Assembly: GCF_018977255.1 (NCBI RefSeq)
Contig: NW_024704742.1
Span: 9,116,001 to 9,180,000 of the forward strand
Length of the DNA stretch: 64,000 nt
Direction: 5' to 3'
From: Callorhinchus milii
Lineage: Eukaryota
The position numbers and the translations under genes were made by a program. This document shows, in pieces, positions 1-64,000 of the stretch. The notes below the pieces were generated by a model. That model saw only the letters and a program-made list of their open reading frames with translations. It was not told the DNA's origin and searched no databases. How positions within the stretch are numbered: the first letter of the stretch is position 1; the number at the start of each line of letters is the position of its first letter.

Positions 1-3000
1 GGCAATAATTGCTTAGTCCGGCAAATTCAGCATGGATTGGTATTTTATATAAATTTTATATAATCGATTTGAAATCCATTACTACCCCTCTGAGGAATAA
101 ATGATTTTATTTATCTGGTAAACTGGGGAGACTTGTAGATTGAATGGGACTTTACCCTAGCCTTTGGATGAGACATTAAAACAAGGTCCTACCTGTCTGT
201 TCAGGTGGACATTTAAGATTCAATGGCACTATTCAAAAAGAGAAGGGAGTTTCTTCCCCCAGCTCGGCATCATGCTCTGCCACTGTCATGCGCTCTGGGA
301 AGTTACCCTGCATGAAGGGTGCTATATAAATGCAAGTTGTTGTTGTTGTTGTTGTATTTGAACCAGAGAGCTTCCAGTCCGTACGCAGTAGCTCTATACA
401 ATATACCAACGGGGCTGCCCTCTTAACTCCAGTCTTAATTTGGAAGACAATGTTTTACCATTCTTAAAAAGATCCAGCTTCCAAATTAAGAGTAAAAATA
501 AGAATTTACTGCATTTCTGCGTGATCTTAACCTTTTAGACAAAAAGGGGTGATACTTTAAAACCAAATGGAGTTTGAGCTTGTGGTTTTCACGACAAGTG
601 CCTGCAAATATCTTACTTTGAGGAACAAATTCCAAACTTGTAAATCTCTAGTTTCTCAGGGAATATTTGATTTCATTATATTGTTACTACACATACTAAT
701 TATGCCAAGCTATTCTTATAGCACTTGGCTACAAGTGTATGTAGTGTACTTCTAGAGCAAACATTTACTCAGCGTTCAATTTTCTGTCTTGTGTCATAAG
801 GTTACGAGTATGATCCCAACATCAGGACATAATAATATATTAATATAATAATAATCCTTGCATTTCATATAGTGCACTATACAAATGTAATTTTGTTGTT
901 GTTGTTGTTGTTTTTACCTCATTGTGTTATTGAGACATCTCACAGCGCTTCACAGGATATATTGTAAAGTGGATTGACAGTGTATTTTGTGGGCGAAACA
1001 TTGTCATTTGTTTTATATATTATTATGTATTCTCAATTACATATTGATTGATATTGATGTATTATTATGTAGGATCATAGAATCATGCAATATCGCAGCA
1101 CAGAAGGAGGCCATCTGGCCCATCGTTTCCTTGCGGCTCTTTGGAAGAACTACCTAATATATATGGTCTGATGTGACACAGCAGTGCAGTGCTGAGCGAG
1201 TTTGATTACCAATCTCCACAGATACGCAAACCCAAAGCACAGGGCAGTTCGATTTGAAACCCATCACTGCACCTCTGAGGAATAAATTATTTCATTTTTC
1301 TGGTAAACTGGGAAGAATTGTAGATTGGATGGGGCTTTACCCCATCTTCTGGATGAAAAGGTCCTGCCTGCCTATTCAGGTGGACATTAAAGATTCCATG
1401 ACACGATTCAAAAAGAGAAAGGAGTTTGTCCTAGTTTCCTGACAAACAATCCCCCAAATCAAAAAAATGGTCCTTCACTCCATGGCTGTTTGTGGGACAT
1501 TGTTGTGGCCAAATTGGCTACCATGTTCACCCACAAAACACACAATCATTACACTTTATAATATAATAATAATCCTTGTATTTGATGTAGTGCTTTTCAT
1601 GTCTTCTGGACGTCTCAAAGCACTTCACAGAATGTACTGTAAAGTGAATTGACTGTATATTTGTTGGCGAAATATATCCTCTGAAGTGCTTTGGAACAGC
1701 CTCCTGATGTGAAAGGCATTATTCCATATGCAAGGATTATTAGTTTATTATTAATCTACCCAACGTCAGTCTAATAGAATCCATTGTCTTTGTCTATCTG
1801 TTAAATTGATCCACACATAAACCCTCTCTCATCACTTAGAGACAGGTATGTTCCTGTCATCTGCCATCTCAAAATGTATTTTTTTAACCAGGCTTTCGGT
1901 CATTTTTCCCCGTTCTCCGCCATTCCAACTCGGCTCAGTTGCCCACCCAGCTGTTTGAGACATGAAAGGCGCTCTATAAATATAAATCATATTGTATCAG
2001 CAAATCCATTCTTTCAATCACCTGGAGAGTTTTTTCAATGATATGCCACTTCAATGATACCAATTATTGAAATGAGATTAGATTTTCTCACGTTTTATGT
2101 TAGTTAGCGTAACTTTTACAATTAAAACTAATTTATTACCGGACATGATCTTTGCTGTGTTCAGTACAATTGCTTCAATCACCTTCTAATTTACTAACAA
2201 GTTGAAATTCAGACCTTCAGAGGACAAATGTAGGAGAGCGCACCACTGGAAAAGAATGTGATTACACTTGCAATGCGACTAATTATACAAAACAACACCA
2301 ACAGATTGCATTTATATAGTATCTTTCATGTCAGGAGGATGTCCCAAGTCGCTGGACAGTCAAGAGTTTGAATCCAAGCTGGGGGTTGGATGCAGAAGGG
2401 AAGGGGGGGGCAAGTCGTGGGGGGGGGGGGGGGGAATGACCGAAGGCACAGTCAAAGAGAAAATCTTGAAGAGGCCAAGTAAAGAGACTCAAGGCTGAAG
2501 GCCTGACTGCTGTTGGTGGGGTGGAAAACACCTTCTTTTTTAAAGTATGTATACACAGTTATACTAGTTACTCTTGATATACATCGAGCCCTGAAACATT
2601 TATAACAGAACTAGTTGTGTGTGTTATAGAAAATGTCATAAAATGTGATTATGAAAATGATAAGTAGACAAATAACGTGCCTGTGTTTGTACAATCCAAA
2701 CCTCATGTTACACAATCTGAACCACATGTTGAGTTAATATCTAAGTATTCTGCAGGATAAAAGTGTCCACAGGGGATCATTGATTCCATAAACTTCAAAA
2801 GCTTCATGTCTTGTTGCGTGGCCAAGTTAAGAATCATGTGCTGGTTTGATATGAAAGAAAACCTTTCTTTGGTGGCCAGAGAGAGGAGATGCAGGACAGA
2901 GATAATTTGTGTCAAGCATTTATGCCAAACGTATGGTAAGAGTGAGCAATCTTTGTTTACCTTGTATTACAAACTGGTTTCTTAAAAAATTATAAATCAA

Positions 3001-3239
3001 CATTCATAAAGAAGTATTGGGATGCAGAATCATTTTTTGAAGTATAAATCTGCTAATGTATAAGCCAATGTATAAAGTCAGGCTGAAAATATTTTTATAG
3101 AATCCAGGTGTGATATCCAATTTGAGGAATTGAATATTTTGTGTTATCTCCCAATAATATGCGCTACAGCGTTCTTTACATTGACATCAGCTCAACTACT
3201 CAATCATTTCTTCTGTGTGAATGCTTCTATTACCCATAA

Positions 3240-3565
3240 TAAGAATAACACTTGCATTTGATATAGCACCTTATCACATTGTCAGACATCACATATCACT
3301 TCACACAAAATACTGTAAAGTGGATTGACTGTATTTTGAGGGCGAAACACAACAGCCACAGCAATGTCCCACAACAGCCGTGAGATGGATACCCAATTTT
3401 ATTTGTAGGACAAACTTGGAGAAACTCCTTTCATTTTTTGAATATGGCCATGAGATTTTTCACGTCCACCTGTACAGGCAAATAGTTTAACGTCTTATCT
3501 GAAGGACAGCACCTCCGACAATGAACCCCTCCCAGCACTGAATTAGAGTGGCATCTTCGACTATA
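3240..3565 (-). mobile_element. Deu-domain SINE fragment
   Basis: Same blocks as 34407-34843. Confidence 0.7.
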
Positions 3566-3621
3566 TGATCCTGATACCAGTTAATCCTATTTTCTAAGAC
3601 AGAGATTTATTGTTTAGTGAC

Positions 3622-3998
3622 AATAATAATATAATAATGCTTGCATTGATATGGCGCCTTATCACGTCTTCAAAACGTCTCAAAACGCTTCACAGAATAT
3701 ACTGTAAAGTGAATTGACTGTATACTTTGTGGATGAAACGCGGCAGCCAATTGCACACAGCAGCGTCCCACAAACAGTCATGGATTGAGTGGCTATTATT
3801 TTTACTTATTTTGAAGGAATTATTACCGCCAGAAAGGTTATCTGCCAATTGACTAACAACTGGGTTTCTACTTACTGCTAGGTAAACAGAGGCGCATGGA
3901 GTAAGGAAACTTGCCCAACGTTTCACCCTGCCGGGAATCAAACCCAGGGTCCTCTGGCTTGCGAGACTAGTGCTCTAACCACTGAGCTACAGGACTCC
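3622..3998 (-). mobile_element. tRNA-Ala-derived SINE, long subfamily, full length
   Basis: The minus strand has a GGAGTCCTGTAGCTCAGTGGTTAGAGC head with A/B boxes, a CORE-like block, a Deu-like block and an (ATT)n tail. Many paralogous copies occur in the window. Confidence 0.9.
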
Positions 3999-6599
3999 AA
4001 TGTAACTGTATGATGAAAAAAGAGTTACATTACGAAAGTCAGATTGTAGTTAGCATCTACCTGTATCCTGTATTTACAGATGGCACTTTCTGAGGAGACT
4101 TAAGAGAGATATCTTAATAGAGAATGGCTCTACAGAGGCTTATTGGATTGGAGTGCCAATTAGTGATGTTCAATTGCGAATTGCGGACAACAGTGTCCCA
4201 CAAAAGAGTCGTTGATTGAAGGAAACTTGCCCAACATTTCACCCTGCCCAGGAATCAAACTCAGGGTGTTGTGGAAAACAATGTGGTTTCTGCGTGCCTT
4301 GAGTGGATAGAATTTTTTTGGGAGGTGATGGGCGAGCAACTTATTTCGAGCAATTCACTATTATTGCTGCTGAAGTTTGATTCAACTTCTTTCTTTTCTG
4401 CTAATGGTTTCCATCATGGTCAATGATTTGGGATTACAGATCAGGCTGATATTTTACCCCCCCTTGAGATTGCTAATCATGGCATTTTGCCTGAACCTGG
4501 AAGATAACCTATATTTCCCTATATTTACAATGCACAGCACTGTATTTGGAAACCTATTGCAGTGACTCAGAACCAAATCTTTGCTGACTCAACAATTAAT
4601 GATAAATAACATTTTTTTGCAAGGACACTGATTGCCAGGAAATTACAATGTACAAAAAGACAGGACAAAAACAGGCCATTTGGCCCATCAATCCTGTGGT
4701 GGTGTTTTCCATGACATGAGCCATTAGGTCTATTCCCACTCTCGTGCTCATTCACTTTCAAAATCATTGTGGACTCATGCTCAACAGTTTGTGGAAGAGA
4801 ATTTCACATTCTAACCACTCTCTGTGTTGAGACTTTGTTTCTAATCTCCCCTTTTTAATTTATGTGATTGCCTTGAATGATTTTAATTTATTTAGTGACT
4901 TAACAATCAGTGGAAATAGTGGAAATTCCATGTGACATGTTACTGGCTAAGCTTCTCAGCCCTATTGAAAACCACCTTAATGTTCAAGAATCTGTCACTT
5001 TAAATTGACTTTAGAGTAGTATCCCTAAGACTGTGTCTTACTCGCCTGCAAATCAGCATCTCCCCTGACCTTGTGATATTTATGAACTCGGTGTTTATGG
5101 GAAATAATAGATGCAATAGTTCTTAATCCTTTGTGTCCTTTAAAATTCCAAAAGCTGTGCTATTTCTGTGAATTTTTGGTGGTGCTTGCTGGGGGAGGTG
5201 GGTGGGGTGCGGAGGGGGGGGGGAACACATTCGTAGAGTATTAGACACAGCCTGGCAAGACTCTGCTTTGGGGGTAACTGCTTGAGACTAACAGCTGAAG
5301 CTTCATACTTTGCCATTGCAAGGATTATCTAGCAAGCTTTCCTGCTGCTTGTCCAGCTAGGACCACCCGACCCTTTTAGGGCTTTGGCTTGCAGAGTGAG
5401 TGGGATGAACCCCTGATGAGCCAGGCAGGCAATGCAGTGCCCTGGAATAATGCAGACCAGCCTCGCTCAGGAACTGGACTAGAGACCGTCACAGAGAGTT
5501 GATTCAATTCCAACATTCCATTGTCCAGCCAGTTCAGCTCCACAGGGTCCCAGCTTTCTTTTAAAGATTACAATAATACAAATTGTCATTTTATTACTTG
5601 TAATCCTGAGGTCTCCTGGTTGGGATATTGCTTGCTCAATTTGTACGACTGATGAATATCATGCATAATGATATTAAGGATAGATTTTGCAGTTTTGTGA
5701 GTGGGAAAGAATGTGGAAAAGTTCTTAATACGTCTTTGCTGGTAAGTCAGCATGATGTGCAAGTGATGCCTGAAGTTTTTTTTGATGGCACCAAAATGAG
5801 AATGACCTCACCGGAACATCTATTTCCAAGCGCAATTGAAAACCCCTGCCAATAACTGCCCAATGCCAACAAAGTCTCTCTGTCCCAAAGCAATGAGAAA
5901 TATAACTCTATTAATACTGAGGTACTAAAACATGCAGTATATCAACTCCTAGTACGTTTATATGCAATAAAGAGAGACTAAAACAAGCACTACATTAAAT
6001 ACTAATCATTTCATATGCAGTGAAGAAGAAAGACCTACAAGATATAGAAAGATTGTTGTGGTGCATGGATTCATCTTTAGTAAATAATGGAAAACATACA
6101 ATAATGCTTGTATTTGATATAGTGCCTTTTCATGTCTTCGAAATGTCTCAAAGTGCTTCACAGATTATACTGCAAAGTGAATTGACTGCATATTTTGTGG
6201 ACAAAATATAAATTTCTTCAATCAATTGTTACTCTCAGCAACTACACCATGTAATATTAATAATGATCCTTGCATTTGATATAGCACCTTATCATGTCTT
6301 CCAGACATCTAAAAACACTTCTCAAAGTGTGGTGACTGTGTATTTTGTGGGCGAAATGAGGCAGCCAATTGCACACAGTACTGTGCTACAGGACTCCATC
6401 CTGGACATCATTTCAATGGCTACATCACCAATGCTTAACTTGTTCGAGTAACTTAAATCTTACAACTTGTAGTGAACATGACCACCAGCAATAATTTATC
6501 TTGTTATAGTGACTCACACATCAGGAGGACATCTCAGATGAAAAGGCACCCTGATCTGAGCTGAACATGGCATTTGACCGAAGAAAGATAGAGCTCATC

Positions 6600-7005
6600 C
6601 AGGACTTGGTATCTGACAGGTAATTAGTTGTAACAGCATTGGTCCTAAAAGCGATGGTAGAGGAGAGAGATAGAGTTGATTTTCATTTGCGTACACGTGG
6701 AAGTGGAGCCCATGTCTGTGAATGATGTTATCAGTTGGAGCATAAAGCTGGTTAAAAGGAGAGAACCCAAGGATCGAGGCCTGAAGAACACATAGCATGC
6801 GACTGCACGTGAGAGGGGAAAAGTCATTGAAAGAGATAAAATCTAGAACCTGGAGCAGGTAAGAGTGAAAGGAGAAAGGGACAGACCTATGGAGGTGGAG
6901 CAAGGAGGAGAGATGATGGAGAAGGATCCAATGGTCAACAGTGTCGAGGGTGGCAGAGATGTGGAAGAGAGCAAGGAGGTCAGAGAACCAGAGAGCCAGA
7001 AAAAG
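6600..7005 (-). mobile_element. L2 LINE reverse transcriptase fragment, degenerate
   Basis: Translation ISATLDTVDH, VLQASILG and FHVYANENQLY corresponds to LSAAFDTVDH, VPQGSILG and YADDTQLY. Confidence 0.8.
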
Positions 7006-8035
7006 CCTGTATAATATTATCAATGCATGTGAGAGAATCAGAGGTTCAAATTCAATTACGTGGATTAGTTGACAAGTCAGAAAACCACTTAAGCTTTGCT
7101 TTCAGCTTTTTGATTGAAACTTCTCATTTCACAGCATCCCGGTAATTTACTGCCAGGTGCACATTTCTCTTGAGATTTCAGTCCTTGGATCTTAAGTAAT
7201 CTTGGTATTTATTACTGTGTCCCTAATAACTTTATTTGTAAAGTAAATAATTTGCTTGAAATCTTACTTAAGTGTAGTTCATTGAGGTCGAATATTCAGT
7301 GGTGTAGCGTCTTAGTGATGTTCAAATTTTTTAAGAAAATGTATTTTAGAATCATACATACTAGTACGGATTTATAAACTAAGTCGGAAACTTGGATTCA
7401 TCCTTCCTATTCACTATTTTGGTACACATTGACTGAAGTGGATCCAGAAAATCATCCTGCTAAATTGACAAAACTGCAAAATCAATGAAACCAGTAAATT
7501 GACCAGTATGATGCTGTTAGATTTACAGAATCATTTGCTAAATGAGCCCATGTTTTACCAGTATACAGAAACACAGAAACGTAGAAACAGGAGAAGGCCA
7601 TTCAGCCCCTCGAGCCACCATTCTATAAGATCATGGCTGATCTGTACCTCAAGTCCAATTACCAGCCCTTGTCCAGTATCCCTTAATACTCTGACCTAAC
7701 AAATATCAATCCACCTCTGTTTTGAAGATGAAGGGTATGGTGGCCACAGTGGAAACCCAAGCAGTTGATGAGATAGCAGCAAGTCAGCAGTGATGGTGTT
7801 AAAGATTAAAAGTCCTGGAGCAAGTACCTTGACATAAAACACTGCTAACAAATACCAGTTGTGAAAACACTGTTTATGGGTTTTTCATCTCAATGGATGT
7901 TCACCAATCCAGATAACACTGACTGAAAAATACTACAGAAACATCAGAGCTTTATGGCATTGTTACCAGGCTTGGAAGGAAACAAGATGCAAAGGTCTTA
8001 TCAGTAAAGTATTTAAGTATCCCAACATGATTTAT

Positions 8036-8428
8036 GGAGTCCTGTAGCTCCATGGTTAGAGGACTCGCCTCGCAAGCGAGAGGACATGGGTTTTGATTCC
8101 CTGCAGAGTAAAATGTTAGGCAAGTTTCCTTACTCCACGTGTCTCTGTTTACCTAGCAGTAAGTAGGAACCCGGTTATTAGTCGATTGGTGGATTGCTTT
8201 GCTGGGGGCAATAATCCCTTCAAAAAATAATAATAATTTGTTCACTCAATCCACAACTGTTTGTAGGATGCTGCTGTGCGCAATTAGCTGCCACGTAGCA
8301 TCCACAACATTTACAATCAATTCACTTTACAGTATATTCTGTGAAACACTTTGAGGCGTCTTGAAGACATGATAAGGTGCTGTATCAAATGCAAGGATTA
8401 TTATTGATAATTATTAATTATTATTATT
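8036..8428 (+). mobile_element. tRNA-Ala-derived SINE, long subfamily, full length
   Basis: Head with anticodon arm CTCGC-CTCGCAA-GCGAG, body as in the other copies, ATT tail. Confidence 0.9.
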
Positions 8429-8870
8429 GTCACCGACCTTTGCCACCCCAGCTCTCACTCCATTTAGGTAATAAGTATAAGTATAAGGTATTTAGAGACA
8501 ACCAGTAATAAAGTGCGGTATCAAATGTAATCATTATTATTGTTGTTGTGTCAGTGGCATATGTCTCTTGAACTCTTAGTCTAGTTTAGATACTCAGCAT
8601 TGGTGATGGTTTCTGCATTTGTTAGATATGAAAAGAAAATGTTCAAAAGTGAAATTGGAAATTGCAGTGCAGGTTATGAACAGAGTAATATATTCAGCTC
8701 TGCTATTGACAGACCCCCCGCCACCCGCCACCCTCCCGTACCCGTAAAATTGAATAAATTAATTCAAAGTTCTTAATACCTCTTGTATAAGCTACTGACA
8801 AACGAATGCTCTCCTGATTCAGTAACCTCTTAGGTGTTGGGCTTTCACTGCCCCAATAAAAATACATAAA

Positions 8871-9230
8871 AATAATCCTTGTATTTGATACAGTGCCTTA
8901 TCATGCGTTTGAGAAGTCTCAAAGCACTTCACAGAATATACCGTAAAGTGAATTGACTGTATATTTTGTGGGTGAAACTAGGCAACCAATTGCACACAGC
9001 AGTGTCCCACAAACAGGCGTGGATTGGATGACCAAATTATTACTGGTAGTATTTTTTTAATCCCTGGAAAGCAATTCGCCAATTGACTAACAACTGGATT
9101 CCTACTCAATGCTAGGTAAACAGAGGAGTGTGGAGTAAGGAAACTTGCCTCAGGTTTCACCCTGCCCGGGAATCAAACCCAGGTCCTCTTGCTTTGAGAG
9201 GCGAATGCACTAACCACTAAGGTGTAGGAT
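8871..9230 (-). mobile_element. tRNA-Ala-derived SINE, long subfamily
   Basis: Reverse-complement match to 8036-8428. Confidence 0.85.
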
Positions 9231-9761
9231 TAGTTATAAATGAATGATCCAACTGCAGCCAACGTGCCTATTTCAATGTGTTTTGTTTCCAAAGAGGGAG
9301 AGACTAACACGTTCTTTGGAAGTTCTGTTCTTAGAAGCAGAGCACATTGCACCTGCTGGCAAGTAAGGTGTTAGGCTGATTACAGGATACAACTCGCACC
9401 GGTGCTGTAGCTATTGACAGAGAAAGGGAGGGGGAGACAGAGAGAGAGAGGAAAGGGAAAAGCAGGAGAGTGTGGAATATATAACAACTTGCATTTATAT
9501 AACGCCCTTCACACCCCCCGAAACTAAGAGAATAAAAAGCGAATGGGTGATATGGAAATCACAGAGAAGATGTGGAGGAAAGAGATGAAAGAAAAGATGA
9601 AAAAACGAGGAAAGGAAACGGAACAAAAGACGCGGAAGCAGAGATGGAAGGAGCGGGTTCAGATTGCGCAATGGGGTGGGAGAGAGATAATAGTAAAAAA
9701 AAAAGGGGGAGGATGGAAAGCCGAGTCGGTGAGGACAGAGTGAGGGGAGATCAACGCAAAA

Positions 9762-10000
9762 AATAATAATAATCCTTGCGTTTGATACAGCGGCTTATCA
9801 CGTCTTTGAGACGTCTCAAAACGCTTCACAGAATATTCTGTAAAGTGAATTGACCGCATATTTTTGTGGGTGAAACACGGCAGCCAATTGCGCACAACAG
9901 TGTCCCACAAACAGTCGTGGATTGATAATAATAATTTGTTATTATTATAAATTTTTTTGAAGGAATTATTACCCCCGGAAAAGTGATCCTCCAATTGACT
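9762..10000 (-). mobile_element. 5'-truncated copy of the tRNA-Ala SINE
   Basis: Tail and Deu-like block present, head absent. Confidence 0.85.
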
Positions 10001-10329
10001 AAATAAGAAAACAGGGATGCAATAAAAGTGAAAGAGGCGTAGAAGGTAAATGAGCCAAGCGGGTGAGATGAGGCACCGAGATAAAAGAGAGTGTGTGGGG
10101 GGAACTGTATCCATCCAAAAGAAAAAGAAAGATAGAGGGGAAGGTGGATTGAAAGAGGTAAAGGAGGGTGTGAGCAAGAGAGTGAGGATGCATTGCAATG
10201 AGAGGAGAGGAGCAATGAGACTTGGGAATCTCCTGCTATAACAACTCCTGCCCCACCTTCTGATCAGCACCAACACTGTCCCACAACAAGCTCTCTGTCA
10301 CTCCACTCCACCAGTTCATTAGTAGTATT

Positions 10330-10566
10330 ATTGGCTTTCTTTTTTTTATCTCTTTCACACACACACTCTCTCTCTCTCTCTCTCTGTCTCTCCATCCCCA
10401 ATACACACTGCACAACCTCTGCCTTCATCCCTCCTCTCTCTCTCATCCCTCATCCCTCCCACTTCCCGGGTTTACCTTGTACTGTACTCACCAAACAAAA
10501 CAAGGAAACATTCCCCTTTTTCCTCTCTCTCTCTCTCTCTCCCTCCCTCTGTCTTTCTCTCCCTCC

Positions 10567-10601
<35 letters not shown>

Positions 10602-10680
10602 CCTCTGTCTCTGCCAGAGACTGGCTCTCGTCTGATCTCCCCCCATCCTCACACACTCCATCCATCCCTCCCTCCCTCCC

Positions 10681-10717
<37 letters not shown>

Positions 10718-10718
10718 G
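10330..10718 (+). promoter_or_regulatory. Polypyrimidine (CT)n/(CCT)n tract ending in (CA)n directly upstream of the ATG; probable promoter/5'UTR
   Basis: Several (CT)n runs (about 10367-10390, 10522-10610, 10680-10701) followed by (CA)n up to the start codon. The regulatory role is inferred from position only. Confidence 0.45.
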
Positions 10719-10719
10719 C

Positions 10720-11377
10720 ATGAAGTTGACAGTGTTGTGGCTGCTGTTGCTCTGTGTGACATTGCTCTTCTGCCCACGACTCCTGGCTCAGGTCTCAATA
10801 GAGGAGAAGGTGGTGGCTTCAACCACAGCCACAGACACAGCCACAGCAGCTAAAGCCACAGCCACAGCCACAGCAGCTAAAGCCACAGCCACAGCCACAG
10901 CAGCTAAAGCCACAGCCACAGTCACGTCTGCAACAATTAAAGGCTCCGCTCCATCTCCAGCCACAGCCACAGCATCTCCAGCCCCCGCTACCTGCCCGCC
11001 CTCAGGCTCAGTGCAGGATCTGGCCGGCAGCTCCCGGGTGGTCATTGAGGGGAAGGTCCAAGCGCTGCTGCTGTCTGGCCAGGAGCAGGAGGAGCAGGAG
11101 CAGGAGCAGGAGGGCAGGGCTCTGGGTCCCAGGGTCAGGGTGAAGGTCCGGCAGGTGTGGCGGCTGAAGGCTGGTGGTTTGCAGAGGGAGCGGCTGGTGT
11201 GGGTGCGGGTATCTGCGGGTTGGGCGCTGCTGCCGGGCTGCCTGCAGACGGGCATCAGGTACATCTTCTTCATGGAGCCCACCGGGCAGGCGACCACCTT
11301 CCAGGCCACCCACCCACCCCTGCACAGCACCAGGAGCGTCAGGAAGGACATCAGCAGGTTCCTGTGCCAGGGATGTG
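10720..11377 (+). CDS. NRG1: First coding exon of a neuregulin, NRG1 type II (GGF2)-like: signal peptide, Thr/Ala-rich linker and type II/NRG2 N-terminal domain. Partial gene; paralog assignment not certain.
   Basis: ATG with A at -3, then hydrophobic leader MKLTVLWLLLLCVTLLFCPRLLA. Motifs SGSVQDLA..VVIEGKV, VKVRQVWRLKAGGL, RYIFFMEP and F.A..PPL...RKDISRFLCQGC match recalled GGF2 motifs (SVGSVQELAQRAAVVIEGKV, VKVHQVWAVKAGGL, RYIFFMEP, LKKEVSRVLCKRC). The exon ends TGT G|GTAAGT (phase 1), the position where the type II exon joins the Ig exon. Codon usage is GC-rich against an AT-rich background. Confidence 0.85.
10840..10920 (+). repeat. Coding tandem repeat, 3 x 27 nt, encoding (ATAAKATAT)3
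   Basis: gccacagcagctaaagccacagccaca repeated exactly at 10840, 10867 and 10894. Confidence 0.95.
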
Positions 11378-12373
11378 GTAAGTCTGTGCTCACTCCCCAC
11401 CCACCTCCCAAAATACACAGTGTCTGTCATAGATACATATATATATATATTGATTTCAGCTCAACAAATAGTTTTGAAGGTGTTTAATTGCACTTTATAT
11501 TTCGTTTGAAGCAATGATTTGATGTTTTGTGAGGCGGCTCAGGGTTGTGTGTGTTTTTATTGCACACTTTACCCATTTCCACATCCCCATCCCCTCTGGA
11601 TAGCAGCTCAGGTGCAAGTTGCTTTGCTCCATGTTGGGAGCTGGTTGTTTGCACTGTACTTGCATGTTTCCTGGTGTGTTTGCTGTGTACAACAGTCTGC
11701 GTTTTTCTTTTTCTGTTTGGGATTTGCAAAAAAAAAGTTGTTTATCCTTGTGGTTTGGTTTAATTCTGACACTAACTCTTTGTCGTATTTGTTTGGAGGT
11801 GAAAGTAGTTTCACTTCCCAGTGGCTTTAACAAGCTTATAGCTTTTGCACAGCTCATCCTGGTCAGGTTAAGAATTGGACCAAGTTAATAATGTTTTTTT
11901 AAAAAAAACAAAGTGGAGGGCAGGCACTTTCATCTCACTTTTTTTGGGTGTTATCTCTGCTGCATTTCGGCTACCACTGTTCTCTGGAAGGGGGAAAAAA
12001 ACAACCCCAACTCAGTTTATTCGGTTTTATTTGAGTTCTTCTTAACAAATCTGCTGAAATGCAATTTTTTTCACAAGAATATCGCGGTCAGAAAGGTCAC
12101 CACGTGTGTAGTTTAAGTGCAGCAGAGTTTGCATTGCTTCCTCTGGTGCACAGTTGGGGGTTAAATGAAGCCTTGTTTTGTGTTGTGCTGTGACCCACTC
12201 TCCATGGGGAGGGGGACCTGAAATGCCAAATGTGAAGCGAGTCCATGGAAACTCTTCCACACAGGACTCAGTGAAGTAGGATTCCCACACATTGCCGACT
12301 CCGTCATTCTCAGACAAACTCATCTAACGTTTAAATTGTGAACCACTTTGTTAAAACAACAAGTGGGAACCAC

Positions 12374-12600
12374 CATTGTATACAGTCATCACCAGCGATA
12401 CATTATATATAGTCACCAATCACCAGCTATACATTATATACAGTCATCACCAGCGATACATTATATAGTCACCAATCACCAGCTATACATTATATACAGT
12501 CATCACCAACTATACATTATACAGTCATCACCAACTATACATTATACAGTCATCACCAGCTGTACATTGTATACAGTCATCACCAGCTGTACGTTATATA
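12374..12600. repeat. Minisatellite, about 8 copies of a 25-31 bp unit (CATTATATACAGTCATCACCAGCTATA)
   Basis: Direct reading of tandem units. Confidence 0.9.
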
Positions 12601-12961
12601 GAGTAAACACATTATAGAGAGTATAATATTGTATACAGTAAATACATTATATGAGGTGAAGGACTGCAGTCCCTCTCTGTTGTTTTTATTCAAATGGTAC
12701 GAGTTACTTCTGCAGAAAAAGCTATTTGTTAAAGATGAATGAAAATGTCCAAACATTGCTGTGAAGAAATAGATTGATATCACTAACAGCTGCTTTTATG
12801 GTCTGTGCAGTTGGTCAGTATTTGCTGTACAAAAAAACATAAACCGAAACAAAATAGATCTGATTGGCGACTGATGGGGAATGGTATTTTTTTTCGTTCA
12901 CGACTGGAGAAAAGCTTTACACATGTATTATTTCACAAGAGTGTTCATGTTAGAGTATAGA

Positions 12962-13330
12962 TGGGGAGGGAGAGGGGGTGGGGGGGGGGGAGAGGGGGTG
13001 GGGGGTGGGAGAGGGGGCAGGGGAGGAAGAGGGGGTAGGGGGAGGAAGAGGGGGTGGGGGGAGGAAGGGGGAGGAAGGGAGAGGGTGGGGGGGAGGGAGA
13101 GGGTGGGGGGAGGGAGAGGGGGTGGGGGGTGGGAGAGGGGCAGGGGAGAGGGAGAGGGGGTAGGGGGAGGGAGAGGGGGGGGGGGGGAGGGAGAGGGGGT
13201 GGGGGGGTGGGAGAGGGGGTAGGGGGAGGAAGAGGGGGTGGGGGGAGGAAGAGGGGGTGGGGGGGGAGGAAGAGGGGGTGGGGGGAGGAAGCGGGGGGTG
13301 GGGGGGGGGGGGGGGGGGCAGAGGGGTGAA
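12962..13330 (+). repeat. G-rich low-complexity tract, essentially G/A/T only
   Basis: Dozens of G3-G8+ runs separated by A/T, with recurring GGGGGTGGGGGGAGG(A/G)AGA units. Confidence 0.9.
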
Positions 13331-16300
13331 GGGGATACAATGCAGTAAATGCAAGCGTTTGGGGAGTTTTTTTCGCGAAGGAAAAAACCCCTCGTGTTCA
13401 ATGCTGTTGTGTGGGACTGGGAACTCTCCATCGAAAAGTGGTGCTGAACGATGTGCTTTGGCATTGCTTTGAGACATGTCGCCTTGTAAAGGTGGCGAGT
13501 ACTGATTAACGTGGTGGTGGTGGTGGGGGGACATCACTTGTATCTGCTGTGCAATGAGAGACTTGCCCTCTTGTGTTCCCTGTGCAGAGATATCATTGCA
13601 GTCTCAGTCACCCCACTCTCTGCCTCTCCTCTTATTCCCACGACTCTGAACGTGGGGAAGGTCCCTATGTGGGAGGTTTGGTTTGATATCTTCTTGCGAA
13701 TGAATTGGTGACCTGTTCACCCTGGAACATGCAGAGCTCAGCACTGCCCCCACTCTCCTTGTTGGTTGAAAAGGTGGGATGACCTTCTGTGTGATTCAGG
13801 CAAACTCGGAATTGGCTGAGGGTATTTCCCTGTGTGCAATGTTAAGAGCCTCCCACCCCCTCCCCTCCCCTCCCCTCCCCAAGCTTCAGCATTGAGAATG
13901 CTCAGCCATGATCAGGAAGCAATGCTGGTTACAGCCGCTGGCATTAAAGCGAACACGGTGGTAGCATTTTCAGATTGGCAGGGCTTGGTGCTTTCTTTTT
14001 AAAAAAGAAATACTTTATTGCTATTTAAGTAGATCGTGGTAATTGTGTGTATGCGTAATATAAATATGTATAATAATAATAATAATCCTTGCATTTGAGA
14101 CTGCGCCTTATCACGTCTTCGAGACGTCTCAAAGCGCTTCACAGGATATACTGTAAAGTGAATTGACTGTATATTTTGTGGACGATAATCTCCATTGCTC
14201 ATTTTGTCCTGTTAACAGCGTTTAACACTGCAAGTATTTTCAGCCCCTTGATGTGCAGTGAAACAATAAATACAGCTCTGTGAGGTTTAACTGTTGATAC
14301 CAAGAACGTTCGCCTGCAATGCAATTGATTGATGCTTTGTATTCTGATGCCACTGTCTGCCATGACTTGCACCTGCACCAAGGTAAACTTAATGCCGTTT
14401 CATTTAATAATCCTTGCATTTGATATAACCCTTTTCACGTCGGGAGGACGTCCCAAAGCGCTTCACAGAACACACTGTAAAGTGAATTGACTGTATATTT
14501 GTGGGCGAACGTGGCAGCCAATTGTGCACAGCAATGTCCCACAAACAGTCGTACATTTCACAGAAAATCCACGCAAAAACAGGATTAGAATAGATTGCGT
14601 TTCCATAACTGGATGCAATTGGGTAAATAAGGTAAATCCTTATCTGTTGATTTGGAGTGCAATGAATGAAGGGACAGCAATCATAAGAGAATGCAATAAA
14701 GAAAATCCTCTTTGCTAATAGTGTCTGAATTATACAAATCTGCCCAGCTCGGATTCACATTAATTACTTTATGGTTATAGGTGCATTGCCAGTTACAGCA
14801 ATGCCAAACTAACATTAAGACTTTCTGATACCACCTGAAATATAAACCACTATTCCTGATGGGCAGGACAAATATGCAGTAATATTGATAATAATAATCC
14901 TTGCATTTGAGATAGCGCCTTATCGGATTATGCCTTATCCACCTTAAGCAGATCCCTGATTGTCCAGTGCCTTGGGACGTGCTTGTGATGTGAAAGGCTG
15001 TATACAAATGTAATTTGTTGTTGTTATCACGTAGTTCAGACATCTCAAAGCGCTTCACAGAATATATTGTAAAGTGGATTCCTGTATATTTTGTGGGTGA
15101 AAAGACATACAAGAGAGAAACAAGCTGTCCACCAGCAGGAAAAGGTGGAAATAATCCTGTACAAATTGATCCCTTTGTGCCTCCTTCATTGCAGATCTCC
15201 ACCCTGTGAGCCTGGGAATGAATGTCTATACCTGTTGTACTGGTTTGGTGATAAACAGTATTGGGGGTCCGGTTGACCCCCATTCCTTCAACAAAAACAT
15301 GTCTAGTTCAAACATGTCTCTGGGGGAGAGAGAGAGATGGAGAGAGAGAGAAATACAGTTGAAGAAACCCAGAGGGGCTCTCTTTAACTGTTGATGCCAA
15401 GATGTCACACTTTTTGTTTGTTACAGTGACTGTTCATTCCTCGTTGCTCTTCTGTCATAGTGCATCTTTCTCTCACATTGTTTTCTTTGTGTTGTAGAGG
15501 GAACCGATTTTGTGTTCTGTGTGTGTTTCTTTTAATAGTGGAATAGCCTAAATTTATTTCCCCCGTGGAAGAACCCATTTCCTCGGTTATTATACCTACA
15601 ACTTGAAACGCGAGAATCCTCCAGGGGGTATTTTTCCAGGGATAATACTTTCAAAAAAATAATAAAAATAATTTGGTCACTTCAATCCATGACTCTTTGT
15701 GGGACACTTCTTTCGCAATTGGCTGCCGCATTTCAACAACAAAATATATAGTTAATTCACTTTACAGTATATTCTGTGAAGCATTTTGGACGTCTGGAAG
15801 ACATGATAAGGTGCTATATCAAATGCAAGAATTATTATTATTATTTATTTGGGGATTCTGAGCTCATTTAAACAACATTCCCCGGTATTGTTTTTAGTTG
15901 TTCCTATTCGTCTTGTTATTGAAAGTTGCTTCTCTACATCTTCAAAATGGCATTGAACGGCCTCTTGTAGCTATTTAATACAATTCAAATGTTGACAATT
16001 ATTTATCCAAGAAATAAGCTTGTTCATATTAATTACTTCAATTTCCCCCTGTCTACAAGGACGGTAGCTGGTGGATAGATGTTTGTTAGGTAAGGGTATT
16101 GAAGGATACGGGGCAAAGGAGACTAACTGAACCTGAGGTGCAGATCAGACATGATCTTATAGAATGGTAGAACAGGCTCGAGGGGCTGAATGGCCTACTC
16201 CTGTTTTTATGTTTCTATGCTTCCATGTTTCTAAGCGCTCCAGGATGCTACCCACATGAAGAACATTATATAAATGCAAGTTGTTGTTGTTCTATCCACT

Positions 16301-16639
16301 ATGAAATCTCACTGTTAGATTCACTGCTGCGAGAAGTCAGGCCATCAAAACAGGACTGGGCGGACAGGCAGCTGAGGAATGTAACCAGGTTGCAACAAAA
16401 TAAAATGCTGCTTTTCAACGGTGGGTTCAAAGGCAAATACTTGAAACGGTTAACATACGGCTTTCAGGTGGTTTACACAGGAACGATTTGCATAGAGAAG
16501 TTACTGTTATAATTTTCTCTCTTTTTCTACTCTTTTGATCGTGCTTACAGTCACCTCCCCCCTCCCTCTCCCCCTGGGTTGGGGTCAGACTGTCAAACAC
16601 TGTGTTGTTGCTGTTCTTAATCCAACAAACTACAATAAG

Positions 16640-17155
16640 AACTTCTATTTATATAGAGCCCTTTATGCCAGACGGCGTCTCAGAGCACTTAAATGTGGTG
16701 GAGTGGAATGCTGGGCCGGGGGGAAGGGGAAAGTGACATAGTCATAGAGGAAGGTCTGTAAGTGCGACCTGAAAATGGAGAGAGTGGGCAAAGCTGAGGG
16801 ATTGAGGGAGAGAGTTCTACAGCTTTGGGGCCTAGTCGCTGAAAGCACGGCCGCCGATGGTGGGGAGGAGGGTCCGGGGGCCAATGAGGAGACTGGAGCC
16901 AGTCGAGCGGTGGCAGCGGGTAGTGGTGTAGGTAGAGAGCAGGTTGGGGAGATGGAGGGAGGTAGGGGGTGGCGGGGTGGGGGGGCATGAAGGGATTTAA
17001 ATACAAGAGTGAGGATCTTGAAATCGATCTGCTCTGTGACAGGAGCCAATGGAGTTTGACAAGGACTGGGGTAATGGAGTTTTGAATTAGTTAAATTTTG
17101 TGAATAGTGGAGCAGGGGAGATCAGCGAGGAGGGCATTTTAGTAGTTGAGTGTCA
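16640..17155 (-). mobile_element. L2 LINE 3' fragment with tail
   Basis: IDFKILTLVFKSLH motif of the L2 ORF2 C-terminus, plus a stem-loop tail at about 16655-16690. Confidence 0.8.
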
Positions 17156-17161
17156 ATTTTA

Positions 17162-17540
17162 CATAGAATCATAGAATTATACAGCACAGAAGGAGGCTAT
17201 TCAGCCCATTGTGTCCTTGCTGACTCTTTGAAAGAGCTACCCAAATTAATCCCACTTCCCCGGACTCTCCCCATTTGTCCTCTCCAGATATCTATACACT
17301 TCTCTCTTGAAAATTGTTACTGAATCTGCTTCCACCCACCCTTTCAAGCAATGCATTCCCGATCTGAACAACTTGCTTTGTGAAAAAAATTCTCCTTATC
17401 TCCCCTCTGGTTCTTTTGACCACTATCTTACATCTGTATCCTCTGGTTACCGACCTACCCGCCAGTGGAAACAGTTCCTCCCTGTTCACCCTGGTCAAAT
17501 CTCCTCATAATTTTGAACACCTCTATTAAATCTCCCCTCG
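17162..17540 (-). mobile_element. CR1 LINE 3' fragment
   Basis: RGDLIEVFKIM, LFPLAGRSVTRG, FFTKQVVQIGNAL; (ATTCTATG)n CR1 tail on the minus strand. Confidence 0.9.
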
Positions 17541-17819
17541 TCTGGTCTAATCTAGAACTATAGTCCAGAACTGGAACTGTGATCTTGGGGCTTCTGGCTA
17601 CCTCAGTGTGTGTGTTTTCCCTCGTGCAAAGTCTTATTAATGAATGAGAATGATTGTTATTTAGCATGGTTTACCAATGAACGATAAGAGATTGGCTATG
17701 GTAGAAATGTATGACACTGCAAGAAGCTATTGGGCCCCTTTTGTGTGTGTATGTGTGTGTGTTCATCTAAGAAGTCATCCAACCTATTCCCAGTTCCCTC
17801 ATCCAATTTTTAAACACAA

Positions 17820-18070
17820 CTTGTAAAGACTGCTTTCACAGCCTCCCTTGGCAAATAATTCCATACCCTACCAACCCTCTGGGAAAAGTTCTTCCAAAAA
17901 GTAGAAAGTAGAAAGTGTTTTACCATGATTAATTCTTTCAAACACTTTTTATTATCTTGAAACACCTCTATCATATCACCTTCTAATCCTTTCTGCACCA
18001 GCAGGAAGAGCCCTAAGCTCTCTAGGCTCTCCTCACAGCTACATCCTTTCATCTCTGGTATCATCCTAGT
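17820..18070 (-). mobile_element. Older CR1 LINE fragment
   Basis: LESLGLFLL..GDMIEVF and FSQRVGRVWNYLP. Confidence 0.75.
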
Positions 18071-18871
18071 CGATTGGCAGATCGCTTTTCTGGGGGTAAT
18101 AATTCCTTCAAAAAAAATATAATAAATTGGTCACTTCAATCCACGACTGTTTGTGAGACACTGCTGTGCACAATTGGCTGCTGCGTTTCACCCAAGGATT
18201 ATTGCTATTATTTTTATCATCCTATGTGGCATCTTCTCCAAAGCTTCAATAGTGCCCAGTGGGTTGAGTTCAGGATCCTTTTCCTGACCTTCAAATCCCT
18301 CCATGAACTTACCCTACATGACCTCTTTGACCTCCTCAAACTGCACTGATATGCTTGCTTCCCTTGCTTGATGGGCACTGGCCTGCTTCATGTCCACTGG
18401 GCAATATTAGAGCTGCCCTCTCCTCTCTCAAGGTCAAGACCGATCCTTTGGTTATCTTTCCCTCTCCACCCCAGCTCAGGTGCCAAGCAACGACTGTCAA
18501 GTAACTTGGGACATCCTCCCGATGTGAAAGGTACTGCACAAATATAAATTTGTATTGTGTCTCTCTTATAATATAGCCCAAAGTGGTACTTGATATTTTA
18601 GCTGCAGTCTCAGCAATGTCTTTTACAGATTCATGACAACTTGAGTAGAATGGCTCTATAAAACCCAGAACCTTGTTTGCTCTTTTAATGGCCTTGTCTT
18701 CCTATACTTCCACTTTTAACAAAATATATACCCTGAGATCCCTCTGTTCCTCCACTGCGTTGAGAATTCTACCATTCTGATGTCAATATGGCTCACTTGG
18801 TAGCACTCACTCTCAACCTCTGCATCAGAAGGTTATGGGTTTGAGCCTCATGTTGTGATGTTGAACCTTGT

Positions 18872-19250
18872 GGAGCCCTGTAGTTTAGTAGTTAGACAAA
18901 TCACCTTGTAACCGAGAGGACCTGGGTTTTTGATTCCCAGGCAGGGCGAAACAAGTCTCCTTACTTCATGTGCCTCTGTTTACCTAGCAAGTGGGAACTT
19001 GGTTGTCAGTCAATTGGTGGATGGCATTTCCAGGGGTTATAATCCCTTCAAAAATAATAATAATAATAATTTGGGCACTCAATTTATGACTGCTTGTGGA
19101 ACACTGCTCAGCACAATTGACTGCTGCATTTTGCCCACAAAATATGCAGTCAGTACGCTTTATAGTATATCCTATGAAGTGCTTTGAGAGGTCCCAAAAA
19201 CGTGATAAAGTGCTATATCAAATGCAAGGATCATTATTATTATTATTATT
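18872..19250 (+). mobile_element. tRNA-Ala-derived SINE, long subfamily, nested in an older Deu-SINE
   Basis: Full body. A Deu-SINE head lies at about 18782-18870 and its continuation (GGAGGTGCTGTCCTTCGGA) at about 19285-19310. Confidence 0.8.
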
Positions 19251-19658
19251 GAACTCTAGCCTGATGTTTTAATATCGCTGTATTGTTGGAGGTGCTGTCC
19301 TTCGGAGGAGAAAGGCACTGCTGGCTGGAGAGCTGAGCTGGTGATGGGAGCTGAGGGGCATGGACAGTTGAAAGCACTGCCAAAGAAGTACATTTTGAGG
19401 CGGGCCTTGAAGGAGTGGAGTGATTGAGTTGCAGGGACTCCAGATGAGGTTCCCGAGAGCAGGGGCAGAATGTTTGAAAGTCTGCCATTGGTGGGGCGGA
19501 TCTAGCAGAGCTCATGAAACAGGCCAGTGTTTGCTGAGCAAGGGAAGCAACTAGGTCAGTGTTTGAAAGAGGTCACAGAGGGAAGGAGGCAGGGATGGAC
19601 GTAGAAGATTAGATTTATGAAGTAGCTTTTCCTTTATTGGTTTGTTTTTGTAGAATCT

Positions 19659-19916
19659 GTAGGGGAGGTGAGGAGAAATTTTTTCATGCAGCGAGTTGTT
19701 CGGATCTGGAATACATTGCCTGAAAGGATGATGGAAGCCAATTCGATAACAACTTTTAAGAGAGAAGTAGATAAATATTTGGGGAGGACAAATTTGCAGG
19801 GCTATGAAGAGAAAGTGGGGGACTGGGATTGAATTGGAAGCTCTTTTCAAAGAGCCGGCACAGACACAATGGGCCGAATGGCCTCCTTCTGTGCTGTATA
19901 ATTCTATGATTCTATG
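19659..19916 (+). mobile_element. CR1 LINE 3' end
   Basis: Ends ATGGGCCGAATGGCCTCCTTCTGTGCTGTATAATTCTATGATTCTATG. Confidence 0.9.
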
Positions 19917-20719
19917 TTGCTTTAGGTATTTTTCTTCTGTTTACCTAGCAGTAAGTAGTAACTTGGTTGTTAGTCGATTAAGGAATATTTCTTGGGGTAT
20001 AAATAATAATAATAATTTGGTCACTCACTCCACGACTATTTGTGGGACACTGCTGTGCACAATTGGCTACTGCGTTTCGCCCACAAAATACGCTGTCAAT
20101 TCCCTTTACGGTATATTCTGTGAAGTGGTTTGTGATGTCTCGGAGATGTGATGAGGCTCTATATCAAATGCAAGGATTATTATTATTATTGAACCCATAA
20201 CCTTCTACCAAAGTAGAAAAATATTGTTATTCAAGGTTATTAATCACTTATCCCCTATCTCTTCTTATTTTGTGCAATGGTGGATTTTTGCATGCTATGA
20301 AATTTGTGGTCGTTGTTTTGAATGAGTAAACGCTGCTGATTCTGAAAATGAATAAGCAATTGTCTCACGGACTAGTTTGCTAATGCTATAATGTACATCT
20401 CTGAAATGAATACAAAGTTAAAGCCATGATGGATTCGTACCGTTTTTGTATGAGAGATATGATTAATGTGATAGCAATAGTTGATGATGGCTCAAATTAC
20501 ACCTTCTATATGAAATATTAGCTGAAGCAACCTCAGGAAGCATTAACCATGAAGCTATTCAGTCTATCCTGAATATTACAATAATAATTTGTGCTACTCC
20601 CAACTTCTCACATTTTCATTAAGAAAAATATTTTAATCATTAATGTCTATTTCTACCTCCAGATCATGATATTGCCTCAGAGAAACACACTGAATGTCCT
20701 ACTTAACCAACCGCCTGAG

Positions 20720-21738
20720 CAAATGGTCATCTGCGGGATACCCAAGGGCTCCATCCTTGGCCTCTTCTTTTCCTTATCTATATGCTCCCTCTAGTTAATG
20801 TCATCCGCAGACACGAGGTAAACTTCCACATGTATGCAGATGACACACAAATCTACTTTGCTCCTCCAGTACCAACTTCAGGTCCGCCTATGTTCTATCA
20901 GTTAATTTTCTATCTGGCAGACATCAGGGCCTGGATGAGTGCAATCTTCCTGCAGCTGAATGTGGAAGCCATGCTGCTTGGCTCTGGTCTATGTCTTCAC
21001 TCCTGTGGATCTAAACTCCTCAACCTCCCTGGGTTCTCCCTCAGACTCACCGAACCAGTGGGCAACCTAGGCATCCGGTTCGACCTGCAGCTGTCCTTCC
21101 TCCCCCACATCCGATCACTGACCACCTTCTTCCACCTCCAACACATTGCCTGTGTCCGGGCGTACCTTATACCAAATGCAGCCAAAATCCTCGTGCACGC
21201 ATTTGTCATCTCCCGCTTGGATTACTCCAACTCACTCTTCGCCGGTCTCCCCAGCTCCACCATTCACAAGATCAGCTCATTCAAAACTCTGCTGCCCACA
21301 TACTGACCTGGACCAAACTCCGTACCCACATTTCATCAGTTCTGGCCCAGGCTCCACTGGCTCCCCATCATCAAAATCCTCACTCTCGTGTTCAAATCCA
21401 TTTACTTTTTGGTACCTCACTACCTCTCCAACCTCCTCACTCTCCAATCCTTCACCCGGCGCCTCCGCTCGACTGGCACCGGCGTCCTGCTTGTTCCTCA
21501 TGCCCTCCGCTCCACCATTGAAGATCGAGCATTCAGCCACTGTGCCCTGAAACACTGGAACACTGTCCCTCAACCCCCCTGCCTTGCCCCCTCTCTCCCA
21601 TTTTTCAAGTCTGCCTGAAAACCTTCCTCTTTGACCGTGCTTACTGTCACCTCACCGCCCAACGTCTCGGAGTTAGGCTCTGCCATTGTCAAGCACTCTA
21701 AAATACTACCTTGGGTGGAGTGCAAGTTGATGTCGTTG
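20720..21738 (+). mobile_element. L2 LINE, 5'-truncated, from RT core to 3' end, frameshifted
   Basis: [53 protein letters not shown], and DRAFSHCALKHWN. Confidence 0.92.
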
Positions 21739-23004
21739 AATTTACATTCTGACCCAGCGGTAGGAGGAATTGTACAACTTTTGGAGTGTCTTGAGCTTTG
21801 AAGATGAAATCTGAGGAATAATAAGGGAGAGAAAGAAATATGAAACGTTCAAAGATCAAGTGTGGTCATGGTTTGATTAGCTGATGTTACTCAATAACTA
21901 CTGAATGTTTGTTTGGTCACTTGAGTAATGTACGTCAGTGCTGTATGAGGCAGTAAACATCCTGCGTGGTGAGTAAATGCTGAGGCCCGAGTCTGAATGG
22001 TTTGAGAGTGTATGATTCATTTATTGCCTTGTAAACACACCAACTCTGACGTATATCGATAATATGCAGCACAATTTTGTTTTTCTATCCAGCTCAACTT
22101 TTAATTTCGAAGTAAGCAAGAATGTACTTGTGGGTTGGTACTCGAGAACAATGCATCATTCCTGAAGGGTTAATTCATTAGAAAACAGACTTTTAAACCT
22201 AAACGTTTTAATTTTGGCAGCAGATTCTTTCTGGTTTCTGTTGTAGTTTTCTCACAATTTTATTTGCTCTCTTTTCTCTCTTGGTATTATCTAGACACAG
22301 ACACAGATTCGATTCCCAAGGTAGGGTGAAACATTAGGCACGTTTGCTTATTCTACACTCTTCTGTTTACCTAGTAGTAAGTAGGAACCCGGTTGTTAGT
22401 CGATTGGCAGATTAGGCATAATGGGGGAATCGATTAGTGGAGGGGTTGGGGGGGCGGTTCTGATTTAACGTAAAACCTCGTTTAAAATAATTTTGGGGGC
22501 TTAAACAGGAAGGCGGGAGGATAGGCAGTGATTAGCTATTTTAGCTGCCACTCATTGGGGTGCGCAGAATCTGGCCAATGATTGGCTGGTCTGATGTCAG
22601 GCGCTGGGGTGGTGAGTATTGGGGCACCCAGAAATATTCCCATTTTCCCATCTAGTCAGTCTGCCCCCACCAGTCTCTCAGACTAATAAATAAAAATAGC
22701 TTCTCTGATAATCCCCTTGCTATATCATGCTTTTTGCAATGGGCTTGGACCTTGTTAAACAACAATTTTCAATTGTAAAGTGGTCTTTCATGAAGGAAGA
22801 ACATTTCGGAGCAGGTTGCTTGTTGCAAATGATACAATATATAATGGTTGAAATGATGTTTCTAAACCACTTGAGCGTTGTTCTAATATTTGCTCTTCGT
22901 CCCGTAATTTACAAGACGTGTTCCAGATTGTACATTATTTACACCTGGAAATATTTCCGTGCGTCTCTGCATCCCAAATTGTAATTCTCATTTTCTCTCT
23001 ATAC

Positions 23005-23263
23005 TTTTTTGCCTCTCTGCCTTCACCCTCTGGAACTCCATCCCGCAGTCCCTCCGCCTCGCCCTCTCCCTTGCATTCTTCAAGACATATCTCAAGACCC
23101 TACTTTTCGACCGTGCCTTTGTTCACCCTCCTCCCCCTACCCTCCCCGCTCTCCACCCCTCCTGATCCCAACCATCAGCTCGGGTGCAGATCCCTGACTG
23201 TCCAATGCCTTGGGATGTCCTCCTGATGTGAAAGGTGCTATACAAATGTCATTTGTTGTTGTT
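23005..23263 (+). mobile_element. L2 LINE 3' end
   Basis: LWNSIPQSLRLA..FKTYLKTLLF followed by the tail and (GTT)n. Confidence 0.85.
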
Positions 23264-23570
23264 GATAATAATCCTTGGATTTGATATAGCTCCTTATCAC
23301 TTCTTCTAGACATCTCAAAGCGCTTCACAGAATATACTGTAAAGTGAATTGACTATATATTTGTGGGCGAAACGCAGCAGCGAATTGCGCACAGCAGTGT
23401 CCCACAAACAGTCGCGGATTGAAGTGACCAATTTATTATTTTTTTTCTTGAGGGATTATTATCAGGCGTGTGGAGTAAGGAAACTTGCCCAAGGTTTTGC
23501 CCTGCTGGTAATTGAACCCAGGTTTCTCGCTTGTGAGGTGAGTGCTCTAACCATTGAGCTACAGAGCACC
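23264..23570 (-). mobile_element. tRNA-Ala-derived SINE, short subfamily
   Basis: Junction CTCCACACGCCT|GATAATAATCCC on the minus strand lacks the ~63-bp internal block. Confidence 0.9.
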
Positions 23571-24324
23571 ACAATAGAAGCTAGAGAAGGCAAAATCTTA
23601 GAGAAACTTGTTATCCTACATCAGTCTTATTGACTCACTCAAAGTAATACATAATAGATTATATTTAGTGAAATTACTTTACCTTTTCACAACGGAATGC
23701 TTCAGACATGTTCAGTTTCTCAAATTTGTCCCTGTGCACTTATGTCTCCACTACAATATTACATATTTAATGTCATGACATTTATACTTTAAACTTTACA
23801 TTATTTATATTTATAAGTGCACAGATCCGAATCTATAAGACTAACCTGAGGGAGGAGAATGACAAATTGTCCACGCCAACAAATGCCATGCAAGGGGCAC
23901 ACTGAACAGCAATTATTAATAAAAATCCTTGAATTTGATGTAGCACCTTTTGTGTCAGGAGGATATTTCAAAGTGCTTCACAGGATTTATTGCAAAGTGT
24001 CGTGACTGAGTGTTTGGTAGTTGATCGCCTATTTGGGGGATTTGCAGCTGGGTTTTCATTTCCTTCTGATTACTTTCAAAAGCACTTTGGACGTAATTGA
24101 AACAAATCAAAGGGTTTTTAAGAAGCGCTTCATGCACTATTGGCACGGTATGTGATAGCTAAGCGGAGGCTAGGCACCTGTCCAGAATTGAGGAAATTCC
24201 AAGTGCAATAAAAATCTTTTTTGACTTCTCTTGTACATCTCCTGACAGCCTCATTATATTAGAGGCATTGTTACAATAAATATGGGGAGCCATATTGACG
24301 CTACCCATGCTGGCGCCTCATCAC

Positions 24325-24685
24325 CAAACGGGTCATTTCAAGATCCTCAAACTTGTTTTGAAATCCCTTTATGCCCTGGCACCTCCCTACCTTTCCGACC
24401 TGCTTACCCCAATCTAAAACCAACTGGCTCTGGCCTTCTGCATGTCCCTCCTGCCTTCCGTTCCACCTTCAGTCACTACTCCGTGAAACTCTGGAACACT
24501 CTTCCTCTATCCCTCCGTCTTGCCTCTTCCTTCCCCATCTTCAGGTCGGGCCTGAAGAACTTTGACCGTGCCTCCGTTCACCTCCATCTCCCCTCGGCTC
24601 GGAGTCATGTTCTGCCACAGGAAGTGCTCTGGGGCGCTACCCTGCATGAGGGGCGCTATATGAATGCAAGTTGTTGTTGTTGTTT
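24325..24685 (+). mobile_element. L2 LINE 3' end, tail type B
   Basis: FSHYSVKLWNTLP, ending GAGGGGCGCTATATGAATGCAAGTTGTTG. Confidence 0.75.
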
Positions 24686-25149
24686 TACATCAACAGCAAT
24701 AATTTGCAATTTTATAGTGCCCTCACGTGGTGTAACATCACGGAGCACTTAACAGATCAAAGGAGAAGTTTAGATGAAAACGTAGACTCAATCCTTCATC
24801 ACCTAGAACAGCATCAAGAACTTTCTTCAAGTTCTGTCTCTTAGTTTCAATCACCCTTCCCTGTAACCTATTCCAGCTATCGATTACCCTCTGTGTAAAG
24901 AAATGCTTCCTGTCGTCTGTCCTGAAATTGCCCTTCTTTCCTGAGACTGCCACATCTTGTCTTTCTGAACTTTAAACATCACAGAAGGCCTGAAATTCCA
25001 CCTGGTCTCAACCTGAACATTTTTCAATTCTGTCTTGATTTAGAAGCTGTTTCCTGTCAACAAAAATACAGAAAACTGGCCTTCAAGATTTAGGCAGAAT
25101 TTAAGAAATTCTTCACAATTCCCTGTAAACTTCCATTCTAAGAAGAAAT

Positions 25150-25500
25150 ATTACTAATCTTTGCTTTTGACATAGCACCTTAACACGACGTCGAGGTGCC
25201 TCAAAGCATTTCATAAGTTGTAATGTAAAGTGGTGTAACTGTATTTTGTGAATGAATACAGCAGCCAGTTTTGTGCACCGCAATGACCCACAATCAGCCA
25301 TGGTGTGAGTGACTATTTTTATTTGGGAGGTTGATGGCCAGGACACCAGGAGAAACTCTTTTTGAATAGTCCCACTGGATCTTTAAGGTCCATCTAGACA
25401 GGCAGGCGGGACCTCAGTTTAACGTCTCATCCAAAGGACAACATTTCAACAGTGTAGCGCCCCCAGCACTCCATTAGAGTATCAGTATTGGCTATATGGG
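25150..25500 (-). mobile_element. Deu-domain SINE fragment
   Basis: Same blocks as 34407-34843. Confidence 0.7.
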
Positions 25501-25671
25501 TTCCAATTTGGGTTTGGACCCAAGTCTTAATGGTTTCTCGGTCCTAAATAATCCTAAGAAAATCATCTCCTAATTTACTGGCTGCAATTGATGAAGTACC
25601 ACATGAACACCGAGTGTTGCATTTGAAACAAGTGCAGGAAATGCGGATTTGACCTGTCATCATGCCACAAA

Positions 25672-25808
25672 AGGCAAACCTAACTTCACATAAGTTGTAT
25701 TAAGTCGGCAGATGTGATTTATGCGAGTTTGTCCCTAACTCGTACTTCACATAAGTAACATTAAATGCTTTGGTTCCGATTGATACGACTCATGCAAGTT
25801 TACCTGTA
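25672..25808. mobile_element. Possible Tigger/pogo-like MITE remnant
   Basis: A motif close to AACTCGCATAAGTCGTAT recurs in both orientations with CpG decay. The right end reads ...AGTTTACCTG-TA, a CAG terminus with a TA target site. Confidence 0.4.
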
Positions 25809-26559
25809 TTCTATATTTTCAACTTCTTGAGATCCTAGTTTAGATGCAATTTAGATACAGTATCATTCAAACAACTCCACTCCATTTCAGAGCTGTCCAA
25901 AAAATGATAATTTTTTCACCACTGAGTCATGGATCTGATGTGAATTTCCACTTCCATGGTTTGATGCAAATGTATAAATACTGACAGTTTAGTTGCACGC
26001 GTGATGAACATTAATTGTGTAAATTGAGATGGTTGAAGTAATTTGTAAGTTGAGGGGGAAAATGAGTGTTGATTGTACATCCTTAATTGTACATTTCTCG
26101 TGCCTGTTTTGGGGAGATATGGTGGAATTTTCTAAACACCTTAAAAGTTGTCAGTTTTGCATGGTGTTGGATTAGATATTGAAATTTTCCTATCGACAGC
26201 AAAAATAGAAACATGCCGAATGAACAAATTAATCAGGACATCAATTAGTTTTGAAAAATATCCGATTCATTGAAAAAAAGTATTTCCCAATATTTGATCT
26301 CTAACAAATGCATGTTATCAGCGTGCTCTGCAGCCTGTCTCCCAAACCAAGCTCCCAATCACTGACTTGCTTAAGTGCTCAAAAGCCTGACTCGGTGCAT
26401 TCTGTACCTGTGCGCGGAGGAAAGAGAGTGAAACCCTTGATGGTGGGAAGTGGCTGAGGTCGATGGCCTAATCCCCTCACACCTCCACTGGCCCCATGAA
26501 AACGTTTCTGCTGCACCTCGACACCCCTTCCTGCAGGTGCCTCGATGTGCCACGACAAA

Positions 26560-26890
26560 ACAACAAAATTACATTTGTACAGCGCCTTTCACGTCGGGAG
26601 GACGTCCCAAGGCACTGGACTGTCAGTGTTTCAGATCTGAGCTGGGGTCGGGATTGGGGAGCGTGGAGGGCAGGGGGGAAGCAGGGTGATCGAAAGCACA
26701 GTTGAAGTGGAGGGTCTTGAGATGGGTCTTGAAGGAGGCAAGGGGGGGTCGAGGCGGAGGGATTATGGATTGGAGTTCCAGAGGGTGGGGGCAGAGTGGC
26801 AGAAGGACTGCCCGCCAATAGTGGGGTGAGCGAGGTGGGGGATATGAAGCAGGCCGGAGCCCGCTGAGCGGAGGAAGCGAGCAGGCACGA
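26560..26890 (-). mobile_element. L2 LINE 3' end, tail type A
   Basis: Reverse complement of the 37070-37644 family, with an intact tail at 26581-26616. Confidence 0.85.
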
Positions 26891-27674
26891 GTTCTCTTTC
26901 ATCCCGACCAAGGCTGTGGCTAGTGCTCCACCAAGTGCTCTCCCATGATCTACCTTGCCCCCTGGGGTGCTTTGGATCAGAATTGTGCTGTGCAGTTGTA
27001 TTGTTTTGGTGGAGGAGGGAGATATCAGGTCCGCTGAGCGGAAGGAAAAGACAGGTTGGTAAGGTGTTAGGTAGTCACAGAGGTATAGTACTGTGTGTCA
27101 ATTGAAATTTCGACCCTACTGTCTGTTGTCAAGGACAGAGATTGTTAGCCAGGTTTCTCCAGGGAGGAACGGGCAAGAAAGATGTAAGCACATTTATTTT
27201 TGTAAACCATAGACAATGAACGCAGAGCTCGAGAGTATGACATTCAAAATAATAAGCTTCAAGCAGTTATTGAGATCAGAAGAATTTTACTTCCCCCCTC
27301 ACAGAACAGTAGATAAAATAGAATAAAACAGTCAGATTCAAGTGAAATACATATCTCTTGTTGTCAACAGGACAGAGAATAGATGATCGAACGCTTTGCG
27401 AAATGTGATGGTTTTTAAGACCTGAGAAATATCAAGCAGAGGAAGGCAGCTGGATAGCATGAGATGTGAGGATAAAGAGATTTAGAATTTCTCTTGTTTT
27501 ACTGAGAGTGTGCCAGAGAGATGGCTAGAGAACAATTTCTAAGAGATTAAATAGATTGGTGTACTTTGTTTTGGATCCAATGACGATCTTTTCTGTGGTT
27601 TGCACAGAAATAAAACCTCCACTTACTGGGGTTTAACAAGCACTATTTGCTAATACGGCTACAACGAGAAAAAA

Positions 27675-28380
27675 TAAATCACATGTGTAGAGCACCTTTC
27701 ACGTCAGGAGGACATCCCAAGGTGCTGGACTGTCAGTGTTTCGGACCCGAGTTGGGGGTTGGGATTTGGGAGGGTCGAGGCCAGTGGGGGAAGCAGGGTG
27801 ATTGAAAGCACAGTTGAAGAGGAGGGCCTTGAGACAGGTCTTGAAGGAGGCAAGGGAGGGGTTGAGGCAGAGGGACTGTGGGATGGAGTTCCAGAGGGTG
27901 TGGGCAAAGTGGCTGAAGGCCCGCCCGCCAGGCTGGAGCCCAATGAGCAGAGGGAGCATGCAGGATGGTAGGGGGTTAGGAGGTTGCAGAGGTAGGGGGA
28001 GCAAGGCCATGGAGGGCTTTGAAGATGAGGACCAGGATCTTGAACTGTATCCTCTGTGTGATGGGAAGCCAGTGAAGTCCGGCGAGGATGGGGATGATAG
28101 GGTCACGGAGCCTGGTGCTGGAGAGGACATGGGCTGCAGAGTTCTGGATGATCTACAGCCTATGGAGGAAGGAGTTGGGGAGGCCGACAAGCAAGGAGTT
28201 TGCATAATTGAGCCTGGATGTTATGAATGCGTATATGAGGATTCTGGTGGCCTGTGGTGTGAGACAGTTGTGGAGCCAGGGGTTGTTGTGGAGGTGGGGG
28301 ACGGCAAACCAGGTCATGGCACTGATGTGGGGTAGAAAGGATTGTTGAGAGTTAAACACGACGCCAAGTTCCAGACTGGC
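27675..28380 (-). mobile_element. L2 LINE 3' fragment
   Basis: ILIYAFITSRLNYANSLLVGLP and GGRAFSHFAHTLWNSIP, plus tail. Confidence 0.9.
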
Positions 28381-29760
28381 TTAGTAAAAAAATAGCTTAA
28401 CAACAACAACAACATTTATATAGCACCCTTCACGTGGGGTAGCGTCTCTGAGCACTTGTCATACTAGCAATACTAGTAATACTAGCAAATAGTATTTGTT
28501 AACATGAGCAAACCGTTCCATTATAAACGGAACAAAAATTTTTCCTGATGTCCAATTTGAGATATTTGGAGACCTGATGTGATGTTTGTGAATCCTGAAA
28601 TACGACTTTGGTTGGAGATCAAAACCTGCTTTGCTCACTACAGGCTTATACATTTCTCCCACAAAATGCATGGTCACTACACTTTACAGTATATCTTGTG
28701 GAACGATTTGGGATATCCTCCCGACATGAGGTTTATTTCTAGGATTTGCAATTTACCATTTCTCACAAAACTGGTGTCTGAAGGGTGTGAGGAAGAGCAT
28801 TTCCAGTTAGTAGCCATTTTTTTGCCTCCATGAGGTGGCGACTGTATTCAGATCACATCTGAAAACCTTCCTCTTCGACCGCTACTACAGTCACCTCCCC
28901 CCTCCCCTCCCCACGGCTCAGCGTCAGGCTCTGCCATTATTAAATGTTCCAAGACGCTACTCCTTGTGATGGGCGCCATGTAAACACAAACTGTTGTTGA
29001 TATCTGGTAATAATTGGTTCCAGGGGTAATCATGCCATCAAACGAAAAAAAAATTGATCACTCAATTCCCGACTGTTGTGGGACACTGCTGTGCACAATT
29101 GGCTGCTGCGTTTCGCCCACAAAATATACAGACAATTCACTTCACAGTATATTCTGTGAGGGACTTTGAGACGTCTCAGCGACGTGATATAAGGCGCTAT
29201 ATCAAATGCAAGGATTATTATTATAAATTAGCACGTTGAGTTCAGTTTGCAAATGCAGTATTGTAGATTAGATCCCAATGTTAGCAAAGAAACTTCTCTT
29301 CCTTCCCCCCCACACTCCCACACAGTATTTCAGTTAATTACAGTTGCCCACAATCTACATGTATATCATTGCTGTATTCAGCATTGCATGATACTATACA
29401 GCCGTCAGCATAGAAATCAAGCACTAAGCTGGTTTCTTTATCTCTGTAGAACAGCTGACAGTGAATTTCATCGGGTATTTATTTTATGGATTTATATGGT
29501 GTAGTGTGGCTAAAAGATTCACAATAATGTGACATGCTTTTGAAATAAGTTACAAAAGCAAGTGAGATTTCTTCGAATTTAATTAAACTTTTTTGGGAAA
29601 AACTATTTTTTGTCTTTAAAGTTTTGACTAGAAATAAAAGATATCTAGCCATTCAATCCATGGAAGTTGAATATTATTCTCGGGTAATAAGAAGCAGTAA
29701 CCTGCCAAACAGATTTGCAATTATCTGCAAATAGGTTTGTATCATATGTGTGTGCCAAAC

Positions 29761-30074
29761 ATAATAATCTTTGCATTTGATATAGCGCTTTTCACGCCGG
29801 GAGGACATCCCAATGCGCTTCACAGAACACACTGTAAAGTGAATTGACTGTATATTTGTGGGCGAACGCGGCAGCCAATTGCGCACAGCAATGTCCCACA
29901 AACAGTCGTAGATTGAAAATGACCAATTTATTATTGTTTTTGGTTTTGGAGGGATTATTATTAGGCTCTGTATGGAGTAAGGAAACTTGCCCAAGGTTTC
30001 GCCCTCTGTCTGGAATTGAACTCAGGTCTCTCGCTTGCAAAGCGAGTGCTCTAACCACTGAGCTACAGGACTCC
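29761..30074 (-). mobile_element. tRNA-Ala-derived SINE, short subfamily
   Basis: Full head to tail with the same internal deletion; tail loop is of the CTCCC type. Confidence 0.9.
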
Positions 30075-30283
30075 ATAGGAGAGTATTAAGGAATGACATC
30101 ATGTATTACTAAAAAAGTTATTTAAAACTATTGTTTTGAGTGTCGTATATGCATTATCCACGGACAGTTCTGAATTGTAATTTGCGGAGTGTGAGGAGTA
30201 GAAGTTGGAGCATTTTTTCAGGTTGGGGGTGGGGTCAGGGCGGAGACCGGGAGCAAACATTTAGTGGACATGGTCAGCCCATA

Positions 30284-30710
30284 GGCATGGTGGGGGCTAG
30301 GGGGAGACAGGGCACACGTATGGTGGGGGCTAGGGGGAGACAGGACACAGGCATGGCGGGGGCTAGGGGGAGACGGGACACATGGCATGGTGGGGGCTAG
30401 GGGGAGACAGGACGCAGGCATGACGGGGACTAGGGGAAGACAGCACACAGGCATGGTGGGGGCTCGGGGGAGACAGGATACCTGCATGGAGGGGGCTAGG
30501 GGGAGACAGGACACAGGCATGGTGGGGGCTAGGGCACACAGCACACATGGCATGGTGGGGGCTAGGGGGAGACAGGACGCAGGCATGGTGGGGGCTAGGG
30601 GAAAACAGCACACAGGCATGGTGGGGGTTCGGGGGAGACAGGACACAGGCATGGTGGGGGCTAGGACACACTGCACACATGGCATGGTGGGTGCTACGGG
30701 GAGACAGCAG
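30284..30710. repeat. Minisatellite, about 13 copies of a 33-bp G-rich unit (GGCATGGTGGGGGCTAGGGGGAGACAGGACACA)
   Basis: Direct reading of head-to-tail units with no unique spacers. Confidence 0.95.
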
Positions 30711-33700
30711 AGGGGGCAGACAGAGGGAATGGCTTGACCAAAACCAGAGAGGGAGGGGATCGGTGGGAGTAAAGGAGGAGGACAGGGAAGAGGTGAGGAA
30801 TAGAAATAACAAGAACACTGAAAAACGACGATTGGAAATGACGGTTTGGGCCGTTGGTCCAGGCGGCAGATTTTGAAACGGCGTCTCTGCGCCTGGAACA
30901 TTGACCCCCTCAGCTCATTGACTTCCCCCCCGCTCTCCAAAGCTTCGCCACTCGCTTCTTTGTATCTTTTGTTGTCTAGTATTTCTTATGTTCTTATAAA
31001 ACTTTGTCTGGTTACTTCAAATTAATTCCCTCAGGATTGAGAGATTAATTTCGAGGCATTCCTCTGAATGCACAAGAGCTGAGAAGCATTAGTTGCGGGG
31101 GAGCAACTTTCTTCACTTGATGATATTTAGTTGATATAAAGGTTATAATTTAGCACTGCTGGCTTTGTGAGCTTTGTAAATGCTTGCAGAGTTGAATTTT
31201 CTTTCAATCCTAAAATAGTTTTGCCTGCTGGATTGCTATCTTGTGCTAGTGAGTACCAAACCCACTATTTGTTTAGTTGATCAACAAGGTGTCTTGATGT
31301 GTAAGAGGGATGTATATACAACAACAACTCTGATTTATATAGCGCTCTCCATGCCGGACGGTGTCTCAGAGCGCTTTAATTGCGGGAAAGGGGGCATAGG
31401 TGGAATTATAATAATAATATTAATAATCCTTGCATTTGATAAAGCGCTTTTCACGTCTTCGAGACGTCTCAAAGTACTTCACAGAATATACTGTACAGTG
31501 AATTGACTGTATATTTGTGGGGAAAACGCAGCAGCCAATTGTGCACAACAGTATCCCACAAACAGTCGTGGATGAAATCTGGATGAAAATATATATTTGA
31601 ACCAAATCTACAAAATTAATGATTCAACTTGTGCCTCTGGTGAATTCCAGCCAAATAGCTTATGTGTGAAGAATGACCATTTGAACAAGAGCTGCTACTG
31701 TATGTTGGAAAATGGGCAGCCAGAGTTAGGTTCTTCAGGAGGAGGAGGAGGCAGAGAGGAGAAATTAAGCAAAAGAAAACCTTTTCAACAACATGCCTTA
31801 TTATTAACACAACCAAGGACAATGGCTTTTCTTCTGAAGACAGTATTGGTTGTACATTTTCATCTTCCAAGTAAGGTCAACTTTATTATTCCTCTCGCAG
31901 TCATTCTGATTGAAGGGTGGAAACATTTCTCATGGAGAACACGCTATCCAGAATACTGGCTCGCAAAATAACTAGTTCAGCTCAATGATCCTAAAGACAG
32001 TATTGTAGGATCGCTGCTATTAGAAAACCGATGAAGCTGTGTATCGTGTACCCTTTTTAGCTATTGTGTCGTCCACAAAATATACAGTCAATTCACTTTA
32101 CAGTATATTCTGTGAAGCCTCAACGATGTGATGAACCTATGTCAAACGCAAGGATTGTTAGAATTGTAATTATATAACAATCATACCATGTACTGTAGTT
32201 GTTATAATGTGGAAATATTCCAGTGGACATACACATAGAGAGGTATTCTTTTATCATAGCAATTTTTAAAAAAAAATCCCCCATAGAGAATGCCCGTGTG
32301 TGTGATTATAATAAATAATCTTTGCATTTAAAATGGCATCTTTCATTATCAGGAGGACATCCTAAAAGGCTTCATAGGGTTTACTGTAGAGTGTGTGTAG
32401 GGACTGTGTTGTTTGCAGGTGAACTTGTGTTAAGGTGTATATTATAAGGTTTTGCAATAATTTAAGAAACTAGTGCAAAGTCGATATTTTGGAAATAAGC
32501 TTTACTGAGAAAGAGAGAAAAATATAATAATGATGATAATAATAATCCTGATATTTGATATGGCACCTTATCATGTCTTCGAGACGCCTCAAAGCGCTTC
32601 ACAGAATATAGAATACACTGTGAAGTGAATTGACTGTATATTTGTGGGTGAAATGTGGCAGTCAATAGCGCACAGTAGTGTCCCACAAACAGTTATGGAT
32701 TAATTGAGCAAATTTTTTTTTGAGGGATTATTATCCCCGGAAAAGCGATTCGACAATCGACTAACAACCAGCCGATTGATGAGAGAACTCGTGTTCCTTC
32801 GGGTGAAAGTTCCAAGATGAAATATTTTCTGAACAAATTTGATGGTTTGGATGGAGCAGGATAAAGGAACTTGCCAAATCATTTTCACTTTAGAAGAAAC
32901 TCAATGATTCCATGGACATACATTTTTTTTCTTGCCAATTTTCTTCTCTGAGCTCCTGAAGGTAATTTTGGTTTATGAACAATCTTGACACCAGTAGTCC
33001 AGTCCAGTATTGTATTGCTGGCTACCAAGAAATATGCTCTTAATAAAGTACTACCTGATTTTTAAGCTGAGTTACTCGTTTAATTGGAGTTGAAGTATCC
33101 TTGAAGTAGTTTGATGTATAGCCAGATAGCTGGCACAGGGACACTGTGCCTTTACTAACAAGACTGTCATGAAGTATAGGAGTTTTACGCTGACAGTTTT
33201 AAGAGTATGACTTTATTTATTGGAACCACAAAAGGATAATGTATGTGTGTGTGATACTCAGCAAAGTGAAAACCTGAGCCCTATTTACAATGCTGCAGAG
33301 GTAATTTAGCAGCCTCATGCTTTATTATATTGTAAAACCTCTCTAAACTAGTAACACTTATGCTGCCGTTAAATGGTTACAGATCTGATTCAGATGCATT
33401 AGCATTGCGTTCCACTGAGATAGATTTGCAATTCAGTTTCGCATTTGTCTGCTGTACAGTCCAATGTGTGGAATTTTACAGAAATAATGGAATAATTACT
33501 TTGGACAGCAGAAAACCCATTTGAGTACCTGCTGTGGAAATTGGCTCTGTCGCTCTATTTTCAGATTGCTTTGATCCACGTCTTGAAGTGCCCAGTCCCA
33601 TTATTTCAGTGGATTAATGCAATATGTCAGTTTAAGAGGACTAGAACAGTGAATGGCAATGACTGACAATGACGTGAGAGGGAGATGCAAGGTGCAACCC

Positions 33701-34406
33701 TGTACTAAGACCAAAGAGGGCAGTTGTTCTCGGTGGTACAGCAGACTGTTTTGGCACAGCCTCCATGGGAATCTACCATGGTGTCCATTATTACCCCCTC
33801 ACTTGTTTTTATAAGTAAAAACAAGAGCTGTGCAGACTTGTGCCTTTGTGTTGAAATTAAGTTGTGTTTTTTTTTAAAAATGTGCAGAACTCATCAGTTT
33901 TCTAGCCTCCTGACCAATTATTTTTAAGAACTTTAAAAATCCTCTCTTGAAGTCCTTGGGTCATCCTCTGGGATGTTCTTAAAGAAGCTTTGTGGAGCAG
34001 AGTCTAATTTGATTTGCTAAGTCTATACTGCAGTGGGATGAATCAAACTGCTCTTAAACTTGCTTCCTCCAGGAATGGACCTTTAACATGATTCGTGCTG
34101 GCGTTTTAATTCTCCCCAAACGGCAGTAATTGCAATCTCGATATGTTTGTCGAATTAAGTATACCTGGGGGTGATGATTATAAGGCAGTAACAAGTAATA
34201 TAATACGGAGGCTTGGATAACCTGAACTGTAGTAGCAGGAAATTAACAATTTCTATCTTTTAATCGACGCCTAGATTTAGACAACTTTTAGTTCTGGCTC
34301 AATTTTTTATGCGCTGAATGTATACACTGAAGAATTAACTATTCTGTTCTCTATTAGGTCAAAATTGTAGCTTGTGGTATCATCGGTGATAATTCACATG
34401 ACCAAC

Positions 34407-34843
34407 AATAATAATGCTTGTGTTTGGTCTCGCACCTTTCACATCAGGAGGACATCCTGTTCAAAAATGCTTCACAGGCGATATTGTAAATTGGGGTGAC
34501 TGTTTTGTGGGCAAATGCGAGAGCCAATTTGCACACAGCAATATCCCACAAACAGCCATGGAGCGAATGACCAATTTTATTTGGGGAATTGCTGGCTAGG
34601 ACACTGGGAGAAACTCCCTTTTCTTTTCAAATAATGCCATGGGATTTTTAACATCTACCTCAACAGGCAGAAGAGACCTTGGTTTAATGTCTCAATAGGA
34701 AGGACGGCACCTCCAACAATGGCAGACACCCCAGCATTGCATTGGAGTGTCATCTTAGATGATATAAGTCGCAAGGCTCAAAGCATAGCTCAAACCCGGA
34801 ACCTTCGGACTCAGAGGATGTTACCAACTGAGCCAGGCTGACA
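34407..34843 (-). mobile_element. Deu-domain SINE (SacSINE1/AmnSINE1-type), near full length
   Basis: The minus strand has a TGTCAGCCTGGCTCAGTTGGTA head, GGAGGTGCCGTCCTT, ATCCCATGGCATTATTTGAA, GCTGTTTGTGGGATATTGCTGTGTGCAAATTGGCT and an L2-type tail. These match the recalled Deu domain. Confidence 0.8.
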
Positions 34844-37069
34844 AACAATGCATTGAATAGGTATTACGGACTTATGGGGGGAGGGGAAAAGAACTTGCTC
34901 TTTCTCTTATTTTCCCTCCCTCTTCCCTGTCTGTGTCGGTGTCTGTGTCGTCTCTTTGACAGAGCAATCCATTTAGCCCCATTTACTCTCCTTTTTGCCT
35001 TGGGACGTCCTCGGGATGTGTAAGGCATTATACAAATGTAATTTGGATTGTTGTTTTGTATATCCCTCTTCTTGCATAACTCCTCTTTAGAATCAGAGGT
35101 ATTTACCGTGCAGAATGAGGCTGTTTGGCCCATCAAAACTCTACTGACGCTGAGCAAGATGTTCTTTCAATCCCATTGCCCTGCCCTGCCTTACCCTTAT
35201 ACCTGCTCTTCTCACTATCCCATAATCTTTGTTGTAAAATGTGACATAGGTATCTATCTAGTTCCCTCTTGAAAACCAACATGGATTCTGTGTCGCCCAC
35301 ACATCTGGCAGGGTATTCCACATCCTATCAACTGCCGAGTGAGAAGCTGTGTTGTTTGACATGATCGCTGCAAGTGTATTGACTGCGGATCTACCCTTGA
35401 TTGTTCACATATTATCCAATGTCTGTCTAAATTACAAACATCAATTTCACTTCTATTGTGCTATCTGTCATCTTTTTTTTTAATGCAACTGCAGCACAGC
35501 GGACCTTCAGCTAAACCTTTGAATAATCACTTGGAGTCTGTAATGATTGCTAGCGATTATTTACAGCTCTTCCTGATGGAGTCTGGCAGCGCACGAAAGA
35601 GGTAAAATTAATGCAGTTAAATGTTTCTGCCTTATAACTCTATCATACTGCACTTTTGGGAGCTGTCTTTGTAAAAGTGCTCCCAAAGGTATCGTACAAT
35701 CACTGAGGCCATCACAAGTACTTAAGTGTGCTTCCAAACAGACTACCTCCAAGAGAAGATGGCCCAGAGCAGTGCAGTCTGTTGGTTGTAGTGTGGTTGT
35801 AAGCGGATTTCTCTAAACTACTTTTGAAATTCTTAGTTTAGTGCCCAGAGCCACAGCATCTTTGCAAACTCTACTTTCCTTCTTCTCAAATTAGATCCAT
35901 GTCACCTTTGGTTTGCAGACCAAGTGCGTAAGTCTTTAAACTTCCCCTCCCCCCAAATTCTGGAGAAACTCCCTTTCTCTTATTGAATGGTTCCATGGGA
36001 CCTTTAATACCCACCTGAGCTTTGGTTCATGTCAATCTGAAGCATTTCTCCCAGTATTGTCTTGAGTATCCAGTAATCCCAGTTGTCCCAGCTGATTTTT
36101 TTTTCCAGAACCTTATCCAGGGGTTCAATCTGTTCATGATCTCATTCCTCCCTAACTATACCATCTTCTCCCACCTGTGCCCCCTGCATCTTTAACTCTG
36201 ATCTGCTGCTCACTTGCTTCCTCCCTCCCGCCATCAGAGGTCGAGCCTTCAGCCACTTTACCTCTCCGATTTGCAGTACTCTCTTGCTTACCTTCACAAC
36301 CTTCCCCCCCCAAACAGATTGTCTTTAGTTAACCCCTTAAGTCCTTCTTCTTTTCCTCCCTGCTCACTATCATTTCTGTGAAGCACTCCAAGACATTCAT
36401 CTTGGATGAAAGCTGCTATATAAGTGCTGTTATAAGAGCTGTTATAAGAGCCTTCAGCTCCCCTCTCGACTCTCTTCCCCCTCCTCGCTCCCTCCCTTCC
36501 CTCCCCCTGACCATTTCCCCCCTGCTCGGGTCATGACCCAACTGTATAGCATAGCTTTGGGACGTCCTCCTGACGTGAAAGGCGCTTTATAAATGGAATC
36601 TTGTTGTTGTTGTTGTTGTTATACATAGCATAGACTTTGAGCTCAAGTACTGAATTCAAAGGCTATTAACCCATAACCTCTTGATGTAATGGTTCTACCA
36701 ACTAATCCACAATGGCCCCAAAATGCAAGGATTGAAGCAGCAAATGTTGTTTGTTCCCAACCCACATTTCCAAATATTGCTGTGGCTAATTGCATAACCA
36801 ATCTGGGGTCCATTTGTATAAGGGGCCCATACTGTCAGAGCTTAAACATTGTGTGAAATTAGTTTGGAGGCAAAGGTGTGCTAGAGAGAGAAGACTCATC
36901 CATGGCAACCTATCTCTAGCTTGACTCCTTAAGAAAAGATGGGAGGGAAAAGGCCTGAAGAGGGCCATGGCCAGTGCTACTAGCAGCCCCCACAGTCCCT
37001 TCTTGTCCCTCTCCTAACTCATCGGTGGTTCCCGCATACTTCTAGTCTGGCAAGGCTGCTTCCAGTCCG

Positions 37070-37644
37070 GCAAAACTTGTCGGCCTCCCCAACTATTCCC
37101 TCCTCAAGCTGCAGGTCATCCAGAACTCTGCAGCTCGTGTCCTCTCCTGCTCCAGGCTCCATGACCCAATCACCCCCACCCTCGCCAGCTCCACAGGCTC
37201 CCCATCCCTCAGAGGATTGAATTCAAAATCCTCGTCCTCACTTTCAAGGCCCTCCACGGCCTTGTCCCCTCCTGCCTCTCTGACCTGCTGACCACCTAGC
37301 AACCTGTCCGCTCCTTCTACTCCTTCCACTCCGGGTCTCCCAAGACCCACCCTACCATCGGTGGCCGAGCTTTCAGCTTCTCTGCCCCCATCCTTTGGAA
37401 TTGCATCCCACAATCCCTTCGCCTCGTTCCCCCCCTTGCCTACTTCAAGGTACAACTCAAGACCCCCCTCCATTTCGACGGTGCCTTCAGCCGCCCTCGT
37501 TCCTCTCTGCCCTCCCTCATCCCAATGCTGCCACCCCCCCCCACCACGCTAGGGTCCTGATCCCCAATTGTTCAGCGCCTTGGGACGTCCTCCCGACATG
37601 CAAAGCACTTTACAAATGTAATTTTATTGTTGTTGTTGTTGTTG
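37070..37644 (+). mobile_element. L2 LINE 3' fragment with (GTT)n tail
   Basis: Encodes KLQVIQNSAAR and IEFKIL; ends with tail type A. Confidence 0.9.
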
Positions 37645-37723
37645 GGGCATCCTCACCTCTGATTGGCCAATGGAACTATCAGTCAAGGCAATGGCTCACC
37701 TGTCTTCAAGGACACAGACTCGT

Positions 37724-38092
37724 GGATTCCTGTAGCTCAGCGGTAAGTGCGCTCGCCTTGAGAGGACCTGGGTTCGATTCCCGGCAGGGTGAAACCCTGG
37801 GCACGTTTCCTCACTCCACACAACTCTGTTTACCTAGCAGTAAGTAGGAACCCGGTTGTTAGTTGATTCGTCAATCACTTTTCTGGGGATAATACATTTC
37901 TTCAATATAAATGAAAATAATTTGCTCACTCAATCCACGACTGTCTGTGGGACACTGCTGTGCGCAATTGGCTGCTGTGTTTCTCCCACAAAATGTAGTT
38001 AATTCACTTTACAGTATATTCTGTGAAGCGCTTTGAGACGTCTCAAAGACGTGAAAAGCGCTATATCAAATGCAAAGATTATTATTATTATT
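37724..38092 (+). mobile_element. tRNA-Ala-derived SINE, long subfamily
   Basis: A box TAGCTCAGCGG, B box GGTTCGATTCC, full body and tail. Confidence 0.9.
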
Positions 38093-39929
38093 TAACTGAG
38101 TTATATTCAGCCTTCCCAAGAATATTTTCATGCGCTGTGTTTGTGTGGAGGTATAATAGTACGTTCACTGAATCAAAATAGCCCTCATTTCTCGTGCATA
38201 AACCGCAGAGCACATTGACTATTTACTAACTATTTCTGTGAAACCTTTCTGGAACAATTACCTTTGTACTGACTTAGACTGATCTTTTCAAATTTTCTCC
38301 TCACCTCTTCTGAAGTTACTCTGCTCGCTTGCAGTTTGATGGGTAGTGCTTCCTCTGAGGTACTCAACTCAAGCCCGCGTTCTAGACATGGCTGTTTAGA
38401 CACTGAGTGACTAAATCTTCTGAATTTTTTAAAACCGAGGCCCTTTAGAATTAACTGACCAAATAGGCTTTCGTTCTGAATTTCTGAGCTGAATTGAAAC
38501 CTGCTACCAAAGATGAATGGATAGTCTAATAACCCACGACGGGATAGAAATCCTATTAGCCAAACAGTAATGGTGTAAAGGGATATCTACGGATGCTGTA
38601 TAATATTTTGTGCCATAGTGATAACATTGTATGATAATATAAAGATATTTATCATTGTATGATATCATAGCGTGATAACATAAAGTGCAATCTGATTTCA
38701 CTTTGCTGAAATATATTGGATTATTGTCTCACATGTCATTTTAGTTGAATAATAGAAGATGAATTGGCTGCTGTATTGCTCCATGGAAATGCAAAATTAT
38801 CTCATTTAAAGATTGGAGTTGAGGTAGGTACACCATGGATTGTTGAGCTAAATTTTGAAATTGATTATATCCTCAATCCCAGAAGTATAGGTGCAGAACC
38901 ACATTTTTGGCAGAGCATCAAACTAATGCTCTCTGTTTGACTAACCAATTAATACTTGGCCAACTGTCCCACAGTTGACATCATGGGTACCTTGCTCATA
39001 ACCATAAAGAACATTCTAGCGATGGGAGTAGTCGCACAGGACAACAGTAGTGTTTCCTACAGCTGTCCTGCCCAGAATTAAAGTAGGAACTGATTTGAGT
39101 GAAAGGGCATCGTTCTTTAGGGAGAACGTGCACTGATGAATGATTCATAATAATGCAGTCAATACATTCTGAGATGCTGCTGCAAAGAACAGCCATAATA
39201 TAACTTCCCTTTAAAATCTCCTCTCTCTCTCTCGTTCTCTAATTCAACTGCAGGATTGTTTTACACACGTGAGATAAACCACTCCCTACCAAACTTCCCT
39301 ACGCTCCCCTTCATAAACAAATCTGCAAATGCCTGTGGAAAATCTTTTGTGATTATTGGGACTTGAAGGGTCAAAGGAAATGTTGATAAAAAAACACTTT
39401 TTTGCATCATTTATACAGTGAGTAAACCCAATTGTCATCACCCTTAGGATGTGTTTTGTAATGCACTTATCCCACATGCAATCCTAATTCCTTACCCTTT
39501 GCAATTTTCGATCATTCTAATCATGAGCCTAATTTTTGACGAATGAAGAAGCTTTTGTTTCTGAAGAAGTTATACCGAGGTGTATGTACTTTGATTTGTG
39601 TACCAAAAGCCTGTATTAATTTAATCTAGCACTGCGCCTAATACTTTCCTAATGCATCCCTCCAGGGAGAGAGTGCACATTCCATTCCAACAATCTATCT
39701 CTGGGATTGCCACGTGTGGGTGGGCTGCATGGAAATCTTAGCTTGGTTTGGATGCTCTTAAGCACGTGATGGGTTTCTGCATGTGCCAGACACCTGTCTA
39801 ACCAAAAACAAAACAAAAACAAAATCAAGGAAGATGATGGGATGTAAAATGCAATTTTTTTTTGGGAGGGGGCGGGGGGGGGGGGGATACGGGACTGATA
39901 ACCTGCATAGGTTAGCAATTATTACAGTC

Positions 39930-40212
39930 GTGCCAATACTAACTTGCCTCGCAAGCGAGAGACATGGGTTCGATTCCCGGGAAGGCAAAAACCTTGGCTA
40001 AATTTCCTTACTCCACACAACTGATAATAATCCCTCAAGAAAAAAATAATAATTTGGTCACTTCAATTGACTGTTTGTGGGACACTGCTGTGCGCAATTG
40101 GCTGCCGCGTTTTGCCCACAAATATACAGTCAATTCACTTGACAGTATATTTGTGAAGTACTTTGAGACGTCTAGAAAACGTGAAAAGCGCTATATCAAG
40201 TGCAAGGATATT
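39930..40212 (+). mobile_element. tRNA-Ala-derived SINE, short subfamily, head degraded
   Basis: CCTCGCAAGCGAGAGACATGGGTTCGATTCCC, deletion junction near 40020, tail. Confidence 0.85.
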
Positions 40213-41158
40213 TTAAAATTTTATTACAACATTTACAAAATGCTCCTAATAAAGCAGTCCACAATTTTCTTTTAATGTTTTCCGTCACACTGCTGTAGTC
40301 AATCTGCATTCTTTCTTATTACAGTGTTAATTTTTACTAGACTGTTTCGGCTGCCTAACTGAAGTTGAGATGCACCAGTTAAGCAAAAGGTCAATGCAAA
40401 TTGATAGTGCTACATTTATAAATGTTGAGTATTGAGAGAATAATAAATAGATTTTGTCTTCTACACCTGGAGGCAATGTGCAGAGGAAATTTAGTGAACA
40501 AAACGCCAGCCTCTGATCTAAATGGCAGAAGCATTAAAACAGGTTAGTTTAAGCAGCTCAATTATTTCTAGGCCTGAATTGGAGTTTTTTTTGTATAGAT
40601 CATCAATTCTCCGTTATAATTTAAACACTTTGAGATGTTCTCCTGACATGAAAGGCGCTAAACAAGTGCAAATTTGATTGTAACTGCGGGAGAGAAGCAC
40701 TAACTGAATTGATTTGATCAGAAAAGATTTAATTTTCAAATGTTCAACATATTGGGGACAGTTAACCATAATAAATGTTTGATGTGCTGCATATAGTTTT
40801 GGGTTTCATTAAATACCATTGTCAGGTTTATTACCTATGCATTTCTTGGTGGCTGCAATGCATGTCGAGCGGTGTATGATGAGAAATTTCCCATCTTTCC
40901 CCAGTGAACGGTTCATTAATGGTAAGTTGATGTACTAATTATTACTGGCAATCTTGCAGCTCCTTTATTCCTACTATCCCATCTCCCAGCAGTGAAGGTA
41001 CCTTAGAATCCAATGGAATACAATCCTCTCTTGAAAATCCAATCCAATTCCCCAATGGGTCTTTAATAGGTTGTGTTGCGAAGGAGTTGATTGCTGGAAA
41101 AGACTCCAGGCAAAAACAGAGAGGTAAAGCTGGTCCATATGAAGTCTAAACTGCAGGT

Positions 41159-41533
41159 GGAGTCCTGCAGCCTAGTGGTTAGAGCACTCGTCTCGCAAGC
41201 GAGAAGACTTGGGTTTGATTACCGGGCAGGGCAAAACATTGGGCAAGTTTCCTTACTCCACATGCCTCTGTTTACCTAGCAATAAGTAGGACCTGATTGT
41301 TAATTGATTGGCGGATTGCTTTTCTGGGGTTAATAATCCCGTCAAAACATAATAAATTTAAACAAATAATAATAATTTGGTCACACAATCCATGACTGTT
41401 TGTGGGACACTGCTGAGTGCAATTGGCTGCCATATTTTGCCGACAAAATATGCAGTCAATTCCCTTTACTGTATATTCTGTGAAGCGCTTTGAGATGTCT
41501 TGAAGACGTGATAAGGCACAATATCAAATGCAG
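41159..41533 (+). mobile_element. tRNA-Ala-derived SINE, long subfamily, abutting an L2 fragment
   Basis: Full body ending ATATCAAATGCA without an ATT tail. Confidence 0.85.
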
Positions 41534-42180
41534 AAACCTGGGTGTCTTATTCAACCTCAACTGTCCTTTCTCCCCCTTATCCATGCCAAGACCCACTCTA
41601 CCTTATTCCACCTCCGCAACATTGCCTGTATCCGCCACTGCCTCACCCCTCAGGCTGCCGAAACCCTCATACACTCATTCGTCCCCTCAAGGTTCACTTA
41701 TGGAAACTCCCTCCTTGTTGGCCTCCCCAACTCTTCCCTCCACAAGCTGCAGATCATCCAGAACTCTGCAGCTCGTGTCCTCTCCCGCACCAGTCTCCAT
41801 AACCCCATCACTTCCACCCTCGCCCGGCTCCACTGGCTCCCCATCCCTCAGAGAACGGAATTCAAAATCTTCATCCTCATTTTCAAGGCCCTCCATGGCC
41901 TTGCCCCCTCCTACCTCTCTGTCCTGCTAACCCCTATCAACCTGTTCACTCCCTTCGCTCAGCAGGCTCCGGCCTACTCCATGTTCCCGTCCAATCCGCT
42001 CTACCGTTGGCAGCCGGGTTTTCAGCCTCTCTGCCCCTATCCTTTGGAAATCCATCCCACAGTCCCTTCACCTTGCTCCCTTTCTTGCCTCCTTCAAGGC
42101 ACGCTCAAGACCCTCCTTTTTAACCGTTCCTTCGGCTGCCCTCCAACCTCTCTGCCCTTCCTCATCCCAACTCTCAATTA
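41534..42180 (+). mobile_element. L2 LINE ORF2 C-terminal fragment
   Basis: FHLRNIACIR, LIHSFVPSRFTYGNSLLVGLP, KLQIIQNSAAR, LHWLPI, and FKALHGLAPSYL. Confidence 0.92.
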
Positions 42181-44784
42181 TGTTTTTTGGTCTCAGGTTC
42201 AATAGAAACTTGTGGCAGAATGTTTATGTTCGAACCCCTTTCTCTCCCTCCACCTCCCCGCATCCTGAGAAAACTTTTGTTTTTAACTGACTTCACTTTT
42301 ATCGTTTACTTTCCTCGTCCCCTTCACCCACAAAACACCTAATCACTACACTTTACAGTATATCCTGTGAAGCACTTTGAGACATCTTGAAGAATGCTTA
42401 GGTGCTCTACCAAATACAAGGATTATTATTATTATTATAGTTAGCCCACACATTCTCCTAATCTTCTAATTATATTGCAGCCGAGCTCCCTTCCAGAATT
42501 CCAGTGTGTTTGCAGAAATCAATTTTTCTGTTGGCATCCGTTCAAGAAATACAGAAAGGTCAATTCCAGGGGAAACGTGGTACACTTCTAGTGTTGGCGG
42601 CTCCTATGTTGGCAGTGTTTCAATGCTCTTCGTATCCTGTGGAGCCATTGCCCCTCTTATGATGGTGGCTGACTTGGATTGTGGAACTCTGGAACTCTAT
42701 CCCCCAATCCCTCCACCTCACCCCCTCTCTTGCTTCCTTCAAGTCCCATCTAAAGACCTTCTCTTTGACCACGCCTTCGGCCACCCTCCCTACCTTCCAC
42801 TCCTCCTGATCCCAACTCCCAGCTCGGGTCCAAAACCTCCTAACTGTCCAGCACCCTGGGCCGTCTTTCCTACATGAAGGGCACTATACAAGTGTAATTT
42901 GTTGTTGTTGTTGCCCCATCTATGGTGGTGTCCTTGGACTGTTTCCTCCTGTCCACTGAAGGTCACTCGGGAATCAATTGGTGGATTTACATCGGTTTTG
43001 CTAGTCTTTGTATGCTTTACATCCCAAGTAAGTACGGCAACTCCACTTTACAGGGACCAGTGCAAGACAAACAGATTTGCAATATAGGGGTCAAAAATGG
43101 TGTACTGAACATTAATGATGATTAAAATGTCTGCTATGATCAGGGGCATGTGAATGATTAAAAATATATATGAAAGTTAATTTTGAAAATTCCTGTGAGA
43201 TAGTATCGCGTGTTTTTGTGAGCTAGAGTATCTGTATCTGTATCCAGACCATGCAAATCTCCTGAAGTGTCTAGATACTTGGGGGGAGAAGGGATGGTTT
43301 GTAAGTTGGAAATGTTATCAGTGACATTATGGCCATGTATATGACTCTCTGGAGCAGGGTCACATCGGGTGGATGTAAAGAGGATTCCAGGATTTTACTG
43401 TGAAGTGTAGTGACTGCGTATTTCATAGACCAATGTAGGGATGGAGGTGATACCCTCCTCAAACGTGTCTCAGGGGCTGGAGCTCCTATTGTTTGGGTAA
43501 AGCAGGCCTGGCAGAGAAGACAGCGGGGAGGTTGACAGAAACAAATGAGGATCATGTGTACAAGGTTCATTAACAAAGCATCCCTTCCCCATTGAACTTC
43601 ATTATACAGATAGGTTACAGCGTGAATTCCACGAGGTAAATCTAAATGATCATCAGTAATAGAGTATATGGTGGTACTGTCTGTTGATACGAATGACCCC
43701 AAACTCCTTCTCACACTGATGTATTTCTGCTTCAAATTCCTAATGAAATCACAGTGTATACTGGTTTCAGATGGCAATTCCCACCTGCTGATTGTTGAAC
43801 TGGGGTTACAGCTTTGCTCTGAAAACTGCTTCTATGGTCCTTTTAACCATCGAAGTTATCCCTGCCATAGACTAACAATGAGAAAAACACAATTTTTGTG
43901 TGTTTTAAATATTTTGACTCCCCCCAAAAATTGTACTGGACCAGCTCCTACATCACACACCTTTACTTAACTGCTGCTGTTTCCTGGAATTTCAATCATG
44001 TAATATGGTTATCAAAACATGAATTAGTGGTTGAATGAAACAAGGCCTCTTGGTGAGATAAACAGCAGAAGCTGAAGCACAGAAAGGCATAGAGAAGGGA
44101 ATGTTCCTCATGTTCATTCAAACCACTGCGAAGGTTAGAATGATTGATGGAATGGACATTTCTTGTGGCTCCTCAGAAATGCAGCATGTTGATTATTTTT
44201 ATTTAGAAATTAAAGTATCACTACATTGACTTTGTGCCAGAGAAATCTACGATACCCGGTCAGTGTTTGGGATACCTCAGAGTTTTCATTTCTCTCCCAA
44301 CAATTTTGCTCATGAAAAAATTCAGAAGAATTGAAAGGAAGAAATTGTGCTAATTAAGCTGATTTATGATGAGTTAACAATGTGCAACAGTATGCAGTAA
44401 CTATGTTGATGCCTTCTGCTGGGACCATGATCTTGTCATTATATTGCATCACAAATCTCATTTAAATCATGTTTATGCCAGGTCTAGATGGTAATTCTCA
44501 CCTGCTGATTGTTGAACTGGGATTAAAGCTTTGTTCTGAAAACTATGGTCCCTATAACCAACTAAATTTGTCCCGACCATAGGTCACTGAACAGAGCTAA
44601 CTGTGTCAATGTAAATCAACAGGAAATGCAGTGCAATTGAAGGTTTTAATACATTTCGAAGTGATTAACAAAAGCTGAAAGTTTTAATACTCCTTGTATT
44701 TGAAAATCATACTCTAGGTGGTACTTAACATGCTATTACAATGTGGTTCAGCTTCACAGTTTCTTAATTCTTTTAGTCTACCAC

Positions 44785-45241
44785 TAGAATCATAGAATTA
44801 TACAGCACAGAAGGAGGCCAGTCGACCCATCATGTCCTTGCCGGCTTTTTGAAAGAGTTGTCCAAATTAATCCCACTCCCCCAATCTCTCCCTTGCAAAT
44901 TTGTCCTCTGCAAATATTTATCCACCTCTCTCTTGAAAATTGTTATTGAATCTGCTTCTACCAACTTTTCAGGCAGTGCATTCCAGATCTGAACAACTCT
45001 TTGTGTGAAAAATATTTCTCTTTATCTCCCCTTTAGTTCCTTTGACGACTATCTTAAATCTGTGTCCTCTGGTTACCGACCCACCCGCCAATGGGAACAG
45101 TTTCTCGCTGTTCACTCTATCAAAACCCCTCACAATTTTAAACACCTCTATTAAATCTTCCCTTAACCTTCTCTGCTTCAAGGAGAATAATCCTAGCTTG
45201 TCTAGTCTCTCCACACACCTCAAGTCCCTCATTCCTGGTAC
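44785..45241 (-). mobile_element. CR1 LINE 3' fragment
   Basis: ERLDKLGLFSLKQRRLREDLIEVFKIVRGFD plus CR1 tail. Confidence 0.92.
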
Positions 45242-45635
45242 CTGGTTCCCCTATGTTAAATGAATGACCAATTTTATTTCAGAGGGATTATTGGCTGGGA
45301 CACCAGGAGAAATTCTGTTCTCTTTTTGAAATAGTGACATAGGATCAAATATCCACCTGATTAATGGTTCAGTTTAACATCTAACCCCTCCCACCAGCTT
45401 GGGCTACCTTCCGGCAGTGTGAAGTACTTTGAGATGTCCTCCTGACATGAAAGGCACTTTCTAACTGTAAATAGCTTATCATGTAGAACAACAATACAAT
45501 GGACAGATCATAGGGGTGTGCAATTGAATCTTAAGCTCTGTATGGCGCTATACAAATATAATTTTGTTGTTGTATATATTTACAGTGTGTCAGCCTGGCT
45601 CAGTTATTCTCACTCTCACATTTGAGTCTGAAGGT

Positions 45636-45965
45636 TAGAAATATAGAAACAGGAGTAGGCTATACAGCCTCTTGAGTCTGTTCTGCCATTCTATTAGATC
45701 ATGGCTGATCTGTACCTCAACTCCAAATAGTCGCTCTTGTCCTATATCCCATAATAGCCTGACCTAACGAAAGTCTTTCCACTGCAGTCTTGAAAATGGG
45801 AATGGGTCCAGCATCCACAGCTTTTTGAGGGAGAGAGTTCCAGATTTACACTACCCTTTGGGTGAAAAACTGCCTCCTAATTTCACCTTTAAATGACCTA
45901 GCTCTAATTTTAACAGCATGCCCCCTTGTTCTAGATTCCCGCACTAGAGGAAATAATTTCTTTGT
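45636..45965 (-). mobile_element. CR1 LINE 3' fragment, second family (related pieces near 7563-7730, 16065-16232, 49742-49900)
   Basis: LFPLVRESRTRGH..RRQFFTQRVV; tail reads ATAGAAAC on +. Confidence 0.85.
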
Positions 45966-46122
45966 ATCATCGAGGTTCAAGCCCCATATCGGAACTTGGA
46001 ACTTGTATCGTCTAAGCTGACACTCTATTGCAGCGCTAAGAACATCCATTCTTTGGATGAGATGTTAAACCGAATGCTTGTCTGCCTGAGAAGGTCCACT
46101 TTAGATCCTATTCTTTATTTAT

Positions 46123-46440
46123 GGAGTCCTACAGCTTAGTGGTTAGAGCGCTCGCTTTGCAAGCGAGACACCTGGGTTCAATTCCAAGCAGGGTGAAATC
46201 TTAGGCAAGTTTCCTTACTCCGCACGCCTAATAATAATCCCTCCAAAACAAAACAATAATAAATTGGTCATTTTCAATCCACGACTTTTTGTGGGACACT
46301 GCTGTTCACAATTGGCTGCCGCGTTTCGCCCACAAATATACGGTCAATTCACTTTACCGTCTATTCTGTGAAATGCTTTGAGAAGTCGAGAAGACGTAAA
46401 AAGCGCTATATCAAATGCAAGGATTATTATTATTATTATT
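46123..46440 (+). mobile_element. tRNA-Ala-derived SINE, short subfamily, nested in a Deu-SINE
   Basis: Anticodon loop TT-TGC-AA. The flanks at about 46050-46120 and 46441-46480 are contiguous Deu-SINE sequence. Confidence 0.9.
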
Positions 46441-46544
46441 TGAAAAGAGAAGAGAGTTTCTCCTGATGTTTTGGCCAATAATCTAACCAGCACATTTGAT
46501 ACTTATACTTTGCGCAATTATAATGGTGGTGTTTTTGTAGGTCA

Positions 46545-46840
46545 ACAACAAGAACAACAACTTGCATTTATAGAGGGTCCTTCACGCGGGTAGAGTCCCA
46601 GAGGGCTTCACAGTGGCGGAGTCTGACAATGAGCCAGGGGGAGAGGGAGGGGGGTTAGTGGCCGTAAGCACTATCAAAAAGGAAGGTCTTTAGGCGGGAT
46701 TTGAAGGTGGGGAGGGAGGGGACAAGGCGGAAGGATTGAATGAGAGAGTTCCAGAGTTTCGGGGCATAGTGGCTGAAGGCATGGTCACTGAGGGTGGAAC
46801 AGAGGGCACGAGGGACAAACAGGAAGCTGGAACCCTCCGA
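46545..46840 (-). mobile_element. L2 LINE 3' end, tail type B
   Basis: AFSHYAPKLWNSL..FKSRLKTFLF. Confidence 0.8.
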
Positions 46841-47399
46841 GGTCAGTTGAAATGTTTCATTGTTTTTTGAAAAACAGATTTTCAAACATATTGAGAAAGA
46901 AGTTTTTTTAAAAAAGTTTTTTTTTAAAAAAACATTAAAACTGATCAGATTTTAGCTCTCAAATGATTGCACAGTTGCTTATTTTACTGTGAACTTCCTT
47001 GAACTCTGGAGGCAGAATGAGAATTCAGAGCACAGCGAATTTGAACTGAACTGTCTTCTCCTGAGGAAACTGGGCTGGAACTCTATGTTCATGAGCTCTT
47101 GAACTTGCACTTTCCTCAAAAAAAAGGTTTACAGCTCCCGAGCAGGGAGTTGGGTATCTGATTTGAATGAAATTGAGCACTGTTGACTCTGATATTGCTT
47201 TGTGTCAGCTGCAGCTGTCGCAATGTGGTGCTATTTTCCAACAGCTGCTTTTGGTTCACTGTTAAACACTTGCATTGTATTTGCTGCCATGAGCTGAGTT
47301 AATAATGAGGGCTACGGGGAGACTGTGGGCTTTGTGTGTGTGTTTTTTAAAATAATGATCAACTAGTGACTATTGTCATTACGGGGGAGGTAAGAGAAG

Positions 47400-47870
47400 T
47401 CTGCTTGGAGCTGAGCAGGTCCAAGGTGACGTGCTTGGCAACAGGCAACAGCAAATCAACCCTCTGTGGCATTCTCTACTCCGGTTCCTGACCCAGGTGG
47501 GTCCGCAGTATTCCAGGGCACTGCTGACGACAGCACAGCCAGCCTGGCTCCATCAACAGGACTTGGAAGGGCAGACCAGTCATTGGGGCAGGGACTCTTC
47601 CCACTCAGCTCAGGTTAACCCTGCAAACCAAAGCCCTAACGGGTAGGATGGTCCTAGCTGGACTAGGAATAGGAACCTTCACAGGTGGTGCTTTCAATGG
47701 CAAATAGTTTTAGCTGGTTAGACTCCAGCCATACCCCCAATGCACACTCAGGGATTCCTAAACCTTGGTTCTCACTAATTTGCACTGAATTAGGTAAACA
47801 GGGGTCCATCCTTCTAGGGAGAGAGTGCACATTTCATTTCCAAACAGGGAAATTTCTATGTGTAGGTAAA
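47400..47870 (+). repeat. Unclassified interspersed repeat (other pieces at 5265-5505 -, 39652-39792 +, 52531-52700 -, 55291-55405 +)
   Basis: Shared blocks such as ATTCCAGGGCACTGC, AAAGCCCTAA, GTCCTAGCTGGAC, TAGCTGGTTAGACTCCAGC, AGGGAGAGAGTGCACATT and GCTTGGTTTGGAT(A/G)CTCTTAAG. Confidence 0.75.
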
Positions 47871-48856
47871 ACACATGTGTAGAACTCTGACTAGTCTGAC
47901 TACTTTTTTTTACAGTTCTATTTTCATATTTTGGATTGTACAAACATATAAATATAAAAACTAATCACAAAGCATGTGAGTAAGATGCTCCAACTCCACA
48001 TTTTTGTAAGGAACTGGATGGTTGAGCCGTTGTTTAAGAAATTGTTTTGATGCCGTAAGAGGAAGACAGAAGGGTTGGTATTCCACAAGGATGAGATCAT
48101 CTGAATATTCAAGGTTATTGAAGATTATCCTAAAGTAAATAGTAATGGATTGTTTCCAGGTGGCACAAATTTAAGAACAGAAAAATTGGAGGGAATGGTA
48201 AAAAAAAAGGGCTTTTACACAGAGGGTGATTAGAAAGTGAAATCTCTGCCACAAAATGTGATTGAAGGGGAGTTAATAATAATTTTAGAATCATAACAGA
48301 ATTACACAGTTGATTAAAAATGTTAAAGGCTGTGAGCAGTGGAATGGGAATAGAGTGGGTATCACGTGAGGAGAAAAATGTCAGTGCAAACTTGAAAGTG
48401 AGGGGGAAGAGTGAAGTGGGGGCAAGTTATCTGTCATCAGGTTGAGGAAACGTGCATTTTGGTTGTTAAACTCCAGTATTTTGTGTGTGTTCAGAATTAT
48501 TGCCATTGGAAACTATTAGTTGCAATTAGCAGTATTTGCAAATGTCAACCAGTGGATCTCAAGATACACAAACTAAAATGTTAATGGCACAAACCACAGA
48601 TGGACAGTCTAACCTGTAACAACAACAGTGTATTTAATGAATTCTTGATGTTCTTAGGAATAAAACCATATTCAAGACTTGGGTATTCTCTGCGAAACAC
48701 ACTCATAAATAATTGAGAACTATCTGTGCATTTCCTTCTGTTTCGACAGATGCACTGGATCACGATCGAATCCAGACAGAAAGTCTGATTTAAAAATATG
48801 TTGCAACAAACCATGTGAATTAAAATTCTTAATGTATTCTTTGATGTCCTCACCTA

Positions 48857-48995
48857 TTCAACGTGTATGTGCTCCCTTTTGGTGAAATCATCCGCAGACA
48901 TGGGGTCAACTTCCACATGTGTGCGGATGACACCCAACTCTATCTCTCTGCCTCCACTCTCGACTCCAGGACCACTGCTGTCCTGACTGACATTT
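48857..48995 (+). mobile_element. L2 RT core fragment
   Basis: Encodes [21 protein letters not shown]. Confidence 0.8.
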
Positions 48996-49124
48996 GCAAG
49001 CACAACTAACCATTTTGCCACAAAATATACAGTCAATTCACTTTACAGTATATTCTGTGAAGCTCTTTGAGACATCTCAAAGATATGACAAGGCGCAATA
49101 TCAAATGCAAGGATTATTATTATT

Positions 49125-49233
49125 AACATGAAGTGAATAAACATTTGACTTTAGCTGGTGACCACTGGATAGCTCAATTCAATATTGTATTGAAGGCTAA
49201 ATTGAAACCTAATACAGACACTGTATATGTAAT
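49125..49233 (+). repeat. About 110-bp segment duplicated at 59736-59845
   Basis: Near-identical direct copies with only a few substitutions. Confidence 0.9.
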
Positions 49234-51162
49234 GGCTTTAGGAGGGCAAACTTTGGAGAGGTGACACAAGCTCTTAAAGAGGATTAAATGGGAACAAGAA
49301 CTGAACCAAAATTAATTTAGAGGAAAGATTGAACTATTTTAAGGAAGTGGAAAAGAAAACCGAGCGAGATGGAAATGGCTTGTATAAGGAAATCAAAAGT
49401 AATCCAAAGGTCAAACACAAAAGGATAGGAGAAACAATCAGTAGTGAGGAGGGTTGTCCTGAACTATAGTCAGGGTGAGAGAGGAAATACGTGAGCAATG
49501 GGAAAGCACAATATGGGCAGCAGCCAGTGAGATCTAAATAAATAAAAATCCTTGCATTTGATATAGCACCTTATCATGTCTTCGAGACGTGTCAAAGCGC
49601 TTCACAGAATATAGTATAAAGTGAATTGACTGTATATTTTGTGGGCAAAACGAGGCAGCCCATTTTGCACAGCAGTGTCCCACAGATCTAAATAAATGGC
49701 GGATTAAAGGACAGAATTATATCTATTCATTTATATCCATTCATATTTCCAAGGCTGAGATGGATAGATATTTGTTAGGTCAAGGGATGCAGGGTAAGGG
49801 CGGCTAATTGGACTTGAAGTACAGATCAGCCCTGATCTTATAGAATGGCAGAACAGGCTCAAGGGGCTGAATAGCCTACTCCGGTTTCTGTTTCTATGAT
49901 AGGTTATGTTACAATTTATATATCTGTCTGATTTCATCTTATCGAATGCACACTTTAGCTGGCTTACCTTCAAAGAGAGCTACCACTTTCACCTGCACAC
50001 AAGGTGACGCCTGACAAACCTGTCCAGTGTGTGCTTGCTCCCCACGCGCACCCCCTCCACCCCACCCCCATCTACCTCAACTGGTGTTTGTTTCATACTC
50101 CTGGCTTGGTGAGACAGAGTTATCGCCAATTTAAAATTTTCCAATTCTGATAGTTTAATAAGCTAATGAAGATAACCTTGGAAATTCCATGCTGTGTTAT
50201 AAGTTAAAGAAATGAACAACCGCCCCTCCCCCAACCACCCAAAGGATTACCAGTAATTTCAAAGACAGTTTCAACAAAAGGCTCTCTTTAAAACAGATTT
50301 TCCTTGTCATAGGTTCCCCTACTACCCCACACTCTCTCACTCTCTTTCTCCCCCTCAACTGTTTCTCTCTTTTACCCTGAAAGTTAAACATTTTAGAGTG
50401 ATTGGCTTCACTCGATACACTGTACATTGGTACCAATCCTCTTCAAGCTAGTTGTAGCATCTTCAATTTATGCGGTGTTAATGAGATTTAACAGGAGAGA
50501 TGGTCTGTTTACAACAATAATAGCAGCAGCAACAAATTACATTTGTATAGCGCCTTTCACGTCAGGACGACTTGCTTCGGTACTGTACAGTCAGGGATCT
50601 GATTCTTTGTAAAGTTATAATACAACTGGGATTACCTGGTGTCGTGTAAATCTCATCAGTGAAGTTTCACAAGAAGAGAGAATTTGCACGTACAGAGAAA
50701 CAGAGGCCACCTAGTACACTTAGCGCTATTACATATTGCGGGTTTACATTTAGGGGTGAAGAATGATTGCACTTAATTTGTTTGTTGACACCTCACTGTA
50801 AAAGAAGTAAAGGAGACTTCAGAGTAACCAAAACAGCAAGGTTTTACAAGTCTCCTACTTTTTTTTAAAAAACAAGTCGTCAATTTAAAGTGTATTTTAA
50901 ATTGTTACAGGTTCTCCAAGAGTTATGTTGGGATTTGTTGAAGATTGTGTTTGTTGAATAAACCTATTCATTTACATCAATAAAGGCTGGTTAAATTCTA
51001 GATAAAATAGTTTTGGATCAAACTTTTTGCTGTCCTCTCCACTACCTACGGGCAGATTTAATTTAAGAGGTCTCCAAAGGAGGTTTTAAAATTAATGGCA
51101 AACAGCTGCATTCAAAACAGGGAAATGTGCTAGTCGGGGATGGTGATTAGGGGAAACAAAAG

Positions 51163-51405
51163 ATAAAATACTGCAGATGCTGGAAATCTGAAACAAAACA
51201 GAAGTCGCTGGTCACACATAGCAGGTCAGGCAGCATCTATGGAGAGAAAGGAAAGTGAGTTAATGTTTCAGGTCGATGACCTTTCGTCAGAACTGGTCGA
51301 AACTTCTGACGAAAGGTCATCTACCTGAAGCGTTAACTCACTTTCCTCTCTCTCCATAGATGCTGCCTGACCCACTGAGTGTTCCCAGCGACTTCTGTTT
51401 TTATT
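51163..51405. mobile_element. Palindromic non-autonomous element, probably Penelope-like-element derived, with a minimal hammerhead motif in each arm
   Basis: Arms 51191-51292 and 51304-51405 are reverse complements with an 11-nt spacer. Each arm reads CTGACGA-AAGGTC-ATC-(G/T)ACCT-GAA(A/G)-C(G/A)TT-AACT. Confidence 0.7.
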
Positions 51406-53737
51406 AGTGACTACGGGAGTCTGCCAACAGACTGATTCTCCTATGCATAGCTGGTGAAGGACTAACATGCTAACTGTCTGTGCCATCGAATATCATACCT
51501 ATTCTGCTGTACTACTGTTTCTAAGCCAATATGTGATAATATGCAGAGCATTACAGCCTTTTAAACAAAAACTGAGTAATTGGTTCACATGTTTTAGGAA
51601 AATCCTATTTGTGGCAAGAGCAGTTAAATTGTAGTTTGGTGGTTAATAGTAGGCAATGAATGGCTGTACATTCTAAAACAGGTGTAATTTAAATTAAATT
51701 TGTGTAGAACCTTTCTTGTTGGACGTCCTCCCGACCTGAAAGGTCGTACACAAATGTAATGTTGTTGTTGTTAATAGTAGACATGAATTTCTGTATATTC
51801 TCAAACAGGTGTAATCTAAATCCTATAAGTGTTCAATTAAGCAGAAAATAATATTTGATATATTCAATGTGAATTGATGCCTTTCGCTAAACATTTTGTT
51901 TAATATATTTTTTTACACACGCACATACAACGCACTCCCCATCTTCACCATCTTTTTCTTCCCGGCAAATTTAGTTCCCTACTTTTAGAACATTTTCCTG
52001 GATCAGGAAAGCAGAGCGGGCCAAGATAACAACAACAACAAATTACATTTGCACAGCGGTTTTCACGTCAGGATGAAGTCCCAAAGCTCTGAAAGGCAAA
52101 GCAAGCCCATGAATTTTCACAGATGTGGTGTGTATTGCTGAGCCAAGCTGATGAGAGGCCCAGTTGAACTGTGTAGTCAGTCTCAGTCCAGCCTTTCTCT
52201 CTTCCTGCCAATCCACAAAATGGCCAAGACTGGAGGAACCTTTCCTTAAGCCAGGACTTGAGTGGGATTGCCAAATGACACCAGTTAAGGTCTCTGGCAC
52301 TGGAGAATTCAACTCTCCTTATGCAGTGACTGGACTTCTCTTAGACGCACAATCATTCAAGGTCTTTAAAAGGGAGAGAGAGAGATCTGGAAAGTAAAGA
52401 TATTAAGAAATGTGGGGGAAATGCAGGGAAATTAAATGGGATTAAAAGATCTGGCATGATCTGATCAACAATATTAGATTTATACAGCTCCTTTCCTGTT
52501 GGGAGGACATCTGAAAGTGCTTTACTTTGTGTCTGAAACATGCGGAAACTCACCACCGTGCTTAAGAGTATCCAAACCAAATTGAGATTTTCATACATCC
52601 CACCTACACATGGAAATCCCAAAAATAGATTGTTGGAATCGAATGCGCACTCTCTCCCTGGAGGGACACATCCTGTTTACCTAATTCTGTACACACAAAT
52701 ATTAAGATGATCCTAGTGTGGTGGTGGGGGGGGGGACTGAGGAAGCTTGGGAGAAGGGAAGGTGACCGAAAATACAGTGGAAAAGAAAGTGCTTTTAAGG
52801 TGGGGAGGGAGGGGTGAGGTGGAGGGAATCCTAGATGGAGTTCCAGAGGCAGTGAGGCTGAAAACTGACCCACTGATGGTCTGGCAGTTGGCATGAATCA
52901 GGCTGATGTTTGCTGAGCAGAGGGTGTGACGGGAATAGTAAACTCTCAGCACAAGCTCGATGAGCCACATGGCCTCCTCCTTCCTGTGGATTCCCTCGTT
53001 TCAAACACATTTACCATGACTGCGTACACCTTAACCTTACTTTGTCCTTTTTGAAACGAGACGGGATAATTTGGGTCAAGTTTCTGCAGTATTAGGACCA
53101 CCTTGTTTCATGCGGGATAAAATGAACATTCAAGTGGACACTTGAAAAGCTATATACTGGAAGACTTGAAGGAAGGCCCGATTACGATCCTAGCTGAAGG
53201 ATATCAAGTTACAGTTTCTTATTCATTATTTCCTTCACACAAAAAAATGTAATGAGCCAAAGGTGTCTTGATTCCTGTACTACCTCCTTTTTTTGGTTGA
53301 GTGAATGAATTGGTTCAGATTAAAGTGCCCTGGTGTGAAGTGCTGCTGTGATTCACGACAGTTCTGCTTTCCTTTCTAATCCCTTAATGCCGTCTCTCAC
53401 AGCTGCCAAGAGCTGAACTCCTCTGTGTGTAGCCGCAAAGAGCATGTGTCTGAACAAACAATAGATTTTGCAAAACAAATCTCTGATATTTATGCTGGGA
53501 CTTCCCCAGTGATTTCACCCTGTGGCTGTGGTGTCAGTGCTTTAGGTTGAGTAGGACTTCTCTTCAATTCCTTGATCCACATAAAATTGCTACGTTGTTC
53601 AAAATGAGCCTCAGTCGGTGAGCCTCAGGCAGTATTATCAATCTCAGAATCAAACAAGTTCTGGTTGATTTTGAGCTGGTTAATGTCAGCATTGTATTCA
53701 ACCGCGGTATTCTCTGCAGATTAAACTAATTGCACGT

Positions 53738-54066
53738 GTCAACCTGTCCACTCCCTCCGCTCAGCGGACTCCGCTCAGCCTACTCCACGTACCCCGACTG
53801 GCCCCACCACACCATGGGCAGTCGGACCTTCAGCCCCTCTGCCCCCACCCTTTGGAACTCCATCCCACATTCCTTTCGCCTCGCTCCCTCCCTTGCCTCC
53901 TTCAAGGCATGTCTCAAAACCCTCCTCTTTGACCACACCCACCTACCCTCCCTGTCCTCCACCCTTCCTGATCCTAAACCCCTGCTCGGTCCAAATCCCT
54001 GACGGTCCAGTGCCTTGGGACGTCCTCCCAATGTGAAGGCGCTATACAAATGTGATTTTGTGTTGT
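53738..54066 (+). mobile_element. L2 LINE 3' end
   Basis: GSRTFSPSAPTLWNSIP..FKACLKTLLF plus tail. Confidence 0.85.
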
Positions 54067-54259
54067 ATTATAGTTCAATATCTGGGAACATGAGTGGTTG
54101 ATATGCTCTGCCTCACCTTCAACAAATAATGATAAACGGGATCAGAGACACTGGTGGGAATAATTGCAGTAAATGAATTTATTAAAACTGTTCATTTGAA
54201 AATGATTTGATCAAAAAAATGAAAACCCAAAACATTGAGACTTTGTCTAGACTGACACT

Positions 54260-54575
54260 TCAGTGAAGTGCTGGGGTGTGGTGTTTAACTGAGGTCCTGT
54301 CTGTCTGGTCTAATAGATGTTAAGAATACTGTGGCACAATTTGAAGAGAAAAGAAAAAGAAAATTTGAAAAGTCTTCAGTGTCCTGGCCAACAATCCTCC
54401 AGATAAAATTGATCATTCACTTCATAACTGTTTATGGGATGTTTCTATGCACAAATTGGCTGCCACATTCACCTGCAAATATAATTATTGTACTTTACAG
54501 TAAATCTTGTGAAGTACTTTGAGACGTTTTGATGATGTGATGATGTGTTCTATCAAATATAAATATTATTCTCAT
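54260..54575 (+). mobile_element. Deu-domain SINE fragment
   Basis: GTGTCCTGGCCAACAATCC, TTTATGGGATGTTTCTATGCACAAATTGGCTGCC and tail. Confidence 0.65.
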
Positions 54576-55784
54576 TACAAGCGCTGTACCATTCTAGATT
54601 TCAATCCAGATTCTTTTTATTACCCATTTAGAATGAGGATCTATTCTAACTGTCAAGTCTAGTCTGTTGGGGGAAGGTAATCGGGATCTTCCTGGAACTG
54701 AAGTGCCTTTAGGATGAGTCTAGCAAAGCCAGGCAGATTGTTAGTAATTCAAGCCACTGTCGATAGTTGACTAGCTTGGCTTGTTTAGCAATAAGATTTG
54801 GAAGTGTGAAATATTCTGAACTCTGACAATCAAAGCTCAGAAGGGTTGTGTGACCCTGGGTGAACATGAGAAACTGTGCTGCATAAGAAACACTTTTCTT
54901 GGTCCTTGCAACTGTCACTTTCAGAGCACATCGGGTGATCCAAGACATTTTAAGAGACCGCATCTGAGTGGGGTCCAACTTGACTTTAGACTGCAAGGTC
55001 TCGAAAACGTGATAAGGTGCTATATCAAATGCATGGATTATGATTATTATTATTATTAACAGTGTGATTTCATGTGGTGCCAAGGTGCTCAACTTGAATC
55101 TCCTTTCAGTTCTTGATTCAACTTTGATTTGCCCTGGGAGAAAGGTTCATACTGAATCATCACAAAAACCACAGCATATGCTGGGCATCAGATGTGTAAT
55201 TCTACAGCTCCAATGTTTAGTAGCAAGTGCTTTCTACAGAGAATAATTGACGGGCTGCAGACCATTTCGTACTCTGCAAGACCAAAAATGTAGCTGGTTA
55301 GACTCCAGCAGTACCCCAACACACACTCATGTGTAGGTGGGATGCACAGAAATCTCAGCTTGGTTTGGATACTCTTAAGTACGGTGATGGGTTTCCATAA
55401 GGTTCAGCTGTACGGCTGAGCAAAAAAAAAAGAAAAACCTGAATACATTATAATGGTCAACTGAACCCATAAGAATAGTTCCCAAACCTTGAGTTGTTTC
55501 AGAGAATATTATTAGATATGTTTAAATATTTGGGTAATTTTATTCAGTTTTTGCAAGGGCTTGGATGCAGAGAGAGAGAGGGTGTGTGTCAGAGATTTTG
55601 GCAGAGTTCCAGGGAATGGGGTAAAGTAGCTGAAGGTTACCGAGTGTGAACATTCAGATTTTGTTTTAAATTGACAATATGGTCTAAATTGAGAGGTTTT
55701 CGAAGGTTGTGAATCTACTGTATGTAGTTCACATGGATACAAGTGGATGAAACGCTAAACTCTATCATTGTATTTAGTCCTACC

Positions 55785-56105
55785 TCTGTGACCCTTATCA
55801 ACCTGTCCGTTCCCGCCGCTCAGCAGACTCCGGCCTGCTCCACGTTATCCGCATGGCCCACCCCACCATCTCCGGTCGGGCCTTCATCCTCTCAGCCCCC
55901 ACCGCTTGCAACTCCACCCCACAATCCCTTCAACTCGCTCCCTCCCTTGCCTCCTTCAAGGCGTCTCAAGACCCTACTCTTTGACCGTGCTTTCGGCCAC
56001 CTTCCGTGCCCTCCACCCTCCCTTACTTCAATCCCCCCAGTGCCTTGTGACATCCTCCCAATGTGAACGGTGCTACACAATTGTAATTTCGTATTGTATT
56101 GTTCG
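55785..56105 (+). mobile_element. L2 LINE 3' end
   Basis: Same family as 53738-54066. Confidence 0.8.
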
Positions 56106-56222
56106 TATGTTTGCTATAGTTGGAGATTCAACTATTTCTGGATTTCTCAGTAATCCCTGCAGTGTGAATTATACTCATGGATCCATAATTACAGATTCTC
56201 ATTTGCCTTTGTATTCTGTGAG

Positions 56223-56599
56223 TAATAATAATAATATTAATCCTTACATTTGATATAGCACCTTATCACATCTTCGAGACGTCTCAAAGCGTTTCACAGA
56301 ATGTACTGTAAAGTGAATTGTCTGTATGTTTTATGGGTGAAACCCATCAGACAATTGTGCCCAGCAGTGTCCCATAAACAGTCGTGGATTGAGGTGACCA
56401 TTTTTCTTTTTTTTGATGGGATTATTACCCCCAGAAAAACAATCCGCCAATCAACTAACAACCGGGTTCTTACTTACTGTTAGGTGAACAGAGGCATGTA
56501 GAATAAGGAAACTTGCCCAACATTTCGCCCTGCTGGGAATTGAACCCAGGTCCTCTCGCTTGCGAGACAAGTGCTCGAACCACTGAGCTACAGGACTCC
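56223..56599 (-). mobile_element. tRNA-Ala-derived SINE, long subfamily, full length
   Basis: Reverse-complement match to the other long copies. Confidence 0.9.
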
Positions 56600-57846
56600 A
56601 TGTAGCTCTTGATAGGGTTCAACCAATGTGCCCTTATTTTGCTACAATCTTTTTTGCTGCCGAATAAATAGTGGCTTGGTCTCTTTCACACTGGTTATGA
56701 ATGAATACTATATCACGTGTGGGGTATAGTATCACAAGTAATACTATTGAATTTGTAGTCAGGAGAGGGGACGGGGCTATAAAACTTATTATTAAATCTG
56801 ATGTGTCTTAACGTATCGCTGTATTGTGCATGAGTTCTCCCTCCTGAGCCCAAAGTGCTTTTGTCATTACACCTAAACATCTGTTACCTTTGTCAAGTGA
56901 AGCCCATGAGCATTCTGTCTGCAATTTACATTAAAGGAACTTAAATATAGCTTAATGTTCGTGTGGGACTGCGTGGAGAGGATGCATAATGCTTTGAGAC
57001 GTCTCAAAGACGTGATAAGGTGTTATATCAAATGCAAGGATTATTATTATTATCATTATAATGATTCTCTAGGGTTATTTTCAGACTATGAATAGAACTA
57101 GCAACGAACTAATTGTCAAATTATGCACTTTAATACAAATGACTAAACTGTGTTGTGACAGAGGAGTCGTACTTGAGAGGTCTGGGGCTGTATTTTGCAG
57201 GAATATCTCAACAGGATTATCCATAGGTCAGGCAGACCTGTTGTGAATGCTGTCTGCTCACTGCACATACATCCTTTTACAGGTAGGTTCGGTATTAACA
57301 AGCTTGCAGCACTTCACAAACCTGCTGCTATTTAATTTTACATCTTATTGGGAGGTCCTCAAAATCCACTGGGACGTAATAATATATTACTTTACTGCAG
57401 TGTTACAGGAACGAGTGCAGATTGTGGGTTTAGAGTGAGGTTTTTGCGATATGTTGTAGTTTGGGATTGTTCGAGGCGGGAGAGTGAGCAAATTCACAGT
57501 GCAATTTTTTCAATTTCTGCATGAAGCACATCGTGAAAGCAAATGTAATTTTGTTGTTGTTGTTATGGTTAGTCATGCTCTCATTTAAAGCACAAACCAA
57601 TCTATTGTGTCTGACAGTTAAAGTGATGGAGACAATATTCCTGGTGACACTCCCTCCTACTATTGTATTCCAAAGAGCATTTCCAGACTTGTTACAGTTG
57701 GGCTGGCACAGTTGTAAGAATCATTTTTCATACACTCTCCTGTTCCCATTAATTGTTTTACAGCAAGGAATGTGTGTGAAGATGTGAAATGCAACAAGTT
57801 TCAGCATTCTAGGAATGCTTCAAATGAATAATTGTAATAGCATTTC

Positions 57847-58296
57847 TGTCAACCTGGCTCAGTTGGTAGCACTCTCGCCTTTGAGTTAGAAGGTGGTGGG
57901 TTCAAGCCACACATTGAGGGCTTTGAACTCTCACAGAGGTGACACAAATGCAGTCTTGGGGGGAGCGCTCAACAGCAACAACAACAACAACTGTCCTTCG
58001 GATGAGAGGTTAAAATGAGATCTCATTCCCCCTCCCACCCCGCTTTCAGAAGGATGTTAAAAATCCCATGACACTATTCAAAGAGAAGGGAGTTTTTCCC
58101 TGGCCAACAATCCCCTGAATAGAATTGGTCATTTGTTTCACGGTGTTTGTGGGACATTGCTGTGGTGCAAATTGACTGCTGTATTTGACCTTCAAAATAC
58201 GCAGTCACTACACTCCACGTTGAATCGTGTGAAGCGTTCTGAGACATCCTCTCGGTGTAAAAGGTGCTATATCAAAGGCAGTGGCTATTTTTATTA
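57847..58296 (+). mobile_element. Deu-domain SINE (SacSINE1/AmnSINE1-type), near full length
   Basis: TGGCTCAGTTGGTAGCACTCTCGCC head with GGTTCAAGCC B box, Deu block and tail. Confidence 0.8.
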
Positions 58297-59735
58297 CAAA
58301 CCCTAATTAGCTGCATGATGCGCGTATCACACTATCTCTGAACCGAGCTTCTGTTTTACTTAAATAATGTGGACAAACTGCAAAGTTCCACTTGACAAAT
58401 ATTTGCAGGGTAAGCTCCCTGCACTGAGCTCAATGATTTTTCTCTTCTAACACCCTTACCCTTTCTCAGTGCAATAGAAGGAATATATAGCTGAGAACAC
58501 AAGGATTGAATGTGTTTGAATAATATCGACAGCTAGGATTGCATTTAATAGAACTGGGTGGGGGTAGTGGTAAACTCCAGAACAGATTGCTGTTGTGTGC
58601 TCTCTGCTATTAACTTCAGCACTGTTTCATTTCCTTTGTCCTGGAATTACTTCCAGTGTGCACATTCTGACTGCTTGATAAAAGGTGCTCACCTTGGTGA
58701 TAATAATAACAATAATAATATTGATGTGCCTTTCTAATGGGAGTTTTCCTTTATAAGAGCATGTCAGCAAGGTTGGTAACTTTACGAAGCACTGGAAGTT
58801 CAAATCTTTCTCCCCCGTCCCTAATATTTTCTTTCTACCCCTCTTTACACACACATACACATACTTTGAGAGGTGACTGTGCCACTGATACCAATACTGC
58901 AGGTTTCCCACTCCTGCTTTGTAGGGACCATCTTCACACAATAGGGGACATCTCTATGTCCAGGAAATGGTTACAATTCATGAGTCTGGAAACGGCGCTC
59001 CGAGATGCTGTTCTGCATGCAGAACGCTATATAGCTGCAAGTTATTGTGGTGTGTTGGTTGTTGGTGTTCGGTGGTGTGTTGTGTCTAGGTTCACTGAAG
59101 TGAAGTTCATAAAAGATCACAAGAGAGGTCTCGATGGAAAAGGTTGCTGTCCCATTTGATCACATTTTCCAGAACAGTAAGCCCACAGCGTTCCCATTAC
59201 AGCACCACTACTGTAATTCACTTTACAGTATATTCTGTGAAGTCCTTAGAGATGTCTCAAAGATGTGATAAGGCACTACATCAAATGCAAGGATTATTAT
59301 TGTTATTATATAGCGCCCCTCACACAGGGTAGCAGCCCAGAGCATTCCAATGCAGTGCTGAGGAACTGCTGCATTGTCGGAGGTGCTGTCCTTCAGATGA
59401 GATGTTAAAGCAAGGCCCCATTTTGCTTGTTCAAGTGGACGTTAAACATCACATGGTGATGGTTCTCTGGATGTGTCAGACTTCCACGGACCAAAACAAC
59501 ATCACATAGAGAATGGTGGACATTTGGCGAGGTACTGGAAGGCAACCTGTGGGACTGTGAGAGTTATGTATTGAGGAGAAAGAGGACGTGATTGATGTGA
59601 TAAACTATTCATTTATTCGTGTTTTTGCCTTTCGTTCCTCTCCTTGAAATTGAAAGAACAGGGTCATCTGATATCTGGTCTCTATACTTGCCTGTGCCTT
59701 TCTGATAGAGTAAAATGAATATTTGAGATGACTAA

Positions 59736-59845
59736 AACATGAGGTGAATGAACATTTGACTTTAGCTGGTGATCACTGGATAGCTCAATTCAATACTGTA
59801 TTGAAGGCTAAATTGAAACCTAATAATACACAATGTATATGTAAT
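59736..59845 (+). repeat. About 110-bp segment duplicated at 49125-49233
   Basis: Near-identical direct copies. Confidence 0.9.
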
Positions 59846-61479
59846 CTCTGTCATCTCTGCCATTTGGATTCGTCAAGAACTTCTGTCCAATGATGGTTGT
59901 AAGATGTAATGTTGTGCTTCATGCCGTGTCTCCCTGCTAATAGCAAACTTGGCTACGTTGGCTTCTGTGGGTTTGGAATACCCATCAATGTTTTTTGAAT
60001 CAAAAGAGTCATTGCTTCCAACAGTTTGCGATAAGGCAGGGTCAGGTTATTAGTTGGAGCTAGATTAGAAGATCAGCCATGATTGAACGGCAGGGCAGGC
60101 TCGAAGGGCCGAATGGTTTACTCCTGCTCCTACATGTTATGTTATGTTATGAATTCTGATCTGTGCAAAACTTTAGCTTTTGATAACACAAAAGTCTGCA
60201 GTAATTTCCTCCCCCCACCCCCACCCCTCTTATTCCTACTGTCATCAGTTCAACATTGCGCTATGCTGGTATCCAGTGATGTAGCACACACAGCTTGGCC
60301 AATGGTGACATTTAGAGCAAAGTATGGGAAATAATGGATTTGTTCCTGCAATTTATAGTCGTAAAACTCAGCAGAGAAGGAGGCCATTTGACTTATCGAA
60401 CCTTTGTTGGTAGTAGGTCTCTGATGCTCATCACTCTAATCCCAATTCCTGGCTCCATAACCTTTTATATGCAGGTTAACGGAGTTAACCTTCAACCTGA
60501 TATTTCAGAGAAATATTAAACAGAAGTACTGAATAATGTTGCACTTAAATGCATTGTAGAAGAAATACTCGAGGCCAAGATTACTGAAAAAAAATGTTAT
60601 TGCACTTTTTATGTCTGACATTTTGTCCTTAAGATATAATAATGTCCAGGATATCCAATTCTGTTTTTTTAAAAATACATGTAGTCTCCAACCCTTCTCC
60701 ACAAGTCAGACTGTTCGTAGTTTCACCCTTTCTTTTAGAATGAATGTTTGAAATGGAAATAGTGTGTGATTAATGTAAAGCTAATTGAAGAGGCTTTGAA
60801 TGTGAATTGTTCTTGCTGAAAATTGGTAATATCATTCCAGTCATTGCTTCATTTGACTAAAGAATTTCATCAGCTAATGCTCTTGAGTGATTACAAACGT
60901 GTGTAAAATTTTAAGGTAACCAACTTGTTTTGCCAGAGCTCTCTTGCTCTCTGAAGAAACGCAATTTGTACTTCTCTCTTTGAAACCTGCCTCTTTTTTT
61001 ACTAAAACTGGAACGGTAATTTGGGAGTCAGTGGATGCCCAAATTAGATACAAACAAATGAATGCAATATTGACAGATATATTTAATGTACCTGCTTTCC
61101 TCTGTTGACTACTTGCTCTCCAGGTGAATGAGGTCTGAGCAGAAATGTCAGTCAAGACAAAGTGAAATATTATCACTTCATGAGAGAGATCAATCGTGGT
61201 ATTTCACTGGCAGAGTCTGTATCCACAACTTTTAAGGGACAAGATTTCTCAGGGACTTGTCGTTCACCAGTATTTTGGGACGTTCTCCTGACTTGAAAGA
61301 CACTATACAAATGTAATTTGTTCTTGCCCTTCAGATGACAGATTAAACTAAGGTCCCGTCTGCCTTTTCAGATTGACGTTAAAGGTCCCACAGCACTATT
61401 TGAAAAAAGAAGGGAATTTCTTCTCCCACTGTCCTGGCCAACAATTCCCCAGATATAATTTACCATTCACTTCACAATT

Positions 61480-61808
61480 GTGTATTTGCAGGTAAACGCG
61501 CCAGTCAATTTGTGCACAGCAATGTCCCACAAACAGCCATGAAGTGACTGATCAATTTATATATGAACAATTGTTGGCTAGGGCACCAGGAGAAACTCCA
61601 AACAGTATCTTGGGATTTTGAATGTCCACCTAAACAGGCAGACAGAACGTCTTTCTAATATCTCATGCAAAGGACAGCTCCTCCAATGACAATATTGCAC
61701 AGCCTCAGCAATGGATGAGAATCTCAGCCTAGACTGTGTAGAGTTCAAAGTCCCAACATGGGGCTTCAACCTTCTGACTGAAAGGCGAGAGAGTTACCAA
61801 CTGAACTA
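61480..61808 (-). mobile_element. Deu-domain SINE, adjacent to an opposite-strand fragment at about 61325-61475
   Basis: Head (GAGAGTTACCAACTGA on +) and Deu block. Confidence 0.7.
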
Positions 61809-62399
61809 GAATCACTTCAGTAAAGGGTTAATTTAAAATCCTCATCACTGCCCAAACCTTAGATGTCTTGATGCAAGATTTTAAAAAAAATTTGGTCGAT
61901 CATTAATCTTCCTTAAAACTGCCAGTCAGGTGTATTCAGAAGTGCTTTTAAAGATACTTTCACTTTCAGCATTAAGGATGACAGGAACATTATTGGTGCC
62001 TGCTTAGTGAAGGAAAGGTTCTGAAAATATTATTTCATGTAAAATCTTTTGACTCAGGCAAGCGCAACAAATCTCTTGAGCTTTAAGACCTACAGTTCAA
62101 AGAAGGTCTGGTTTTAACAGACCGTATAAGCAACATTAGTCGTGTACCATGACTGAGCTGCACTACGTGAATGGTTTATTCATATCTGAACATGACGCAT
62201 AGTTCAAGAAGTCACGACCCAAACATTTCTGTAATGGAAGCAAAGTTTAAAAACAACCTTCACCTTCCCTAGGGACAAGAAGTGGTCCATATCCCCCAGT
62301 CTGTATCTCTGGATTCCAGTTCCTGAATGTATTCAAGGATGCATCTAGTGTAATGAGGCATTTAGATAATTGTAGACCTGGTTGTTTATTTCTCTTAGG

Positions 62400-62640
62400 A
62401 GACTGAAAGAAACTCCCGTCTCTTTTAGAACAGTGCCTTGGCATCTTTAACGTCCACCCAAACAGGCAGATATGACCTTGGTTAACATCCCATCCGGAAG
62501 ATGCCACTTCCAACCACTTTGTGCTCTCAGCACTATAGTGGAGTATAATCTTAGATTTTGAGTTTAAAGTCCCAATATTCGTCTTGAACACACAACCTTA
62601 TTATTCAGCAGAGGCAAGAATGCTACCAACTGAGTCAGAT
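62400..62640 (-). mobile_element. Deu-domain SINE, 5' half
   Basis: TGCTACCAACTGAGTCAG head on + and a TTAACGTCCACC block. Confidence 0.65.
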
Positions 62641-62682
62641 CAATCAATTTTTGATGCTTGTCTATGAAGGCAATTATAAAAT

Positions 62683-62991
62683 TAATAATCCTTGCATTTG
62701 ATATAGCGCTTTTCACATCTTCTAGATGTCTCAAAGCGCTTCACAGAATAGACTGTAAAGTGAATTGACTGTATTTTTTGTGGGCGAAATGCGGCAGCCA
62801 ATTGCGCACAGCAGTGTCCCACAAACAGTTGTGGTTTGAAGTGACCAATTTATTGTTGTTTTTTTTTCTTGAGGAATTATTATCAGTCGTGTGGAGTAAG
62901 GAAACTTGCTCAAGGTTTCACCCTGCTGGGAATTGAACCCAGATCTTTCGCATGTAAAGCGAGTACTCTAACCACTGAGCTACAGGATTCC
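62683..62991 (-). mobile_element. tRNA-Ala-derived SINE, short subfamily
   Basis: Full head to tail with the same deletion junction near 62885. Confidence 0.9.
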
Positions 62992-64000
62992 ATATTTCTA
63001 GTCAATAAATGTTGCTTGCTTTCAAAGGTGAGACAAAGCAGTGTGTAACTTTTGTAGTGATTGTCCTTCCTGATGCTTGTTTGCTTCTTAACTCAGAAAC
63101 TCAGTTTCTTCTAGTTTGCTGATCTTCAATCCTCTGGATAAAATTGGTCATTCACTTCATGGCTGTTGATGAGTCATTTCTTTGTACAAATTAGCTGTTG
63201 CATTTGCCTACAGATACACAGTCATTACACTTTATGTAAAGCATGTGATTCAATTTGAGGCAGTTCAATTATGTGATAATATAATAATAATCTTTGCATT
63301 TGATATAGTGCCTTATCCCCTCTTTGAGACTTCTCAAAGTACTTCACAGAATATACTGTAAAGTGTAGTGACTGCATATTGTGTGGGCGAAACAAAGGTG
63401 TTGTATTAATTGTAGCTATTATTATTTTTATTGTATATTTTATTACACTGGAAAGAAGCTTGAAAACCTGTGCTTGTGGTTACTCCAGCTGCTCTGGCTG
63501 GTTGTGTAAGTGTTTTTGGTGGGATGTAAAATGGCTATTAAGTAGAATGATGGTTCACTTCGAAGCCAAACCAAAACTATTTGTGTGGAATGTCCATTGA
63601 TTGGTTTAGCAGGTTAATCAATGTCACCCTTGAGTACATTTCCAGTGCAACAGAAATTTCCAGTTCAGCAATCCTTAAATTTTACCTGTGTGCCGAATGT
63701 TAATGTATATAATGCAGTCTGTCACACAAATTTGTGGAAAATGCTCTCAATAGCTCTGTCTATTTCCTTCACAACTGGAAACAATTGCCTTATTATTCAA
63801 TTGTGTTCACCGGGAGTCATGTCTGTCCAACGGTCTTCAATCAATGTCACTCCAGGACTATTTTTAAGTATTGTCGGTACTATTTATTTTTATTGAAAAT
63901 ATAATGTATTTTGTAAAAGGCTGAAACCGTGACTCTGTGATTTATGGCTTTGTCTCAGCTGAGCACCTTATTAATACAGCCTTATTACTCACATCCAACT

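Follow-up and report, generated by a model that had tools for sequence, protein, structure and literature searches.

Minimal type I hammerhead ribozymes (min-HHRs) have been described in the pLTRs of metazoan Penelope-like retroelements (PLEs). In the accessible parts of their report, Cervera & De la Pena also described pairs of min-HHRs that lie 100-700 bp from each other on opposite strands, and took them as truncated PLEs (2014, PMC4209133). According to the same source, a min-HHR depends on another copy in the same strand, and cleavage is weak even so. Drosophila Penelope is reported to have a 5' intron, the end of which meets helix I of the hammerhead.

The way in which these elements insert has also been studied. 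Arkhipova (2013, PMC3846280) described inverted pLTRs with a 31-bp tail on one of them, target-site duplications (TSDs) of 8-10 bp and head-to-head junctions, for which self-priming was proposed. Consistently, PLEs generally show an inverted 5'-truncated copy and a 30-40-bp tail at one end (Craig 2021, PMC8557442). The Poseidon protein was reported to cut and extend both strands; its reverse transcriptase (RT) starts at two internal sites, by which the tail is defined, and copies RNA that has not been processed (Frangieh 2024, PMC11167929). These statements follow the portions of the three papers that we could consult.

Here we analysed a 64-kb stretch of Callorhinchus milii DNA (the window), in which an original prediction had placed an intronic palindrome carrying two opposed hammerhead motifs. 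We conclude that the locus is, with good probability, an old and dead insertion of an endonuclease-positive PLE, reduced to a hammerhead-bearing end piece. Both minimal hammerheads in opposed orientation and inverted pLTRs with a tail have been published before, and the locus fits the known PLE insertion pattern as far as the cited portions of these works describe it.

Results

Genomic context and anatomy of the palindrome

The plus strand of the window contains an exon of the neuregulin type (Table 1). Its coding frame is predicted to begin with a signal-like stretch and contains a long tract of Thr/Ala repeats as well as a run of Gln/Glu. A predicted donor in phase 1, GTAAGT at 11378-11383, directly follows this exon, and a motif scan found no Ig or EGF exons downstream of it within the 64-kb window. 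Since the exon on the plus strand ends at GTAAGT and no later exon was found, we take the palindrome to be intronic and the plus strand to be that of the pre-mRNA.

Table 1. Positions of the features discussed in the text
Feature	Position	Strand	Evidence or remark
Host gene exon, neuregulin NRG1/NRG2-type N-terminal	10717..11377	+	Pfam NRG2_N, E 3.1e-18
Putative target-site duplication, left copy, worn, 12-14 bp	51141..51154	+	family copies break off at 51154-51165
One-sided tail, ~36 nt, optional 3' extension of the repeat	51155..51190	-	not in right arm; relatives continue with its letters
Left arm, end piece of repeat family, with tail	51191..51292	-	self-comparison; summed contig depth 1e4-1e6 vs 12.5 in flanks
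Left minimal type I hammerhead	51258..51294	-	stems I and II, CUGACGA and GAAA intact; one change at 51264
Palindrome centre, 11 nt, ~7 (51295-51301) matching neither arm	51293..51303	.	depth 97-231 at 51297 vs 18986-285810 at 51264
Right minimal hammerhead, sense to host pre-mRNA	51302..51338	+	three lesions: 51303 (stem I), 51322 (stem II), 51330 (GAAA to GAAG)
Right arm, same end piece without tail	51304..51405	+	inverted-repeat match; family break-offs at 51402-51406
3' splice-site-like signal: branch-like motif, pyrimidine tract, TAG, then ATG	51333..51362	+	mirrored at 51234-51263, minus strand
Putative target-site duplication, right copy	51405..51418	+	match to left copy

An inverted-repeat search gave two arms (51195-51292 and 51304-51401) of 98 nt each, 90% complementary and with 11 nt between them, in agreement with the ~100-bp arms and 11-nt spacer of the original prediction. 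The limits that it had set, 51191..51405, hold for the arms, which are indeed found there; the element is larger, as it includes a tail on the left side only and is surrounded by a duplication. The right arm ends at 51404-51405, and self-comparison revealed no further copy of the arm within the 64-kb window.

The flanking duplication (51143-51154 versus 51407-51418) is identical at 10 of 12 positions, and at 11 of 14 when extended to 14 bp. When position pairs were drawn at random within these search boxes, 59 of 20000 reached 10/12 identity and the same best score was obtained in 103 of 5000 trials, so that the chance of such a duplication is 0.3-2%. With two to three mismatches, it is more divergent than the 10% that separates the arms. 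An alternative 5-bp duplication, ATTAG, has a chance of 2.4% and leaves three extra G, and was less favoured than that of 12-14 bp. No empty target site was seen in the contigs of relatives, among the joints listed; the contigs of organism C reach the flanks only partly, and none of their listed joints crosses the insert. Run X1, possibly the source sample, contains both insertion junctions, which extend only ~28-30 nt inside the element, below the required 31.

Other repeats were observed in the window. A 30-nt inverted repeat (80%, 8-nt loop) lies at 51693-51760, within a fragment of an abundant SINE-like repeat. Either side of this fragment, 51639-51705 and 51767-51832 form a direct duplication of ~56-67 nt, 127-128 nt apart, which exceeds the usual length of a target-site duplication. 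The common SINE-like repeat also forms closely spaced inverted pairs, at 49013-49121 / 49541-49650 (89%) and at 8053-8405 / 8868-9216 (77%), which, as candidates for duplexes within the intron of the palindrome, are of better or comparable size. A minisatellite with a period of ~33-34 nt and long open frames on both strands occupies 30280-30710. Finally, decayed LINE 3' ends, whose tails are common to the SINE-like repeats, were seen at 20719-21618, 27661-28368, 37076-37639 and 41484-42205; from their peptide pattern we take them to be of the L2/CR1 type.

Two opposed hammerhead motifs

The sequences of both 37-nt motifs read exactly as first written. They begin the arms and face outward. In the left motif, all nine pairs of stems I and II are kept (4 bp in stem I, 5 bp in stem II); a single CpG-type transition at 51264 changes the triplet to AUU and removes the stem III C-G pair (C-A-U-U). 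In the right motif, stem I has a C-C mismatch, its 5' strand being ACTT, the closing position of stem II is a C-U mismatch and GAAG stands in place of GAAA, while the stem III palindrome and the UH are intact (C-G-U-U). The claim that each arm has one differing lesion is thus correct for the left arm and falls short for the right arm, which has three.

In the left motif, stem II is paired and enclosed by the cores CUGANGA-H and GAAA; the right one fails on GAAG and C-U. The intact core pattern occurs once in the 64-kb window against 0.01 expected, with a match in 1 of 100 shuffles, and a relaxed hammerhead scan of the window returned only the two opposed motifs. The check with covariance models proposed along with the prediction gave a negative result: at E<=10, no hammerhead was present among the 12 Rfam matches. 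Eleven of the 12 were miRNA precursor models, all 12 were below the gathering score (best 45.2 bits against a cut-off of 100), and we judged the miRNA matches to be generic hairpin matches.

When compared with the consensus of Cervera & De la Pena (PMC4209133), as given in the parts consulted, the motifs resemble the min-HHRs of metazoan PLE pLTRs by a short stem I, CUGANGA, one bulged base, a 5-bp stem II, GAAA, a palindromic C-G without loop III and, as in several of the published examples, U-U at the cleavage site. Pairs of motifs with one member on each strand are also common to both cases. Unlike the published pairs, the cores are only ~15 nt apart, and no ORF is linked to them here. The G10.1-C11.1 pair is absent, the first pair of stem II being A-U in both arms, where G-C is usual; A-U nevertheless occurs at this place among the published examples. 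The example list of that paper, in the part available, names no cartilaginous fish. This fit supports the assignment of the motifs as minimal type I hammerheads of the Penelope kind, as had been proposed from the letters.

The arms in the contigs of relatives

We aligned contigs from 4 of 24 runs, with three species labels, to positions 50620-51700 at 80% likeness. In the three species, 8085, 9734 and 13301 contigs aligned, as did 2048 of run X9, which we guess to be RNA. In the same-species run, the summed contig depth was 1e4-1e6 on the arms versus 12.5 on the flanks, a depth that is not to be read as a copy number. The family contigs break off sharply at 51154-51165 and 51402-51406, and the letters of the tail are found in relatives' contigs behind 51402/51405. 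Judged from these alignments, the arms belong to a very abundant repeat of 100-140 nt with sharp ends.

The family depth is 94-98% A at 51330, at least 90% G or A at 51322 and 58-78% C at 51264; at 51303 the depth is low, with 14-40% G. Since the family majority has intact letters at 51330, 51322 and 51264, these lesions are private to this copy. The expectation of an intact consensus where this copy is damaged was therefore borne out for the last A of GAAA (51330), for stem II at 51322 and for the stem III C (51264). The common variants of the family are at N7 (51310), in the stem II loop (51275), in stem I (U-A to U-G, 51261/51335) and at C11.1 (51270), where C accounts for 25-49% of the depth. 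Among the 40 variants listed, only N7 (51310) and 51330 fall in the hammerhead cores, which supports conservation of the core in the family.

The centre of the palindrome behaves differently from its arms. In the four runs, the depth at the centre (51297) is 187, 231, 204 and 97, compared with 55289, 193661, 285810 and 18986 at 51264, and 12286, 28765, 31620 and 18824 at 51330; it thus amounts to 0.1-1.5% of that of the hammerhead arms. Some force is taken from this comparison by the tendency of contigs built from graphs to end at palindromes. Of the 32 pieces listed, 7 cross the centre, each with 6-19 gaps. Another 19 cover a single arm and end at 51285-51295, and 15 of these extend for another 38-1886 letters without entering this centre; this count covers the pieces listed, and differently truncated partners could occur among others. 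The centres of relatives show indels of 1-5 nt, and the joints listed skip 58-152 nt of the centre. Among the pieces listed, palindromes therefore recur in the family with different junctions, and the centre seen here is private to the insertion at 51155-51405.

Origin of the mirror half

The locus had been described as a small non-autonomous fold-back element spreading as a unit, i.e. a MITE-like family copied as a fixed palindrome of 215-250 bp. Other palindromic copies do exist, one family junction abuts two hammerhead cores, and PLE ends can mobilise cargo in trans (PMC3846280, in the part cited). Because the centre is nearly unrepresented and variable among relatives, and most of the listed pieces are one-armed, many of them continuing with other letters, we consider a fixed fold-back family improbable. 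These observations rather fit a mirror half that arises at insertion.

The assignment to PLEs rests on the motif, the tail, the inversion and the duplication. The locus shows a head-to-head inverted 5'-truncated copy with a tail of ~36 nt at one end only, and its putative TSD surrounds the whole unit, as in the inverted-pLTR insertions (PMC3846280, PMC8557442, portions consulted). It differs from them in that no ORF lies between the ends, and from those of Adineta (PMC3846280) in the length of the putative TSD, 12-14 bp instead of 8-10 bp. As in Poseidon of Anolis (PAc, PMC11167929, portion consulted), the hammerhead lies ~90-130 nt upstream of two ends, with the tail between them: measured from where stem II begins, the ends of the element are at 92 and 118-128 nt, near the 111-118 nt of PAc. 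Of the 60 ORFs listed in 47000-55500, 45 were tested against Pfam and none gave a hit, whether to RT, GIY-YIG or any other domain. Peptides of the arms, short and decayed and hence weak queries, gave in protein searches 2 and 27 candidates, none at E<=10, and such a peptide had no match among 1.84 billion representatives. DNA pattern scans of metagenome, viral and prokaryote genome collections were also negative; a looser pattern matched 4 + 3 microbial loci over the pattern only, which we attribute to chance.

Given this lack of a linked PLE ORF, either nearby or by the arm peptides, one may ask if the arms are a hammerhead-bearing SINE or a retrozyme-type monomer moved by another retroelement. 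Non-LTR retrozymes are small and non-coding, carry a type I hammerhead and are related to PLE pLTRs, and those of vertebrates have dispersed monomers, also in a chondrichthyan (bioRxiv 10.64898/2026.07.22.740005, in the part available). They are however defined there as head-to-tail tandems on one strand, traced to PLE pLTRs, whereas here we observed no tandem but a head-to-head pair with two motifs on opposite strands; in addition, a one-sided tail with an inverted partner is a PLE feature (PMC3846280, PMC8557442, cited portions). We regard this origin as very doubtful.

Two separate insertions, or a later local inversion-duplication, could also give a head-to-head pair, and the arms, 90% alike, are no closer to each other than typical family contigs are to the locus. 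But a single duplication flanks the whole pair, the two arms stop almost at the same point, a few bases apart, both have the longer pyrimidine tract that is missing from 44-72% of the family depth, and each side carries ~5 private changes, which suggests even decay of both arms from a perfect palindrome. An origin in two events thus seems highly unlikely.

A single PLE-type insertion would proceed as follows. The PLE protein, supplied in trans, would make a staggered cut ~12-14 bp apart, and cDNA would be primed from both target strands on uncleaved RNA. One cDNA would start at the outer site and include the tail, the other at the inner site ~36 nt away, without it. Both would end just past the 5' edge of the hammerhead and be joined head to head with ~7 unmatched bases; fill-in of the staggered cut would then give the TSD. 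Fold-back self-priming on an antisense template would be an alternative route to the same product. The template RNA would have been uncut, since the part of the motif that lies 5' of the cleavage site is complete in each arm, and insertion from uncleaved RNA is also a feature of PAc (PMC11167929, portion consulted). After insertion, each arm would have gathered its ~5 private changes.

Hairpin and ribozyme activity

RNA folding of 51150-51420 gave -166.1 kcal/mol (z -18.6), with none of 200 shuffles as stable, and a hairpin of 93 pairs including uninterrupted stacks of 25, 24, 17 and 17; this modelling supports the ~100-bp hairpin expected in the pre-mRNA. In the hairpin context, the predicted probabilities of the stem II pairs are below 1e-11 on both strands. 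As the two motifs are on opposite strands, no dimer can form within one RNA, and as the antisense arm is transcribed first on either strand and pairs with the hammerhead, no cleavage is expected. Moreover, the three lesions are in the motif that has the same orientation as the host gene. The suspicion that this copy may be inactive is thereby strengthened: from lesions, strands and modelled pairing, it is almost certainly so, and the end product would be a passive intronic hairpin of 93 bp.

Editing by ADAR or dicing of this predicted duplex, also suggested at the outset, is possible, as for any such duplex. Intronic duplexes are common in the window, since it contains 18 other inverted pairs of at least 80 nt within 3 kb of each other. 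Co-option of the hairpin by the host, as a small-RNA precursor, an editing target or a splicing regulator of the neuregulin gene, is the least probable of the readings considered: the fold and its long stacks are very stable and miRNA models score it, yet far below their cut-offs, both arms have decayed evenly and it is one of many inverted pairs.

A 3' splice-site-like signal next to the hammerhead

Directly after the hammerhead, each arm contains a strong signal resembling a 3' splice site (Table 1). Among the 1856 YAG sites of the plus strand, 51359 alone combines at least 15 of 16 pyrimidines with a branch motif and the lack of an upstream AG, according to a simple score set up post hoc; 51237 is one of two such sites among 1958 on the minus strand. 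The predicted mean unpaired probability of the plus-strand signal is 0.04 in the hairpin versus 0.59 without the left arm, so that the hairpin would mask the candidate acceptor. The pyrimidine tract varies in length by 2 nt in the family, which fits a non-coding tract. This CT-rich tract could be incidental, and contigs of run X9 showed no RNA-specific depth step at the acceptor.

This layout is related to that of Drosophila Penelope, as far as the latter is described in the source consulted, but different from it. It also differs from that of PAc, where the ORF starts at stem II (PMC11167929, portion consulted); here an ATG comes after the pyrimidine tract and TAG, ~25 nt past the cleavage site. 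Our literature search, which covered few subscription journals, gave no paper on this family, neither for a PLE hammerhead beside a branch point or acceptor nor for shark PLE hammerheads.

Discussion

We put forward, as a conjecture that we hold to be rather unlikely, that the hammerhead of this family lies inside the 5' intron of the element, where it would be cleaved 2-6 nt upstream of the branch point and a strong acceptor would abut the start codon, and that the palindrome hides both ribozyme and acceptor. This would explain the position of the hammerhead and the survival of palindromic copies in genes. If true, cleavage would be in competition with splicing for one and the same RNA, and each sense-strand stub would be a portable poison acceptor; here, joining the candidate acceptor to the neuregulin exon in phase 1 is predicted to give a stop after three codons. 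An inverted partner would hide acceptor and ribozyme, so that palindromic stubs would be tolerated in introns and sense solo stubs purged.

As for the locus itself, it is probably inert debris. As a class, minimal two-arm stubs record in 250 bp the two sites at which RT starts, how far the cut is staggered and how the two cDNA ends are joined, and a genome-wide set of such stubs could test twin priming against self-priming in the integration of PLEs.
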